Shown here: positions 1-64,000 of the stretch, piece after piece
Layout of the letters: each line of letters starts with the position of its first letter
How positions within the stretch are numbered: position 1 is the stretch's first letter
NCBI GenBank assembly: GCA_964016885.1
Contig: OZ024750.1
Span: forward strand, 23,684,001-23,748,000
Direction of reading: 5' to 3'
From: Eledone cirrhosa
Taxonomy: Eukaryota
DNA: 64,000 bases
Program-made: the position numbers and the translations under genes
The notes under the pieces: generated by a model
Databases searched by the model: none
The model's input: only the letters and a program-made list of their open reading frames with translations
Told to the model about the DNA's origin: nothing

Positions 1-564
1 CTAATAGTAAAATATCCAGTTATATTTAGGTACCAAGTATTAGGTAAGGTACCTAAAGATGTTGCTAATGGTAACATATGTAATTGTATTAAGTATTAAG
101 ATGTTATTAATAGTAACATATCTAGTTATATTTAGGTACCGTATGTTAGGTTGGTACCAAGAAATGTTAATGGTAAGCTAAATATATCTTTAACCCATTC
201 CTGACAAACGTCTACTGAAAAATTTTGAAGAATTTAATAAAATTATTAATCATTAAGTTACTAAGATAGTATCTTAATATATGGTTCTTATATATAATTA
301 TTGTTTCTACTTTTGGCACAAGGACAGCAATTACCCAGTGTATTACTGGTACTTTATTTTATCGACCCCGTAAGGATGAAAGGCAAAGTTAACCTCGGCG
401 GGATTTGATCTCAGAATGGCAAGGGCCGTAACTCTATGCGTCAAAGCATGTCGTCCGACCCTCTACCGATACTGACAATCCAATATATAATTATGTTGGA
501 AATATTGAACTTGCATATATATATATATATATAGACAGTTGATCGACTTTCATCAAATCAGACC

Positions 565-742
565 GAGGAATTCTCTCACCTCTTTCTGTTCAAATTGGCC
601 ATAACTGGCCACTCATACTGATGTTAAGATATTGTTCTCAAAATAAATAATATCCAAATCTCATAGATCCGATATTATGTAAAGTAAAGCCTTTATTGTG
701 AAAATACAATAGTATATATAGAGTAATGTAAATGCTAAAGGG
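565..742 (+). mobile_element. piggyBac-type MITE, family A (5' truncated)
   Basis: Internal sequence and 3' TIR match the other copies. Confidence 0.75.
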
Positions 743-918
743 ATAATGACAGGGGCCCCAGTTTGATTAGGAAAAAAACATCTTACACCTACATAGGTTT
801 AGCTGGCTTCCTACAAGGTTGCATTTCTCAGGAGGCTCCTCAGGTGTTTTAATGATAGCAACACTAGTCCTATTATGAAAAGCAACATGAAATAAAGTCT
901 CTTCCTTAAGAACAGAAT

Positions 919-958
<40 letters not shown>

Positions 959-1190
959 CCAGCCTAGGAATCGAACCCACCACTTTATAATCCTGAGTCC
1001 CAAACCCTAAACATTAGGCCACACACTTTCACTATAATTAATATATCTGCTATTGATTTTTACCAGCTATTGAACCCCACTCTCCCTCCACATTCCTTTT
1101 TACTATTTTCAAAAGAAATCAATTATTGAACTGACTTGAATGGACGCCTTTGAGTGAACCTGCAATTCTCACTTGTATTGACCTAATTTG

Positions 1191-1930
1191 GTATGTGTAT
1201 GTCACTGTGTGTGTGTGTGTGTGAGTGGCTGGATGCGTGAGCATTTGTGTGTATGTGTGTGTGTGTGACTGAGTAAGTGTAACAAGGTATGTGTGCGTGT
1301 GAGTGACTGGGTGTATGCGTGAGCATTTGTGTGTGTGTGACTGAGTAAGTGTGACAAGGTATGTGTGTGTGTGAGTGACTGGATGTATGCGTGATCATTA
1401 GTGTGTGTGTGTGCGGGTGTGTGTGTGTGACTGAGTAAGTGTGACAAGGTATGTGTGTGTGAGTGACTGGATGTATGCGTGATCATTAGTGTGTGTGTGT
1501 GCGGCGGGTGTGTGTGTGTGACTGAGTAAGTGTGACAAGGTATGTGTGTGTGTGAGTGACTGGATGTATGCGTGATCATTAGTGTGTGTGTGTGTGCGGG
1601 TGTGTGTGTGTGACTGAGTAAGTGTGACAAGGTATGTGTGTGTGAGTGACTGGATGTATGCGTGATCATTAGTGTGTGTGTGTGCGGCGGGTGTGTGTGT
1701 GTGACTGAGTAAGTGTGACAAGGTATGTGTGTGTGTCAGTGACTGGATGTATGCGTGAGCATTTGTGTGTGTGTGTGCGGGTGTGTGTGTGTGAGACAAG
1801 GTATGTGTGTGAGTGACTGGATGTATGCATGAGCATTAGTGTGTGTGTGACTGGATGTATGCATGTCTGAATGGGTGTGCATGAGTATGTATGAGTGAGT
1901 GTGTATTTGTATGTTTGAGCATTTGTATGA

Positions 1931-1994
<64 letters not shown>

Positions 1995-2606
1995 GCGTGT
2001 AAGTGTTTGTGTATAATCGAGTGCTTGAGTTTGGCGAGTACTTGTATGAGAATGAATGCTTGTTTTTGTGTGTGTGTGAACATTTGTGTGTGTTTATTTA
2101 TGTGCAAATGTGGGTGAGTGTCTGAATGTGTGTGTGTGTGTGTGTGTGTGTGTGAGTGTGAGTGTGTATGTGAGTGTGTGTATGGAAGTGGAACATGTAC
2201 ATTATAATAAAAACAACAACTATAGTATTGACAACAAAATACAATGTAGTAGTAAACTCACTGTGAAGGTTGAGCTGTGTATGTATGTATGTGTGTGTGT
2301 GTGTATGTATGCGTGTGTATATGTATGTGTGTATGTGTAAGTATGTGTAAGTATGTGTGCGTATGTATATGTGTGTATGTCTGTGTGCGTATGTATGTGT
2401 GTATGTCTGTGTATGTATGTGTGTATGTCTGTGTATATTGTATGTATCTATGTGCATGTGTATGTGTATATCTATGTATCTATGTGCATGTGTATGTGTA
2501 TATCTATGTATCTATGTGCATGTGTATGTGTATATCTATGTATCTATGTGCATGTGTATGTGTATATCTATGTATCTATGTGTGTGCATGTGTATGCATA
2601 TATGTA
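1191..2606. repeat. (GT)n-based compound satellite with a ~60-bp higher-order unit (about 1210-1860)
   Basis: Unit gactgagtaagtgtgacaaggtat(gt)n-gagtgactggatgtatgcgtgatcatta repeated about 9 times. Confidence 0.95.
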
Positions 2607-3413
2607 TTGGAGATAATATCTATGACATGGAAATATTAAGTTTGGTGCAAGAGCGTGCAGTTAACCCACCAAGATTGAGAGGCCCCTAGTCCTTCTAACC
2701 TCTCATGTAAAACCCGTGACTCAATGGTAATCAATGATGTTGACTTGTTTTTCTTTTGGGATACCTGTCACCTACAGTGACAGGTATCCAAAGGCTTTTC
2801 TTCACTTAAAAAAGCTTCAAACACAGGCATCACTTGATCTAAATGACCTCCGCATGTGTTGCATGAGCATAGCCTTTTCTTTTCTTTATGTGTGTTTGTG
2901 TGTGTTTCATCATCAACTTGTCCATGCTGGCATGGGCTGGAAGGGTCTTTTTGAGGCAATCTTTTATAGCCAGATGCTTTACCTGACACCAACCCTTTTA
3001 GTCACTTCTTGTAACACACAGGGATAAAGAGTACTTATACTAAACTGGTTATATATATATATTAAGTATTGAGTACTCTGGTGCGTTATGGTCCATCTGG
3101 TTCCTTACCACAACTCCTTCGTTATATATATATATTTGTCTATTATTTCTCCATAGATACATTTTAAACTTATAGTCTCGTTTAAATGATTTTATATGTG
3201 GTTGATTTATACAGATTAGGAGAGGAAATACTGTATATATTTTATCTAATAGTTCTTCAAACTTGCAATTTTATATATAGCTCTGATTAATGATTATTTG
3301 CTTAATTAATTCTTCATTGAGCCACACCGTGAAAGGTTGCCAAACTCATATATGTATCTGTGACTATGTCTAATTATATATATATATATATATATACCCC
3401 TTTGAATTTAATA

Positions 3414-3443
<30 letters not shown>

Positions 3444-3445
<2 letters not shown>

Positions 3446-3769
3446 GTGTTAGGAAAGGCATCTAGCTGTAAAAATACCCAGCCAAATTTACTGCCCTCGT
3501 CGGAGCAAGGTGTGACATGGCCAACCATGGCCACCAGACTTGCCTCCCGTCTAACCCATGCTAGCGTGGAAGAACGGACGTAAAACGGTGATGATATATA
3601 TATATATATATATCATCATCATTTCTGTTTAACATCAGTTCTTCCACGCTAGCATGGGTTAGACGGGAGGCAAGTCTGGTGGCCATGGTTGGCCATGTCA
3701 CACCTTGCTCCGACGAGGGCAGTAAATTTGGCTGGGTATTTTTACAGCTAGATGCCCTTCCTAACACCA
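3444..3769. repeat. Tail-to-tail inverted pair of an RTE/SINE 3' tail across (TA)n
   Basis: Arms 3444-3575 and 3638-3769 (132 bp, one mismatch seen). Confidence 0.9.
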
Positions 3770-3781
3770 GCCACATATACA

Positions 3782-4015
3782 ATGTGAGACACACACATAT
3801 ATATATAGTGTAGGTAGTATAATAAAATACTGATGTTGGTACAAAAATATATCTTTTGTCGCATCACCATTCTGAGAAGCAGATCGATATTGGAGTCGGG
3901 TCCAAAACCCTTATGGGTCACCTTGAGCCAATCTTCTGCGAAACGCACGTAACCGGTTGATATGCAATAAATATTTTTCATATGTAAATAAGACTTCCTC
4001 GTTTTTTTCTATTAT
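3782..4015 (+). mobile_element. (TA)n-associated element with the same variant hammerhead-like motif
   Basis: CTTGA-GC-N9-GC-GAAAC-GCAC-GTA at 3922-3951, then AATAAA and a CCTCGTTTTT tail. The tail recurs at about 34291-34340. The 5' boundary is approximate. Confidence 0.55.
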
Positions 4016-4319
4016 ATATATAAATATATAATTACTGGTTATGTCTCTCGTAACTTGACAATACAACAAAATGATATTGATAAAAGTCCCAAATTTGAGT
4101 GTTTGTGGGTATGAGTGTGTTTCTGTCTAGAGTGTTTGTGTACATGGGTTAGTGTGTGCATGTATGAGTAAATGTGTGTGTGTGTGTGTGAGTGAATGTA
4201 TGTATATGAGTATATGTATGTGTGTGTATGAGTGAGTTTTTGTGTACGAGTGAGTGTGTGTATGAGTGAGTGCTTGTATTTATATATTGGGGTTGATAAA
4301 ATTGACTAACTCGCTTTAA

Positions 4320-4515
4320 CCCTTTAGCTTTTAAAGCAGCCGTAACCGGCCAGAATTCTCTCACCTCTTTCTGTTCAAACCACTGTAACCGACCACTCAT
4401 ACTGTTGTTCTCAAAATACATAATATCAAAATCTCATAGATTCGATATTATGTGAAGTAAAGCCTTTACCATGAAAATATAATAGTAAATATAGAGTAAT
4501 GTAAGTGCTAAAGGG
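4320..4515 (+). mobile_element. piggyBac-type MITE, family A
   Basis: TIRs ccctttagc / gctaaaggg flanked by TTAA on both sides. Confidence 0.85.
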
Positions 4516-4615
4516 TTAAGGTAGTGCTCCAACATGGCCACAGTCTAATGACAGAAACCAATTTAAAAAAATAAAAGAATGAAAGATTAAATGAATAATT
4601 TATTCTGTTTTAAAG

Positions 4616-4741
4616 CAGTCTTGAAAGATGATGACATTTTAAGCTGGTCGTCACAGAACAGCAGCTTTGGTAGTTGTGACAACAGGAACTGGTCTTGTGA
4701 TGTCAACCTAGCATATGTTGTCACAAAGATTCTGAATCTAT
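4616..4741 (+). CDS. Candidate internal exon of an unidentified gene (VLKDDDILSWSSQNSSFGSCDNRNWSCDVNLAYVVTKILNL)
   Basis: Non-repetitive 126-nt open frame between tctgttttaaag| and |gtatgt, phase 1-1. No homology recognised. Confidence 0.3.
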
Positions 4742-4875
4742 GTATGTGTGTGAGACACTAACATAAATTATATAAATAATGAATATTTATGTTAGAACAC
4801 ATCATATATTTGAAGATATATTGTAAACGTAAGGTAACTATAATGCTTTTTTGTTGTTGTTGTTTCCATTTACAG

Positions 4876-4952
4876 TAGAGTATGAAATCTCATTTATCCT
4901 CCCTGTTCATTGTCATTGCATTGAATACTGTCCATTAATGAGACCACATTGA
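4876..4952 (+). CDS. Candidate terminal exon (LEYEISFILPVHCHCIEYCPLMRPH*)
   Basis: Strong acceptor ttgtttccatttacag|, in phase with 4616-4741. It overlaps a local ~155-bp diverged duplication, which weakens the call. Confidence 0.25.
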
Positions 4953-6010
4953 GGCCTTTGGAGGGATCTGGTCTCTCCATCTACCATTGGGGTATCCTTG
5001 GTTTCTTTTTCCAAGTATCATACCCTCCAAACAGATTTAGAAAGACCTCCCACCCACCCCTGTTCATTATCACTGTCTTGTCCATGATTGATATTGAGTC
5101 CAATTTAGGGTCTAGTTACTCCATCTAACATTGGGGTATCCTTGGTTTCTCTTCCCAAACAGATTTTAGAGAGACCACAAATTAAGCATTAGATATGATA
5201 TAAGTTGTATTGTTTTTATATATATTGGAAGCCTTAGCTATGAAATGAACTGTGAAGTGTAAACACATTCATCTGTTTCTCCATACACAGAAAAATGTAA
5301 GAGATTATTCTTATGCTGACATTTCAAAGATTATTGTCACCTTAGAGAATAATTACCCCTATGATTCTATGTAGGAGGGGATATTGCTTAGCAACATTAT
5401 ATGTCATACAAAAATTATATCTTTATATCTTTCAAATCAATGTTTACTGAAGTGAGGTTCACAGGGGGCTCAGATTTCTTCTAGTTAAGGATAAAGATCC
5501 TACAACTCCTTGTGGAGTCGTATAGGAACTGTCATTTGGCGTTATCTAGGGCACTTTTAAACCTGGCGGAGCCCAACTCTCTCCAGGTCTGAACACAGCT
5601 GATTTTTTCTATAGAGGAAGAATCGACCCCAGTACTGGACTGGTACTTTTTTATCAACCTCGATAGGATGAAAGGCAAAGTTGACCACAGTGGGATTTGA
5701 ATTCAGAGCATGCATTGAAGTGGGACAAATACCATAAAGCATTCTATCCGACGTCTTGACGATTCTGAAAATTAGCTCCCATATCTACTAGGTAAGGTGT
5801 TCTTAAATAAGGAAAACCTTAAAAGATGTGGGCAGAAGTGGTAAAAGCTAAATCACACCTCACAAAGAAAGAAAGAGGTGGTAGGAATCTGCATTAGGGA
5901 GGGCTCATCTAACCCATGTAGGCATGAGAAAATGAACGTAAAAACAATGATGATGAAAACAATTATGATAAACATGTTCTCACTCTAAAATAATGTCTAT
6001 TACATTAAAA

Positions 6011-6221
6011 CCCTTTAGCATTTAAACCGGCCGTATCTGGCCAGAACTCTCTCACTTCTTTCTGTTCAAACCGGCTGTAACTGGCCACTTGTACTGATGT
6101 TAAGGTATTGTTCTCAAAATAAATAATATCAAAATCTCATAGATGTGAGCTAATCATGTGAGATAAAGCCTTTGCCATGAAAATACAATAGTAAATATAG
6201 AGTAATGTAAATGCTTAAGGG
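6011..6221 (+). mobile_element. piggyBac-type MITE, family A
   Basis: TIRs and internal sequence match; TTAA at the 3' end. Confidence 0.85.
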
Positions 6222-7175
6222 TTAAATGTCTCATTACAATTAAAATGAGTGAGATAATCTGTAAAATATTCGTATGGGTTCTACAAATTTTGGCAATCAT
6301 ACAATACACTATTTCCCTAAGTGGATTCTGTGAAAAATTCTACGGTTCTAGGAGTTAATATCATTTCTTTTAAAAAAATTTAATAAAATGTTATTATCTT
6401 TATACTTTTTATATAAATAAATTCTTTCTAAAACAATTTTTGTTTCATTTAATGATTAATTAAAGAATATAGGTTGTCTGTAAAATATTGGTATGGCTTC
6501 CACGACTTTGCAGGGAAAATCGTATATTAGGCTGTTTCCCAAAGTGGATACCACAGAATGCAGTGTCTTTTAAATAAAAAGTTGATATATGTTTTTATTT
6601 TTATAAATAAATTCTTTCTCTGTAAAACAATGTTTGTTTCATTTAATGTCTAATTAAAATTTTAATAGAGAAGATTATCTGTGAAATATAAGTATGGCTT
6701 CAGCAATTTCTGGAAAATTATATAAGGCACTGTTCACCTAACTGGGTTTTATAAGACGAGGTGTATTTTTAATAAAATTTAAATATATATTGACTCCATA
6801 GTTATATATATATATATATACACACATATATATACACACACACATATATATATATATATATTCCATTATAACAAATTTTTCAGAATAGGAAAATTTATTT
6901 TCAATCCCCGAGGTAATAAGAAACAAACGCTCGTTACAACAAATTTTTTTTTATACCCCATGAATTTCGTTACAACAGAATTTCGCTAAATAAATATATA
7001 TATATATTTATTAAAATAACAGATTATTATTATTATATATATAAGTAAGAAATTTTGTTTCATTTTTGCCGTTTATATATATATGTATGTAAAAGGCAAA
7101 CAGAAATAACAACACAATCGGTACAGTATATGGAAGGAATATATTAGATTAATGCTTGAAATAGCAGGAAGAGGG

Positions 7176-7211
7176 TCTTAACGTTTCGGACGCTAGTCCT
7201 TCATCAGAAGA
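7176..7211 (-). ncRNA. Minimal type I hammerhead ribozyme (Penelope-type)
   Basis: Minus strand reads tctt CTGATGA a ggac tagc gtcc GAAA cg TT aaga: 4-bp stems I and II, palindromic AACGTT in place of stem III; lies in a ~220-bp island between (TA)n tracts. Confidence 0.8.
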
Positions 7212-8935
7212 AAGAATTAGAAATAGGATAGATTGAAGGGACGGGCGGGTTGGAATTGGAAAAAATGTCTTTAGATAAAAATAACAGGTCCATTCATGTT
7301 GACATCTCTCTCTCTATATATATATATACACATATATGTATTTGAACAATAAAAACAGAGGTCAGGTGTAGGTAGATAGTTAGTTCATTGTTTTAGGATC
7401 GTTTCAGAGGGTTGATTGTTCAATGGAGATTGATGTATCAACTAACATGGTAGTGATTAAGTTACTACCTATTTCTAGTCTCGAAAACTCTGTTCAATCA
7501 GCCGATATATATATATATATATATTATATATCGACAAAAAGCATCAAGTTACTCCATCTAAAAAGCATCAAGTCCACACTGTAAAGTGTGTCATGGCAAA
7601 AAACACCTAGTCCACACTGTAAAGTGGTTGTGTAAAAGTCACAGCAAAAAGCGCCCAGTACTCACTGTAAATGAGGTTGGTGTTAGGAACAGCATCCAGC
7701 TGTAGAAATCAAGCCCAAATCAGTTCTGTATGAGCAAGACATGGTCACCTGACCTGGCATTGCTCACAACAGGACAACTCATCTAACCCATGCTAGCTGT
7801 AGAAATCAAGCCAGAAACAGTTCTGATGAGCAGGATAGTCACCTGACCCAACCTGCTTCAAATGGAATAACCCGTTTAACCCATGCTAGCATGGAAGGTG
7901 GACGTTAAACAGCGATGATGATGATAATGATGATATATATATGAATAAATTCTATTTCTAAAGTAATTTTTGTTACAATTAATACCCTATTAAAATTATG
8001 GTGATGAGGATTTATCATCATCATCATCATCAATTTCTACATTCACTTTTCCATACTGGCATGGGTTCGACAGTGTTTTACAACTAGATGCCCTTCCAAA
8101 GGCCAACCCTTTTAGTGGCTTTTTATGATATGCAGGGATACGCTGTACCTATTTTAAACTATGGGATACATACAGTTTTGTCTACAAAATATAGATATTG
8201 GTTCTATGATTTTTGGAAAATTGTAAAAGACATAGGTTCCAAAAACAGGTTCAGAAAAAAAATTCTGGGGTTCCATTGATTAGAAAATCTTCTAATAAAA
8301 TTTTATAAAAAATACATTATATAAGTTCTTTTATATTAAAAATATTCTCTGTCTAAAACAACTTTTGTTAAATTTAATGTAGTGTTAAAGTTAGGGTAGT
8401 AGTGATTGTTTGGAAAATATAGGTATGGGTTCTGAGAATTTGGGAATGTTGTATAAGATAATGTTTACTAAAGTGGGTTCTAGGGAAACCCAGGGATTTA
8501 CAAAACATTTCTAGGATTCCACAAGACAAGGTGTCTTTTAATAAAATTTTATGATAATGTATGTGGTTGTTTTTCATATACATATATATATTATTTCTCT
8601 AAAATAATTTTGGTTTAATTTAATATCTAACCCTTTTGATGCCAACCTGCACAACATTTCCCATCGCCATCTTTTGTGTTCTATTAATTCTAAAACATTA
8701 GAACATTTTTCACAGATCGCAGTGTTCATGTGACAAACGGACAAAATGACTACAGTTATTATTATATAGCAAGTGAAAACAGTAATATGATGTAACGATA
8801 CAACCAACTATATATATATATATATAGCACTTATACAGTGCTATAAATATATTTATATATATCTAGCAATCTTGATACAATATATGATAATAACCTATAA
8901 CTAATAGTTACCAATGTGTATGTTTGTGTACATGA

Positions 8936-8980
<45 letters not shown>

Positions 8981-8996
8981 TATATATATATATGAG

Positions 8997-9030
<34 letters not shown>

Positions 9031-9099
9031 AACATACATGGTCCAACCCATGCCAGCATAGTAAAACAGACATTAAATGATGATAATGATGACAATTAT

Positions 9100-9144
<45 letters not shown>

Positions 9145-9325
9145 AATATCTATATATTCTTGTTACTACAAATAATTACTTTTTTCTTTAAACTGTTTAC
9201 TTTAAAACGAGATATGTATCTTTAGATATGTATCTAAAAACCTTCCATCATAATTTCATCTAAGAACCTTTGTTAGGTTATCTTCCAAACAAACACCAGA
9301 TAAGAAAACTTGCTAGATTACTTAA

Positions 9326-9550
9326 CCCACCCTTTAGCATTTAAACCAGCCGTATTTGGCCAGAATTCTTTCACCTCCTTCTGTTAGAACCAGCCCCAAC
9401 TGCCTGTTCATACTGCTGTTAAGGTATTGTTCTCAAAATAAATAATATCAAAATCTCATAGATTCGCTATTATGTGAGATAATTATGTAAGATAAAGCCT
9501 TTACTGTGACGATACAATAGTTTTTATAGAGTAATGTAAATGCTAAAGGG
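9326..9550 (+). mobile_element. piggyBac-type MITE, family A, nested in family B
   Basis: TTAA on both sides; flanks (about 9190-9627) match family B. Confidence 0.8.
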
Positions 9551-10807
9551 TTAAACCCTCTCCAAATTCTTGATTATTTCCAAAATCATTTGAACATCAT
9601 TAGAAGTATGGTAACAAAAGGCTTAATGATTCACTGTGTCTGTTCTATTTATTTCTTCTTCTTCCTCCTAAATATCGATATATACCAAAGTTTGTTGACT
9701 GCCAATGGCCTCTTTATACCAACATTAACATACATTAAATAACTTTGTACAAAAAGACGAGCAGTATTTTGTAGCGAAGACTACTTATTGCTAACAATAA
9801 TAATAATGATAAATTTGGTATATTTTCTTGGCCACAAGGACTCACAATGTTGGGGACACTACAAGGATGAATTACAACAAAAAGTGGGGTTAACATTGAG
9901 TAAAAAGGTTCAAAAACAACAAAAACAAGAAATGTAACAAGAGATTTCCAACAAGAAAAATCCCCCAAATAGTAGTAGTTTCTGATTTAGGTACAAGGCC
10001 AACAATTTTGGGGGCGGAGAAAGTCAATTAAATCGACCCAGTACGTTACTGGTACTTTATTTTATCGACCTCGTAAAGATGAAAGGCAAAGTTAACTTCA
10101 GGATGTAAAGAGACAGAACTGAAAGTCTCAAAGCTTTCTGTTAAATGCTCTCACAATCCTACCAATCCACTGGCCTCAATAATAATGATGATGATGATTT
10201 TTTTCATTGGCCATAAGGGCTGCAGATGTTGGAAACAATACAAGGGTGAAAAGCAACAACAGCAAGTGTAAGAAGGATATTAACAATTTATCAAGAAGTG
10301 AAAACACAAAATATACTGTCAAATTAATGTTTTGTTAAAATATACAATTTTTCTGTGAGGTCAGTGGATGATAATGAATAGTTATTGATAATTATAAACC
10401 ATTTTGTTATATTTCTAATAAAAACAGTGTTAATGATTTTCAAATAATTTTGAAAATAATCAAGAACTTGGAGGGATTTAATATAAGTTTCTTATTAAGT
10501 TGGTGTTTGGAGCATAACTTAACACAGGTTCTTATATAAATGATGGTGAAAGGATTTTAGTTAAAGAATAACACTTTAAAAAGAAGTGTTGTATTGTAGC
10601 ACTAAGGGTGCTTTCAGGCAGTTTAGTATCAAAAGATTAATTTGGTAGAGTTAATTTAAAAACATGAAGATACATCACTCCCAAATGTTTTCTTTTTAGA
10701 ACAATCTTTCTCTAGCAATATTATTTTCTAAAAAATACCATTTCAGTTTTAAAGTGATGATATAAACATATTGTATATATCTGTGTATATGAGATGAAAA
10801 ACCAGTT

Positions 10808-11420
10808 TCTGGTTTATCTACCAAACCTACAAAACCTCAATCCAAAATATATGGTACATTGTAAATGTTCTATGGTAAATGTAGGTGTGACTTATCTACT
10901 GGACTTACAAAATCTCATTTCAAAATATACAGTATACTGTAGATGCTGAATGTAAAATGGAGATGTGACTTATCTACTGGACATACAAAACGTCAATTCA
11001 AAATATATGGTACACTGCAAACGTTGTATGTAAAATGGAGGAGTGTGTTATCTACTGGACCTACAAAACCTCAATTCAAAATATATGGTACATTGTAACT
11101 TATCCACTGGACATACAAAACCTCAATTCAAAATATACAGTTCATTGTAAATGTTCTATGGTAAATGTAGGTTTGACTTATCTACTGGACTTACAAAATC
11201 TCATTTCAAAATATACTGTACACTCTAGATGCTGAATGTAAATCTATGGAAAATGGAGATGTGACTTATTTACTGGAAATACCAAAACCTCAGTTCAAAA
11301 TATATGGTACACTGTAAATGCTGAATGTAAAATGGAGAAGTGACTTATACGCTGGTCCTAGAAAACCTCAATTCAAAATATATGGTACATTGTAGATGCT
11401 GGATGTGAAATGTAGGTGTG
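10808..11420. repeat. Diverged ~80-bp minisatellite
   Basis: gtgacttatctactggac.tacaaaacctcaattcaaaatatatggtac repeated about 8 times. Confidence 0.9.
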
Positions 11421-11741
11421 GAGGAGCAGCTTAATCTGCAGGCTGGACGTATACATGAGTGGAGTATAAACGACAATTGGCAAAAATACAGAACACAGAT
11501 GAAACACTATAAGACAACAGCAGCACAAGAGACAACAAGACAATATTAACTACTACAGACATTGTAGAGAAAAAAATATTATTACTTGATGCCATTTCTC
11601 TAATCTCATCTGTGGAATACTCGAAAAAAACAGGAATGACACATTGTTTGTGAAGAAGGAGGCCAAGATATTATTTACAACAATGTTGAGGAATGTCCAC
11701 TGCGATATATATAATATATATATAAATATATATATATACAA

Positions 11742-11772
<31 letters not shown>

Positions 11773-11980
11773 AATGTGTGTATGTATATATATATTTATA
11801 TATACAGAAGTATATAGCAAGCTGTCAGTTCTATAGAGTGGTATAAGAGGAGCATGAGACTGGGTTTGTCCGCAGCAAATCTGTACAGTAGCAGCAGGTA
11901 GAGATAAACTACAGACTCACCATTTCCATACACCTACTGCTGCTGTTGCTGTTGCTGTTACTGATGTTGTTATTAACAGC

Positions 11981-12011
<31 letters not shown>

Positions 12012-12321
12012 ACTGCTGCAGTAGTATTTATCACAACAGTGTGCAACTAGAAGCAGCAGCAGCAACATACATACATACATACATACATACATACATACAC
12101 ACATACACACACACATACATATACACACATATAAATGCATATATGCACAACACACACACTCACGCATATATATATATATATATATATATATGGTCCAACC
12201 CTTGCTCGCAAGGAAAGCAGATGTTAAATGACGATGATGATGATGACTGCTACATACATTCCTATGTATCATTATCATCATCCTCATACGTCCACTTGAT
12301 GATGATGATTATGATGTGTGA

Positions 12322-12322
<1 letters not shown>

Positions 12323-12368
<46 letters not shown>

Positions 12369-12406
12369 CGGAGAGGGCTAATAGCGATACTTCGGCCAAA
12401 TATGTA

Positions 12407-12437
<31 letters not shown>

Positions 12438-12578
12438 GTATATATGCATATATATGTATATATGCATATATATGTATATATATGCATATATATGTATATA
12501 TATATATACATATATATGCATATATATGCATATATATGTATATATATATATACATATATATGCATATATATGTATATA

Positions 12579-12616
<38 letters not shown>

Positions 12617-12795
12617 TATATATGTATATATGCATATATATGTATATATATATATATATACGTAGGTCCCGGGTTGAGTCGGGGATTGAAGATTTCATCT
12701 GAATGAAACAGTACTAGTCCTGTAGAAGCTCCTTCTATAAAATAATATATATATATATATATATGCATATATATGTATATATGCATATATATGTA

Positions 12796-12826
<31 letters not shown>

Positions 12827-12895
12827 GCATATATATGCATATATATGTATATATGCATATATATGTATATATATGTATATATGCATATATACATA

Positions 12896-12935
<40 letters not shown>

Positions 12936-13065
12936 CATATATATATATATGCATATATATATATACATACATATATATATATATATGCATATATACATAC
13001 ATATATATATATATATGTGTATATATATATATATGTATATATATGTATATATATAGACATATATA
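12323..13065. repeat. (TA)n / (TATATGCA)n compound microsatellite
   Basis: Direct inspection. Confidence 0.95.
12661..12745 (+). mobile_element. Short (TA)n-embedded element with degenerate hammerhead
   Basis: TTGAAGA-t-ttc-atct-gaa-t-GAAA-C-agtacta-G-TC; same family as 35767-35854. Confidence 0.5.
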
Positions 13066-13432
13066 TAGTATGCTCCCACCCACTCCCACTGTAAAGGGGT
13101 CGTGTAGGTGTATCACAGTAAAAAAAATACGCAGCACTCACTGTAAATGAGGTTGGAGTTAGGAAGGACATCCAGCTGTAGAAATCAAGCCAAAATCAGT
13201 TCTGTATGAGCAAGACATGGTCACCTGACCTGGCTTTGCCCCCACAACAGGACAATCCGTCTAACCCATGCTAGCGTGAAAGAATGGACGTAAAACGGTG
13301 ATGATGATGACATACATATATATATGTATATTATTTATCCCATATCTTACGTTAAAAATTTTTCATCTCCATGTTATAGTCACTTATATGTCTGAATTAT
13401 TGTCAGCTTTTTGCTTACATTAATTTCTCTAC

Positions 13433-13620
13433 GGTGGATTGGCAGAATCGGTAGAGGGCCGGACGCCATGCTTTCCAGCATAGTTACGTCCCTTTACGAT
13501 CTGAGTTCAAATCCCGCCGAGGTTGACTTTGCCTTTCATCCTTACGGGGGTCGATAAAATAAAGTACCAGTAATGCACTGGGTAATTGCTGGCCTTGTGC
13601 CTAACGTAGAAACAATTAAT
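13433..13620 (+). mobile_element. tRNA-derived SINE family 1 (other copies at about 300-482 -, 5625-5775 -, 9980-10175 -, 28727-28842 -, 30630-30808 +, 36092-36185 +)
   Basis: A box tggcagaatcggtag; B box gagttcaaatcc; conserved central domain gactttgcctttcatcc..ggtcgataaaataaagtaccag. Confidence 0.85.
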
Positions 13621-13650
13621 TTCTCCATTTTCATTTATATATATATATAT

Positions 13651-13714
<64 letters not shown>

Positions 13715-13906
13715 GTATATATATACTGTGATGTTGTCATATTCATGTTACTTATTATATTCTATATATTTATTTTTATATATTTGAAAAAAGGAAAAAA
13801 AATGACTTCACTTGTAGTTCTAAAATTTTACAACTTTGCTATGTAGATCTATATATATATATATATATAATATAAGATCAAAAGATGGTTAAAGGAGTTC
13901 CATGTA

Positions 13907-13973
13907 TTTTATTATGCGCATTTCAAAAACAAACATCATCATGCAATAATATTTGTGTTTTCATCAGATAAAA
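13907..13973 (-). ncRNA. Mirror-image copy of the same hammerhead on the minus strand
   Basis: Exact reverse complement of 14101-14167 within the palindrome centred on 14037. Confidence 0.85.
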
Positions 13974-14100
13974 CAGGAGGACATGATATGAAGGCTAAAA
14001 AACACTTGTGGATAGTGCAGTTTTAAATCAACATATCATATGTTGATTTAAAACTGCACTATCCACAAGTGTTTTTTAGCCTTCATATCATGTCCTCCTG

Positions 14101-14167
14101 TTTTATCTGATGAAAACACAAATATTATTGCATGATGATGTTTGTTTTTGAAATGCGCATAATAAAA
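14101..14167 (+). ncRNA. Type I hammerhead ribozyme with short palindromic stem III
   Basis: Stem I ttttat/ataaaa; core CTGATGA (14107-14113); 16-position stem II (14114-14149) with one mismatch and three G-U pairs; GAAA (14150-14153); stem III ATGCGCAT palindrome; AUA cleavage triplet ending 14161. Confidence 0.85.
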
Positions 14168-14295
14168 TACATGGAACTCCTTTAACCATCTTTTGATCTT
14201 ATATTATGTATACTCCAGTCCTACAAACTGTAGAGTGCTTCTTATCCGATATCTGCATTGCTTTATTGTACTACAATAAAACTCACCTCCTACAT

Positions 14296-14379
<84 letters not shown>

Positions 14380-14553
14380 TGGAAAACAGATGTAAGACTG
14401 AGGATAATATCATCATCAAACATCCATGTGTGTATGTGTTTGTTGGATAGAATGTATATCATCATCATCATCATCATCAAGGAAAACGGACATTTAATGA
14501 TGATGATGATGATAATATCTCCATTCCATTCAACATATACCAGCATACACATG

Positions 14554-14586
<33 letters not shown>

Positions 14587-14697
14587 CACATATATATATA
14601 TTTATATATACACATATATATATACACACATATATATATATATACACACACATATATATATATATACACACACATATATATATATATATATACACAC

Positions 14698-14780
<83 letters not shown>

Positions 14781-14985
14781 TATATATATATATATACACA
14801 TATATATATATATATATACACACATATATATATATACACACACACATATATATATATACACACACACATATATATATATATATACACACACACATATATA
14901 TATATATACACACACATATATATATATATACACACACATATATATATATATACACACACATATTTATATATATATATATATATAT

Positions 14986-15020
<35 letters not shown>

Positions 15021-15160
15021 GTAGGTGATTATCTGCTGCAATAGATATATTGTACATGATCAAGTGGTGGGTGTATATCATCATCATCATCATCATAACA
15101 GGTCATATGATATATACACACAGACACACATTTATTTATATATATTTATATATATATATT

Positions 15161-15210
<50 letters not shown>
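14554..15210. repeat. (TA)n / (CA)n compound microsatellite
   Basis: Direct inspection. Confidence 0.9.
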
Positions 15211-15214
<4 letters not shown>

Positions 15215-15316
15215 TTGTTGAAGATCCAGTACAACTTCCTTTCCACTGACGATGATGATGATGATGCTCGTCTGTTGTTGTTTACAACCACAAGAATGTC
15301 AAACGTGATGAAAATG

Positions 15317-15458
15317 GGAGGAAGAGGAAGAGGAAGAAGAGGAAGAGGAAGAGGAAGAAGAGGAGGAAGAGGAAGAGGAAGAGGAAGAAGAGGAGGAAGA
15401 GGAAGAGGAGGAGGAAGAGGAAGAAGAGGAAGAAGAGGGAGATGAGGAGGAAAAGGAA

Positions 15459-15493
<35 letters not shown>

Positions 15494-15866
15494 AGAAGAG
15501 GAAAAAGAGGAAGAAGAGGAAGAAGAAGAGGAGGAAGAGGAAGAAGAGGAAGAAGAGGAAGAAGAGGAAGAAGAAGAGGAGGAAAAAGAGGAAGAGGAAG
15601 AGGAAGAAGAGGAAGAAGAGGAAGAAGAGGAAGATGAGGAGGAAAAGGAAGAAGAGGAAGAAGAGGAAGAAGAAGAGGAGGAAGAAGAGGAAGAGGAAGA
15701 AGAGGAAGAGGAAGAAGAAGAGGAGGAAGAGGAAGAAGAGGAAGAAGAGGAAGAAGAAGAGGAGGAAGAGGAAGAAGAGGAAGAAGAGGAAGAAGAGGAA
15801 GAAGAAGAGGAGGAAGAGGAAGAGGAGGAAGAGGAAGAAGAGGAAGAGGAAGAAGAGGAAGAGGAA

Positions 15867-15898
<32 letters not shown>

Positions 15899-16081
15899 AG
15901 AAGAGGAGGAAGAGGAAGAAGAGGAAGAGGAAGAAGAGGAGGAAGAAGAGGAGGAAGAGGAAGAAGAGGAGGAAGAAGAGGAGGAGGAAGAAGAGGAGGA
16001 AGAAGAGGAGGAAGAAGAGGAGGAAGAAAAGGAGGAAGAAGAGGAAGAGGAAGAAGAGGAAGAGGAAGAAGAGGAAGAAGA
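15317..16081. repeat. ~760-bp polypurine (GAA/GGA)n tract
   Basis: Almost exclusively G and A on the + strand. Confidence 0.97.
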
Positions 16082-16362
16082 TTAATAATAATAATATCAG
16101 TAACCTTATTAGTGAATGTGCCACAATTAAAATGACACAAGAGATAGAGAGGGATATAATGAAAACATCAACAACAATAGGATGAGAGAAAGGAAACATA
16201 AGAGAGATAGAGTGCCTGTCTGTGTGTCAGTCAAGGAGGCTAATAGGAACAATACATTGTATAACCATACCAATACACAGGTAGCAAACCATCTGATATG
16301 CTTGGAACAGGAGGAGGTTGTCCAGATATCCAGATTTACCTAGATTTCTGGATGCAGGTTAA

Positions 16363-16588
16363 CCATTTAGAATTTCTATTACTCTATATTTACTATTATA
16401 TTTTCAAGGCAAAAAAAAAGCTTTACCTCAAATAATTATTTCACATAATATTGAATCTATCATATTTTGATATTATTTATTTTGAGAACAATACCTTAAC
16501 ATCAGTATGAGTGGCTGGTTACAACCAGTTTGAACAGAAAGAGGTGAGTGAATTCTGGCCGGATACGGCTGGTTTAAATACTAAAGGG
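16363..16588 (-). mobile_element. piggyBac-type MITE, family A
   Basis: Reverse-orientation copy with TTAA flanks. Confidence 0.85.
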
Positions 16589-16830
16589 TTAAATTATATC
16601 AGTAGAATATCAAATAAATAATGAAAAAAAAATATAAAATTGTATTTAATCCATTCATTATCATATATAATATGCTTCAATTAATTTTGAAAATAATCAA
16701 GAATTTTGAATAGCTTAATAAAATATCTATCTTTTTTATTAGTTAATAAGTTGGTGCCTGAAAAATTACTTAATGAAAATTTCTTCCGTAAGATTATTAT
16801 GGACGATTTTAATATAAATATGTAGTTTAA

Positions 16831-17037
16831 CCCTTTAGAATTTACATTACTCTATATTTACTATTATATTTTCACAGTAAAGGCTTTACCTCACATAATA
16901 TTGAATCTATGAGATTTTGACATTATTTATTTTGAGAACAATACCTTAACATCAGTATGAGTGGCCAGTTACAGCCAGTTTGAACAGAAAGAGGTGAGAG
17001 AGTTCTGGCCGAATATGGCCAGTTTAAAGCTAAAGGA
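16831..17037 (-). mobile_element. piggyBac-type MITE, family A, nested in family B
   Basis: TTAA flanks; surrounding 16670-17101 matches family B. Confidence 0.85.
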
Positions 17038-20000
17038 TTAAAACCAGCAGCTTTATATCATAGAACCAGGGCTGGTTTCAGGTGCGCTACTATCAAAAGG
17101 GTGTTTCTAAAGACTATACTGCTAAAGCAAGGTTTGTTTGATATTTATTAATCCATATAAAATTCTTAAAATGCCTAATTAGAATGCCTGCACTACATAT
17201 GATAAATATTAAATGAAAAGTAAAGAATATAATTTCATTTAAGAGATAAAAGTAGAAACTAATATGTGATTTGCTAGTCATCCACACACAGAGCCCCAGA
17301 GGTTCTTATTTGATCTATTTCATAGCTATACATACATGCGTGTTGTAGTGCAGTCACTTCCAAACAAAATCATACCAAAACCTTTGGGTTATGACCAAAA
17401 AGAATGAAATAAATAAGCAAAAAACACAAAACAAATAAGTTCATTTCAAAAACAGCGGATTTTCAGGATGTCTGGAACCTACTTCGATGATTCAATACCT
17501 GTATTTACATCATCAAGGTATACATGCTTGTTTGAAATGAAAAATAAAATCTATAGCTCACACCTATGCAGGTTTATCTGGCCTCCTACGAGGTTGCATC
17601 TGAAGCCCTATTATGGAAAGTAACATGAAATGAAACAACTTGCTCAAGAACACAATGTGTTGCCTGGTCCAGGAATTAAACCTATGACCTTATGATCATG
17701 AATCCAACACCTTAACCACTAAACCTCACGCCTCAAGTTTGTAGAGTGAAAGGAAAATAAATTTAGATGTATGGTTATGGTAAAGGATGTGCCATGAGTC
17801 CCAACTGGAAGAGGAAGGCTGAGGAACATGAGTAAATTGGAGTGGTGAAAACTGATCTCAGGATGCTGATCCTCAAAAAAGAGGTTAAAAAAACACAAGT
17901 GTTGAGACTTTCAAATCTCTATAAGGTCAACTTTGCTTTTCATTCCTTTGGGATTGATAAAATAAAGTACAAGTCCAATGGTGGTGTATTGGTGGAATTG
18001 TTAAAGTTCCAGTCCATGGCAGTATATTGGTGGAATTGTTAAAGTGTCAGACAAGATACTTTGAAGTATTTGTTCTGGTTCATTTGGTCTAAGTTGAAAT
18101 CCAGCTGTGATCTACTTAATCTGTAACATTGTTTAACACCACTACCTGACCCTTGAATATCTTTAGCAGAGTCCAATCTGTTGTAAGCATTCAGACCAGG
18201 TCTCTGATTTGAAGATATTTTCCTCCTTCCCTCCTACCAGTGACATGGCATAGAAAAGGATCATGAGTATTGCCTTTCCCTCTCTGACTAAAAAGTAAAA
18301 CTATATATAAAAGATTACAGTTGCTATGCATATTCAGTGTAGAATAGGTATACCATATCCTTGTATGTGATAAGACATAACTATCAGGGTTGATGCTAGG
18401 AAGAACATCTGGCTACAAAAGGAACCCATAATTAGTATGATACCTTTTGTAGGACCCACAAGGTTAACTCCTGCTTCAGCAGGAGAAAATGGCCTTAAAA
18501 CACTATTACATTACAGTTGCTCAACCTACTAAAAAAGCAAAAATAATTTCCCTCAAACCACACATTGAATGTACAAATGTGATTGATATCAGCACATATA
18601 TATAGTATTTATTACATCTTAGTAATAGAAACCTTGACTTAAATATCTAAAATAGTCTATGTCTATCATTGCCAGATCTAATTATTGCTGTTAGACTTCA
18701 ACACTAAAAGGACAACAATAAAATAAGCCAAACAAATCTTCCAAGATTTATTGCTATTTTATAAACTGAATAATACCCTATCTTTAAATCAGGTGGATAA
18801 TAGTAATCCTACAGCCTCTATATATAAGAACATAGGCTCCCTTTAGTCATGACTGACCATGTATTTACACCAGGGAAAGTTCCTCTCCAAGGCACAAGTC
18901 TGAGCAAGGTATTTTGTAGAAGACCAGTATTTAGTTGCCCATGTATGCTAGTCTCCTCTCTCCATGCCCATGCTTGCCACTGATGTTGTCCAAGAGAAAG
19001 ACAAAGGCTGATACAGTTTGACACCAGTGATCTGACAACTGTGAAACAGAATGCCTTGCTTAATGATACAATGTGCTGCTCGGTCTAGAAGATTTGAACA
19101 CACAACCTTACTATCATAAGTTAAACACCATAACCACTAAAATATGTGCCTATATTCATATGAAATTAACACTTATAATAAACAGGATGCTATATTTTCA
19201 TATTTGAAAAGGATTTTTCAGGATAAAATGTAAGTGGAAATCCAATACTGAAGGTTATATCTGAATATATATCTTGGATAACAAAGATTTTCTTCCTTAT
19301 AGTTCATATGTTGCCATGTTACCAACTCACCAGACCATATATGAGAAAAGTATTTACATTTCTAAAACAGGTTTTATCATGGAGGCAAATTAGCAGAGTT
19401 GTTATAGAGGCCAGAGTTGTTATATGCATCGGGATTAGTTTTGGTTTTCTGAGCTCTAAGTTCAATCTAGGGTTGGTGGATTGCCAGAATTGTTAAAGAG
19501 TCAGACAGGATGCTATGCAGTATCTGATCTGACTCTGTGCATCTTGAATTCGAATCCTGCCTCCTTCTATCAGGAATTGCAACCAATTGATAGTAACAAC
19601 AGCAGAAATACCAATGGAAACATTGTTTCCTTGGTCTGCTCTGACAATCCATTGCTTTTCTTTCCTTTTTTTCTACCTGGAATCACAGATACTGCTACAA
19701 GTGTCAAATTACACTACATTCCATGGCTGTACACAACTATTTTTATAAATTTGGGCTACTTGCTTCATTAAAATGATAATTCTTAATGATAACAAGTCTA
19801 TTAAATATCATCATCATCCTTTTATGCCCATTTTCCAGGTTGGCATAAGTTGGACGAATTCTCATGGTCCAAGTCTAGATAGTTTGGGGGAGCCAAGTCT
19901 CACATATGCTTCTGTGGTTTCTATGGCTGGGTGTCCTTCCCAAAGCCAATCACTTTACAGAGTGTACTGAGTGCATTTTATCATGATACGAGCACTAACA

Positions 20001-20772
20001 CTTTACAAAGTGTACTGGATGTATTTTATTGTGGCACCAGTACTACTACTTTATAAAGAGTACTGGATACATCTTATCATGGCAACAGCACTGCTCTATT
20101 ACAGAGTATACTGAATGCATTTTATCGTGGTTTCTACACAGAAATGTTAAGATTAAATAAATTTCTCCAGTAAATTTATCACATGCATGGCTGTAAAATG
20201 GTTGGTGTTTGGAAGGACATCCAGCTGTAGAAACCACACAAAACTAGAACAACTAAGCAAGAAATGGTCATTTAACTTGTCTTTCTCAACATGACAACCT
20301 ATTTAACCCATGCCAGTATGGAACATGGATGTAAAATGATGATGATGATGGCTGTGCAATTAATGAGTTCACTTTACAACCATTTGATTCTGGGTTCAAT
20401 CCCACTGAGTAATACGTTGAACAAATGACCTCTACTATAGTTTCAGGTTGACTATTGCTCAAGCTCATTGTCATCATCTTTTAACATCTGATTTCCCTGC
20501 TTGAGTTGGACAGATTTTCACAGATCTAGTCAGTACTCAAACAAGGCTACTGACCTCCCAGATAGACTTGGGACCTGCATCCATTTTCTTTGTAGCAAGG
20601 GTTGGACTATATATATACATTGGAAAATATATGAAATCCTTGGTGCAGTTAGGTATATTGGAAAAAAGGAAAAGAATGACTAAATTTAATTTTATAATAT
20701 TACAATTTTATAATTTTGCTATGTAGATCTAGTGCCTTCACTACCGGCGTCAGTACATCTGTTTTCCAATAT

Positions 20773-21107
20773 CATCATCACCATCATTTTACATCCGCCT
20801 TTTCCCTGCTTGCAAGGGTGGGACGGGAACTAATTCTGGCTTAATTTCTACAGCTGGATGCCCTTTCTAACACCAACCTTATTTACAGTGAATGCTGGGT
20901 GCTTTTTTGCCGTGGCACCTCCACGACTACTTTGCAGTGGAATGATAGGGACCCCAGTCTCTATCATCTCATTTCTACAGCTGAGTAAACTGGAGCAATG
21001 TGAAATAAAGTGTCTTGCTCAAGGAAACAACACATCACCCGGTCTGAGAATTGAACTCACAACCTTTCGATTGCAAGCCCAATGCTCTAACCACTAAGCC
21101 ATGCACC
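20773..21107 (-). mobile_element. tRNA-derived SINE family 2 with RTE-type (GAT)n tail and 9-bp TSD
   Basis: Head tggcttagtggttagagc..gagttcaattc; core ccttgagcaagacacttta; TSD ttccaatat at 20764-20772 and 21108-21116. Confidence 0.85.
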
Positions 21108-21212
21108 TTCCAATATATATAGAGCAAAATTGTAAAATTGTAATATTATAAAATTAAATTGTTTAGAACTACAAGTGAAGTCATTCTTTTCCTTTTTTCA
21201 TATATACACACA

Positions 21213-21561
21213 CAGTGGAACCTCGATTCACAAATGCTTCTCATCAAAAACAAATCAGCTCACAAACAATTTTTTTCGAACATAAAACATTTTAGTTTAT
21301 GAACAAGTGTCTCAAGTAACAAACATGCAAGCTGACAACAACGGTTGGCAACAAGCTTGGGGTATCGGCAGGAAAGTGTCACTTGCTGTGTAGTTAGTTA
21401 CTATGGTGATATCTATCAGTCTTTCACACACAGTCTCTCTCTCTATTTCCTTGTATTCCTTTCTCAACATTTTGTATGGGAAAATAGTTTCAGTTTATGA
21501 ACATTTCGAGTGATGAATGGCCTTCAGGAATGAATTAAGCTTGTGAACCAAAGTTCTACTG
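21213..21561. mobile_element. Tc1/mariner (Tigger/pogo-like) MITE
   Basis: TIRs cagtggaacctcgattcacaa / ttgtgaaccaaagttctactg followed by TA. Confidence 0.7.
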
Positions 21562-22544
21562 TATATTTATATATGTATGTGTGTGTGTATGTGTCCATGT
21601 CTATCTTTACATTTGTGTCTGTATCTGTATCCCATGATTTAGCAGTTCAACAACAACAGATCAATAAATTAAGTACCAGACATGAAAAAATAAGTACTAA
21701 GGTCAATTGATATGGTATGGCCCAAACATAGCCTCAGTCTAATAACTGAAACAAGGAAAAGAATAAAAGAGTAAAATAAAAATACAACTAAAAATTAGGT
21801 TACTGTTTCACTAAGATAATATGATAATTAATTCTGAAGACAAAAGTTCATTAGATCTAGTGGAGAAATATTACAGAAGGCAAAAAGTACTTTTGTTTTT
21901 TTTTTTATTTTATTATTTAGTCAAGAAGAGAAGGGCAATGTCTATTATTCTTTAAATTGTCTCCGAGACTGGTGAGAAGGAGGGAAGAAGGTATACCCAA
22001 ACTGGAAACCTAATCTGAATGTTTACAATATAGTGGATTCAGTTAAAAACAAGGGTCAGGTAGTGGATTATGTCTAGATGCATATATATCATCATCATCA
22101 TCATCATCGTTTAATGTCCATCTTCCACACTAGCATGAGTTAGACGGGTTTGTCCCATTTGAGGCAAGTTTGGTCAGGTGACAGTGTCTCGCTCGTATAG
22201 GACTGTTTCTAGCTGGTTTTCCATCCTAACGCCAACCACATTATATGTGTGTGAGATAGAGAGAGTTCCCAAACTTGATGATGTGTTGTGTCCTTGAGCA
22301 AGACACTTTATTTCATATTGCTCCAGTTCACTCAGCTGTAGAAATGAGTTGCGACGTCACTGGTGCCAAGCTGTAATGGCTTCCGCCTTTCCCTTGGACA
22401 ACATCGGTGCCATGGAGAGGGGAGACTGGTATGCATGGGTGACTGCTGGTCTTCCACAAAAACACCTTGCTCAGGCTTGTGCCTCAGAGAGAAACTTTCT
22501 AAGTGCAAATCCCATGGTCATTCGTGACTGAATGGAGTTTTTAC

Positions 22545-22586
<42 letters not shown>

Positions 22587-22782
22587 CATTTTTTTACATC
22601 AACTTCATGCAGGCATGTGCAGGATGGGACTTTTTGAGGCAATGTTTTACAGCCAGATGCGCATTTAGTCACTTCTTACAACATGCAGATAGATAGTGTA
22701 CCTATTTTGAACCATATTTGCATGGATATATTTATCGATATGATATATATATAATCATCATCATTATATATATATATATTAT

Positions 22783-23113
22783 TGGCATCCGTCAGTCTCG
22801 AAAAACCATGGAACTGCTGATGGCAGTGCAGTGTCTACTATGGCTATACAGGCCCACACGAGTGAGGCAGTCCCGTATACAGCAACTACATTTGTAGATG
22901 CTCTCCTCCGCTGCTATACTGCGTTGTTCTTTTTACAAGCACACTTTTCCTCTGAGGTAAGTTTCAGTTTCTCCTCCCCTCGCTCTATTCCCTTGCGCAG
23001 TATTCATCTCCATCAGGGGCGATCATTAGTGACCTCCTCCTATCTATGGGTGTCCAGGTCTATTGACTTCATATCCCTCCTGCAGACGTCTATGAAACGA
23101 AGATGAGGTCATC

Positions 23114-23135
<22 letters not shown>
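22783..23135 (-). pseudogene. RTE/BovB-like LINE 3' fragment
   Basis: PHLRFIDVCRRDMKSIDLD motif with stop codons. Confidence 0.65.
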
Positions 23136-23146
<11 letters not shown>

Positions 23147-24525
23147 AGCATTCATCATCCTTTTATGTCTATTATTCCATGTTAGCATGGGTCAGACCAA
23201 CTGTTATAGATTAAGTCAGTAATTAATCAGAGCTAATATGATCCTAGATCAGCAGAGAGCAATGTCTCACTTACATATGTTATAGTTTTAGCTATAGTTA
23301 GCATGAAGATATAATGTTGAAGATGTAAATGATATAGATAATGGTCATGGAGGTGGTTAGAGTGATGGTGGTGGTTAGAGTGATGGTGGTGGTTAGTATG
23401 GTAAGGTAAAGGATAAATTATGATGGTGGGGGCAGGTAGTATTAGCATGACAATTTCAATGGTGTTGAAGTTGTAAATGATGATGATAGAGCTGGTGAGG
23501 GTTAGCATGAAGATGTAAGTTGTGAAGATGGCAGCAGCAGCAGCAGCAGAGGGGGGGGGGGGGGGGGAGACAGCATCAGTAGCGGTGGTGATGGCAGCAG
23601 TGTTGGTAATGGTGGTGGCAGTAGTGTTTGTTTTAGCACTGGTGTACATGGCGATGGTGTTGTTGTTGGTGATGGTGGTGTAGTAGGAGGCGATGGTGTT
23701 ATTGTTGGTGATAGTGATAGTGGTGTAGGTGGCAGTGTTGGTGATGGTGGCGAATGAGAGTAAGAAAAGTAGATGAGCCAAATATTAATGATGTAAGAAT
23801 ATTTCTAGTGACAATGTCATTAATTTTACATCAACTTGCCAATAGTTAGGTTGAAACACATATCAATCAATGAAGTTAAAGACTAAATTCCAGGCCATGC
23901 TTAAATATTCCATTTCGCTTGATTTCTATGGCTGACTGCCCTTCCTATCACCAGGCAACTTTACAGTGTGTACTGGGTGTATCATATCATGGCGCTAGCA
24001 CTACCACTTTACAGAGTGGAGTGGGTGTATTTTATTGTGGTACCAGCATTAGGGGGGGGGGGGGGTTGCTTGTCCCCTACATGACTAAATAGTCTTCACT
24101 ATTCAACACAGTATCCATTCTTACTCATTACAGCCAGTTCTGTGCCTATATATAATGCATATTTAAATCAACACTGTCATCTCTCCTGCACATGTCATCT
24201 CTTGTCTTTAATACCTAGCCACTCCCTCAGTTCACTTAACCAACTTTCATCCCCATAACAAACATTACACACCCAACCCAACAGATGTGGGTAACTTTAT
24301 AACATAATAAGCAACCATGGTCTCCAAGAGAGATGGAAGTCCACAGAAACAACACAAAAAAGCACAGGCCTGGTGATGTGGTTACGAAGATTGCTTTCCA
24401 ACAACGTGGTTTTCAAGTTCAGCTCCACCCTAAACAAGTGTCTACTGTAGCCTTGAGATGACTAACAGCTTGCGAATGAAATTTGGCAGACTGAAACTGC
24501 AGAAGCTCATCATATGTGTGTGTGT

Positions 24526-24606
24526 GTGGTGTGGTGTGGTGTGGTGTGGTGTGGTGTGGTGTGGTGTGGTGTGGTGTGGTGTGGTGTGGTGTGGTGTGGT
24601 GTGGTG
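24526..24606. repeat. (GTGGT)n pentanucleotide microsatellite inside a SINE
   Basis: Direct inspection. Confidence 0.95.
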
Positions 24607-24897
24607 TGTGTGTGTGTGTGTGTCTCTGTGTGTGTGTCATAACGTAGCAGTTTGACAAAAAGTGATTGATGAAATAGGTACCAGACTTGAAAAAAAACAA
24701 ATACTGGTGTCAATATGACCAACTAAATCCCTTCAAAATAGTGTCCCAGCATAGCCACAGTCTAATGACTGCATCTACTAAATGAATAAAAGAACAACAA
24801 AATCCAAGAGAGAGATCTCCACAGAAACAACACATAAAAACAGCAACAGATCTAATTAACTGACACTGTCATATCAGATTACATGGCAATATTAATA

Positions 24898-25203
24898 CAA
24901 AGGTTCTCAAACTTTTGGGGTCTCTGCCCCCTCTCATGGCCACATAATACCCTCTATTTCCAGAGAAACCTGCCTACACACAAATTGTAAATAATATATA
25001 ATAAATAAAATCGTTAATTTATATATAATAAATAATATAATACTATGTATAAATAAATATTATATATTTCTTTATTTTACTATATTTATATATATGTATC
25101 ATTTGATATTTAATATACTATATCATCTCTACTGAACCCCATCGCCCCCCTGGACCTCCACAATGCCCCCAGGGGACTGTATCACCCATTTTGAGAACCT
25201 CTA
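24898..25203. mobile_element. hAT-type MITE with 8-bp target-site duplication
   Basis: TIRs caaaggttctcaaa / tttgagaacctcta; TSD tattaata at 24890-24897 and 25204-25211. Confidence 0.8.
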
Positions 25204-25299
25204 TATTAATAGGATCATCATCTCTTGGTAAGTCAGGACGGTAGAGTGACAGAAACATTAAAGTATCAAATAACAAGTATTAAACTATCTTAATGAGTG

Positions 25300-25411
25300 T
25301 TGCACTATTTTAACGATGGTTACACTATTTTAATGAAGGTTACACTATTTTAATGAAGGTTACACTATTTTAACGAGGCTTACACTATTTTAACGACGGT
25401 TACACTATTTT
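25300..25411. repeat. 20-bp tandem repeat (ttacactattttaaYgaagg), about 5.5 copies
   Basis: Direct inspection. Confidence 0.9.
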
Positions 25412-27050
25412 ACACCAACAATACCAAGACCAAAAGACTACCAAGACCAAAAGACCACCAACACCAAAACATCACATACACCAACAATACCAACACCACT
25501 ACCATCAACACCAAAACACCACCACCATCAACACCAAAACACCACCACCATCAACACCAAAACACCACCACCAACATCAAAACACCACCAACACCACCAA
25601 AAGACCATTAACAATACCAACACCACCACCAACAATACCAACACCAAAAGACTATAAACAATACCAACACCACCACCAACAATACCAACACCAAAACACC
25701 ATCAACAATACCAACAACACCAATACCAACAATACCAACACCACCACCAATAATACCAACAACAAAACACCATCACCAACAATACCAACACACCATCAAC
25801 AATATCAACACCAACAATACCAACACCACCACCAATAATACCAACAACAAAACACCATCACCAACAATACCAACACACCATCAACAATACCAACACCAAC
25901 AATACCAACACCAAAACACCATCAAGAATACCAACACCAAAACACCAACAATACCAACACCAAAACACCATCAAGACTATCAACACCAAAACACCATCAA
26001 GAATATCAACACCACCACCAACAATACCAACACCATCACCAACAATATCAACACCACCACCAACAATACCAACACCATCACCAACAATATCAACACCACC
26101 ACCAACAATACCAACACCATCACCAACAATACCAACACCATCACCAACAATACCAACACCAACAATACCAACACCAAAACACCAAGAATATCAACACCAA
26201 AACACCAACAATACCAACACCAACAATACCAACACCAACAATACCAACACCAAAACACCAACAATACCAACACCAAAACACCAACAATACCAACACCAAA
26301 ACACCATCAACAATACCAACACCAAAACACCAACAATACCAACACCACCACCAACAATACCAACACCAAAACACCATCAACAATACCAACACCAAAACAC
26401 CAACAATACCAACACCAAAACACCAACAATACCAACACCACCACCAACAATACCAACACCAAAACACCACCAACAATACCAACACCAAAACACCATCAAC
26501 AATACCAACACCAAAACACCAACAATACCAACACCAACAATACCAACACCAACAATACCAACACCAAAACACCAACATACCAACACCACCACCAACAATA
26601 CCAACACCAAAACACCATCAACAATACCAACACCAAAACACCAACAATACCAACACCAAAACACCAACAATACCAACACCAACAATACCAACACCAACAA
26701 TACCAACACCATCACCAACAATACCAACACCATCACCAACAATACCAACACCAAAACACCATCAAGAATATCAACACCAAAACACCAACACCAACAATAC
26801 CAACACCAACAATACCAACACCAACAATACCAACACCAACAATACCAACACCACCACCAACAATACCAACACCACCACCAAAACACCATCAAGAATATCA
26901 ACACCAACAACAATACCAACACCACCACCAACAATACCAACACACCAACAACACCACCAACAACACCAACACCAAAACACCACCAACAATACCAACACCA
27001 ACAACAACACCACCACCAACAATACCAAAATACCATCAACAATACCAACT
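25412..27050. repeat. 1.6-kb ACC/AAC-rich satellite (accaacaataccaacacc variants)
   Basis: Direct inspection; almost G-free on the + strand. Confidence 0.95.
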
Positions 27051-27434
27051 CCACAGAGAAAGCCCAGTAGCAGTAATGTGATTGGTATTTTGTTAAAATA
27101 GTTCTCTCTGTATTGTTGCTACCTCACTGGATCATTCATTTAATTACTCTATGCAATCTAAATAAATGATTAACTAATTCCTTTATTAATTAGATCTTAA
27201 TTAGCTCCCTCAAAGGTTATCAACAACAAGCATTAAGCTAAATGAGTCACCTTATTTTCAATACATACAAAGAAATAGTTGTGACACAAGTCGTTTTACA
27301 ATTATCGTAGAGTTCTAAATAAAGATATCACATAAGATTACCAGATACCCAGACACCCAGATTTAGTGAGATACACATTATAAACTGATTGAACAAAATA
27401 CCTTGCAGTATTTGTTCCAGTTCTTTGTAGTTAA

Positions 27435-27626
27435 CCCTTTAACATTTAAACAGGCCATATCCGGCCAGAATTCTCGCACCTCTTTCTGTTCAACACAGCT
27501 GTAACTGGTTGCTTATATCGACATTTAGGTATTGTTCTCAAAATAAATATCAAAATTTCATAGATTCAATATTATGTGAGGTAAACTTTTTACCATGTAA
27601 ATATTGAGTAATGTAAATGCTAAAGG
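27435..27626 (+). mobile_element. piggyBac-type MITE, family A, interrupting a SINE
   Basis: TIRs present; SINE sequence on both sides. Confidence 0.8.
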
Positions 27627-28129
27627 TCGACTTTGCTTTTCATCCTTCTGAGGTAAATAAAATAAAGTACCAGTCAAATACTGGGATCAATTTAATTGAC
27701 TTACTTTTTCCCCCCTCCAATAAAATTGGTAAACACCATATATAATTATAGGTTTTAGCTCCAGGACAGCATGGTTGAGCACATGTGTGATCAATGGCAT
27801 TCCAGCCATGACCATCCTTCTTTTTACTTACTTTATACTCTGTAAAGTAGGTGGGGTTAGGAAGGGCACCCAACCATAACTATGTCAGCCAAAGCATTAA
27901 GAGAACTCGGTTGTATCAAAGACATCACAAACTCCCAAGTGCTGATGCTATGATAAAACTCACTCAATACACTCTGTAAAATATTTAGTGTTATGAAGGG
28001 CATTCAGCTGTAGAAACCATACCAAAACCAGAATGTACATGAGACATAGCCCCAAATCTGTCTGGGAAGAGAGCAGCTCTTACAGATGATCCATCAGATA
28101 ATAATATCACTGCAATACATTGGTAAATA

Positions 28130-28458
28130 CCCCCGCTTCAGTTACGAATGACCATGGGATTAGCACCTAGAAAGTGCCTCTCCGAAGCACAAGTCCGGGC
28201 AAGGTTGTTTGTGGAAGACCAGCAGTCACCCATGCAAACCAGTCTCTCCTCTCCATGCCACCGATGTTGTCCAAGGGAAAGGCTATGGCCAATACAGCTT
28301 GGCATCTGTGACGTCGCAATTAATTTCTATTTCTACAGCTGAGTAAACTGGAGCAACATGAAATAAAGTGTCATGCTCAAGGAGACAATGCATCACGTGG
28401 TCCAAGAATTGAACTGACAACCTCCCAATTGCAAGCCCAATTCTCTAACCACTAAGTA
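28130..28458 (-). mobile_element. SINE family 2, long-body variant (also 18835-19150 -, 22275-22545 +)
   Basis: Same head and core, with a different body (ggtcttccacaaa..cccatggtcattcgt). Confidence 0.75.
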
Positions 28459-29419
28459 GATTTCTTATATATATATACATATATATACTATGTTGATATT
28501 ACATATTGTAGTAGATATACTATGTCTATATTACATATTACAATATACTATGCTTGTATTATATATTGTCGTAAATACTATGCTGCTATTACATATTCTA
28601 GTAGATATTCTGTTACTATTTCATACTGTAGTAACTACACTAATGAAATAGTAACAAAGATTATCTACTGAAATGTGTAATAGCAGCATAGTGTATCTAC
28701 TACAATTACTACACAATGTAATAGTAAATGTTTCTACTTTAGGCACAAAGCCAGCAATTACTCAGTGCATTACTGGTACTTTATTTTATCGACCCCGTAA
28801 GGATGAGAGGCAAAGTCAACCTCGGCGGGATTTGAACTCAGAAGTAATATAATACTATATCTACTACAATACTACATACTAATGTAATATTTAGTATTAG
28901 TGTAGAGAGGGGCAGGCAGTCAGGCAGGTAGATAGATGGAGAGAGTGAAAGAAGAAAGAGGAAGAGATAGTAAAGAAACGTTATTCCTTTGTGTTTGTAA
29001 GTCCAAGCGGTTGTTGTTGGCTGCTGGCTGGCAGTCACAGCTGGTCTAGTTACGCTTTACTGAACAATTCTATTACTATATATCGATATATATATCTATC
29101 TATCTCTATTTATCAATCTATCTCTCCAGTTACGATTTACTGAACACGTCATTCTATCTCTCTATCCTTCTTATCGACTCTCTCTCTTTCTCCCTCTGTC
29201 TCTATATACTGTATATATATATATAAAAATATTTTGCTTGTTGTGGTCCCAACAAATTAAATATAACCTCTACATATATATATATATATCCATATATATA
29301 TATGTAGTGATAGATACAAAAATATTTTGCTTGTTGTGGTCCCAACAAATTAAATATAACCTCTACATATATATATATATATCCATATATATATATATGT
29401 AGTGATAGATACATAAATA

Positions 29420-29458
<39 letters not shown>

Positions 29459-29631
29459 ATATATATATATATATATACATATATATTTATGTATCTATCA
29501 CTCTCCGCTGTCTGATGAAGCCACTAGTCCTGACTGAATCCGGGGGGGGGGGGTATTGACTGCAACATCAGCAGCATGTGTAAAGAAAGACAAAGGAACA
29601 ACACTGACAAAGACAATGGGGAGTAGAGTGA

Positions 29632-29935
29632 AGTTGTGTGGTTAAGCAGTTCGCTCCACAGCCACGTGGTTTCGGGTTTCAGACTTACAGTGGCACATTG
29701 GGCAAGTGTCTTCTTTATCATAGCCTCGAGTTGATTGATCAACGCCCTGAGTGAAATTTGGCAGATGGAAACTGTGAAGGAAAGTCCATCGCGTGTGTAT
29801 CGATGGACTTTCATTCGATAAAATAAGTACGACTTGAGAAAATAAATACTGGGGTTCGATCATCTTTCCAAGATGGTACCCTAGCATGGCCGCAGTCTAA
29901 TTACTGAAACCAGTAAATGAATAGAATAAAAGAAT
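29632..29935 (+). mobile_element. tRNA-derived SINE family 3 (also 24375-24795, 31170-31440, 31615-32165)
   Basis: Head gtgtggttaag; core ggcaagtgtcttct..atagcctcg; internal (GT)n; tail agcatggccgcagtctaatgactgaaac. Confidence 0.7.
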
Positions 29936-30265
29936 ATGTATATATAATGAAGCCAGTTCCTGATTTAGGTTAGCAAACAGAGAAAGAATGTGTTCTTACA
30001 AAAGTCAACAGGAACTTGTGACCCACACCCAGGCGACACTAACAGGTTTGGCAGGTGAGAGCCATTACCAAATTGGAACAATGTCTGTTAGTAGAACAGA
30101 ATTTTTCACCATTGAAACCCGCAAAGTGGTTTCTAAAGTAGGTGCTACCGTCCACTTATGAGGCACTGGGGGTGAGGCTGAAGAGGGGGTGGTCTTTGGA
30201 AGGAGAAGTGAGGGGTGGAGGGCAATGAATGTTGAAGGAAGAAAGGCAAAGAATTAGAAATTAAA

Positions 30266-30482
30266 ACCCATTCGTTACCATCATTCTGGAAATAATCAAG
30301 AATTTGGATGGATTCAGTAATATAACTAACTTTCTCTTTATTTTAAGTTGGTGTTTGGAACACATCTTAATGGTTCTGACATAAAATTATGATGGGTGTT
30401 TTTAGATAAACATAAACACTTTAAAACCAAGTTTTCTATCGTAAAAGCGGGGGCGGTTTCATAGGGTGTGGTATCAAAAGGA
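30266..30482 (-). mobile_element. piggyBac-type MITE, family B (other pieces near 8630, 9190-9627, 10440-10640, 16670-17101, 52245-52320, 56440-56600)
   Basis: Ends cccattcgttacca / tggtatcaaaagga-ttaa; shared core aaataatcaagaa..aagttggtgtttgga. Confidence 0.65.
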
Positions 30483-32254
30483 TTAACAGTTTGTCAGAAA
30501 TTTAAGGACCTTAAGATCCAAAAGAATAGAGAATTACGCTCCATTTGCAATAAGATTAGAAACTAGGGAAGAGAGGGCAATAATGATGAAAATTAGTAGT
30601 TACCCATAATAAATACTTAAATAATTTGTTGGTATTATCGATAGAACGTCAGACACCAGGCTTTGCAGCATATGGTTATGGCCCTTTACGTTCTGAGTTC
30701 AAATCCCGCCGAGATTAGCTTTGCCTTTCATCCTTACGGGATAATATAAAGCACATGTAATGCACTGGGGTAATTGCTGGCCTTGTGCCAAAAGTAGAAA
30801 CAATTATTATAGAAAGACACCCCACCGATTTCAGTGGGGAAATAATTTTTTATTGTTTTTTTTTTTTATCTTGTGTGTTATCAATTAAACTTACTTCTTA
30901 AAATGATCCTAAGGACTTTTTTGCCAGAAAGGGGACCAAGAGAGAGAAGGGAGGGACCTCGGACGTTCCAACTTCACGGTGGAAAGGCTATTAAGGAGGT
31001 GGCGACACAGTAAAAATATTGTTTGGGAAACTCTGGCTTAAGTAATAAAATAACGGGTTCGAACACTGTATAATACCGTTCAAATTAAGTACACTCTTAA
31101 AAGAAAAGAGACATAGGGTAATAATATATATCCCTGGACACATACTGATAAAATAAAACACGCAATGGTCATGGCTAGCCTCGAGTTGACCAAAGCCTTG
31201 TGAGTGGAATTTAGTGGACGGAAACCGCATAAATCCGTCGTATATTGATGTCTGCCTGTGAATAGGTCTCTGTCCGTGTGTGTTTACGTCTGACTGTATT
31301 TATGTCTCCCAATTTAGAGGTTCGTCAAAAAGGAGATCGATAAAATAAGTACCAGACTCCAAGAAATAAAAGTACTGGCGTCGTCGACATATCCGACTTA
31401 ATCAAGGCCGTATAGTCTAATGACTGAAACAAGTAAAAACGTTTTTAAAAAAAGTGTCTTTCATTACAAATATAGTAATGAAATGTTTATTGGTGTGTAG
31501 ATAATGGTCAAAGAAAGCCTGCAGATGTTCTACGGGTAGTAAAGCATTGATGACACATCAGTGCACGGGTTCAGATCACAACACCAGATGATTGCAGGAA
31601 GAAATATATATTGTGCGTGTGGTTCTGCGTTCAGTCCCACCGCGTAGCACCGTAGGCAAGTGGTGCCTTCTACTATAGCCTCGGGTTGACCAATGGCATG
31701 TGAGTGGAATTAGAAACTGCAGGTGTTTGTTGTATATACAACGGCTGCAATTTGATGAGGTCCGTCGCCCACATACCAGTAACTAGTGTAGGCTTGTTTG
31801 GTTATTATCATAACTAGGAGTATTTTAGGTATGGTCCTGAAGGATGAGATTGTTTTTTCTTTATGCTTAGTGTTAATATATAAATGGTGGGCCGGGTTGA
31901 CTATAGGTTTATGGATATTTGCTTCAGTTCGTAATAGAGTTAGTTTGGTGTTGACGTTCGTATTTCAAATAAATAGCATATTTCAATAACAGCCATAGTT
32001 ATATGTGTGTGTGTGTGTGTCGTAACGTAACGGTTCGACAAAAAGAAGATCGATAAATTAAGTATCAGACTTGAAAAAATAAGCTCTTGGATCGATGATT
32101 CACTAGGTCTCATTAAGGCGAGGCCATAGCATGACCGCAGTCTAATGACTAAAACCAGTTAAAAGATTATATATATAATCCTTATCGAGCCCTTTTCGGA
32201 TTTTCGTCTTCATAATTATTATTACTATATATATATATATATATTATATATATA

Positions 32255-32290
<36 letters not shown>

Positions 32291-32294
<4 letters not shown>

Positions 32295-32387
32295 ATAATA
32301 ATTATAAAGTCTTGAGCTGACCAATCGCGAAACGCGCGTCACACCTCAATAAATGTATTGAAGATCTAACACCTCGTCGTTTTTATC

Positions 32388-32424
<37 letters not shown>

Positions 32425-32637
32425 ATAATAATTATAAAGTCTTGAGCTGACCAATCGCGAAACGCGCGTCACACCTCAATAAATGTATTGAAGATCTAAC
32501 ACCTCGTCGTTTTTATCATTATATATATATATATATATATAGTAATAATAATTATAAAGTCTTGAGCTGACCAATCGCGAAACGCGCGTCACACCTCAAT
32601 AAATGTATTGAAGATCTAACACCTCGTCGTTTTTATC

Positions 32638-32688
<51 letters not shown>

Positions 32689-32784
32689 ATAATAATTATA
32701 AAGTCTTGAGCTGACCAATCGCGAAACGCGCGTCACACCTCAATAAATGTATTGAAGATCTAACACCTCATCGTTTTTATCATT
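32291..32784 (+). repeat. Four 100-bp tandem units separated by (TA)n spacers, each with a hammerhead-like motif
   Basis: Units start at 32291, 32421, 32541 and 32685; identical except one substitution in unit 4; spacers of 30, 20 and 44 nt; motif CTTGA-GC-N9-GC-GAAAC-GCGC-GTC followed by AATAAA. Confidence 0.85.
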
Positions 32785-32894
32785 ATATATATATATAATT
32801 ATAGCTCTGATTCATCTGAATTATTGAGCCCTCTGCCGCTCATATCGAATCTCGTTTATCGTGAACTCGTGCGCCGATTTTTCGATACTCGGTC

Positions 32895-32939
<45 letters not shown>

Positions 32940-33450
32940 CACACACACACACACACATCGGGGAAGCAAGAGAGAATACAAAGATATTGAGCGTTTCAAA
33001 GCGTTATTTTTCTGGTTTCATTTTATATTTATATATACATATTTTATATAAAATGTGTGTATATTATATTCACGTTTCTGTATACTATATACATGCATAA
33101 TAATACATGTGTGTATATCGTATAATGCATGTGTATATCATGTATGCATGTGTATATCATGTATACATGCATGTATAACATATACATATGTACGAGTGTA
33201 AATACATATATGCGTATGTTATATCAATATTTGTGTATATCGCCGATCGATTTTACATTTCATAGTTCAGGGATCGATAAATGAAGTACCAGTGATGTAC
33301 TGAGGTCATACCTGTTCCCGAAATGTGGGTATTATTTTCACAAATAAAATCGTTATAAATGTATTTGTGTGTATATAGGTATGATAGATGTGCACTCACG
33401 TCTTTATGTATTTAATATTATATAGGCTTCTATGTGTTGGTAGATATAAA

Positions 33451-33481
<31 letters not shown>

Positions 33482-34198
33482 CGTTCATACATACGTACAG
33501 CGCACAGCACATACACGACATTATATTTACTTTATTTCATGCATATATCATCATGCACGATATATATACACACGCTATATACAGATATACTAGAATATGT
33601 CATATATATACAGACAGGCGCTCTCCTTATACATACATTATACAAAAAAAATGACAAAATACATACGCATACAGTGAAACAGCATACATTATACATATAG
33701 TTAGTGATGCTGCATACATTATAATATAAAGTTGCACAGTATAAATTAGGTATCCATACAGATAAATTAGGTTATACATACAAACACACTATATATTATA
33801 TACACAGAGATGCATTATATACACATAAAAATATATTATATACACATAAAAATATATTATATACTTAAACAAACTACTATATATTACACACACATATATA
33901 TAATGTATGTATACAGAACTGATATACATATAAACATACAATATATGTATGATATATACATATATAGTGAATACTTAATACAGAAGCAGACATGCATAAC
34001 ATATATACGTTTATAATCGTACAATATATAGCCTGTGTTTATAATCACCGTCGTCTCAGACTGCACTAAATATAGGCTATATACACACACAATAATTCAA
34101 GATTATATATATATATATATATATATATAAATGAAAAGTATAGAAATTATTGTATCAAGAAGCCAACAGTATTCCATAATATATAAGTGACTATAGCA

Positions 34199-34236
<38 letters not shown>

Positions 34237-34337
34237 TAACCAGTGTGCGTACAGGTATATATGTGCGTATACGTATATAAATCTGTGTGTATTAAATATT
34301 TTTCATATGTAAACGAAACTTCCTCGTTTTTTTCTAT

Positions 34338-34372
<35 letters not shown>

Positions 34373-35126
34373 ATACATACATACATACATACATACATAA
34401 AACAGAGGTGTTGGTCGTGATAGATGAGCGCTGCATACTAAATGAAAATGTTTTTTTTTTAAATAAATCTGATCTTACATTATTGTGACAATTTGATCGT
34501 AGTTTTTGTTCCAAATCTAATAATATACACAGTGAGGAAACAAGATTAAATTAGACTGGAATCATACAATACGTGAATATACATACATGCATATAAGCTA
34601 GTAAATGTGTCAGCATCAATGAATGGATGAGAGTGCGTGAATATATAGATAGATAGATAGATAGATAGATATACAGAGAGGGGGTGGATAAGAAGGTAGA
34701 TAGAGAGAAAATATGACAAAAGGAAATGGATAATAATAATAATAATGGTGGTGGTGGTGGGCAAAGAAAGATGCTATTTAGAACACAAAACTAGAGAAAC
34801 AACAACCTGTTCAGAGATTGAAGACATCTTGGAGATATGCTGTCTTTTCTCTGGAATTAGCACTGCAATAGTAAGCATGTCTTAACAAATATGGATCCGG
34901 TTTGCAGTGGTGAGTCCGAGAGTGATGGGACAATTCACATTAAATAAAGCTTCCAGTGAAGCGAATGGCGAGGGTTGGACAAAGAGTGGGGGGAGGGATA
35001 AACGGTAATGTTGCAACAATGTTGTAGTAACAACAACAGCAGTAGCAGCAAGTGGGTGATTATATATGTATACACACACGCGCACATATATATATATATA
35101 TATATACATATAGAGAGGCATACATA

Positions 35127-35162
<36 letters not shown>

Positions 35163-35174
35163 CCCATATTTTTC

Positions 35175-35208
<34 letters not shown>

Positions 35209-35317
35209 ATACATACACATATATATATATATATACATATATAGAGAGAGAGACACACAGGTGTGTGTGTGTGTGTGTATATACATACTATATATATACA
35301 TATAGAGAGAGGCACAC

Positions 35318-35391
<74 letters not shown>

Positions 35392-35632
35392 GAAAAGTAT
35401 AGAAATTGTTGTAGCGAGAAGCTAACAGTATTCCATATATATATATATATACATACATACACATATATATATATACATATAGAGAGACACACACGTGTGT
35501 GTGTGTGTATATATATACTATATATATATATACATATAGAGAGAGACACATGTGTGTGTACATACATACATACATATAGAGACACGTGTGTGTGTGTGTA
35601 CATACATACATACATACATATAGAAAGACACA

Positions 35633-35690
<58 letters not shown>

Positions 35691-35697
35691 TATATAT

Positions 35698-35854
35698 GTA
35701 TCACGGGTTCAATCGGAGGTAACCACAGTAAGAAAGGTACTCAATACAGAGCAGAGTACAAATGTCTAATATATAAAAATGGCTTCTACAGGACTAGAAC
35801 TGTTTCATTCGAAGGAAACAGTTCTAGTCCTGGAGAAGCCATTTCTATATATTA
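35698..35854 (-). mobile_element. Hairpin+tail element with hammerhead 3' half
   Basis: 44-bp arms at 35767-35854 with 3 mismatches and no loop; GAAACAGTTCTAGTC motif shared with 12705-12719; tail contains gtattgagtac. Confidence 0.65.
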
Positions 35855-35956
35855 AATATATATATATATAATATATATATATGCCAATATATATATATGC
35901 ATATATACAGACACACTGCATACATATATGCATACGTATGTATTTATATATGTGTT

Positions 35957-35993
<37 letters not shown>

Positions 35994-38049
35994 ACATATA
36001 CACACTGAAGCATGACATCATTGTTACTACTACAGACTGGCTCAATGTACTTTATACAACTACAATTATGATGCCATTAATCATTATATATTAACTTTGC
36101 CTTCCATCCTTACGGGGTCGATAAAATAAAGTACCCGTAATACACTGGATAATTGCTGGCCTTATGCCAAAAGTAGAAACAATTATTTATTATTATAGAA
36201 TTATTATCGTTACCATTATTATTATTTGGCCTTGTACCTATGTTAGAAACTATTATTATTATGACTATTATAAAAGAAACCATTATTAATATTATTAATA
36301 AAGGCACACGGCAGGAGGTCCTTTAGTTGTCATAACAATCTGCTAATTTCCAGACATCAGGTCGTCTTAGGCACGGTCTGGCTGGATTCCTCATTAAAAC
36401 CATTTCTAAAAGCTTCTTTTTTTTAATTAGAGTTGCTGTTTTTCCATTATTACTCAATATGAACTAAATGGAACAATGATAGCATGAATTAATAAGCAAT
36501 ATATATATGATATAAAGAGTCTGGTTTAGATTTAAATAAAAGGTTTGACTTGAATACAAACACTGATCCAGAGAAAAGGAATAGACAGACTGGTGCCAAT
36601 ATCGGACACTTATATTACTAAACACACACTGAATAATAAAATACCCCACCACCACCACCAGCTCATCTTTAATATTTCTAGTGATTCTTCTCCTAAGACT
36701 TATTATTATTATCTAACAAAATTGTGTGTCTCGTGGCCATCACTTCATTCAGATATCTCTCCGACGTAATGAATAACAACTGTGACAGCACGATAGAGTC
36801 GAGTGATATGGGACGGCAGTCTTAGATGTTGCATTGCAGAAATATATATAAACAATTAGAGTAGGTTGCTGTTTATGAATTAAAACTATCGCTTAGCATT
36901 TACATTAAGTACATGTTGATTATCTGATGATCATTTCTCGGCTGAAATGTCTTTGATTATAGATATTACTCGGTCTGATGTGAATTGAGGGCTAAACAAC
37001 AGCAGCAATAACCAGAGAAATTATAAATTTATATTATATGTAGGTTTGAACGAGAGAGAAACAAATTTCTTGAAGATAGCTAAGAAAGAGAGCTAGAACT
37101 TATTCCTTATCTTATTATTCCTGAGAGAGAAAGAACTTGAATTCTAGAAAATTATTGCTCACGATTACTACTGTCTATTTAGAAATATATTTATATATCG
37201 TGAAACCCATATATAAGCCATCTGTAATGCAATGCCCTAGTGTAAACAGTGGAAAAGAAAACCCATTGTTGAATGAAGCAAATACTTTGTAAATGGTTTC
37301 AGTGGCTGTTATAAAGGAAAGTTTGTGTACAATAAAGAAGAAGTAACGTAAAAATTCTGTCGACGAACCTTTGAGGGGTTTGTGGCCGGAATATGTTAAG
37401 TATCGGTGATGTGGTTTTAGATAAGCGTTAAATAAGGATAGGGTGGCCGCGATGGTAATCATCCATGTTTCGGGGTGGCTAATCTTTGATAACAGTTATC
37501 TGCCCCTGAATACATCATACTTTACTACACACACAAACACACATACACACTAATGTCTGAGTTTGATTATAAATATGTATATTATGCAGACAAACACACA
37601 CACACACACACTAAATATGTCAATATATATATGTGTTTGTGTGTATGATAGAGAGAAAGAAAAAAATTGTTTTTAATAGATAGATAAGGAGTATTATATT
37701 TGTTCTATATTTTATATATAAATATATACATATTTTCATATAAAATATATATTATATATTTTATGATATATTAAATTGTATTATATTATATATATACAGG
37801 GAGAGGGAGGGTGGTAACTATATATTTATATAAATGAAATTGATATATATGTTTAGGAGGGAGTGTGATGAGGGGAAATCTGTGATGAAGAAAGGAGAGG
37901 AAGAGAAGAGGAAGTAAACAAGAGAAAGAAACGTCAAAGAAAACGATAGATAGATAAAAAGGTGGTAATGACAGTAGAGGCGACATTGAATGGAAGGGGT
38001 GGGGGTGAAATATAAATTGAGAGGAGGTGAGTGAAGGAGAGAGGAATAA

Positions 38050-38088
<39 letters not shown>

Positions 38089-38105
38089 CGCTTTCTCTCT
38101 CTCTG

Positions 38106-38178
<73 letters not shown>

Positions 38179-39555
38179 GGAGAGGGTGAAGGAAGGGGAG
38201 AGGAATACGTACATACATATATAGAGAAAGAGAGAGAGGATGGGGGGTAAATGAATCGGAGAGGAATACATATAAATTGAAATGGAGAGAGTGATGAAGA
38301 GGAAAGGAATAGATAAAATTTGCGATGGGATGGGTGAAGGGGGAGAGGAACATATATATATATATCATTTCTGATTTTTGCGTTTCGCTCCGCCTTTCCT
38401 GCTCGCCGAATGCGATTCTCGCTGAATCTTTATTTGTATATATATATATAATTGTTTCATATTAAGAGGAGGGTGACAGAGAAGAGGAAATGCAAGATGC
38501 TATTGTAGAGAGAAGGTTGATGAGAAAATGCTACTTAGAGCTTGAATGTTTATAGAAAGAGTGGTCTCTTGTAAAACGTCGTGTTGATACGGTCTTTTGT
38601 ATTTATTTATAGATCACTATATATTGAGAGACGGAGCTTCCCGAACAGTAGTGCTTCCTTACGGACATATATTATATAGTATGACGCACTTCTTTCTTCT
38701 GTGTTTGTTAGACACTCTACATATGTCACTTCTTTTCATCTTATAAACACAATTTGGTGAACAACAGCAACTACAAATGAAAGATTTTCATTCACACCAG
38801 ATAAACACGACGTTAATTTATACAATGGCACAGAGATGTCATACTTTAAAAAAAAACCTCTGCTATTTATTTCACTCCCTAATATCCATGCTATTAGCTC
38901 GCCTCTTCCCTCCTAACACTTGCGGTATTTTGAAATACTTTAATTTATTAACAACAAAACCTGCTGGACGACCAATATTTCTTATTTCTAAATGTAAATA
39001 GAAGAGATTTTAGACAAATGAGATAGGGAGGGATGGCGATCTGTTATGATTGTTTTTATCGGGAGTATCAGTAGTGTAAGTGAAGCGAAATGGTCCGGGT
39101 TACGATCGAAATTAGGTCGCGCAGCTTATCTTTATACAAATCATTGTACACTCTCTGGTTAACTAATAGTCGATATATATGATCATATCTCTGTCTTTTG
39201 AATGCAGTTTCACTGCAAGGCTAAGTCTTGACGGCTTACTCACTCTACACAATAATAGATGTTCTTTTTTCTACTCTTATTGTTGTTATAGTAAAGTCAC
39301 AAGACCTCGGATATATACAACAGAGCAATGAATGGGGTTGTTGAAATATTTATTCCTAACCCTAAGAGCATTAATAGCCTTAGAACCTGCTCAGCAAAAA
39401 TATGGGAATATTAACTGTAATATTATTAAACTAGTACTTTCGTTCGATTTTAATGTATGTTAACAATTTCTCTACCATCTGTGTTTAATTTTATTTACAT
39501 ATAAACGATTTATATAATTTGCTGGGTCTGGAGAAAGCGGCTGTGTCCATGATCT

Positions 39556-39930
39556 TTACAGGCCCTCTAGATTGATGTTCAGTTTAAATTGCTGTAGGTC
39601 GACTCCTACAGGATAGACATATGCCGGGAGAGAATTCCAGAAGGATAACTTTCTGAGAAGGAAGGGTTGGGCATAGTGATTTAGTACGTGGGCTGGTGGT
39701 GAGGACACAATATCGGTGAAGAATAAGGGAAAGACGAGTGAAGCGAGAGTGCTTGGGTGGAGATGGCAAGACAGATCTGTCAACTCTTCCCGTCGGACGA
39801 GGAGATCTCCCACCCATTTTGGGGTGGATGAAAGATGTCTTCTTTTGTGAAAATGGGTATAGCTTTTATTATGTAAAGTTACCCCCATTTTGCCTCATTT
39901 CTCCCCGTTTAGAGGGTACTTTTTTTCATG
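39556..39930 (-). pseudogene. CR1/Jockey-type LINE 3' fragment
   Basis: FWNSLPAYVYP..DLQQFKLNIN C-terminal motif. Confidence 0.65.
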
Positions 39931-40699
39931 ATACTCCCCGTTCGGGTTTTTAGAGGTTGGCAGATCAGGCATGAGGTCAGCCAGTGCCGAGGAATATGAT
40001 TTACAAAGGAAACAAATGAAAAGCAATTGATCAGATAAAATACAAAAAGGAAAGAAAAAACCGAAAGAAGGCATGTACACTCAGTTACACGCCACAACAA
40101 TGTAACAGTGGTAGTGCTGGTGCTGCAATGAAAAGTACACAGTCTACTCATTAAAAAGGGCATGCAGCCATAGAAATCAAGCCAAAACAACGTATGAGCA
40201 GGATGTTATCGCCAGACCAGTCTAATCACAGCATGGAATAACCCGTTCAATCCATGCAAACATGTAAGATAGACTTTAAACAATGATTTTGATACTAACA
40301 GTATTTAGTTTTGCAGCTTATGAGTTTAGATACCTGTAGAATCTATAGAGTATCAGCAGCCTGCCAAAGTTGAGAATAGGCTCAGGAAAGATATAAAATA
40401 TAGGCTCCCAAAGCTGGGAAAAGATCCAAACCAGATATAAAATGTACACTCCCTGAAATTAGATGTAAAATAGAGGCTCCCAAAACTGGTAATAGTCCCA
40501 GGCCAGATGTAAAAATATAGGTCTCACCAAAGCTAGGAAAAGGCCCAAGCCAGATATAAAATGTAGCCCCCCACCCCATTAATGCTGGTAATAGGCCTCA
40601 ATTCAAACTGATCATTAAATATTTAATAATCAGGGATAAATACATGATTTATGTATAGGTTCCAAATATATATACATCATGTTCTTAGATGTAACAATG

Positions 40700-41380
40700 G
40701 AATAAAAGAACTATAAATGAACTAAGTGAGAAATTAGGAATAAGAGGGATCAGATGCTGTTTACTCGAGAGAAGACTACATTGGTATGGTCACGTGATGC
40801 GCATGAAAGACGACAGCTGTACAAAAAAGTGCAGGGCGATCAAAATAGATGGAAGCTACGGAGTAGGCAGACCCAGAAAAACATGGGACGATTTGATAAA
40901 TTCCGACCTTACACACTTACACCTCTCCAAGACAATGTCACTGGACCGAGATCTTTTGCACTACGCAGTAATACAGAAGACCCACCTTGCCTAAGTACAA
41001 AGCGAAACCTACAGTCGGTAGGCACCTCCTAACCAAAAATACACCCCCATCCCACTACCCCTACTCCCACCCCCATCTACAGCACCCCTTTCTCTGTAAA
41101 GTTATGTTGGTGCCACAACATCCAGTCCTAAATAAATGAGGTCGTGTAGGTGTCACGACAAAAAAACATAGTCCACGCTGTAATGTGGCCATGTAGGTAA
41201 CAAGGTAAAAACCTCCCAGTCCACACTGTAAACATGGTTGGTGTTAGGAAGGGCATCCAGCCGTAGAAAACCCGCCAGACAGTCCTATACGAGCAAGACG
41301 ACCAATCTTGCCTCATGTGGGACAATTCCCGTCTAAACCCATGCTAGCGTGGAAGATAGACGTTAAACGATGATGATGAT
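40700..41380 (+). mobile_element. RTE-clade LINE 3' fragment with 3' UTR and (GAT)n tail
   Basis: Translates RLHWYGHVMRMKDDSCTKKC..GRPRKTWDDLINSDL. Tail ggtgttaggaagggcatccagc..cccatgctagcgtggaa..gatgatgat is shared with many fragments and with SINE family 2. Confidence 0.8.
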
Positions 41381-42274
41381 GAGAACTTTAGATATCATAA
41401 GTTGGAGGTGATAAATGAAATATATATCAATCAAGTACTGGGATCTCTGTCCCTCTGCTATATGTAGGAGCCAAGAAAGAGGTGTTCATATTGTGGTCCC
41501 AACAACCCTTTCTTTATCACCACATAGTGGACACAAAGTGAAAGAAGCAGTAGAATTATGAGAAGATCCATTACAGAGTGTAGGAATATGCAGTTTTAGA
41601 GGAAAAATTTGAAATTTGATAGCATTGGAAGGCTGTTGTAGGAATGCCAAAAGCCTCATGGCCTGAAAGGAATATATTTAGTGCCATAAGAATGTTCCCA
41701 ACCACAGTACTGGCAGTCACATATGGCCATTTCTTCATAGATTTGGAGAAAATCCAACTAGTGATTTATAGATAAGCCAATTGCTGGCTTTGAAATATAA
41801 TGTTCTCTGATAACTGTGGCTTTCCAAAGTTTATGATGTTTACAAGAGCTGTTCTGGTATTAAGAGCATGGTAAGTGGAATGGTTTTACTCAGAAGGAAG
41901 CTCTTGCCAAAAGATATTCTCAATCTAATATAATAATAACTACAGCTTTTTTATCTGCCTTGTCACACAAATGCTATCTGTCAAAAGTGGTCTAAAATAT
42001 ATTTATGGAACACAAATTTAACACAAAAGGAGTGGGGTGGTAAATTAATCTAAAATGTTCTCTGACAAAGATGTTGTCTTCTCTCTATATAATTATCTAT
42101 ATATGTATCTCTCTATAGAGAGAGAGAGAGAGAGGACAAGACGACAAACAAAAAACAATTTTTTTAAGGGGAAATCTTTTAAAATATTTTTAAAAAATAA
42201 AAATACAAAGGACACACAACTTCAGGGTCATTGGCCGTTGAGGTGGACTTTGGCACTTTTGACCCCTGCCAACA

Positions 42275-42307
<33 letters not shown>

Positions 42308-42859
42308 CATTCAAAATGGTGGGGGAGGGGCACACAGGACAACAACAGTGGAAAAACAGAGCCTCATCTCCTCAGTCAACATCTGGAAATCACTACGGTT
42401 TCAGTAAATTAAGGTTGATACCTTTCATTCCAGTGCACATTGGGACGTAACAAAACAGGTGGAGTAAAAAAACAGAACAATTTATGCTTTTAGGCAAATT
42501 TCACAAATATAGATGAAAAAGTATCCTGAGTGCATCAACTGACAAAAAAGGGAGAGAACAATGCACGAAGGCTTAGCCAAAAGAGAAAAAGAAAAACAGA
42601 AAAGATTTGAGACTCATATAATAGAAGACATCATGCCACCCGGTCTGTTTTCATCTATTCTCTCTTCTGACAGTTTTATTCTTCTTTGCTTGTATATTGG
42701 ACTGTAGTCTACATTCTTTTCAGTTTTTCTATTTCACTCCTTTCTATATATTTTTTCTCCTTTGGCTAAGCCCTCACGCATCATTCTCTCTCTTTTTTGT
42801 CAGTTGATGCATATATCTACGGATTTCTGCACACACACACACGTACACACACTATCTAT

Positions 42860-43065
42860 CTTAGGCCTCCATCTTGGCCAGTCAGCTGCAAGGCCCTCCC
42901 AGGACTCTGTGTTGATGTCAATGGCCTTCAGATCTCTTCACAACATCTTTGTATTGCAGCTGAGGTCAACTGGTAGCTCTCTTCCCAGAGGCCAGCTCCC
43001 CATAGATGTCTTTTGGGATGTGGCCATCCTTCATGTGATGGACATAACTTAGCCAGCACAGTCTG
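42860..43065 (-). pseudogene. RTE/BovB-like LINE fragment
   Basis: HMKDGHIPKDIYGELASGKR..LQYKDVVKR..AIDINTESWEGLAADWPRWR, with disablements. Confidence 0.75.
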
Positions 43066-45471
43066 GACTGGATGGAACTTTTTAAGCAATATTTTATGAC
43101 CAGATGCTATTCCTGATGCCAACAACACTGGGATATAGTGTACCTATTCTAAAAACTGAATCCTGCACATTCATCATAAACATGATGATGGTAATGATAT
43201 ATATATATCATCATTGTTTTATATCTATTTTTCATCCTTGCTAAGGTTATCAGGTTAGATTCTGAGGCACCTTGCTTATTTGTTCCTTTCTGGCATGGTT
43301 TGTACGGATGATCTTCCTAATGCCACCCACTTCACAGTGTGTACCAGGTGCATTTTATTGCAACACCAGCACTACCACTTTTCAATACTAGGGCACTTGT
43401 TTTGCTTTTGAACAGGTTTGGAAGGCAATGATAGGTGTGGCTGGGATGAAAGTAGGTAGCAAACTACATACTGCTTGCCAAAGGAGAGCAGGTGCGTCAG
43501 TTTTTCCATGCTGGCATGGTTGGATGAGAAAGGGAGAATTAGCAATGTGAAGAGGAGGAGTAACTGTTAGACCACAGAGGAGGGGGGGGGGGGGTATATA
43601 TATATATATATGATTAAGATTTTCAGAAAGCTAGTACAATGCCAGTTGAAAATACAGGAGTGAAAGCTAGAGTAAAATAAGATAAACAAAACAAAACAAT
43701 AGTTTTACCTTATATGTCATATTTTGGGGGTTAGGACCCCCTTTTCCAAAGAAAATAAATAGAGTATGATGAAAATGACAAGTGGAGATTTTCTGCATAG
43801 ATATTTAGTTGGAATGGTGGTGGCATGCACAAACTGGTATAGTTGCAACAGGCAATCATGCAACTTTTACCTGTGGTTTATGAGAAGTATCGGGTCAAGT
43901 GATGCGTAGAGTCTCTTTGATTCATATGTTTCTGATATTTTATTTGGTGACCTCTACAGTAACTTTGATATATTGAGTGTGATTATGATGAGGGTAACAA
44001 TTTATCATAAACATTATCATTTAACAAGGATTGGATTATCTATATATGTCTCTGTGGATGTATATGTCTACACAATTATATATTTTAATGACTTTTAGGC
44101 CAATCTGCATGGCTGCAGTCTAATGACTGTCAGTAACAGAGTAAGCCAAAGAGTATGGAGTTACCTAGTCCTTCCTTCAAATTTTAAAATTAATATCGTT
44201 GGCAATATTTCATAGTTGTGAACCCAATTAACAAATCATACCCTCATTAAAATACTTAATGAAAGATAATCTACATGGTGTTAGAAGGTAATAATTAACA
44301 GTGTGTCAAAAAAGAAAAAAAAAATTTTATAATTATTTTTTTTCCTTGGCAGAGTTGTGAAAACAGATAAAATGCTTTGCTGTATTCCTTCCAGTTCCCT
44401 ATGCTCCGAGTTCAAGTCTCATTAAGATTATATTTCATTTTTTTTTTTTACTAAGTACCAGTTTTAAACTGGCATCAATTCATCCTTTAACTTTCTCTGA
44501 AATAAATCAGTTGTATTGAGTCTAGAAGCAGGATGTTCTGCCAGATTTATATGCCAAAATGCCATATATCACGATGGAACTTCTGTAACTCCATTAGGAA
44601 CTTATATGTTCATTGATCTATCCATGGACCCTATTTCGGGAAATAAAAAGGATTTTAGAAGGCTACCGTGATGCAAAATATTAATATTCTGTATGAATAG
44701 TGCATTATAGACATAAGTGCATTAAGAATAAGTGCATTAAGACATTCTTGTAAAGTAAAAAAATAGCAGTGCTTCTTTGCCCACATTCCTAAGAGGGTCG
44801 TGGAGCAGAGTTTTCAAGCATGCCCTCCAGCAGGTGAGCTCATGGATGTTACCCAACCAGCTTGCTTGGGGTCTACCCCTGTCTCCTGCCAGTTGGTTTT
44901 GCCTGTAATATCTGTCCAGTGAATCTTTCCTTAAACATATTGACCACATGTTCATAATATCAGAGCAATAGCAGCTCTACCTGATCTCCAAGCTATGCAC
45001 TATCGAGTAACATTACTCCAAAGACTCTTCAGAGGAACCCCAATTCGGCCACTTGTATTTGCGTATGAGTGCATTATATGAAAAATTCAAATCAATTTGT
45101 TGCAAATTTTCAGTGATTTGTCCATTAGTAAAGATACTATAAACATTTGAGTTAAATCTGTTTTTAGGTATTCTCTGCTAAACCCTTAAAGGGTGCTAAG
45201 TGTTAGATATCAAAATTAACAGGTGTTAAAAGGTTACCTTGGAAATATTTAATTGGTCCTTTATTGTTGATGTTATTAAGGGGACTTAGCTATTCCAATG
45301 CCTTAGCAATTCTGCAGATAATACTGATGCTATGTCTTGGCTTGACTCAAACAGTTTTAGATGGAAACACAAACATTCTGTTATGATGTATAATGGAGCG
45401 TGTATGTCTTGTTTTTCCTTCTTTGGTTTATTTCTTTTGAAAATCATATCTATTATATAAATTGCATTTAA

Positions 45472-45682
45472 CCCTTTACCATTTAAACCGGCCGCATCCA
45501 GCTAAAGTTCTCTTACCTCTTTCTGTTCAAACCGGCCTCTCATACTGACGTTAAAGTATTGTTTTTAAAATAAATAACATCAAAATCTCGTAGATTCGAT
45601 ATCATGTGGGATAATTATGTGAGGTAAAGTCTTTACCATGAAAATACAATAGTATATATAGAATAATATAAATGCTAATGGG
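45472..45682 (+). mobile_element. piggyBac-type MITE, family A
   Basis: TIRs and internal sequence match. Confidence 0.85.
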
Positions 45683-47089
45683 TTAGCTGTAAAGTTTAAT
45701 AAAGCATATGAACGAGTAAGAATAAACAAATTGAATATTTATAAAATTTCATTTATTCAAACTAAATTCTAATCTAAAATGTAATAACAAAACCAGTTTT
45801 GTTTACTGTCAAATTCAGTCAGAATGTTTTTGTTTTTTTTTTAAATTGAGAATTAAGATATTTTAATGAAAAATAGGACTACAGTTGAAAAAGAATACAT
45901 CGCAATATAGAATTTAATGTGGTTTTTTTAAAAATTTTATTTAATTTTATTTTATATATATCATTAATAAAGTAGACTTTCAGACAAAAAACAATCATAT
46001 CTCAGGGGTGAAATCTAAAGACATTCCACTCATTTCAAGCACTCAAAATGGAGGGAGAGAAAGAGAGAGAGATGGAGGAGGAGAGAGAAAGAGAGAAATA
46101 GATGGGAGAGGAGAGAGAAAGATTCTTTGGAATTAGATTGCTAGCAACACATAATATCTCTATAGAACACAGCACCAGGTTTCCTTTAAAACAAGTTTCA
46201 AGAGAACAACTTACATGTTGGGCATTTCGTTAACTTTAACTACAGTATCCAGCTCAGCGTTATGTCAATTTAAAAAATAAAAAAAAAATTGTGAGAATTG
46301 TTTGTGCTCTATGAAGAAGAAAAAACAATATTACCAAGTTGAAAAATGAATTAACACTAATTCCTGCCAAGCGGATTACCTCCCCTTACTTGTTATTTTT
46401 TTGTAAATACGGTAAAAGTCTATAATGGGGTTAAGCCATGAGGCTTATCTGCTGGTTTAAGGAGGCATTAAATGACAGAGTACAAGACAGGTTGGGATAG
46501 CAGTCCATCGTAGAGTCAACCCTCAGCTACTGCTAGTACTCATTTTCATTTCTATTTTTTCAGCTAAGGACATAGTACACCACACAGGCGGGGAAATTGA
46601 TTCCATGACTTTAATAAATAGTACTGGTTCATAGAATATAGTAAACAGCATATTTAAAAAAAAAAAAACGATTATGCTTCTTTTACACTAATACTGATTT
46701 TGCAAAACCCAAACCAAGATGGTGTAAATACCTAAATCAGCCTCCCCGTGCAAAATGGGGATATTTAAAGGGTGGGGACGTGTGTGACTGCAGCATTGAA
46801 GCACAGACTACACAGAACCTCCTGATATGCCCCCTGCACAGCATTGGACTTGGCAGAGTTTAATGAGAAAAGACAGCAATGTGTTCAGCTATGGCAGAAC
46901 CACATCTAGCCAAGCTTTATAACTGACACTTGTGGACACGATAAGAAGAAGCCTCCTCATCCCAACTTATTTTATAATGTACAACTATATATAGCTGCTT
47001 TCTAAAGGAAAGGCGCTAATTATCAGATTAGATCAAGGAAACTACATTTCCAATTTCAAAACTTATTGACTAAAGAAAACAGAATTTAA

Positions 47090-47121
<32 letters not shown>

Positions 47122-47802
47122 GTAGTTTGTCAAAATGGGAAATATATAACTATGGATTACTTCATTGTTGGCAAGAAATTAAATTTACTGATATAGAGGA
47201 ACAGATTTGAACCATGTTTGTCTTTACTATATACAATGACATTTAACTAAGCCTGTAGAATGTAGAAGGTTTAAAGTTTAAAGCCTAGAAGCTCACCAGA
47301 CTAAACCAGAGCTCATCTTGGAATTAAGTGGTAAGTGACAGAGTACATAAAATTACTTCCTGGACAAGAAGTCAGTCCGTCACAAGGTTAATGAACAAAC
47401 CTAACAACATAACAGGAAGTGCTTTGCTAAATAAGGGCACAATGAGCCACTTGGCCCAAAGATGAAACTCACAACTTTACAATTGCGAAACCTGCACCCT
47501 AACCACTAGGCCATCCATCACGAGGCTGACTGTTCAGCTACTGCTGATGTTGGTCCTCATTTTCAGCTGAGTGGACTGGAGCAACACGATACAAATTGCT
47601 TTGCTTCAGGACACAATGCACCACCTAGACTTTGGATTGAACTCGTGACCTTATAATCATGAGTTGAGCACCCCAAACACTAAACTGTTCTTTGATTAGA
47701 TAGTTTGGATGGATAAAATATTCAGCAGGTCATATGATGCTAGAAAAAAAATGTAGATTAGATTAACTTATATTAACTCACAAATATAATTTTGTAAAGG
47801 TA

Positions 47803-48117
47803 TTTAAACTGAAGTGTTTTTGCTTTTAATATACTGTGCGAGTCTAAGTATGAACTATTATAAAAATTCATATTTTATTTCTTGATCAATACCAACAATA
47901 TTTTTACAAAACAATGGTATACATCTAAAAAAAATGTTCTCAAACATATTCACTTATTGGAATATGTGCAATAATGATTAACGAAAAACTTTAGATGCAT
48001 ATTTTAAGTGTGTAAAACATTTAGGTTTGATCACAATATAAAAAGGATATGAATTTTTATAATGGTTTACACATAAATGGCCAATCTTATATATATTTGA
48101 AATTTCAGGAGTTTAAA
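47803..48117. repeat. Long imperfect inverted repeat (old fold-back element or MITE)
   Basis: Nested matches: aactattataaaaattcatat / atatgaatttttataatggtt, tatacatctaaa / tttagatgcata, tttaaact / agtttaaa. Confidence 0.65.
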
Positions 48118-48861
48118 GTTAAGTGATATATTTAGACCATTTTGTTTGTTTATAGTATCTTTGTTCTTAACCAAGTATCACAGGTTAGAAAATGTTCAGT
48201 GCTGATGTGGACTGAAACAATCCATTCTACATTCTTCAAACCAGACTTCAGAAACACACTAGCATTACTTCAACCATATCACACACAGAGGCATTACCCC
48301 AATCATATCATACACAGAGTTATTACTCCAAGCATATCACACACAATTATTACTCCAATCATACAGGTAGGCATTAGTCTAACCATATTTTTGTTGAACC
48401 TCTGTCAGTTTCAACAATGAGTGTTCCAGTTATTTGAACACCAGAACAACCTGCTTGTGAAATTAACATGCAAGTAGCTGAGCATTCCATAGATATGTGC
48501 ACCCTTAACATAGTTTTGAGGGGAGAAATCAGCATGACAGTGTGTGTCAAGATTGGCTCTTTGAATCACAGGTGTCACTCATTTTTGCCAACTGAAGCAA
48601 TATGAAATAAATTATGTCACTCGTATCATTACAAGCAAAAACACTAACCACTAAGTCACATGACTTCACATATAAACACCCCTTGCAAAATTTACAGAGA
48701 ATCAAATGCCAGAAATCAAAGAACTGCTATAAACTAAATATGTATGAAACAAAAAAAAAAAAAAAAAAAAGAATCTGCAAAGAGAGAGGTTGTTTTGTTT
48801 ACAGGCACCTATTCATCATCATGATTTTACGTCCGCTAGTTAATATTTTCAGGAAATAAGC

Positions 48862-48921
<60 letters not shown>

Positions 48922-49867
48922 ATTTTAAATAAATGCTTTTTTTTTCCAATATATAAATTTTAATGAATTATTTTTATAATATATAATCTTTGTAAATAAA
49001 TTTCTGTTATGTTAACAGGAAAAGGAAAGCTGATCATCAGATTGGACCAAGGACACAATGTTTCCACTGGTCTTCCCATTGCTGATATGCTGATACTGTG
49101 TGCCCATCACTCCTGGCAAAAGGAGGGGATATTTAAACTCAGAATGCACAGAGCTGGAACAGATCTCACAAAGCATCCTATCCAACTCTTTAACAATTCT
49201 GCTAATCCACCACTAATCTAAATTATAACTTATCTTCATTGGAATCAGGCTATCATACAATTAGAAAAAAAAAACAACTGTTCAAATAACACACACACAC
49301 ACACACAAATAGTCTGAGCAACCAGTCTAACTTCTGTCTCATCATCATACCATGCTCAGCATTTCAGTTAAGCCTCAGAGTAGGAGATTATAAAGAAAAG
49401 AAAAAAAACAGGCTTCAACTGAATCCAGATGGCCATCAGTTCTAGTGAAAGAATTATGTCAGCTAGTTATTTCAACAAGTAAATTGTATATATATCACAT
49501 TCATTAGCTTTTTTGGTGTAGGCAGGGTGAAAAGTCAATAGTCTTAAACTGAGTTTTCAGTGGGAAGGGTGAAAGAGAGAGAGAGAAGGATGGAAGGATA
49601 GAAAGAAGGAGAGGAGGAAAAGAATGAAGAGATAGAAAGAGGAATAGAAGTAGCGAGGGAGGGAAGGTGGGAAAAGGGTGAGGTTGAGGGATGGGTGGTG
49701 GGTCAGTTCATATCACCGACAACTTGAAAAAAACATTAAAGAAAATTTGGTTGGTGTTAGTTTAGCATTAAGAGGTCAATTATAAAGGATTAATGATACA
49801 ACTTTCAGTGATAATGACCATGATTTTGACAAACACTAATACTAATATTGTATTGGTGTGTGTATGA

Positions 49868-50785
49868 ATATATATATATATATATATATAGATACACACA
49901 CATGTATATATATATAGATATATATAGATATATGTAGATATATATATATATGTAGATATATATATATATATATGTAGATATATATATATATATGTAGATA
50001 GAGAGAGAGATATATATATATATATAGATATATAGGTATATATAGATATATAGGTATATATCTATATATATAGGTATATATCTATATATATAGATATATA
50101 GGTATATATCTATATATCTATATATATAGGTATATATCTATATATATAGATATATAGGTATATATCTATATATATAGATATATCGGTATATATCTATATA
50201 TCTAGATATATCGGTATATATCTATATATATAGATATATAGGTATATATCTATATATATAGATATATCGGTATATATCTATATATATAGATATATAGGTA
50301 TATATCTATATATATAGATATATAGGTATATATCTATATATATAGATATATAGGTATATATCTATATATATAGATATATAGGTATATATATATCTATATA
50401 TATAGATATATAGGTATATATATCTATATATATAGATATATAGGTATATATATCTATATATATAGATATATATATCTATATATATATAGATATATAGGTA
50501 TATATATATAGATATAGATATATAGGTATATAGATATAGATATATAGGTATATATATAGATATAGATATATAGGTATATATATAGATATAGATATATAGG
50601 TATATATATAGAGAGATATATATAGATATATAGGTATATATATAGATATATATATAGATATAGATATATATATAGATATAGATATATATATAGATATAGA
50701 TATATAGGTATATATATAGATATATAGGTATATATATATAGATATAGATATATAGGTATATATATAGAGAGATATATATAGATAT
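49868..50785. repeat. (TA)n / TATAGA / TATAGG compound satellite just downstream of the BRI3 stop
   Basis: Direct inspection. Confidence 0.95.
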
Positions 50786-50970
50786 TTTTTGTTATATATT
50801 TATATACATAGTTGTGCGCATGTATCTGGATGTGTCCGTGTACAGGCGATACACAAACATATTCAGAAACAATGATAATTTTATACAAATTAAACAAGTA
50901 TGAGCCAGCTTCAAATTTCAAATAACAGTTTTTGTGTCCATTGTAAAAAGTAAACCGTTCTATTTAAAGT

Positions 50971-51102
50971 TTAACCAAAGATGGCACCACAGTTGGGACA
51001 TCTCCGTTGTCTCATGGCTAAACAACAAAGAATTCCTAAGGGGAAAAACATCAAAGCACACAGCACTCCTAGACATGTGAAGTCATCTTCAAGAATGCCA
51101 AC
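50971..51102 (-). CDS. BRI3: BRI3 homolog, last coding exon ([43 protein letters not shown])
   Basis: Acceptor ttttctctttcag|GTT (phase 0). Joins to give [14 protein letters not shown], hydrophobic segment FFPLGILCC and second CxxC (CPNC). TAA stop. Total CDS 369 nt = 122 aa. Confidence 0.95.
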
Positions 51103-51250
51103 CTGAAAGAGAAAAAAAACAATTAGAATGAATTTTCTGTATTTTTTTAATAAATGGGTTACTGCTGCAGTTCCTAATATTTTCACTACCAAAGAGCTTT
51201 ATTAAAACCTTTTGATACCAACCTGCCCAAATCTACCTGTTTCTATTGTA

Positions 51251-51466
51251 CCCTTTATCATTTACATTACTCTATATATACTATTATATTTTTGTGGTAA
51301 AAGCTTTATCTCACATAATTATCTCATAATATCAAATCTATGAGATTTTGATATTTATTTTGAGAACAATACCTTAATATCAGTATGAGTGGCTGATCAC
51401 AGATGGTTTGAACAGAAAGAGGTGAGAGAATTCTGGCCAGATATGGCTGGTTTAAATGCTAATGGG
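51251..51466 (-). mobile_element. piggyBac-type MITE, family A, in the last BRI3 intron, nested in family B
   Basis: Family B 5' end ccttttgataccaacc at about 51208; its 3' part at about 51920-52105. Confidence 0.8.
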
Positions 51467-51614
51467 TTAACAGAAAATTGAATTTGAGTCACAGATATTC
51501 AGTTTGCAGAATGTTCACCTATACTCTCATTTATTTGGATATTTCGAGTTCAATATATTAAGAATTAAAATCAATAGAAATTAATTAGGATAAAATAACA
51601 AAACAACAGAGAAG

Positions 51615-51802
51615 ACAGATGAGTGATTGATTATACTCATTAAAAACATGAGTGATCGGTTATGCTAAAACTAAAAACAGATGAGTGATTGGTTATGCTC
51701 AGACTAAAAACAGATGAGTGATCGGTTATGCTCAGACTAAAAACAGATGAGTGATCGGTTATGCTCAGACTAAAAACAGATGAGTGATCGGTTATGCTCA
51801 GA
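51615..51802. repeat. ~32-bp tandem repeat (cagatgagtgatcggttatgctcagactaaaaa)
   Basis: About 5-6 copies. Confidence 0.9.
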
Positions 51803-52552
51803 GTGGCTAGTTATTTTTCCTTTTACTGTTTAGTCAGGTAGGAGAGGGCAGTGCCCATGATCTTTTTCAGGATCTCCAAAATTGTTGAGAGAGGAAGTTT
51901 GCTGTTTTTCTTTTTTAAGAGTTTATATTTATCTAAAAATCTATTATAATTTTATGTCATAACCATTGTTAAGCTACATTACAAACATCCAATAAAAAGT
52001 GCGAAGTTATATTACAAAAGCCCTCCAATTTTTTTTTTTTTTTCAAAATGATTTGAAAATTATAAACATTGTTGTTCATTAGAAATATAGTAGTGAAAGG
52101 GTTAAGGTGTATATTTCTCTAAAAACTATAAGCATCATTAGAAATATGGTAATGAAAGTGCTAACAAAGTACTTGAAATTTTGAACTTACTTTACAGACC
52201 CTAGGTTAGGAACCACTGATATAAAGCAAAACTTAAAACAAAGTGTATCTTCATCCTTTTGATAGTAACCGGCTCAAAACTAACCCTGGTTCTATAAAAC
52301 AAAACCACCCATTTTAAAGGGTTGCTATTCAAATTAAAACCTAACATTACTTGATAAATGATGAACATTTTGTTAACTTGTGTCACAAATGACATCTTAT
52401 TAATGAAATATTAATGTCTTCATTAACTCAAATTTCATGTTAACATGAAAAAAAATTGATGTCAAATAAAGATTATGGTTCTGATGATGGCAGTGTATTT
52501 TATTAGAAATATGTTAATAAAATGGTTAAAAAAAAGGAGAATGAGTACTGAC

Positions 52553-52683
52553 CCTGCAAGCTGGACAACCTCCAACAACAACTACTTGTGGTGGTGGCTG
52601 AACAGTAACAGTTGTGTGTTGATGTGGGGGATAATAGCCTGGCATTGGCTGTTGGCTCATAGAACCATAGTTTCCAGTGTAAC
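52553..52683 (-). CDS. BRI3: BRI3 homolog, coding exon 2 (GYTGNYGSMSQQPMPGYYPPHQHTTVTVQPPPQVVVVGGCPACR)
   Basis: Polypyrimidine acceptor tctctctttctttgcag|GT (phase 1); donor AGG|gtcagt (phase 0); VVVGGCPACR is the hallmark BRI3 motif. Confidence 0.93.
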
Positions 52684-54006
52684 CTGCAAAGAAAGAGAGA
52701 GAAATGTCAAAATTTGCATAAATTTTCTCAAAGCTACTTTTCAAAGAAGGCAGCCAATTGACAGAGTTATTAAGGTGACAGATTCAAATTGACTGTATTT
52801 CTTCCAGCTCACTGTGCTCTGAGTTCCACTCTTGCCAAGGTGAACTTTACCTTTCATTTTTTCAAGGGCAGTAAATAAACTATCAGTTCAATATTGGGGT
52901 TCATTTTTCCTAACTTTTTATCACTAAGTTTTTATCTCTGGAAGAAACTGGCTGTGTTCCAACTTGGAGAAGGATGGGCTCAGAGGCTTGTGTCTGACCG
53001 TAGCCCCTACAATTCCATTTACCTTTTATTTTACTGTACATCTGAAAAACTGAAAAATTGTAATTGTTACCACTTTTAAAAAAATGTTTTATCTGTATTT
53101 TTATAGTTTTGGCATAGTTTTTCTGACCAGATGCTCCTCTTATCCCTAACCACGTCACAGCTTGGAATAGGTACATTTTACCATGCCACCAGCACTAAAG
53201 ATGTCTGTCATAATTTAAGTGTCCTCTACATTGCATCAGTTTTAATTATGAGTGATTGCTTTCCAAGACAGGTTGCTTTCACCAGTGCAATTTGAAAAAA
53301 GATACATAAACTTGAAGTAGATACCATCCTTATTTCTATGTCCACTTTTACATGCTAGCATGGATTAGACAAAACATTTTTGAGGCAATTTTTCTATGGC
53401 CAGATGCCCTTCATGATGCCAACCTTTATCTTAATTCTAAGTATGGTACATACTACTAATCTTCATTAAATTGTTACGGGATGGGCCATATTGTTACTTG
53501 CTTCAACATATGCTTAGTGGTTAGAGAATTTGATTCGCAATTGTGGGGTTGCAAACTGGATTCCCAGATCAAGTGATGTGTTATGTCCTTGAGAATAATT
53601 CACACTGTTCTTTTTGCCAGGAGTTGCAACTGACAGACAGTATCAACAATGGAAAGACCAATGAAAACATTGTATTCTTCGTTCAATAGGCCAAGTACCA
53701 CCCCACTCAGTAAGTGAATGAGGTCTGGGATCATGTCAATTCCTAAAATACACACACACACATATATACTATAAGAATAAAGGAACAAAAAGTGGTGCAT
53801 AATAACATGTTTCACTGTCGATCAGCTCGAGGAACGATCTATTACCACACACACACGCACACAATATGAAGAGCCAAATGTCCAGCTGCTCCATCTATGG
53901 AACAAGCCTTTCCACAATATTAATGTGCAAGTGGCTGAGCATTCCCACAATGCTAGCGTGGAAGATGGACATTCAACGATGATGATGATGATGAGTGTAC
54001 CCTTAA

Positions 54007-54220
54007 CTCTTCAGCATTTACATTGTCTATATCTACTATTGTATTTTCAAGGTAAAGGCTTTATTTCATATAATCATCTCACAATATTGAATGAGATTTT
54101 GATGTTATTTATTTTGAGAACAATACCTAAACGTCAGTATGAGTGGCCAGTCATGGCCAGCTTGAACAGAAAGAGGTGAGAGAATTCTGGCCGGATATGG
54201 CTGGTTTAAATGCTAAAGGG
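54007..54220 (-). mobile_element. piggyBac-type MITE, family A
   Basis: TTAA flanks and TIRs. Confidence 0.85.
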
Positions 54221-55197
54221 TTAATGTAATTGTCAGGGAGTATCAACATGACACAGTGTCTGACAATAACGACCTTTTGAATTACAGGTACAGCTTATTT
54301 TATCCAACTGAGTAAACTGGGGCAACATGAAATAAAGTGTCTTGTTCCAGGACAATAATGAGCCAAACAGCCTAAGTCACATGCCTTCACAACAGAAGCA
54401 GTACATCATATAGTACTCTATGAAATTAATACAGCAGTAATCATGATAATAATAACAATAACACTATGAACCATTGTTCAGCACTGAGATAACAGTACAA
54501 AACAGACTGGATAACTTGACATATCAGAAAGCTAACTGGAACAGATGACAATATATATGTGTATGAAATGCATCATCATCCTCACCATTTTACATCCATT
54601 CTTCCATGCTAGCATGGGTTAGATGAGTTGTCCTGTTATGGTCAGGTGACCATGCTTTGCTTATACAGAACTGATTTTGCCTTGGTTACTACAGCTGGAT
54701 GCCCTTCTTAATGCCAACCTCATTTACAGTGAGTACTGGGTGCTTTTTGTTGTGATACCTCCACAACCACTTTACAGTATGGGCAGGGTGCTTATATGAT
54801 TTTACAACAGAATGAAACAGAAGAAGTTCTGTATAAGTCATGTGAGTGTGTGTATATCCATGTGTATTTATGTGTGCATCTGTCTATGAGAAGTGTATAT
54901 AATCACTGCCATTCCAGCCTAGTGTTGAAATGCGGCAGTACTTGTTCCACAATGGCATATGAAGTGCTGGGGTCACAAAAAAAGGCCTCTAAGTCACCCT
55001 GTCTGGTGGCAGTGGTGGTGGCATGAGAAAACAAATCCAACACACACAGCATAGTGGTTGCTATTAGGATGGGCATCCAGCTGTTGAAACCATGCCAAAA
55101 TGGAATGAGTAACAAGACAATTGTTTGACCTATCTAACCCATGCAAGTGTGGAAAATAAATGTAAAACAGATATATATATATATATATATATCATTT

Positions 55198-55545
55198 CAT
55201 CATCATCATCATCATCATTTCATTTCACGTCCGCTTTTTCCCTGCTTGCAAGGGTGGGACGGGAACTGATGGTGGCTTGATTTCTACAGCTGGATGCCCT
55301 TCCTAACACCAACCTCATTTACAGTGAATGCTGGGTGCTCTTTTGCTGTGGCACCTCCACGACCACTTTGCAGTGGTATGATATGGACCCCAGTCCCTAT
55401 CATCTCATTTCTACAGCTGAGTAAACTGGAGCAATGTGAAATAAAGTGTCTTGCTCAAGGAAACAACACATCACCCAGTCTGAGAATTGAACTCACAACC
55501 TTTCGATTGCAAGGCCAATGCTCTAACCACTAAGCCATGTGCCTC
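55198..55545 (-). mobile_element. SINE family 2, close relative of 20773-21107, in BRI3 intron
   Basis: Colinear, high-identity match over the whole length. Confidence 0.85.
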
Positions 55546-55550
55546 CATAT

Positions 55551-55611
<61 letters not shown>

Positions 55612-55892
55612 AAAATCCTTCTAAACTTCAAAACATGTCATCTAAGTGTGTAAACAGCCTTCATTTGAAGCAGACTGGCTATAATAACTATAATGGCTAT
55701 TTAGAAATTGTCATACATTACATCTCTTGGTTTATATGAACTTTAATCTAGTCAAATTCATTTTGTATATTGTTACTATTATATGTGTGCACTAGACTTA
55801 TGATATGGATTCTATGTATAACTTCTACTCTTACGTCCGTCATTGCCTTTCTCAGTCAAGTGAAGGGCACGAGTGCTCATTATTGTAAACTA

Positions 55893-56300
55893 GTAGTGTT
55901 GGTCATGATAAAATCCACCCAGCCCACTCTGAAGTGATAGTGTGTTGGTGCCATGATAAAATCCACCCAGCCCACTCTGAAGTGATAGTGTGTTGGTGCC
56001 ATGATAAAATTCACCCAGCCCACTCTGTAAAGTGGTATTGCTGGTGACATAATAAAATGCACCCAGTCCACCTTGTAAGGTGGAAGTGTTGGTGCTATGA
56101 AAAAAAAGCACCCAGTCCATCCTGTAAGGCGGTAGTGCTGGTGTCATGGTAAAATAAACCCACTACATGCTGTAAAATGGTTGATATTAGAAATTGCATC
56201 CAGCTGTAGAAACCATGCTAAATGAAAAATGAGCAAAACATAGTTACCTGACCTATCTGATCTCAGAATGCAACAACCCATGCAACCCATACAAGCATGA
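55893..56300 (+). repeat. ~41-bp tandem expansion of an RTE 3'UTR subrepeat, followed by the tail
   Basis: catgataaaat.cacccagcccactctg.aagtg repeated about 7 times; similar arrays at 7560-7680, 19950-20130 and 58540-58850. Confidence 0.75.
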
Positions 56301-56604
56301 AAAATAAACATAAGATGATATTTTAATCATACATGTCCTGGGTTTTACTACACTTAAAATCAGGATGTGCTCATACAGTGTCTATAAGTGAATTTTAGAT
56401 TTATGTTATTCATTTCAAACCGAAATCTATAATTTTAGCTCTTGATACCAAACCACCTGAAACTGCCCCTGTTTATGTTCAAGTGTTTATATTTATCTAA
56501 AAAAACTTCCATCATAATTTTATGTAAGAACCATTGTTAAGTTATGCTCCAAACACCAGCTTAATAATGATATAATCCCTCCAAATTCTTGATTATTGGA
56601 AAAA

Positions 56605-57082
56605 AAATCATAGGCCATGTCATTTCTGAGAAATGCTTCCCAGGGCATGGATACATTGAAGCTCCAACTGATTTGGTAAACACCCACAAAATTATTAACC
56701 ATCTTGCCAACAACAACCCTGAGCACCTTTTTGAATTCTATGTGACTAACACACATGGGCATGCCTATAAAGTCAGAAAACAGCACAGCTCCCACAACTT
56801 TCAGAAACATATTTTCATGCTCAGAATTGCTGAAACATGGAACAAACTACCTGCATCAATTGTTAGTTGCCAAGACACTATCCTTTAAAACCTCCATGCT
56901 TCCTGAAATTTGCCAACACTACACCTGATATCCCTCCTCCATACACATGCACACATGTATATCATGACTCATACACTGTTCACTTTCCTGACATTTGTAC
57001 ATTATTCTATGTACTATACATGCACCTTTGATGAGTTGTAGTGCACCTGAGCACTGTACACAATAATTTCATTATTATTATA
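56605..57082 (+). pseudogene. CR1/L2-type LINE 3' fragment
   Basis: NTHGHAYKVRK..FMLRIAETWNKLPASIV matches the CR1-clade ORF2 C-terminus; ends in an (ATT)n tail. Confidence 0.75.
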
Positions 57083-57473
57083 TTTAAAAAGGTTAAACTT
57101 CATGATCCAATAGATATAATACTTCACCAAATAAAACTGTCTCTCCCAGTATCTATATCAAGCATCTCATCTAAACCATTCTAATGTCTGTTTCTACACT
57201 ATACATTACATTGTTTCTATACTAAGCATTATATACATTTCATAAGTGGTGTGACCCACTTAATTCAACATAATAGAAGACTTTATTTATAATGTATTTG
57301 GAAAGTCAGTTTTTAAAACATTTTACTTTTAACACAACCATTACAATATTCTTAATGAAAGACAATCCTTAATAGTTTTAAATAAATAACTCAGAGCACA
57401 GCAAGCTGGGACAAATACTGTGGAATTTAATTCAACATTAATGACTTCCTATTCACCACTTTTGTAAAACTAA

Positions 57474-57668
57474 CCATTTAGCATTTACATTACTCCATAT
57501 ATACTATTGTATTTTCGTGGTAAAGGGTTTATCTCACATAATATTGAATCCATGAGATTTTGATATTATCAGATTTTGATATCTGTATGAATGGCCGATT
57601 ATGGCTAGTTTGAACAGAAAGAGGCGAGAGAATTCTGGCTGGATACAGCTGGTTTAAATGCTAAAGGA
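57474..57668 (-). mobile_element. piggyBac-type MITE, family A
   Basis: Diverged TIRs; internal sequence matches. Confidence 0.8.
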
Positions 57669-58129
57669 TTGAGTAAATTCAAGGTAGAGAAAATATTATA
57701 TATAGACTGCATCATTATCTTCTAACAACTGTCTTTCCATGTGAACATAGATGGATCATCACAAACCGAATCGTTTCCTAATCAGAGTTTCTGTTCTTCC
57801 AAGCAGGCCAGGGGCTACGCCTGGCTAACATACTTTGTTTTTTACAGCTAGATGCCTTTCATATCACCAATCACTTTACAGAGAGAACTGAGTACATCTT
57901 TTGGGACCAACACTAAGGAAGTTGTCATATCCTTGAAACAATTGAAGACTCCTATTAAATGGTTTGACATGGTTTCTGAATAAGAAGTCTGTATCCCACT
58001 CAAGTACTCTATGTCAAATCTCTATATCACAATCCTTACTCCATAGAATTGCATCCACCTGGAACACCTTCCTTGTGCATGTTTTTCTCAATAGATAACC
58101 TTTGAAAGTTCAAGATAAACATCAACCAC

Positions 58130-58362
58130 AACTTAACCTGGCATTGAAGACCCCTGTACATCAGCTACACGAACATAACCCAGTATTGGAAGCCCCTGTA
58201 CATCAACATAACCCAGTATTGGAGTCCTATACAACCACCACATTGATATAACCTACTATTGGAGAGTCCTATACAACCACCACATTGATATAACCTACTA
58301 TTGGAGAGTCCTATACAACCACATTAACATAACTCTCATCAACATAACTTGGTATTGGAGAA
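58130..58362. repeat. ~40-bp diverged tandem repeat
   Basis: acataacc.agtattggag..cct.tacaacc units. Confidence 0.8.
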
Positions 58363-59499
58363 CCTTGTAAAGATTAAGGGTATTTAAACTTATTGATTGT
58401 CCAGTTCAACACAACCACCCGATTCTTGAGTGAAGTCCACTCAAGTACTCAGATTATGTTTCTTGTCTGAAGATAACTCAGTGGAATTGTGTTGTTTCCT
58501 TTTACTGCAGTAAATCAGGACAGTTTCTCCCTCAATGCACCCAGTACACTCTGTAAAATGGCTAATGAACAAGTGGAGACAACTTAGGGTTGAGACCCAC
58601 CTCCCAAGACAATCTCTAGTAATAGTTCCACGATAAAATACACCCAATATGCTCTGTAAAGTGGAAAGTGGTTGGGGATGAGGAGACATGGCACAAATTA
58701 TAGAGAGAACTTTTTAGTTTTCATGAGGATGACACCTACAGACCACTATAGTGTTATGTAGGTGTCATGACAAAAGCGAGTGCCCAGTCCACACTGTAAA
58801 GTTGTCGTGTAGGTGACACAGCAAAAAGCACACACTGCAAATGTGGTTGGTGCTAGGAAGAACATCCAGCCGTAGAAACCAAACCAAAATCAGTTCTGTG
58901 TGAGCGAATTCACGGTTCCCCGACCTGATCCCTCGCAAAAGGACAGCCTGTCCTACCCATGCTAGCGTGTTAGATGGATGTTAAACGATGATATGAGGAG
59001 GAGGAGGATATAGCAATCTCTCTGGTGATGGTGCCAAGATAAAATACACCTAATACATTCCGTAAAGTGATGATGTTGGGGTGCCACTCCAGGCATTCCG
59101 GCAGTCATCAATTTTGTCATAAGCAAAAGTTTCAGTCTGATGTCAAACCAGAATTTTATGTCTTCTTTGCTTTCCTTCAGCTGTGCCCCGGAGAGAAGAA
59201 TGGTTTTGGGGGAAGAGTTGTGGTAGGATACATGTCTGTACCAGGCAAGCTTTCATCAGTCGCCTTCAAATAAGAACTGACCTAGACCATGACAATCTGT
59301 CCAATCCATGCCAGCATGGAAAGCAGCAGACATGATGAAAGTTAATATCATCTGCATGAAGCTGAACAGCTCTAACAAGACTGAACAAGTTCAAGGAACA
59401 TAAGAAAATAAAGACCTAATAAATGACTATTGATCAACCAACAGGTCATAGCAATATGGATAGACATAAGCCAGGAAGCAACTAATATATATATATATA

Positions 59500-59690
59500 T
59501 AGGAAAAAGTTTAACCCCGACGGCAGGGCTCAAGCCGTTTCTGGACTCTGGAGTCCAGAAATAGCTGTCGAAATGGCTTGTACTCTGTCGTCGGGGTTAA
59601 ACTTTTTCTTATTACCCACTCTATCCTAAGTATTGAGTACTCTGGTGCGTTATGGTTCATCTGGTTCCTTACCACACCTCCTTTGATGTT

Positions 59691-59724
<34 letters not shown>

Positions 59725-59919
59725 AACGAGTAGGACCCCGACGGTTGAGCTCAAGCCGTTTCGACGTTTCAACGGCTAATTCAGTCCAGAATTAGCCGTC
59801 GAAATTGCTTGAGCTCAGCTGTCGGGGTCCTACTCGTTCCTATTACCCACTCTACTACCCTAAGTATTGAGTACTTTGGTGCGTTATGGTCCACCTGGTT
59901 CCTTACCACATTTCCTTCG

Positions 59920-59921
<2 letters not shown>
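59500..59921 (+). mobile_element. Two tandem related hairpin+tail elements in (TA)n, each with a hammerhead 3' half
   Basis: Hairpins at 59500-59611 and 59721-59842; shared tail taagtattgagtact..ggtgcgttatgg..ggttccttaccaca, also present alone at 3063-3123. Confidence 0.7.
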
Positions 59922-59953
<32 letters not shown>

Positions 59954-62439
59954 GCTTCCTGGCTTATGTCTATCCATATATATTTATTTATATACTGCTG
60001 ACGTTTGATAAAAAAAAAAAAAAAAACTGATATTAATAATTAATAAAGAAGAGAGGTTAAAGGTCACAGTTGATTAGCAGGTTAAAGATTTCTCAGCATG
60101 TTAATATGTGTACAGCTGATGTCAACATCTATTAATATCTACATCTTTGTTTCAGTTGTTTTTATTTCCAGAATGTGTACACTATAGCAGGTTGCAGATT
60201 TTATCTATACTTGATAATATATGGTTAGGGCGTTGGGCATATGACCCTAAGGTCTTGGGTTCAGTTTACAAACGAGGTGGCACATTTGAGCAGCAGTAGC
60301 TATGTTTAACTCCACATAAGTCATTCTATTAAGAAATAAAATTCTGCTGCATACTTTAACCCCTTTGTTACCATATTTCAAATTAAATACCCTGCTTATG
60401 TGTTTCAATTAATACTAGTGTCCCATTCAAGGGTGAGTCTTGTACTCTCAATTGCTTAACGCCAGTGAAATCAGAATAAGCTCTCACCCGATGAGCCTCT
60501 GGATTCGAGACAACTTTTTTAAACTCAAAAGAATAAACTCCCTACTTACTAATTTGTGGGTTTCCTTTTTTTTTTGTTTATTACTTAGAGAGAAAAGGGC
60601 AGCACTTGTAACCCTTTACAGGGCTTGAATCACTGGTAGATGAGAGATAGGAAAGAGGATATCCTAAAATTGTAGACCTGACCAGAATGCTGTCAACAGA
60701 GAGGGGTCTGCTAAAGGCATTCAAGGACCGTGTGACAGTATTAAACTGGGTAGCAGATCAAATAGGCCAAGTAGGCAACAGCAAGATTTGAACTCAGAAT
60801 GTAAAGAATTGGAATAAATGCTGCAAGGCATCTCATCTGATGCACTAACAATCCTGCCAACTCCTCCACCCCTGGTCTATTAGTTTATTGTATCTATAAA
60901 AAACGATGAAAGCAAAGCATTTTGCCCTATGCTAACAATTCTGCCAATCTCCCTTATAATTAAATAGGCATTTAAAAACAGTCGACAATGTCAATAACTA
61001 TAATAATAGATGAATAAATTGAAAGACAGATACATCTCTATCCACTTTTTCCGTCTCCAAGGATTTTTATCTGATTTATTCACTATTATTTATAGTTAGC
61101 AAGTATTATTTTAGTTATCTGCATTATGGCGACTATATAAATTTCAAACTTCTCAATACTTTGTAAGTCAACAGAAATAGTTTCTTTTGTTCAATTGTTT
61201 ACATTCAGTGTTATGTGTAAGCCTGTCCTACTCATAACAATGGAACATGTAAAGTTAAACCAGTTATGTCTAGATTAACGCACACAGCAAATTAAAGTTG
61301 CATGGGGCCTTCTGGCCGAAATTTTCAATAAGGCTCTTGTGTATTATTTATGGTAGCAAAAAAATTAAATTGGGGGCCCTTTAAATATTGTGGGGTCCGT
61401 GGCTGTAGGCAAGACATTCCTCACTACTCCACCATAAATCAGTAGTTCCAAAAGTGAGTTCCTAAAAAATAAAAAAAATCCCCAAAAAACCTTGAGGTTC
61501 TCAGAGATAATGTGTTGGTCCTGTTTTGGAAGTCAAACTTCAGCCCCTCTCTTACTATCAGACATTGCTTCTATCTACACCAAATATATTTTCATGGTCA
61601 TTCAAACTTGCTTCCTTGTTCCTCTTAAGTTTGCTAGTCAAGTAACTCGTCTTTCTACTTTCTAATCCTCTCACCACTAGTAAGAAGAGTTTCTACTCCA
61701 GTAGTTTCTTTCCTCAAGTGTCTGGCTTATGGAACTCTTCATTTTGTTTCCCTGATCACTATAATCTTCTTTGCTCTGAGAGGGTCATGGGCAGAATCCT
61801 CGAACACTCCATCCAACAGGTCCTGTCAGAAGCAACCGTCTCCGACTGGATCCCCATCTTGCTCGGGGTCTCCTACCTGTTGGTTTCGGCCATAAAATCT
61901 GTTGAGTGACTATAATCTTAATTCTTTTAAATATTCTGTTGGATCATTTTATGATTTCAAGGACAGAATCTGACAAGAATTTCCTTTTCTTTTGTAACTG
62001 CCAACAAATTAAGTGGCTGTTAAGAGTCAACAGAGCTGGTACCTGGGTATTTAGCACCGTTGGCTCACCCTACAATATGCACTGCCTTCTCTCAAATAAA
62101 ATAATTTCAATTTATAGTTTGGCAAGCTGACCACACTAAGAAAATTACTAAGCCTGCATTTTCTGCTGTTAGGAGACAGATCTTTACATGATACAGCCCT
62201 TTCCATCACTTTGGATATCCCCACAATGCTTAAACGTGGCAAAGATATTTAATGATTCATTTATTGAGATACTGTTTCATCATTATTTTCACATCCAATT
62301 TTGGGGTGTTTCAAGAATATTTTGCAGTTAAATACTTTTCTTGATGCCAACTCTTTTAGTCGCTTCTTACAAGGGGCAAAGTGCTGTATCTATTTTAAAA
62401 ACCAGAGTGTGGCTCTTCTGATTACTGAATGTTAGGGAA

Positions 62440-62930
62440 GTAGGTGTAAAAGTCAAACTCACTGTCTTCAATTCAGGTTTATTGCTAACCCTTACCTATG
62501 GTCATGAATCTTGGGTAACAACCAAAAGAATAGGATCAAGAAAACAAGCGGCCGAAATGCGGTTCTTCCTAAGGGACTTTGGAATAACATTATTTGATAA
62601 AGTGCGTAGCTTGGAGACCAGAGTCACTCCAGGTAGAGCCACTACTTCTCCGAATTGAGCGATCACAGCTCCGATACTATGAGCATGTGGTTAGAATGTC
62701 TCAGGAAAGAATCGCTGAACAAATTTTATGGGCGAAGTCAACAGGTAGGTGACCCAAGGGTAGACTCCGAACAAGATGGTTGGATAACATCCATGAACTT
62801 GGCTGGTGACGCTTGGGGATCCAGCCAGATCAGTTGGAGATGGTTCCTTCTGACAACCTGTTGGAGGGAGTGTTTGAGGACTCTAGCCCCACGACCCTCT
62901 CAGGAATAAGTGGGTGAAGAAGAAGAGTGT
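62440..62930 (+). pseudogene. Degenerate RTE LINE ORF 3' fragment (related copy at 44770-45000 -)
   Basis: YGHESWVTTKRIGSRKQAAEMRF and IERSQLRYYEHVVRM motifs, with frameshifts. Confidence 0.75.
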
Positions 62931-63039
62931 AGCTCTTCTAAATCAGATACACATTTTCAATAAACAATATTGGGAATTCCAATAAAAAATTAAAAAATAA
63001 ATAAATAAAAAAAATCAGAATTGTACAAAATGAATTTAC

Positions 63040-63145
63040 CTCCTGTGTTACTTTTAAAATGTTCTGACTCCTGATAACTTGGTGGTGGTCCTGTATAGCT
63101 TGGCATAAACCCACCAGGCTGGTTGGGGGCTGATGGGACAGACAT
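63040..63145 (-). CDS. BRI3: BRI3 homolog, coding exon 1 (MSVPSAPNQPGGFMPSYTGPPPSYQESEHFKSNTG)
   Basis: Acceptor ttttgttttag|caaaATG (exon starts 63149, so a non-coding exon lies further upstream). Pro-rich N-terminus with PPSY motif. Donor G|gtaaat is phase 1 and matches exon 2. Confidence 0.82.
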
Positions 63146-63309
63146 TTTGCTAAAACAAAAAACAATGATTTCTTTATTAGCCACACAGAGCTCACATTAA
63201 GGAAACATTAAAGACGATTACAAGACGATACAGTGTGGACTTTTCTTTGTGTAATATAAAATTCATAAAAGACTAAGAAAATAAACATTTAAAACAAACT
63301 TCCACAAAG

Positions 63310-63760
63310 TTGAGGAGACTAAGGGTCACTCGTGTAGAAATCGTACAAAAGCCACGGTTACCCTGTACGCTAGGGCAAAGTGCCCTCTCCCAGTCTTTCT
63401 ACTCCAATCTACAGGCAGGCCCATTCACACAGACCATGCTCGCCACTCTCACCCACCTTTCAACAAAGTGGTTGGAAGGCAGCACTCCCTTCTCCACCCT
63501 GATTTTCCTCTTCAAGTGGAATCTCAAAAAGTTAATCAGGGCTTCGCCAAAGAGAAAGATGGCCGTCTTCAACCCTTTCAAAGGCGTCCACCACACGACC
63601 TCTTTCGCTATGGCCACAGGCAGATAAAAATTGCCTGTCCTTGCCTTCTAAAGGAGAACAGCGGGGCGATCTTCACAATGGACTCAGTTGATAGTCGGAT
63701 CCGTCCTACAGCAGGTGCTCGACATAAACCCAGTGTCAGTATATACATAAAACGATCGGT
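63310..63760 (-). pseudogene. Tx1/L1-type LINE ORF2 C-terminal fragment
   Basis: AKEVVWWT..LINFLRFHLKRKIRVE..FVERW resembles Tx1-clade C-termini; upstream stops. Confidence 0.55.
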
Positions 63761-64000
63761 GGTGGTGGTGGATTGACTTTACAGTTCGAAATAAAAAGCA
63801 AAATTATCTCGTTTGATGCACTGCGCATGTACAAATAAATGTTAGGGTTGGCCAGGTCCCCCCATAAGTTTGTATGTTTATAACCATTATTGAACCATTG
63901 AACACGTTAAAGCCTGACCCACCGGAATTTTATCCTATAATAAATACACGCACACAATATATATTTTGTGCAGCATTTTTAGCATTTTGTTATTTACGTG

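What the first reader, a model, noticed from the sequence alone, without database searches (positions are those of the whole stretch)
13867..14296. Perfect 341-bp palindrome carrying an intact hammerhead ribozyme on each strand
Seen: two identical 170-bp arms around one C (14037). Each arm holds a full type I hammerhead (stem I ttttat/ataaaa, CUGAUGA, long stem II, GAAA, palindromic AUGCGCAU stem III, AUA site). A ~90-bp tail with AATAAA follows, and (TA)n lies on both sides. Known: Penelope-like elements carry hammerheads with reduced, palindromic stem III that cleave as dimers, and often have inverted terminal segments. Inference: this is a very young insertion. A transcript from either strand would contain the ribozyme and its perfect antisense, so self-cleavage would compete with forming a 170-bp dsRNA (a Dicer or ADAR substrate).
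Basis: partly seen in the sequence, partly recalled or inferred. Interest (0 to 1): 0.9.

Follow-up and report, generated by a model that had tools for sequence, protein, structure and literature searches.

The report
Mirror-image retrotransposon stubs carrying hammerheads
This perfect DNA mirror repeat is one of about 1,800 similar leftovers of an abundant Penelope-like jumping gene, and their junctions suggest each was likely made by two reverse-transcribed copies running to the presumably capped start of the RNA and being joined head to head.

Summary
The palindrome is real: 170-bp identical arms around C14037, a type I hammerhead motif in each, an 89-bp tail, (TA)n flanks. It is not unique. 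The hammerhead core has 17,660 exact copies in this 3-Gb genome, and 1,775 loci join head to head at this same site. The parent is a Hydra-clade Penelope-like element (800-aa RT + GIY-YIG ORF); the window holds only its pseudo-LTR, twice.

Family ends fall at two sites (+170, +259). 24 of 27 inverted pairs use one of each, and in 15 of 24 neither arm can be a fold-back copy of the other. Arms stop sharply at A14038, often with an extra G (single-base centres: C/G 272, A/T 5), which looks like a reverse-transcribed cap. Likely mechanism: two cDNAs primed internally on capped, uncleaved sense RNA ran off its 5' end and were joined.

The proposed cleavage-versus-dsRNA contest is unlikely: an RNA starting at the centre holds one arm only, and read-through makes the antisense arm first. 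No RNA data could be tested. A known kind of object, but a useful mechanistic read-out.

The parts
13848..13866 (.). (TA)n target microsatellite, left flank
   Evidence: sequence; nearly all of the 91 of 100 sampled family ends at the two main sites run into (TA)n
13867..14036 (-). Arm A: pseudo-LTR +1 to +170, ending at the inner (tail-less) end site
   Evidence: 97-99% identical to the pLTR of full element L031
13905..13975 (-). Type I hammerhead motif, minus-strand copy (predicted site after 13913)
   Evidence: mirror of 14099-14169
14037..14037 (.). Centre base; reads G in front of +1 on arm A (likely cap-derived), C in front of arm B
   Evidence: single-base centre is C/G at 272 loci and A/T at 5; with longer fillers G-side 523 vs C-side 121
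14038..14296 (+). Arm B: pseudo-LTR +1 to +259 including the tail; +1 = inferred RNA 5' end
   Evidence: 98.5% identical over 264 bp to the 5' pLTR of L031, which runs on into the ORF
14099..14169 (+). Type I hammerhead motif with long stem II and palindromic ATGCGCAT stem III; predicted site after 14161
   Evidence: 97.6% of cells paired in 20 variants but no covariation above shuffles; no Rfam hit
14208..14296 (+). 89-bp 'tail' between the two end sites; AATAAA (14275-14280) lies in a predicted hairpin 14262-14280
14297..14378 (.). (TA)n target microsatellite, right flank

Best explanation
The feature is a protein-less, head-to-head double copy of the pseudo-LTR of an abundant Penelope-like retrotransposon with Hydra-clade motifs, likely made when two cDNAs, primed at two internal sites of a presumably capped sense RNA, ran off its 5' end and were joined. 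Shown: parent element, copy numbers, two fixed 3' end sites, a sharp 5' end at A14038 with excess G, and arms that are not copies of each other in most asymmetric insertions. Inferred: the RT/GIY-YIG protein nicks both strands of a (TA)n tract; each nick primes reverse transcription inside the pLTR, one at +170 and one at +259; both cDNAs pass the uncleaved hammerhead, stop at the cap, often add C opposite it, and are joined through the self-complementary ATAT end or short fillers. The template could be the 5' end of the full mRNA or a short pLTR transcript. The hammerhead is a passenger here and would cut, if at all, as a dimer or with protein help.
For: Parent: tandem pLTR-ORF-pLTR copies and an unbroken 800-aa ORF; predicted fold hits RTs with telomerase RT at ranks 2, 3, 5; motifs match Hydra rows of Craig 2021 Fig. 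S7. Two end sites: 47 and 44 of 100 arms; 24 of 27 head-to-head pairs are one of each. Two cDNAs: the tail-less arm reaches further 5' than the tailed arm in 16 of 24 pairs by script, 15 after dropping one filler case. Same source RNA: arms differ by mean 1.7 within and 8.3 between elements (35 palindromes). Sharp +1: 22 of 100 arms end at positions 0/+1 against 24 spread over +6 to +104; only 5,345 of 12,419 copies continue into the parent's upstream YTC. Extra G: 2,329 copies, none of 30 inspected with parental upstream sequence; 272 vs 5; 523 vs 121, and 86 of the first 100 listed of those 121 have G on the partner arm by hand count. In vitro precedent: both strands cut and extended, two internal RT starts define the tail, uncleaved RNA is the main substrate (PMC11167929).
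Against: No RNA evidence at all (one search was no test). The extra G could be terminal-transferase C addition at an uncapped end. The window's own centre base is ambiguous, since the parent has C at -1. None of 5 ORF-reading 5' pLTRs held starts at +1 (3 extend upstream, 2 are truncated inside), and 45 of 100 arms reach upstream of -5, so longer or circular templates also exist. At other truncation points about 7 of 24 first non-matching bases were also G (hand count). RWK is RWT/RWI here. No clade tree was built.
Confidence: 0.7

Rival explanations
1. Same two-cDNA origin, but +1 is an uncapped processed end or a joining hot spot made by the CATATG palindrome, and the G is untemplated addition by RT or repair.
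For: The commonest junction is a plain ATAT overlap (about 21 of 50 listed); many RTs add C at template ends (recalled); reiterated ends such as ATATC-AAC-ATAT look like repair-type templated insertions.
Against: Arms ending at +1 also join to many other positions of the partner arm, where no CATATG overlap exists (table 5); A/T single-base centres are 5 against 272; TTCATA at -3..+3 fits the initiator consensus BBCABW (recalled).
Confidence: 0.13
2. Self-priming fold-back, on an antisense RNA (proposed in PMC3846280) or on a single cDNA, makes the second arm as a copy of the first.
For: Arms share subfamily variants; 6 equal and 3 tailed-arm-longer pairs of 24 are compatible; the window's symmetric copy cannot itself exclude it.
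Against: In 15 of 24 pairs each arm holds sequence that the other lacks; the extra G is on the tail-less arm in 8 of 16 single-base junctions, on the tailed arm in 5, unclassified in 3, and on both arms in CATG fillers; zero- and one-base loops cannot fold.
Confidence: 0.1
3. The palindromes spread as ready-made units (MITE-like copying of one founder).
For: The window's exact junction recurs at 272 loci; one locus has nearly identical arms (L092).
Against: Junction fillers are diverse; the same junction sits on different subfamily backgrounds, 0-11 differences from the window, and with G on either arm type.
Confidence: 0.03
4. This locus is a selected regulatory switch in which ribozyme cleavage competes with dsRNA formation.
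For: A read-through RNA would form a 169-bp helix, a plausible ADAR or Dicer substrate (general knowledge).
Against: One of 1,775 similar loci; identical arms are common (10 of 35); I recognised no host exon in a list of 64 open frames (inspected by eye only); antisense arm precedes the ribozyme on both strands.
Confidence: 0.02
5. Assembly or read fold-back artefact.
For: No long read or single contig spanning this locus was seen.
Against: 1,775 loci share one centre with varied fillers; 25 of 35 have arm differences; unitigs of a public run show many joints leaving +1 (15 of 57 shown, all from 14030-14036 or to 14038), though that run may be the source sample; a fold-back would duplicate the flank, and the flanks differ.
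Confidence: 0.02

Closest known systems
Hydra-clade Penelope-like elements (Craig et al. 2021, PMC8557442), including Hydra-1_Obim
   Same: C-terminal GIY-YIG, DKT, CxCX5C linker, CxxC and CxH, no CCHH, (TA)n target, hammerhead in the pLTR, inverted 5' copy and one-sided tail.
   Different: A distinct family: its hammerhead does not match any listed in File S2; unit about 3.7-3.9 kb against under 3 kb typical; tail 89 bp against 30-40; RWT/RWI for RWK; about 17,000-20,000 hammerhead copies.
Poseidon PAc of Anolis (Frangieh et al. 2024, PMC11167929)
   Same: Two internal RT start sites bounding the tail, AT-rich target, uncleaved hammerhead RNA as template.
   Different: Different clade; the pLTR here lies wholly upstream of the ATG (+339); sections read do not describe cap-ended head-to-head products.
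Inverted pLTRs with junction palindromes in Adineta Penelope (PMC3846280) and opposite-strand hammerhead pairs 100-700 bp apart in Schistosoma (PMC4209133)
   Same: Head-to-head pLTRs, tail on one side, paired hammerheads on opposite strands.
   Different: Those papers leave the origin open or favour self-priming on an antisense template; here thousands of junctions allow a count that favours two sense-templated cDNAs.
Non-LTR retrozymes (PMC7229834, listing only; bioRxiv 10.64898/2026.07.22.740005)
   Same: Non-coding, pLTR-related, type I hammerhead.
   Different: Retrozymes are head-to-tail tandem arrays; this is a head-to-head pair.
L1 twin priming and 5' untemplated G (G: PMC9341517 passages; twin priming recalled)
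   Same: Inverted insertion from two priming events; extra G attributed to the cap.
   Different: L1 primes at poly(A) plus a variable internal site and the two pieces do not overlap; here both sites are fixed and both cDNAs copy the same stretch.

Membership tests
Penelope-like element (EN+) | Single ORF with telomerase-like RT and GIY-YIG endonuclease in the parent | tested here: met
   800-aa ORF; fold hits TERT and other RTs; IYEC...YFG endonuclease motif aligns with Fig. S7 rows. Pfam and PDB sequence searches gave nothing.
Penelope-like element (EN+) | Pseudo-LTRs in tandem and inverted arrangement with optional tail | tested here: met
Hydra clade | DKT, CxCX5C linker, CxxC and CxH, CCHH absent | tested here: met
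   SDKT, CNCRIKNKC, CNLC, CLH; criteria; CCHH absence judged by eye
Hydra clade | RWK motif | tested here: inconclusive
   RWT/RWI in this family; RWK in most relatives aligned
Hydra clade | (TA)n insertion and hammerhead in pLTR | tested here: met
Hydra clade | Phylogenetic placement with reference PLE RTs | not tested
   reference sequences were seen only as printed alignment text; no tree built
Type I hammerhead ribozyme | Core CUGANGA, GAAA, NUH with stems I-III | tested here: met
   stem III only 2-3 bp as monomer, 8 bp (-10.5 kcal/mol) as dimer
Type I hammerhead ribozyme | Rfam model match or significant covariation | tested here: not met
   no Rfam hit; 221 of 500 shuffles as well paired, 1 of 25 pairs with a two-sided change (A-U/G-U/G-C at 10.1-11.1)
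Type I hammerhead ribozyme | Self-cleavage | not testable with these tools
   needs in vitro assay
Non-LTR retrozyme | Head-to-tail tandem units each with a hammerhead | tested here: not met
   head-to-head pair; criterion

The most novel reading that the evidence does not exclude
Penelope-like elements transpose by two-ended target-primed reverse transcription on capped, uncleaved sense RNA, and priming inside the 5' pseudo-LTR mass-produces perfect hammerhead palindromes whose centre marks the transcription start; this genome records it about 1,800 times, which would settle the sense-versus-antisense template question and leave a genome-wide set of potential 170-bp dsRNA hairpins.
Probability: 0.55. 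Interest if true: 0.62.

Novelty: new member of a known kind. Interest (0 to 1): 0.42.

Why it matters
As a single locus it is ordinary transposon debris. As a family it gives countable evidence on how Penelope-like elements make their inverted repeats and tail, which PMC3846280 and PMC8557442 call unresolved, and it predicts the start site and both priming sites to the base for a young family with an unbroken ORF. About 1,800 near-perfect long hairpins could also feed editing or small-RNA pathways wherever host transcription crosses them (untested).

Tried and rejected
DNA similarity search of the own genome returned nothing, not even the locus itself, because common words are skipped; pattern searches replaced it. 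Rfam: only microRNA and snoRNA matches below gathering scores. Pfam and PDB sequence searches on the parent protein: no informative hit; 18 relatives were unnamed. No RNA holder listed; four RNA runs of another organism gave 1, 1, 1 and 0 reads on the parent, so no test of expression, start site or cleavage. Covariation did not exceed shuffles. A script scan for other hammerhead families returned none because its pattern was too strict. Upstream end points at -38, -109, -228 and -253 are subfamily indel artefacts and were used only as 'reaches upstream'. 8 of 43 held central palindromes were dropped from the arm comparison because one arm lacked the core. Earlier scan notes: none found. Paper searches for a cap or untemplated-G signature in PLEs found nothing relevant; the library lacks most subscription papers, and bioRxiv supplements were not seen. 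A subfamily point change as source of the G was rejected (0 of 30 G and 0 of 30 A/T arms carry parental upstream sequence). AATAAA as a certain poly(A) signal was not accepted: full elements read through it into the ORF.

Full report
Observation. The arms 13867-14036 and 14038-14207 are exact reverse complements around C14037. Each holds a type I hammerhead motif: 8-bp stem I, CUGAUGA, a 12+3-bp stem II, GAAA, palindromic AUGCGCAU and an AUA site after 14161. An 89-bp tail and (TA)n flanks are as described. Rfam did not recognise the hammerhead in two scans. Across 20 natural variants 97.6% of cells pair, far above slid controls (36-62%) but not above shuffles (221 of 500). Two copies co-fold with stems I and II and an intermolecular stem III, as described for metazoan PLE hammerheads, which cleave poorly in vitro (PMC4209133; parts 1-2 of 4 read).

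It is a large family. A 26-base piece of the hammerhead occurs exactly 17,660 times in the 3.0-Gb genome and a looser core 20,075 times against 6 for the control; the looser pattern includes at least one other family. Head-to-head junctions at the same site number 1,775, and the window's junction type 272. Unitigs of a public run show the same kind of joint; that run may be the source sample, and no piece spanned this locus.

Parent. Stretches fetched around paired hits hold pLTR-ORF-pLTR units. Counting A14038 as +1, the hammerhead site is +124, the two end sites are +170 and +259, and in L031 the ATG is at about +339, the stop near +2740, followed by a 1.2-kb pyrimidine-rich 3' region. L036 has an unbroken 800-aa ORF. 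Its model (mean pLDDT 64.5, pTM 0.43) hits reverse transcriptases, with telomerase RT among the top five. Motifs fit the Hydra clade (PMC8557442: section 11, passages, supplement parts 2 and 58 of 59), apart from RWT/RWI for RWK and a longer unit. It is not the listed Hydra-1_Obim, whose hammerhead differs.

Two end sites, two cDNAs. Among the first 100 of the 17,660 hits (one 30-Mb stretch of one chromosome, all 100 held), 47 arms end near +170, 44 near +259, 4 read into the ORF and 5 end elsewhere. Of 27 head-to-head pairs within 5.2 kb, 24 have one end of each kind. In 16 of these 24 the tail-less arm reaches further 5' than the tailed arm; one is a filler effect, leaving 15 (long arms were placed roughly). 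There each arm holds sequence that the other lacks, so neither can be a fold-back copy. Arms of one element are far more alike (mean 1.7 differences in 160 bp) than arms of different elements (8.3; 35 palindromes), so both came from one source. This matches the in vitro Poseidon result that both target strands are cut and extended, that two internal starts bound the tail, and that uncleaved RNA is the main template (PMC11167929; parts 1-2 of 4 read). It argues against self-priming on an antisense template, the reading offered in PMC3846280 (passages).

The centre marks an RNA 5' end. 22 of 100 arms stop at positions 0/+1, against 24 spread over +6 to +104. Of 12,419 exact copies of the first 19 bases, 5,345 continue into the parent's upstream YTC, 2,329 have G in front, 2,417 A or T and, by subtraction, 2,328 another C context, largely ATAT overlaps. 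None of 60 inspected G or A/T arms has parental upstream sequence, and 29 of 30 G arms abut an inverted arm. Single-base centres are C/G 272 times and A/T 5 times. That alone cannot separate an added G from the parent's C at -1. Longer fillers can: G abuts +1 523 times and C 121 times, and 86 of the first 100 listed C cases have G on the partner arm (hand count). An untemplated 5' G is attributed to reverse transcription of the cap in L1 (PMC9341517, passages), and Penelope's start site and promoter lie in the pLTR (as cited in PMC8557442). Against: some G junctions also fit microhomology with the other arm; about 7 of 24 other truncation points also show G; RT may add C without a cap; 0 of 5 ORF-reading 5' pLTRs start at +1; 45 of 100 arms reach upstream, so longer templates exist.

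If transcription starts at +1, each arm would be read outward and the two RNAs would be identical, not complementary; whether the stubs keep a promoter is unknown. Only read-through from the flanks would form the hairpin (-290.7 kcal/mol), and on either strand the antisense arm comes first, so the ribozyme would be unlikely to fold. No host exon was recognised in the window (by eye) and the RNA runs offered did not hold the element. On age, 10 of 35 palindromes also have identical arms. Zero differences in 170 bp bounds arm divergence at about 1.8%, roughly under 2.5 million years if the octopus rate quoted in PMC13282606 (passages) applies and arms are not homogenised.

Comparison and verdict. 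Inverted pLTRs, tails, junction palindromes and opposite-strand hammerhead pairs are all in print. It is not a tandem retrozyme (bioRxiv 10.64898/2026.07.22.740005, part 1 of 5). I found no report of a cap-like G at PLE junctions in searches, within an open-access library. The object is a new member of a known kind (identity about 0.97); the two-cDNA, cap run-off mechanism is inferred from junction counts (0.7) and is directly testable. Interest 0.42.

Noticed in passing
window 32270-32800: Four tandem ~100-bp units separated by (TA)n, each with the 3' half of a second hammerhead family (GAAA-CGCGCG-TC, then AATAAA); a full version lies at G000:C1:1903721 (L177/L219).
   Followed up: partly
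window 7207-7170 (-): A third, minimal hammerhead-like motif (CTGATGA-13 nt-GAAA-CGT-TA); the predicted fold did not give the ribozyme shape.
   Followed up: partly
G000:C1:53125153 (L083), C1:56027191 (L084) and many rows: Junctions with the RNA's first bases repeated two or three times (ATATC-AAC-ATATC...), suggesting re-annealing and re-copying at the template end by the telomerase-like RT or by repair.
   Followed up: no
window 14262-14280: The AATAAA sits in a near-perfect hairpin just before the outer end site; it may be masked so that the 5' pLTR is read through, or may yield a short pLTR RNA.
   Followed up: partly
window 13431-13600: SINE-like repeat resembling the octopus OK SINE (name recalled); the same repeat follows some family ends (L033, L144).
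   Followed up: no
window 59500-59920: Two short (TA)n-flanked elements with internal inverted repeats, a different repeat also seen beside family copies (L032, L033, L212).
   Followed up: no
L036 ORF residues ~575-655: An Asn/Ser/Pro-rich insert of about 70 residues between RT and the Cys linker, absent from 8 relatives, like the N-rich inserts reported for Adineta Penelope.
   Followed up: no
L043 and L050: Other GIY-YIG/RT fragments of different PLE types lie beside or inside family copies.
   Followed up: no

Follow-up and report, generated by a model that had tools for sequence, protein, structure and literature searches.

The closest described systems to the locus analysed here are the Penelope-like elements (PLEs) of metazoans and the non-LTR retrozymes. 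According to the supplement of PMC4209133, the metazoan PLE ribozyme consensus comprises CUGANGAH, a helix II of the form G...C, GAAAN, a palindrome and NUH. 5' truncation affects most PLE copies, which show tandem and inverted pieces and target (TA)n (PMC8557442), and the local amplification of PLE termini into tandem repeats has been proposed (10.64898/2026.07.22.740005). By the definition in the latter source, a non-LTR retrozyme requires two or more tandem units in succession, every one carrying a complete hammerhead. Octopus is among the sources listed for Hydra and Naiad families (Craig et al. 2021, PMC8557442), and PLEs make up 6.83% of O. vulgaris (190 families; PMC13282606, supplement); fragments of such elements are thus common.

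The locus of interest is a tandem array in a 64-kb stretch of octopus DNA (the window). It is most likely a real, young, four-copy duplication of a retroelement end that carries a dead half-ribozyme. A previous, sequence-only reading described four copies of a 100-bp unit with spacers of 30, 20 and 44 nt; this corresponds to four units of 98 bp with spacers of 32, 22 and 46 nt, the difference being one flanking TA base counted per side (Table 1). All three spacers are pure (TA)n. Three of the units are identical, and only one of the 98 columns is variable: a G>A change at 32770 in unit 4, which is a CpG transition. Tandem Repeats Finder (TRF) periods for the array (32292–32783) are 120–144, and the exact unit has no second copy elsewhere in the 64-kb window. 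Each unit opens with 18 nt, not remarked on in the earlier reading, that repeat 32208–32225 in inverted orientation from across the left TA run (17/18 identical), and the chimeric 5' junction that results is the same in all four units. The window as a whole is AT-rich, with 111 merged TA runs of at least 12 nt; inverted flanks scoring at least 10 were found at 26 of these, 24 of which were judged to be simple sequence and two unique. The informative open frame of the array is 26 residues long.

Table 1. Positions in the window of the array, its hammerhead-like parts and its longer relative.
Feature	Position	Strand	Basis
48-bp TA-flanked fragment left of the array; last 18 nt an inverted match to the unit start	32178..32225	+	
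Left (TA)n run, 66 nt, two phase interruptions	32226..32291	.	
Unit 1, 98 bp: 18-nt inverted piece plus putative 80-nt Penelope-like 3' end	32292..32389	+	
Inverted 18-nt piece making the 5' junction, unit 1	32292..32309	-	
Probable orphan 3' strand of helix II (CTTGA-GC-N9-GC), ending in C11.1	32311..32328	+	inferred from homologue
3' half of hammerhead core: GAAA, palindromic helix III (32332-32339), cleavage triplet ending at 32340	32329..32340	+	identical to Rfam Hammerhead_1 consensus there
Putative orphan 3' strand of helix I, then AATAAA (32348-32353)	32341..32353	+	sequence reading
(TA)16 spacer	32390..32421	.	
Unit 2, same sequence as unit 1	32422..32519	+	
(TA)11 spacer	32520..32541	.	
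Unit 3, same sequence as unit 1	32542..32639	+	
(TA)23 spacer	32640..32685	.	
Unit 4, single G>A at CpG (32770)	32686..32783	+	
Right (TA)7 run	32784..32797	.	
Longer TA-flanked relative, 205 bp, complete but imperfect type I hammerhead topology	3808..4012	+	
Parts of the relative: helix I 3855-3871/3952-3971, core CTGAGAA 3872-3878, helix II 3879-3939, GAAA 3940, triplet end 3951, AATAAA 3966			
5'-truncated 3' end of the 3808 family, stops at (TA)n at the same base	34291..34337	+	nhmmer E 4e-4

Hammerhead positions are numbered here by the general convention. The motif letters given in the earlier reading, AATAAA included, are all present: in unit 1, CTTGA occupies 32311–32315, GAAA 32329–32332 and the palindrome 32332–32339, followed by the C at 32340. 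The GAAA, the A15.1–U16.1 pair and the NUH triplet agree with the RF00163 consensus. The pattern CTTGAGC-N9-GCGAAACGCRCGT occurs five times in the window (the four units and 3922), the mean over 100 shuffles being 0.00; since the pattern was composed from its own copies, this count shows only that it is not background.

At gathering level, an Rfam search of the whole window returned two tRNA-like matches and no ribozymes. Rfam searches by E-value gave only a sub-threshold Hammerhead_1 match in the array, at 32311–32350 (19.3 bits, E 0.012 on 98 nt; gathering score 34), and none for the longer relative at 3808–4012. The canonical motif at 7207 was likewise missed at gathering level. This motif (7207–7175, minus strand) is a PLE-type minimal hammerhead with CTGATGA plus a bulge, 4-bp helices I and II and no loop III, and served as the positive control.

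Complete hammerheads were sought by enumeration, combining a core of at most one mismatch with GAAA and UH in any order; units 1 and 2 were covered within and between units and on both strands, and the whole array was covered on the plus strand with slightly stricter helices. No solution was found in the array in any register or topology, and the control at 7207 was recovered. The exact 5' core (CUGANGA or the U3–A8 variant) is absent from the array, and the one-mismatch core candidates, two per unit (32317 and 32358), gave no structural solution. This disposed of three candidates: (i) the CUUGA core register, (ii) a CTGACCA core at 32317, and (iii) a TTGAAGA core at 32358, whether in type II topology or across units. 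Searches of the 510 nt upstream and of the sequence between units returned no source of the absent 5' half, and the plus strand does not contain the word predicted for helix II.

The array unit is an incomplete hammerhead whatever register is chosen. No unit, unit pair or strand holds a 5' core with its helix partners, so that the array, on these structural models, should be non-self-cleaving; as the same half is missing from every unit, dimer formation cannot rescue cleavage. The earlier view of a truncated, inactive copy is thus upheld as regards truncation, and inactivity is probable. The processing of a multimeric RNA to 120–145-nt monomers, proposed in the same reading, finds no support: every unit lacks the 5' half, and the dimer yields no solutions. 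What does hold is the proposed capacity for dimerisation through a palindromic stem III. Helix III of the unit is a perfect palindrome of 8 nt whose 8-bp duplex is worth -13.3 kcal/mol, and the predicted pairing probability between units in a two-unit transcript is ~0.12, at 2 kcal/mol above the minimum.

Identification of the longer relative, which the earlier reading did not mention, bears directly on how the unit's motif is read. Aligned to 3915–4012, the array unit scores 51, while the background maximum is 33 in 12,560 windows; the portion past the triplet alone scores 34, against a maximum of 32 in 25,158 background windows, and nhmmer gives E values of 0.02–0.04 per unit. CTTGAG, CCAATC, GCGAAACGC, CAATAAAT and a T-rich end are common to both, and the relative extends 5' beyond the point where the array unit stops. 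The link to Penelope made in the sequence-only reading is supported by terminal anatomy: the unit has the 3' half of a hammerhead-derived pseudo-LTR, and the relative the whole topology.

In the relative, CTTGAG..CCAATC forms the 3' side of a helix II domain of 61 nt; the core and the 5' strands of both helix I and helix II are found ~50 nt upstream of CTTGA. Its CTGAGAA (3872) is followed directly by a 5-bp helix, G-C first, that closes on the residues preceding GAAA; this core departs from the consensus by a single base (either position 7 is missing or G8 is mutated). The distance from CTTGA to G12 is 18 nt in both elements, and in the array CTTGA is therefore most simply an orphan 3' strand of helix II. 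By this comparison, CTTGA is probably not a shortened core, as had been proposed, and the unit probably lacks the 5' half of the ribozyme: in the sole longer relative CTTGA is paired inside helix II, with a near-canonical core 50 nt upstream. The suggestion that longer copies would complete stem I immediately before CTTGA also fails in the relative, where the preceding bases are not complementary to those past the cleavage triplet. The half-ribozyme reading, as drawn from these alignments, rests on one decayed relative of a different family, the ribozyme of which is itself imperfect.

The 3808 family has a second member in the window, at 34291, which is identical to the longer relative in 44 of 47 columns. 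It stops before (TA)n at the family's end base, a pattern expected of 5'-truncated retrocopies. Several tests address the hammerhead of the relative itself, all designed after the match had been seen. Among shuffles of the upstream 114 nt, core plus helix II arose in 47 of 5000, and with the helix I duplex as well in 7 of 5000. Folded alone, the helix II domain reaches -18.1 kcal/mol with a closing-pair probability of 0.98–1.0 (z -1.92; 5 of 200 shuffles as good), and the hammerhead-constrained fold of the relative lies within 1.4 kcal/mol of the minimum. The segment 3858–3968 as a whole folds no better than shuffles (z 0.33), and helix I is extended but imperfect, with one possible pair next to the core and then two mismatches. 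A window-wide scan with a long-helix-II descriptor produced two matches, the relative and the canonical minimal hammerhead at 7207 (minus strand), and none in the array; as 37 of 200 shuffled windows yield at least one match, such a match is significant only by its position. The core/GAAA/UH enumeration is loose (seven solutions in the relative and eight at 12650–12760, with implausible cleavage sites) and serves as a pointer to helix II pairing only. A protein search with the 66 residues of the frame across the relative gave no candidate. These data suggest octopus Penelope families whose hammerhead has a helix II of ~60 nt and a core that possibly lacks position 7. The helix II domain of the relative far exceeds the 7–8 bp stated for PLE hammerheads in PMC4209133, and its core is CTGAGAA. 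As a long-helix-II hammerhead form missed by Rfam, the relative is the lead to retain.

Could the shortened core nevertheless be functional? The unit would then be a CUUGA hammerhead active as a dimer, its multimeric RNA processed to monomers in the manner of a non-LTR retrozyme. CTTGAGC and GCGAAACGC are indeed conserved at a spacing of exactly nine bases in two families, the GA/GA flanks and G-C first pair resemble hammerhead domain 2, and the palindromic helix III can pair between units. We nonetheless regard such activity as extremely unlikely. The 5' core lacks two of its seven positions, and changes to the hammerhead core are rare and damaging (PMC3088659). The helix I adjoining the array cleavage site has at most 2 bp, exactly as the earlier reading counted for stem I, with a pair probability of 0.0; C11.1 does occur, but the GC/GC helix II pairs with a probability of 0.004 and has no valid core before it. 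The relative has no helix I at this register, and described retrozyme units measure 150–450 bp and contain complete ribozymes (PMC7229834). Hardly any credence is due to an octopus Penelope-like lineage of two families with a CUUGA-core hammerhead (no G5–A6 turn) and dimer cleavage in TA-spaced tandems. That the array is a naturally split ribozyme, with four substrate halves that full-length family transcripts could cleave in trans, is likewise highly improbable.

The Rfam alignment places the unit in another register, in which it would be a whole but internally deleted, inactive hammerhead: helix I TTGAG/CTCAA, a CTGACCA core with G8 changed to C, helix II almost gone, and four extra bases past the triplet. 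The pairing itself is real in prediction, since TTGAG/CTCAA forms in the minimum-energy fold, CTCAA lying just past the site and CTGA directly behind TTGAG. That fold pairs the cleavage triplet too, however, and the alternative 5-bp helix I sits 4 nt from the cleavage site. This register is quite unlikely to be the true one, for its score is far under the gathering value, it requires two deletions at module borders, and the relative has neither the unit's CTGA nor its CTCAA, yet keeps CTTGAG at the same distance of 18 nt from GAAA. Of 20,000 shuffles, 444 placed a complement of TTGAG no more than 15 nt from the site; the combination of TTGAG/CTCAA and CTGA, which the half-ribozyme reading does not explain, could be accidental or a remnant of an internal deletion.

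Set beside the described systems, the array unit shares GAAA, a palindromic helix III and NUH with the minimal type I hammerheads of metazoan PLE pseudo-LTRs (PMC4209133; RF00163), as well as C11.1 before G12 and an AU-rich 3' flank (PMC4209133). A further shared likeness is that PLE minimal hammerheads are described there as mostly single motifs in truncated copies, with a longer-than-usual helix II. Unlike them, the array lacks a CUGANGAH or U3–A8 core as well as helix I and the 5' strand of helix II. The (TA)n insertion, putative 5' truncation and inverted 5' piece may recall the (TA)n-targeting EN+ PLE clades Neptune, Hydra and Naiad (PMC8557442). The array contains no ORF, so its PLE clade is not assignable; by elimination, our guess is a Neptune-like element. 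Within the supplement of PMC8557442, the motif words had no match in the Naiad, Chlamys and Hydra consensus files, where line breaks can hide words; the Hydra ribozymes listed have other helix III sequences, and Naiads are without canonical ribozymes. RT or GIY-YIG fragments were absent from the 300 longest of the window's 348 non-repetitive open frames, so that PLE membership is argued from terminal anatomy only; an RT plus GIY-YIG ORF is not expected in an 80-nt 3' end. On the same 300 frames, Pfam reported only the two coding exons of a BRI3 (brain protein I3) gene above cut-off, at 52529–52783 and 50974–51198 on the minus strand (best named match Octopus bimaculoides, 93% over the matched part).

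Metazoan non-LTR retrozymes (PMC7229834; Li et al. 2026, 10.64898/2026.07.22.740005) resemble the array in being head-to-tail tandems that are short, non-coding, low in GC, PLE-related and of hammerhead sequence. The array differs from them in three respects: (i) it has no complete ribozyme per unit, (ii) its 98-bp unit recurs with a period of 120–144 bp rather than 150–450 (PMC7229834), and (iii) its spacers are unequal microsatellites. By the published defining features, the array is neither a hammerhead ribozyme nor a non-LTR retrozyme. A GTDB scan for the motif gave 42 matches, none of which (0/42) has AATAAA past the site and which form at most three helix I pairs; as candidate relatives these were rejected, and are read as chance in bacterial DNA. 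Neither the GTDB scan nor the protein search returned relatives from outside the window. The motif is undescribed in the literature searched, where its sequence words led only to two unrelated papers.

The array is likely, in our view, to derive from a (TA)n-targeting Penelope-like element, as a 3' end truncated on its 5' side and subsequently duplicated in place by misalignment of TA runs. The unit would consist of the last ~80 nt (the pseudo-LTR end) of such a retroelement plus the 18-nt inverted piece, and three steps may have produced the array. Firstly, element RNA would have been reverse-transcribed from a nick in a TA run, with a stop inside the long helix II hairpin; kept after this step would be the 3' strand of helix II, GAAA, the palindromic helix III, GUC, the 3' strand of helix I, AATAAA and the T-rich end. 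Secondly, the 5' junction would have gained an inverted copy of DNA from across the TA run. Thirdly, misaligned recombination or slippage within the TA runs would recently have raised the TA-flanked 98-bp chimera to four copies, leaving unequal spacers. The same chimeric junction in four of four units, boundaries that always fall in TA, and unequal spacers fit in-place duplication after a single insertion, and the TA-mediated route is the one suggested mode of array building from the earlier reading that gains by this. Breakpoints in a simple repeat, unequal spacers and near-identical units are also what microsatellite-flanked tandem duplication (minisatellite birth, unequal crossover) looks like; here, unlike in the ordinary case, the duplicated unit is a retroelement end. 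The window holds a ribozyme-free precedent in a 93-bp, TA-containing tandem duplicate at 29217–29420, which adjoins a 16-nt inverted flank at 29417–29486 (29417–29502), the other of the two unique cases among the 111 TA runs. The 18-nt piece matches the flank and not the unit's own 3' end, though it could be a native family terminus instead of a local fold-back. In the 3808/34291 family, copies end at one fixed 3' base next to (TA)n but differ in their 5' extent; the array family is represented by one locus in the window.

Under the truncation-and-duplication reading, longer family copies are expected to retain an unbroken CTTGAGCTGACCAATC that forms the 3' side of a long hairpin. Upstream of CTTGAG they should show a loop and then a strand complementary to CCAATCGC, G-C first; 5' of the CCAATCGC-pairing strand, a CUGA-type core and the complement of ACACCTC would follow.

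Iterated priming is expected to give variable truncation points. The identity of all four junctions, including the piece that matches the local flank, accordingly speaks against a single retrotransposition event as the source of all four half-ribozyme copies, be it by iterated or rolling reverse transcription or as a multicopy head-to-tail non-autonomous insertion. Such an event would account for the near-identity of the units (one variable column in 98) as a recent occurrence, and has parallels in the multicopy head-to-tail insertions of non-autonomous Chlamys PLEs and in the partial tandems typical of PLEs (PMC8557442). It is unlikely here: the array has no working ribozyme that could generate a circular template, and every boundary lies inside a TA run. 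Rolling or iterative reverse transcription is not needed to explain the array.

That the extra copies were created in sequencing or assembly, at palindromic TA runs, is very unlikely. TA runs and the tandem and inverted structures of PLEs do trouble assemblies (PMC8557442), three of the four units are identical, and the window has several inverted duplicates at TA runs; against this, the sole difference between units is a CpG transition, an expected natural mutation, and the spacers differ widely in length.

The array is thus most likely ordinary, locally duplicated repeat debris: an uncatalogued retroelement end, of which octopus has very many, and a minor instance of a Penelope terminus on its way to a minisatellite without a working ribozyme. 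Since a ribozyme-dead end can be tandemly arranged, tandem form cannot by itself be taken as a sign of retrozyme-type rolling-circle spread. Activity of the shortened core, if real, would call for a revision of the hammerhead's minimal catalytic core; if the CUUGA variant were true, it would be a natural hammerhead without residues thought essential.

Several other TA-associated repeats lie in the window. Tandem copies of another repeat, separated by TA and each made of an inverted and a direct part, occupy 59502–59692 and 59723–59920; the 3' end of this repeat recurs at 3063–3122, and ~30 nt of its left flank is inverted on the right flank. A near-identical inverted duplicate of ~150 bp spans a TA run at 3441–3593/3614–3775. 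Two copies of a further TA-flanked short repeat end are found at 34130–34204 and 35389–35434, and two near-identical tRNA-like matches just over Rfam gathering (21044–21101, and 55476–55539 on the minus strand) are probably the heads of tRNA-derived SINEs.

Other segments show hammerhead-like traits or lie close to hammerhead-derived elements. The TA-flanked stretch at 7329–7504 (minus strand), the source of the best background score of 33, contains a GAAAC..TC stretch, and its 3' end resembles that of the array unit; it is possibly a further decayed relative, and was missed by the descriptor. Two TA-flanked members of one family, at 12661–12744 and 35760–35855, carry a degenerate hammerhead-like GAAACAG resembling the listed Hydra-clade motifs, the second forming an inverted-plus-direct hairpin. 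Finally, the segments 32798–32900, 3276–3345 and 23235–23212 (minus strand) share their initial word, GCTCTGATT, which follows TA; of these, the first two are next to or near hammerhead-derived elements, and may represent another terminus of such families.
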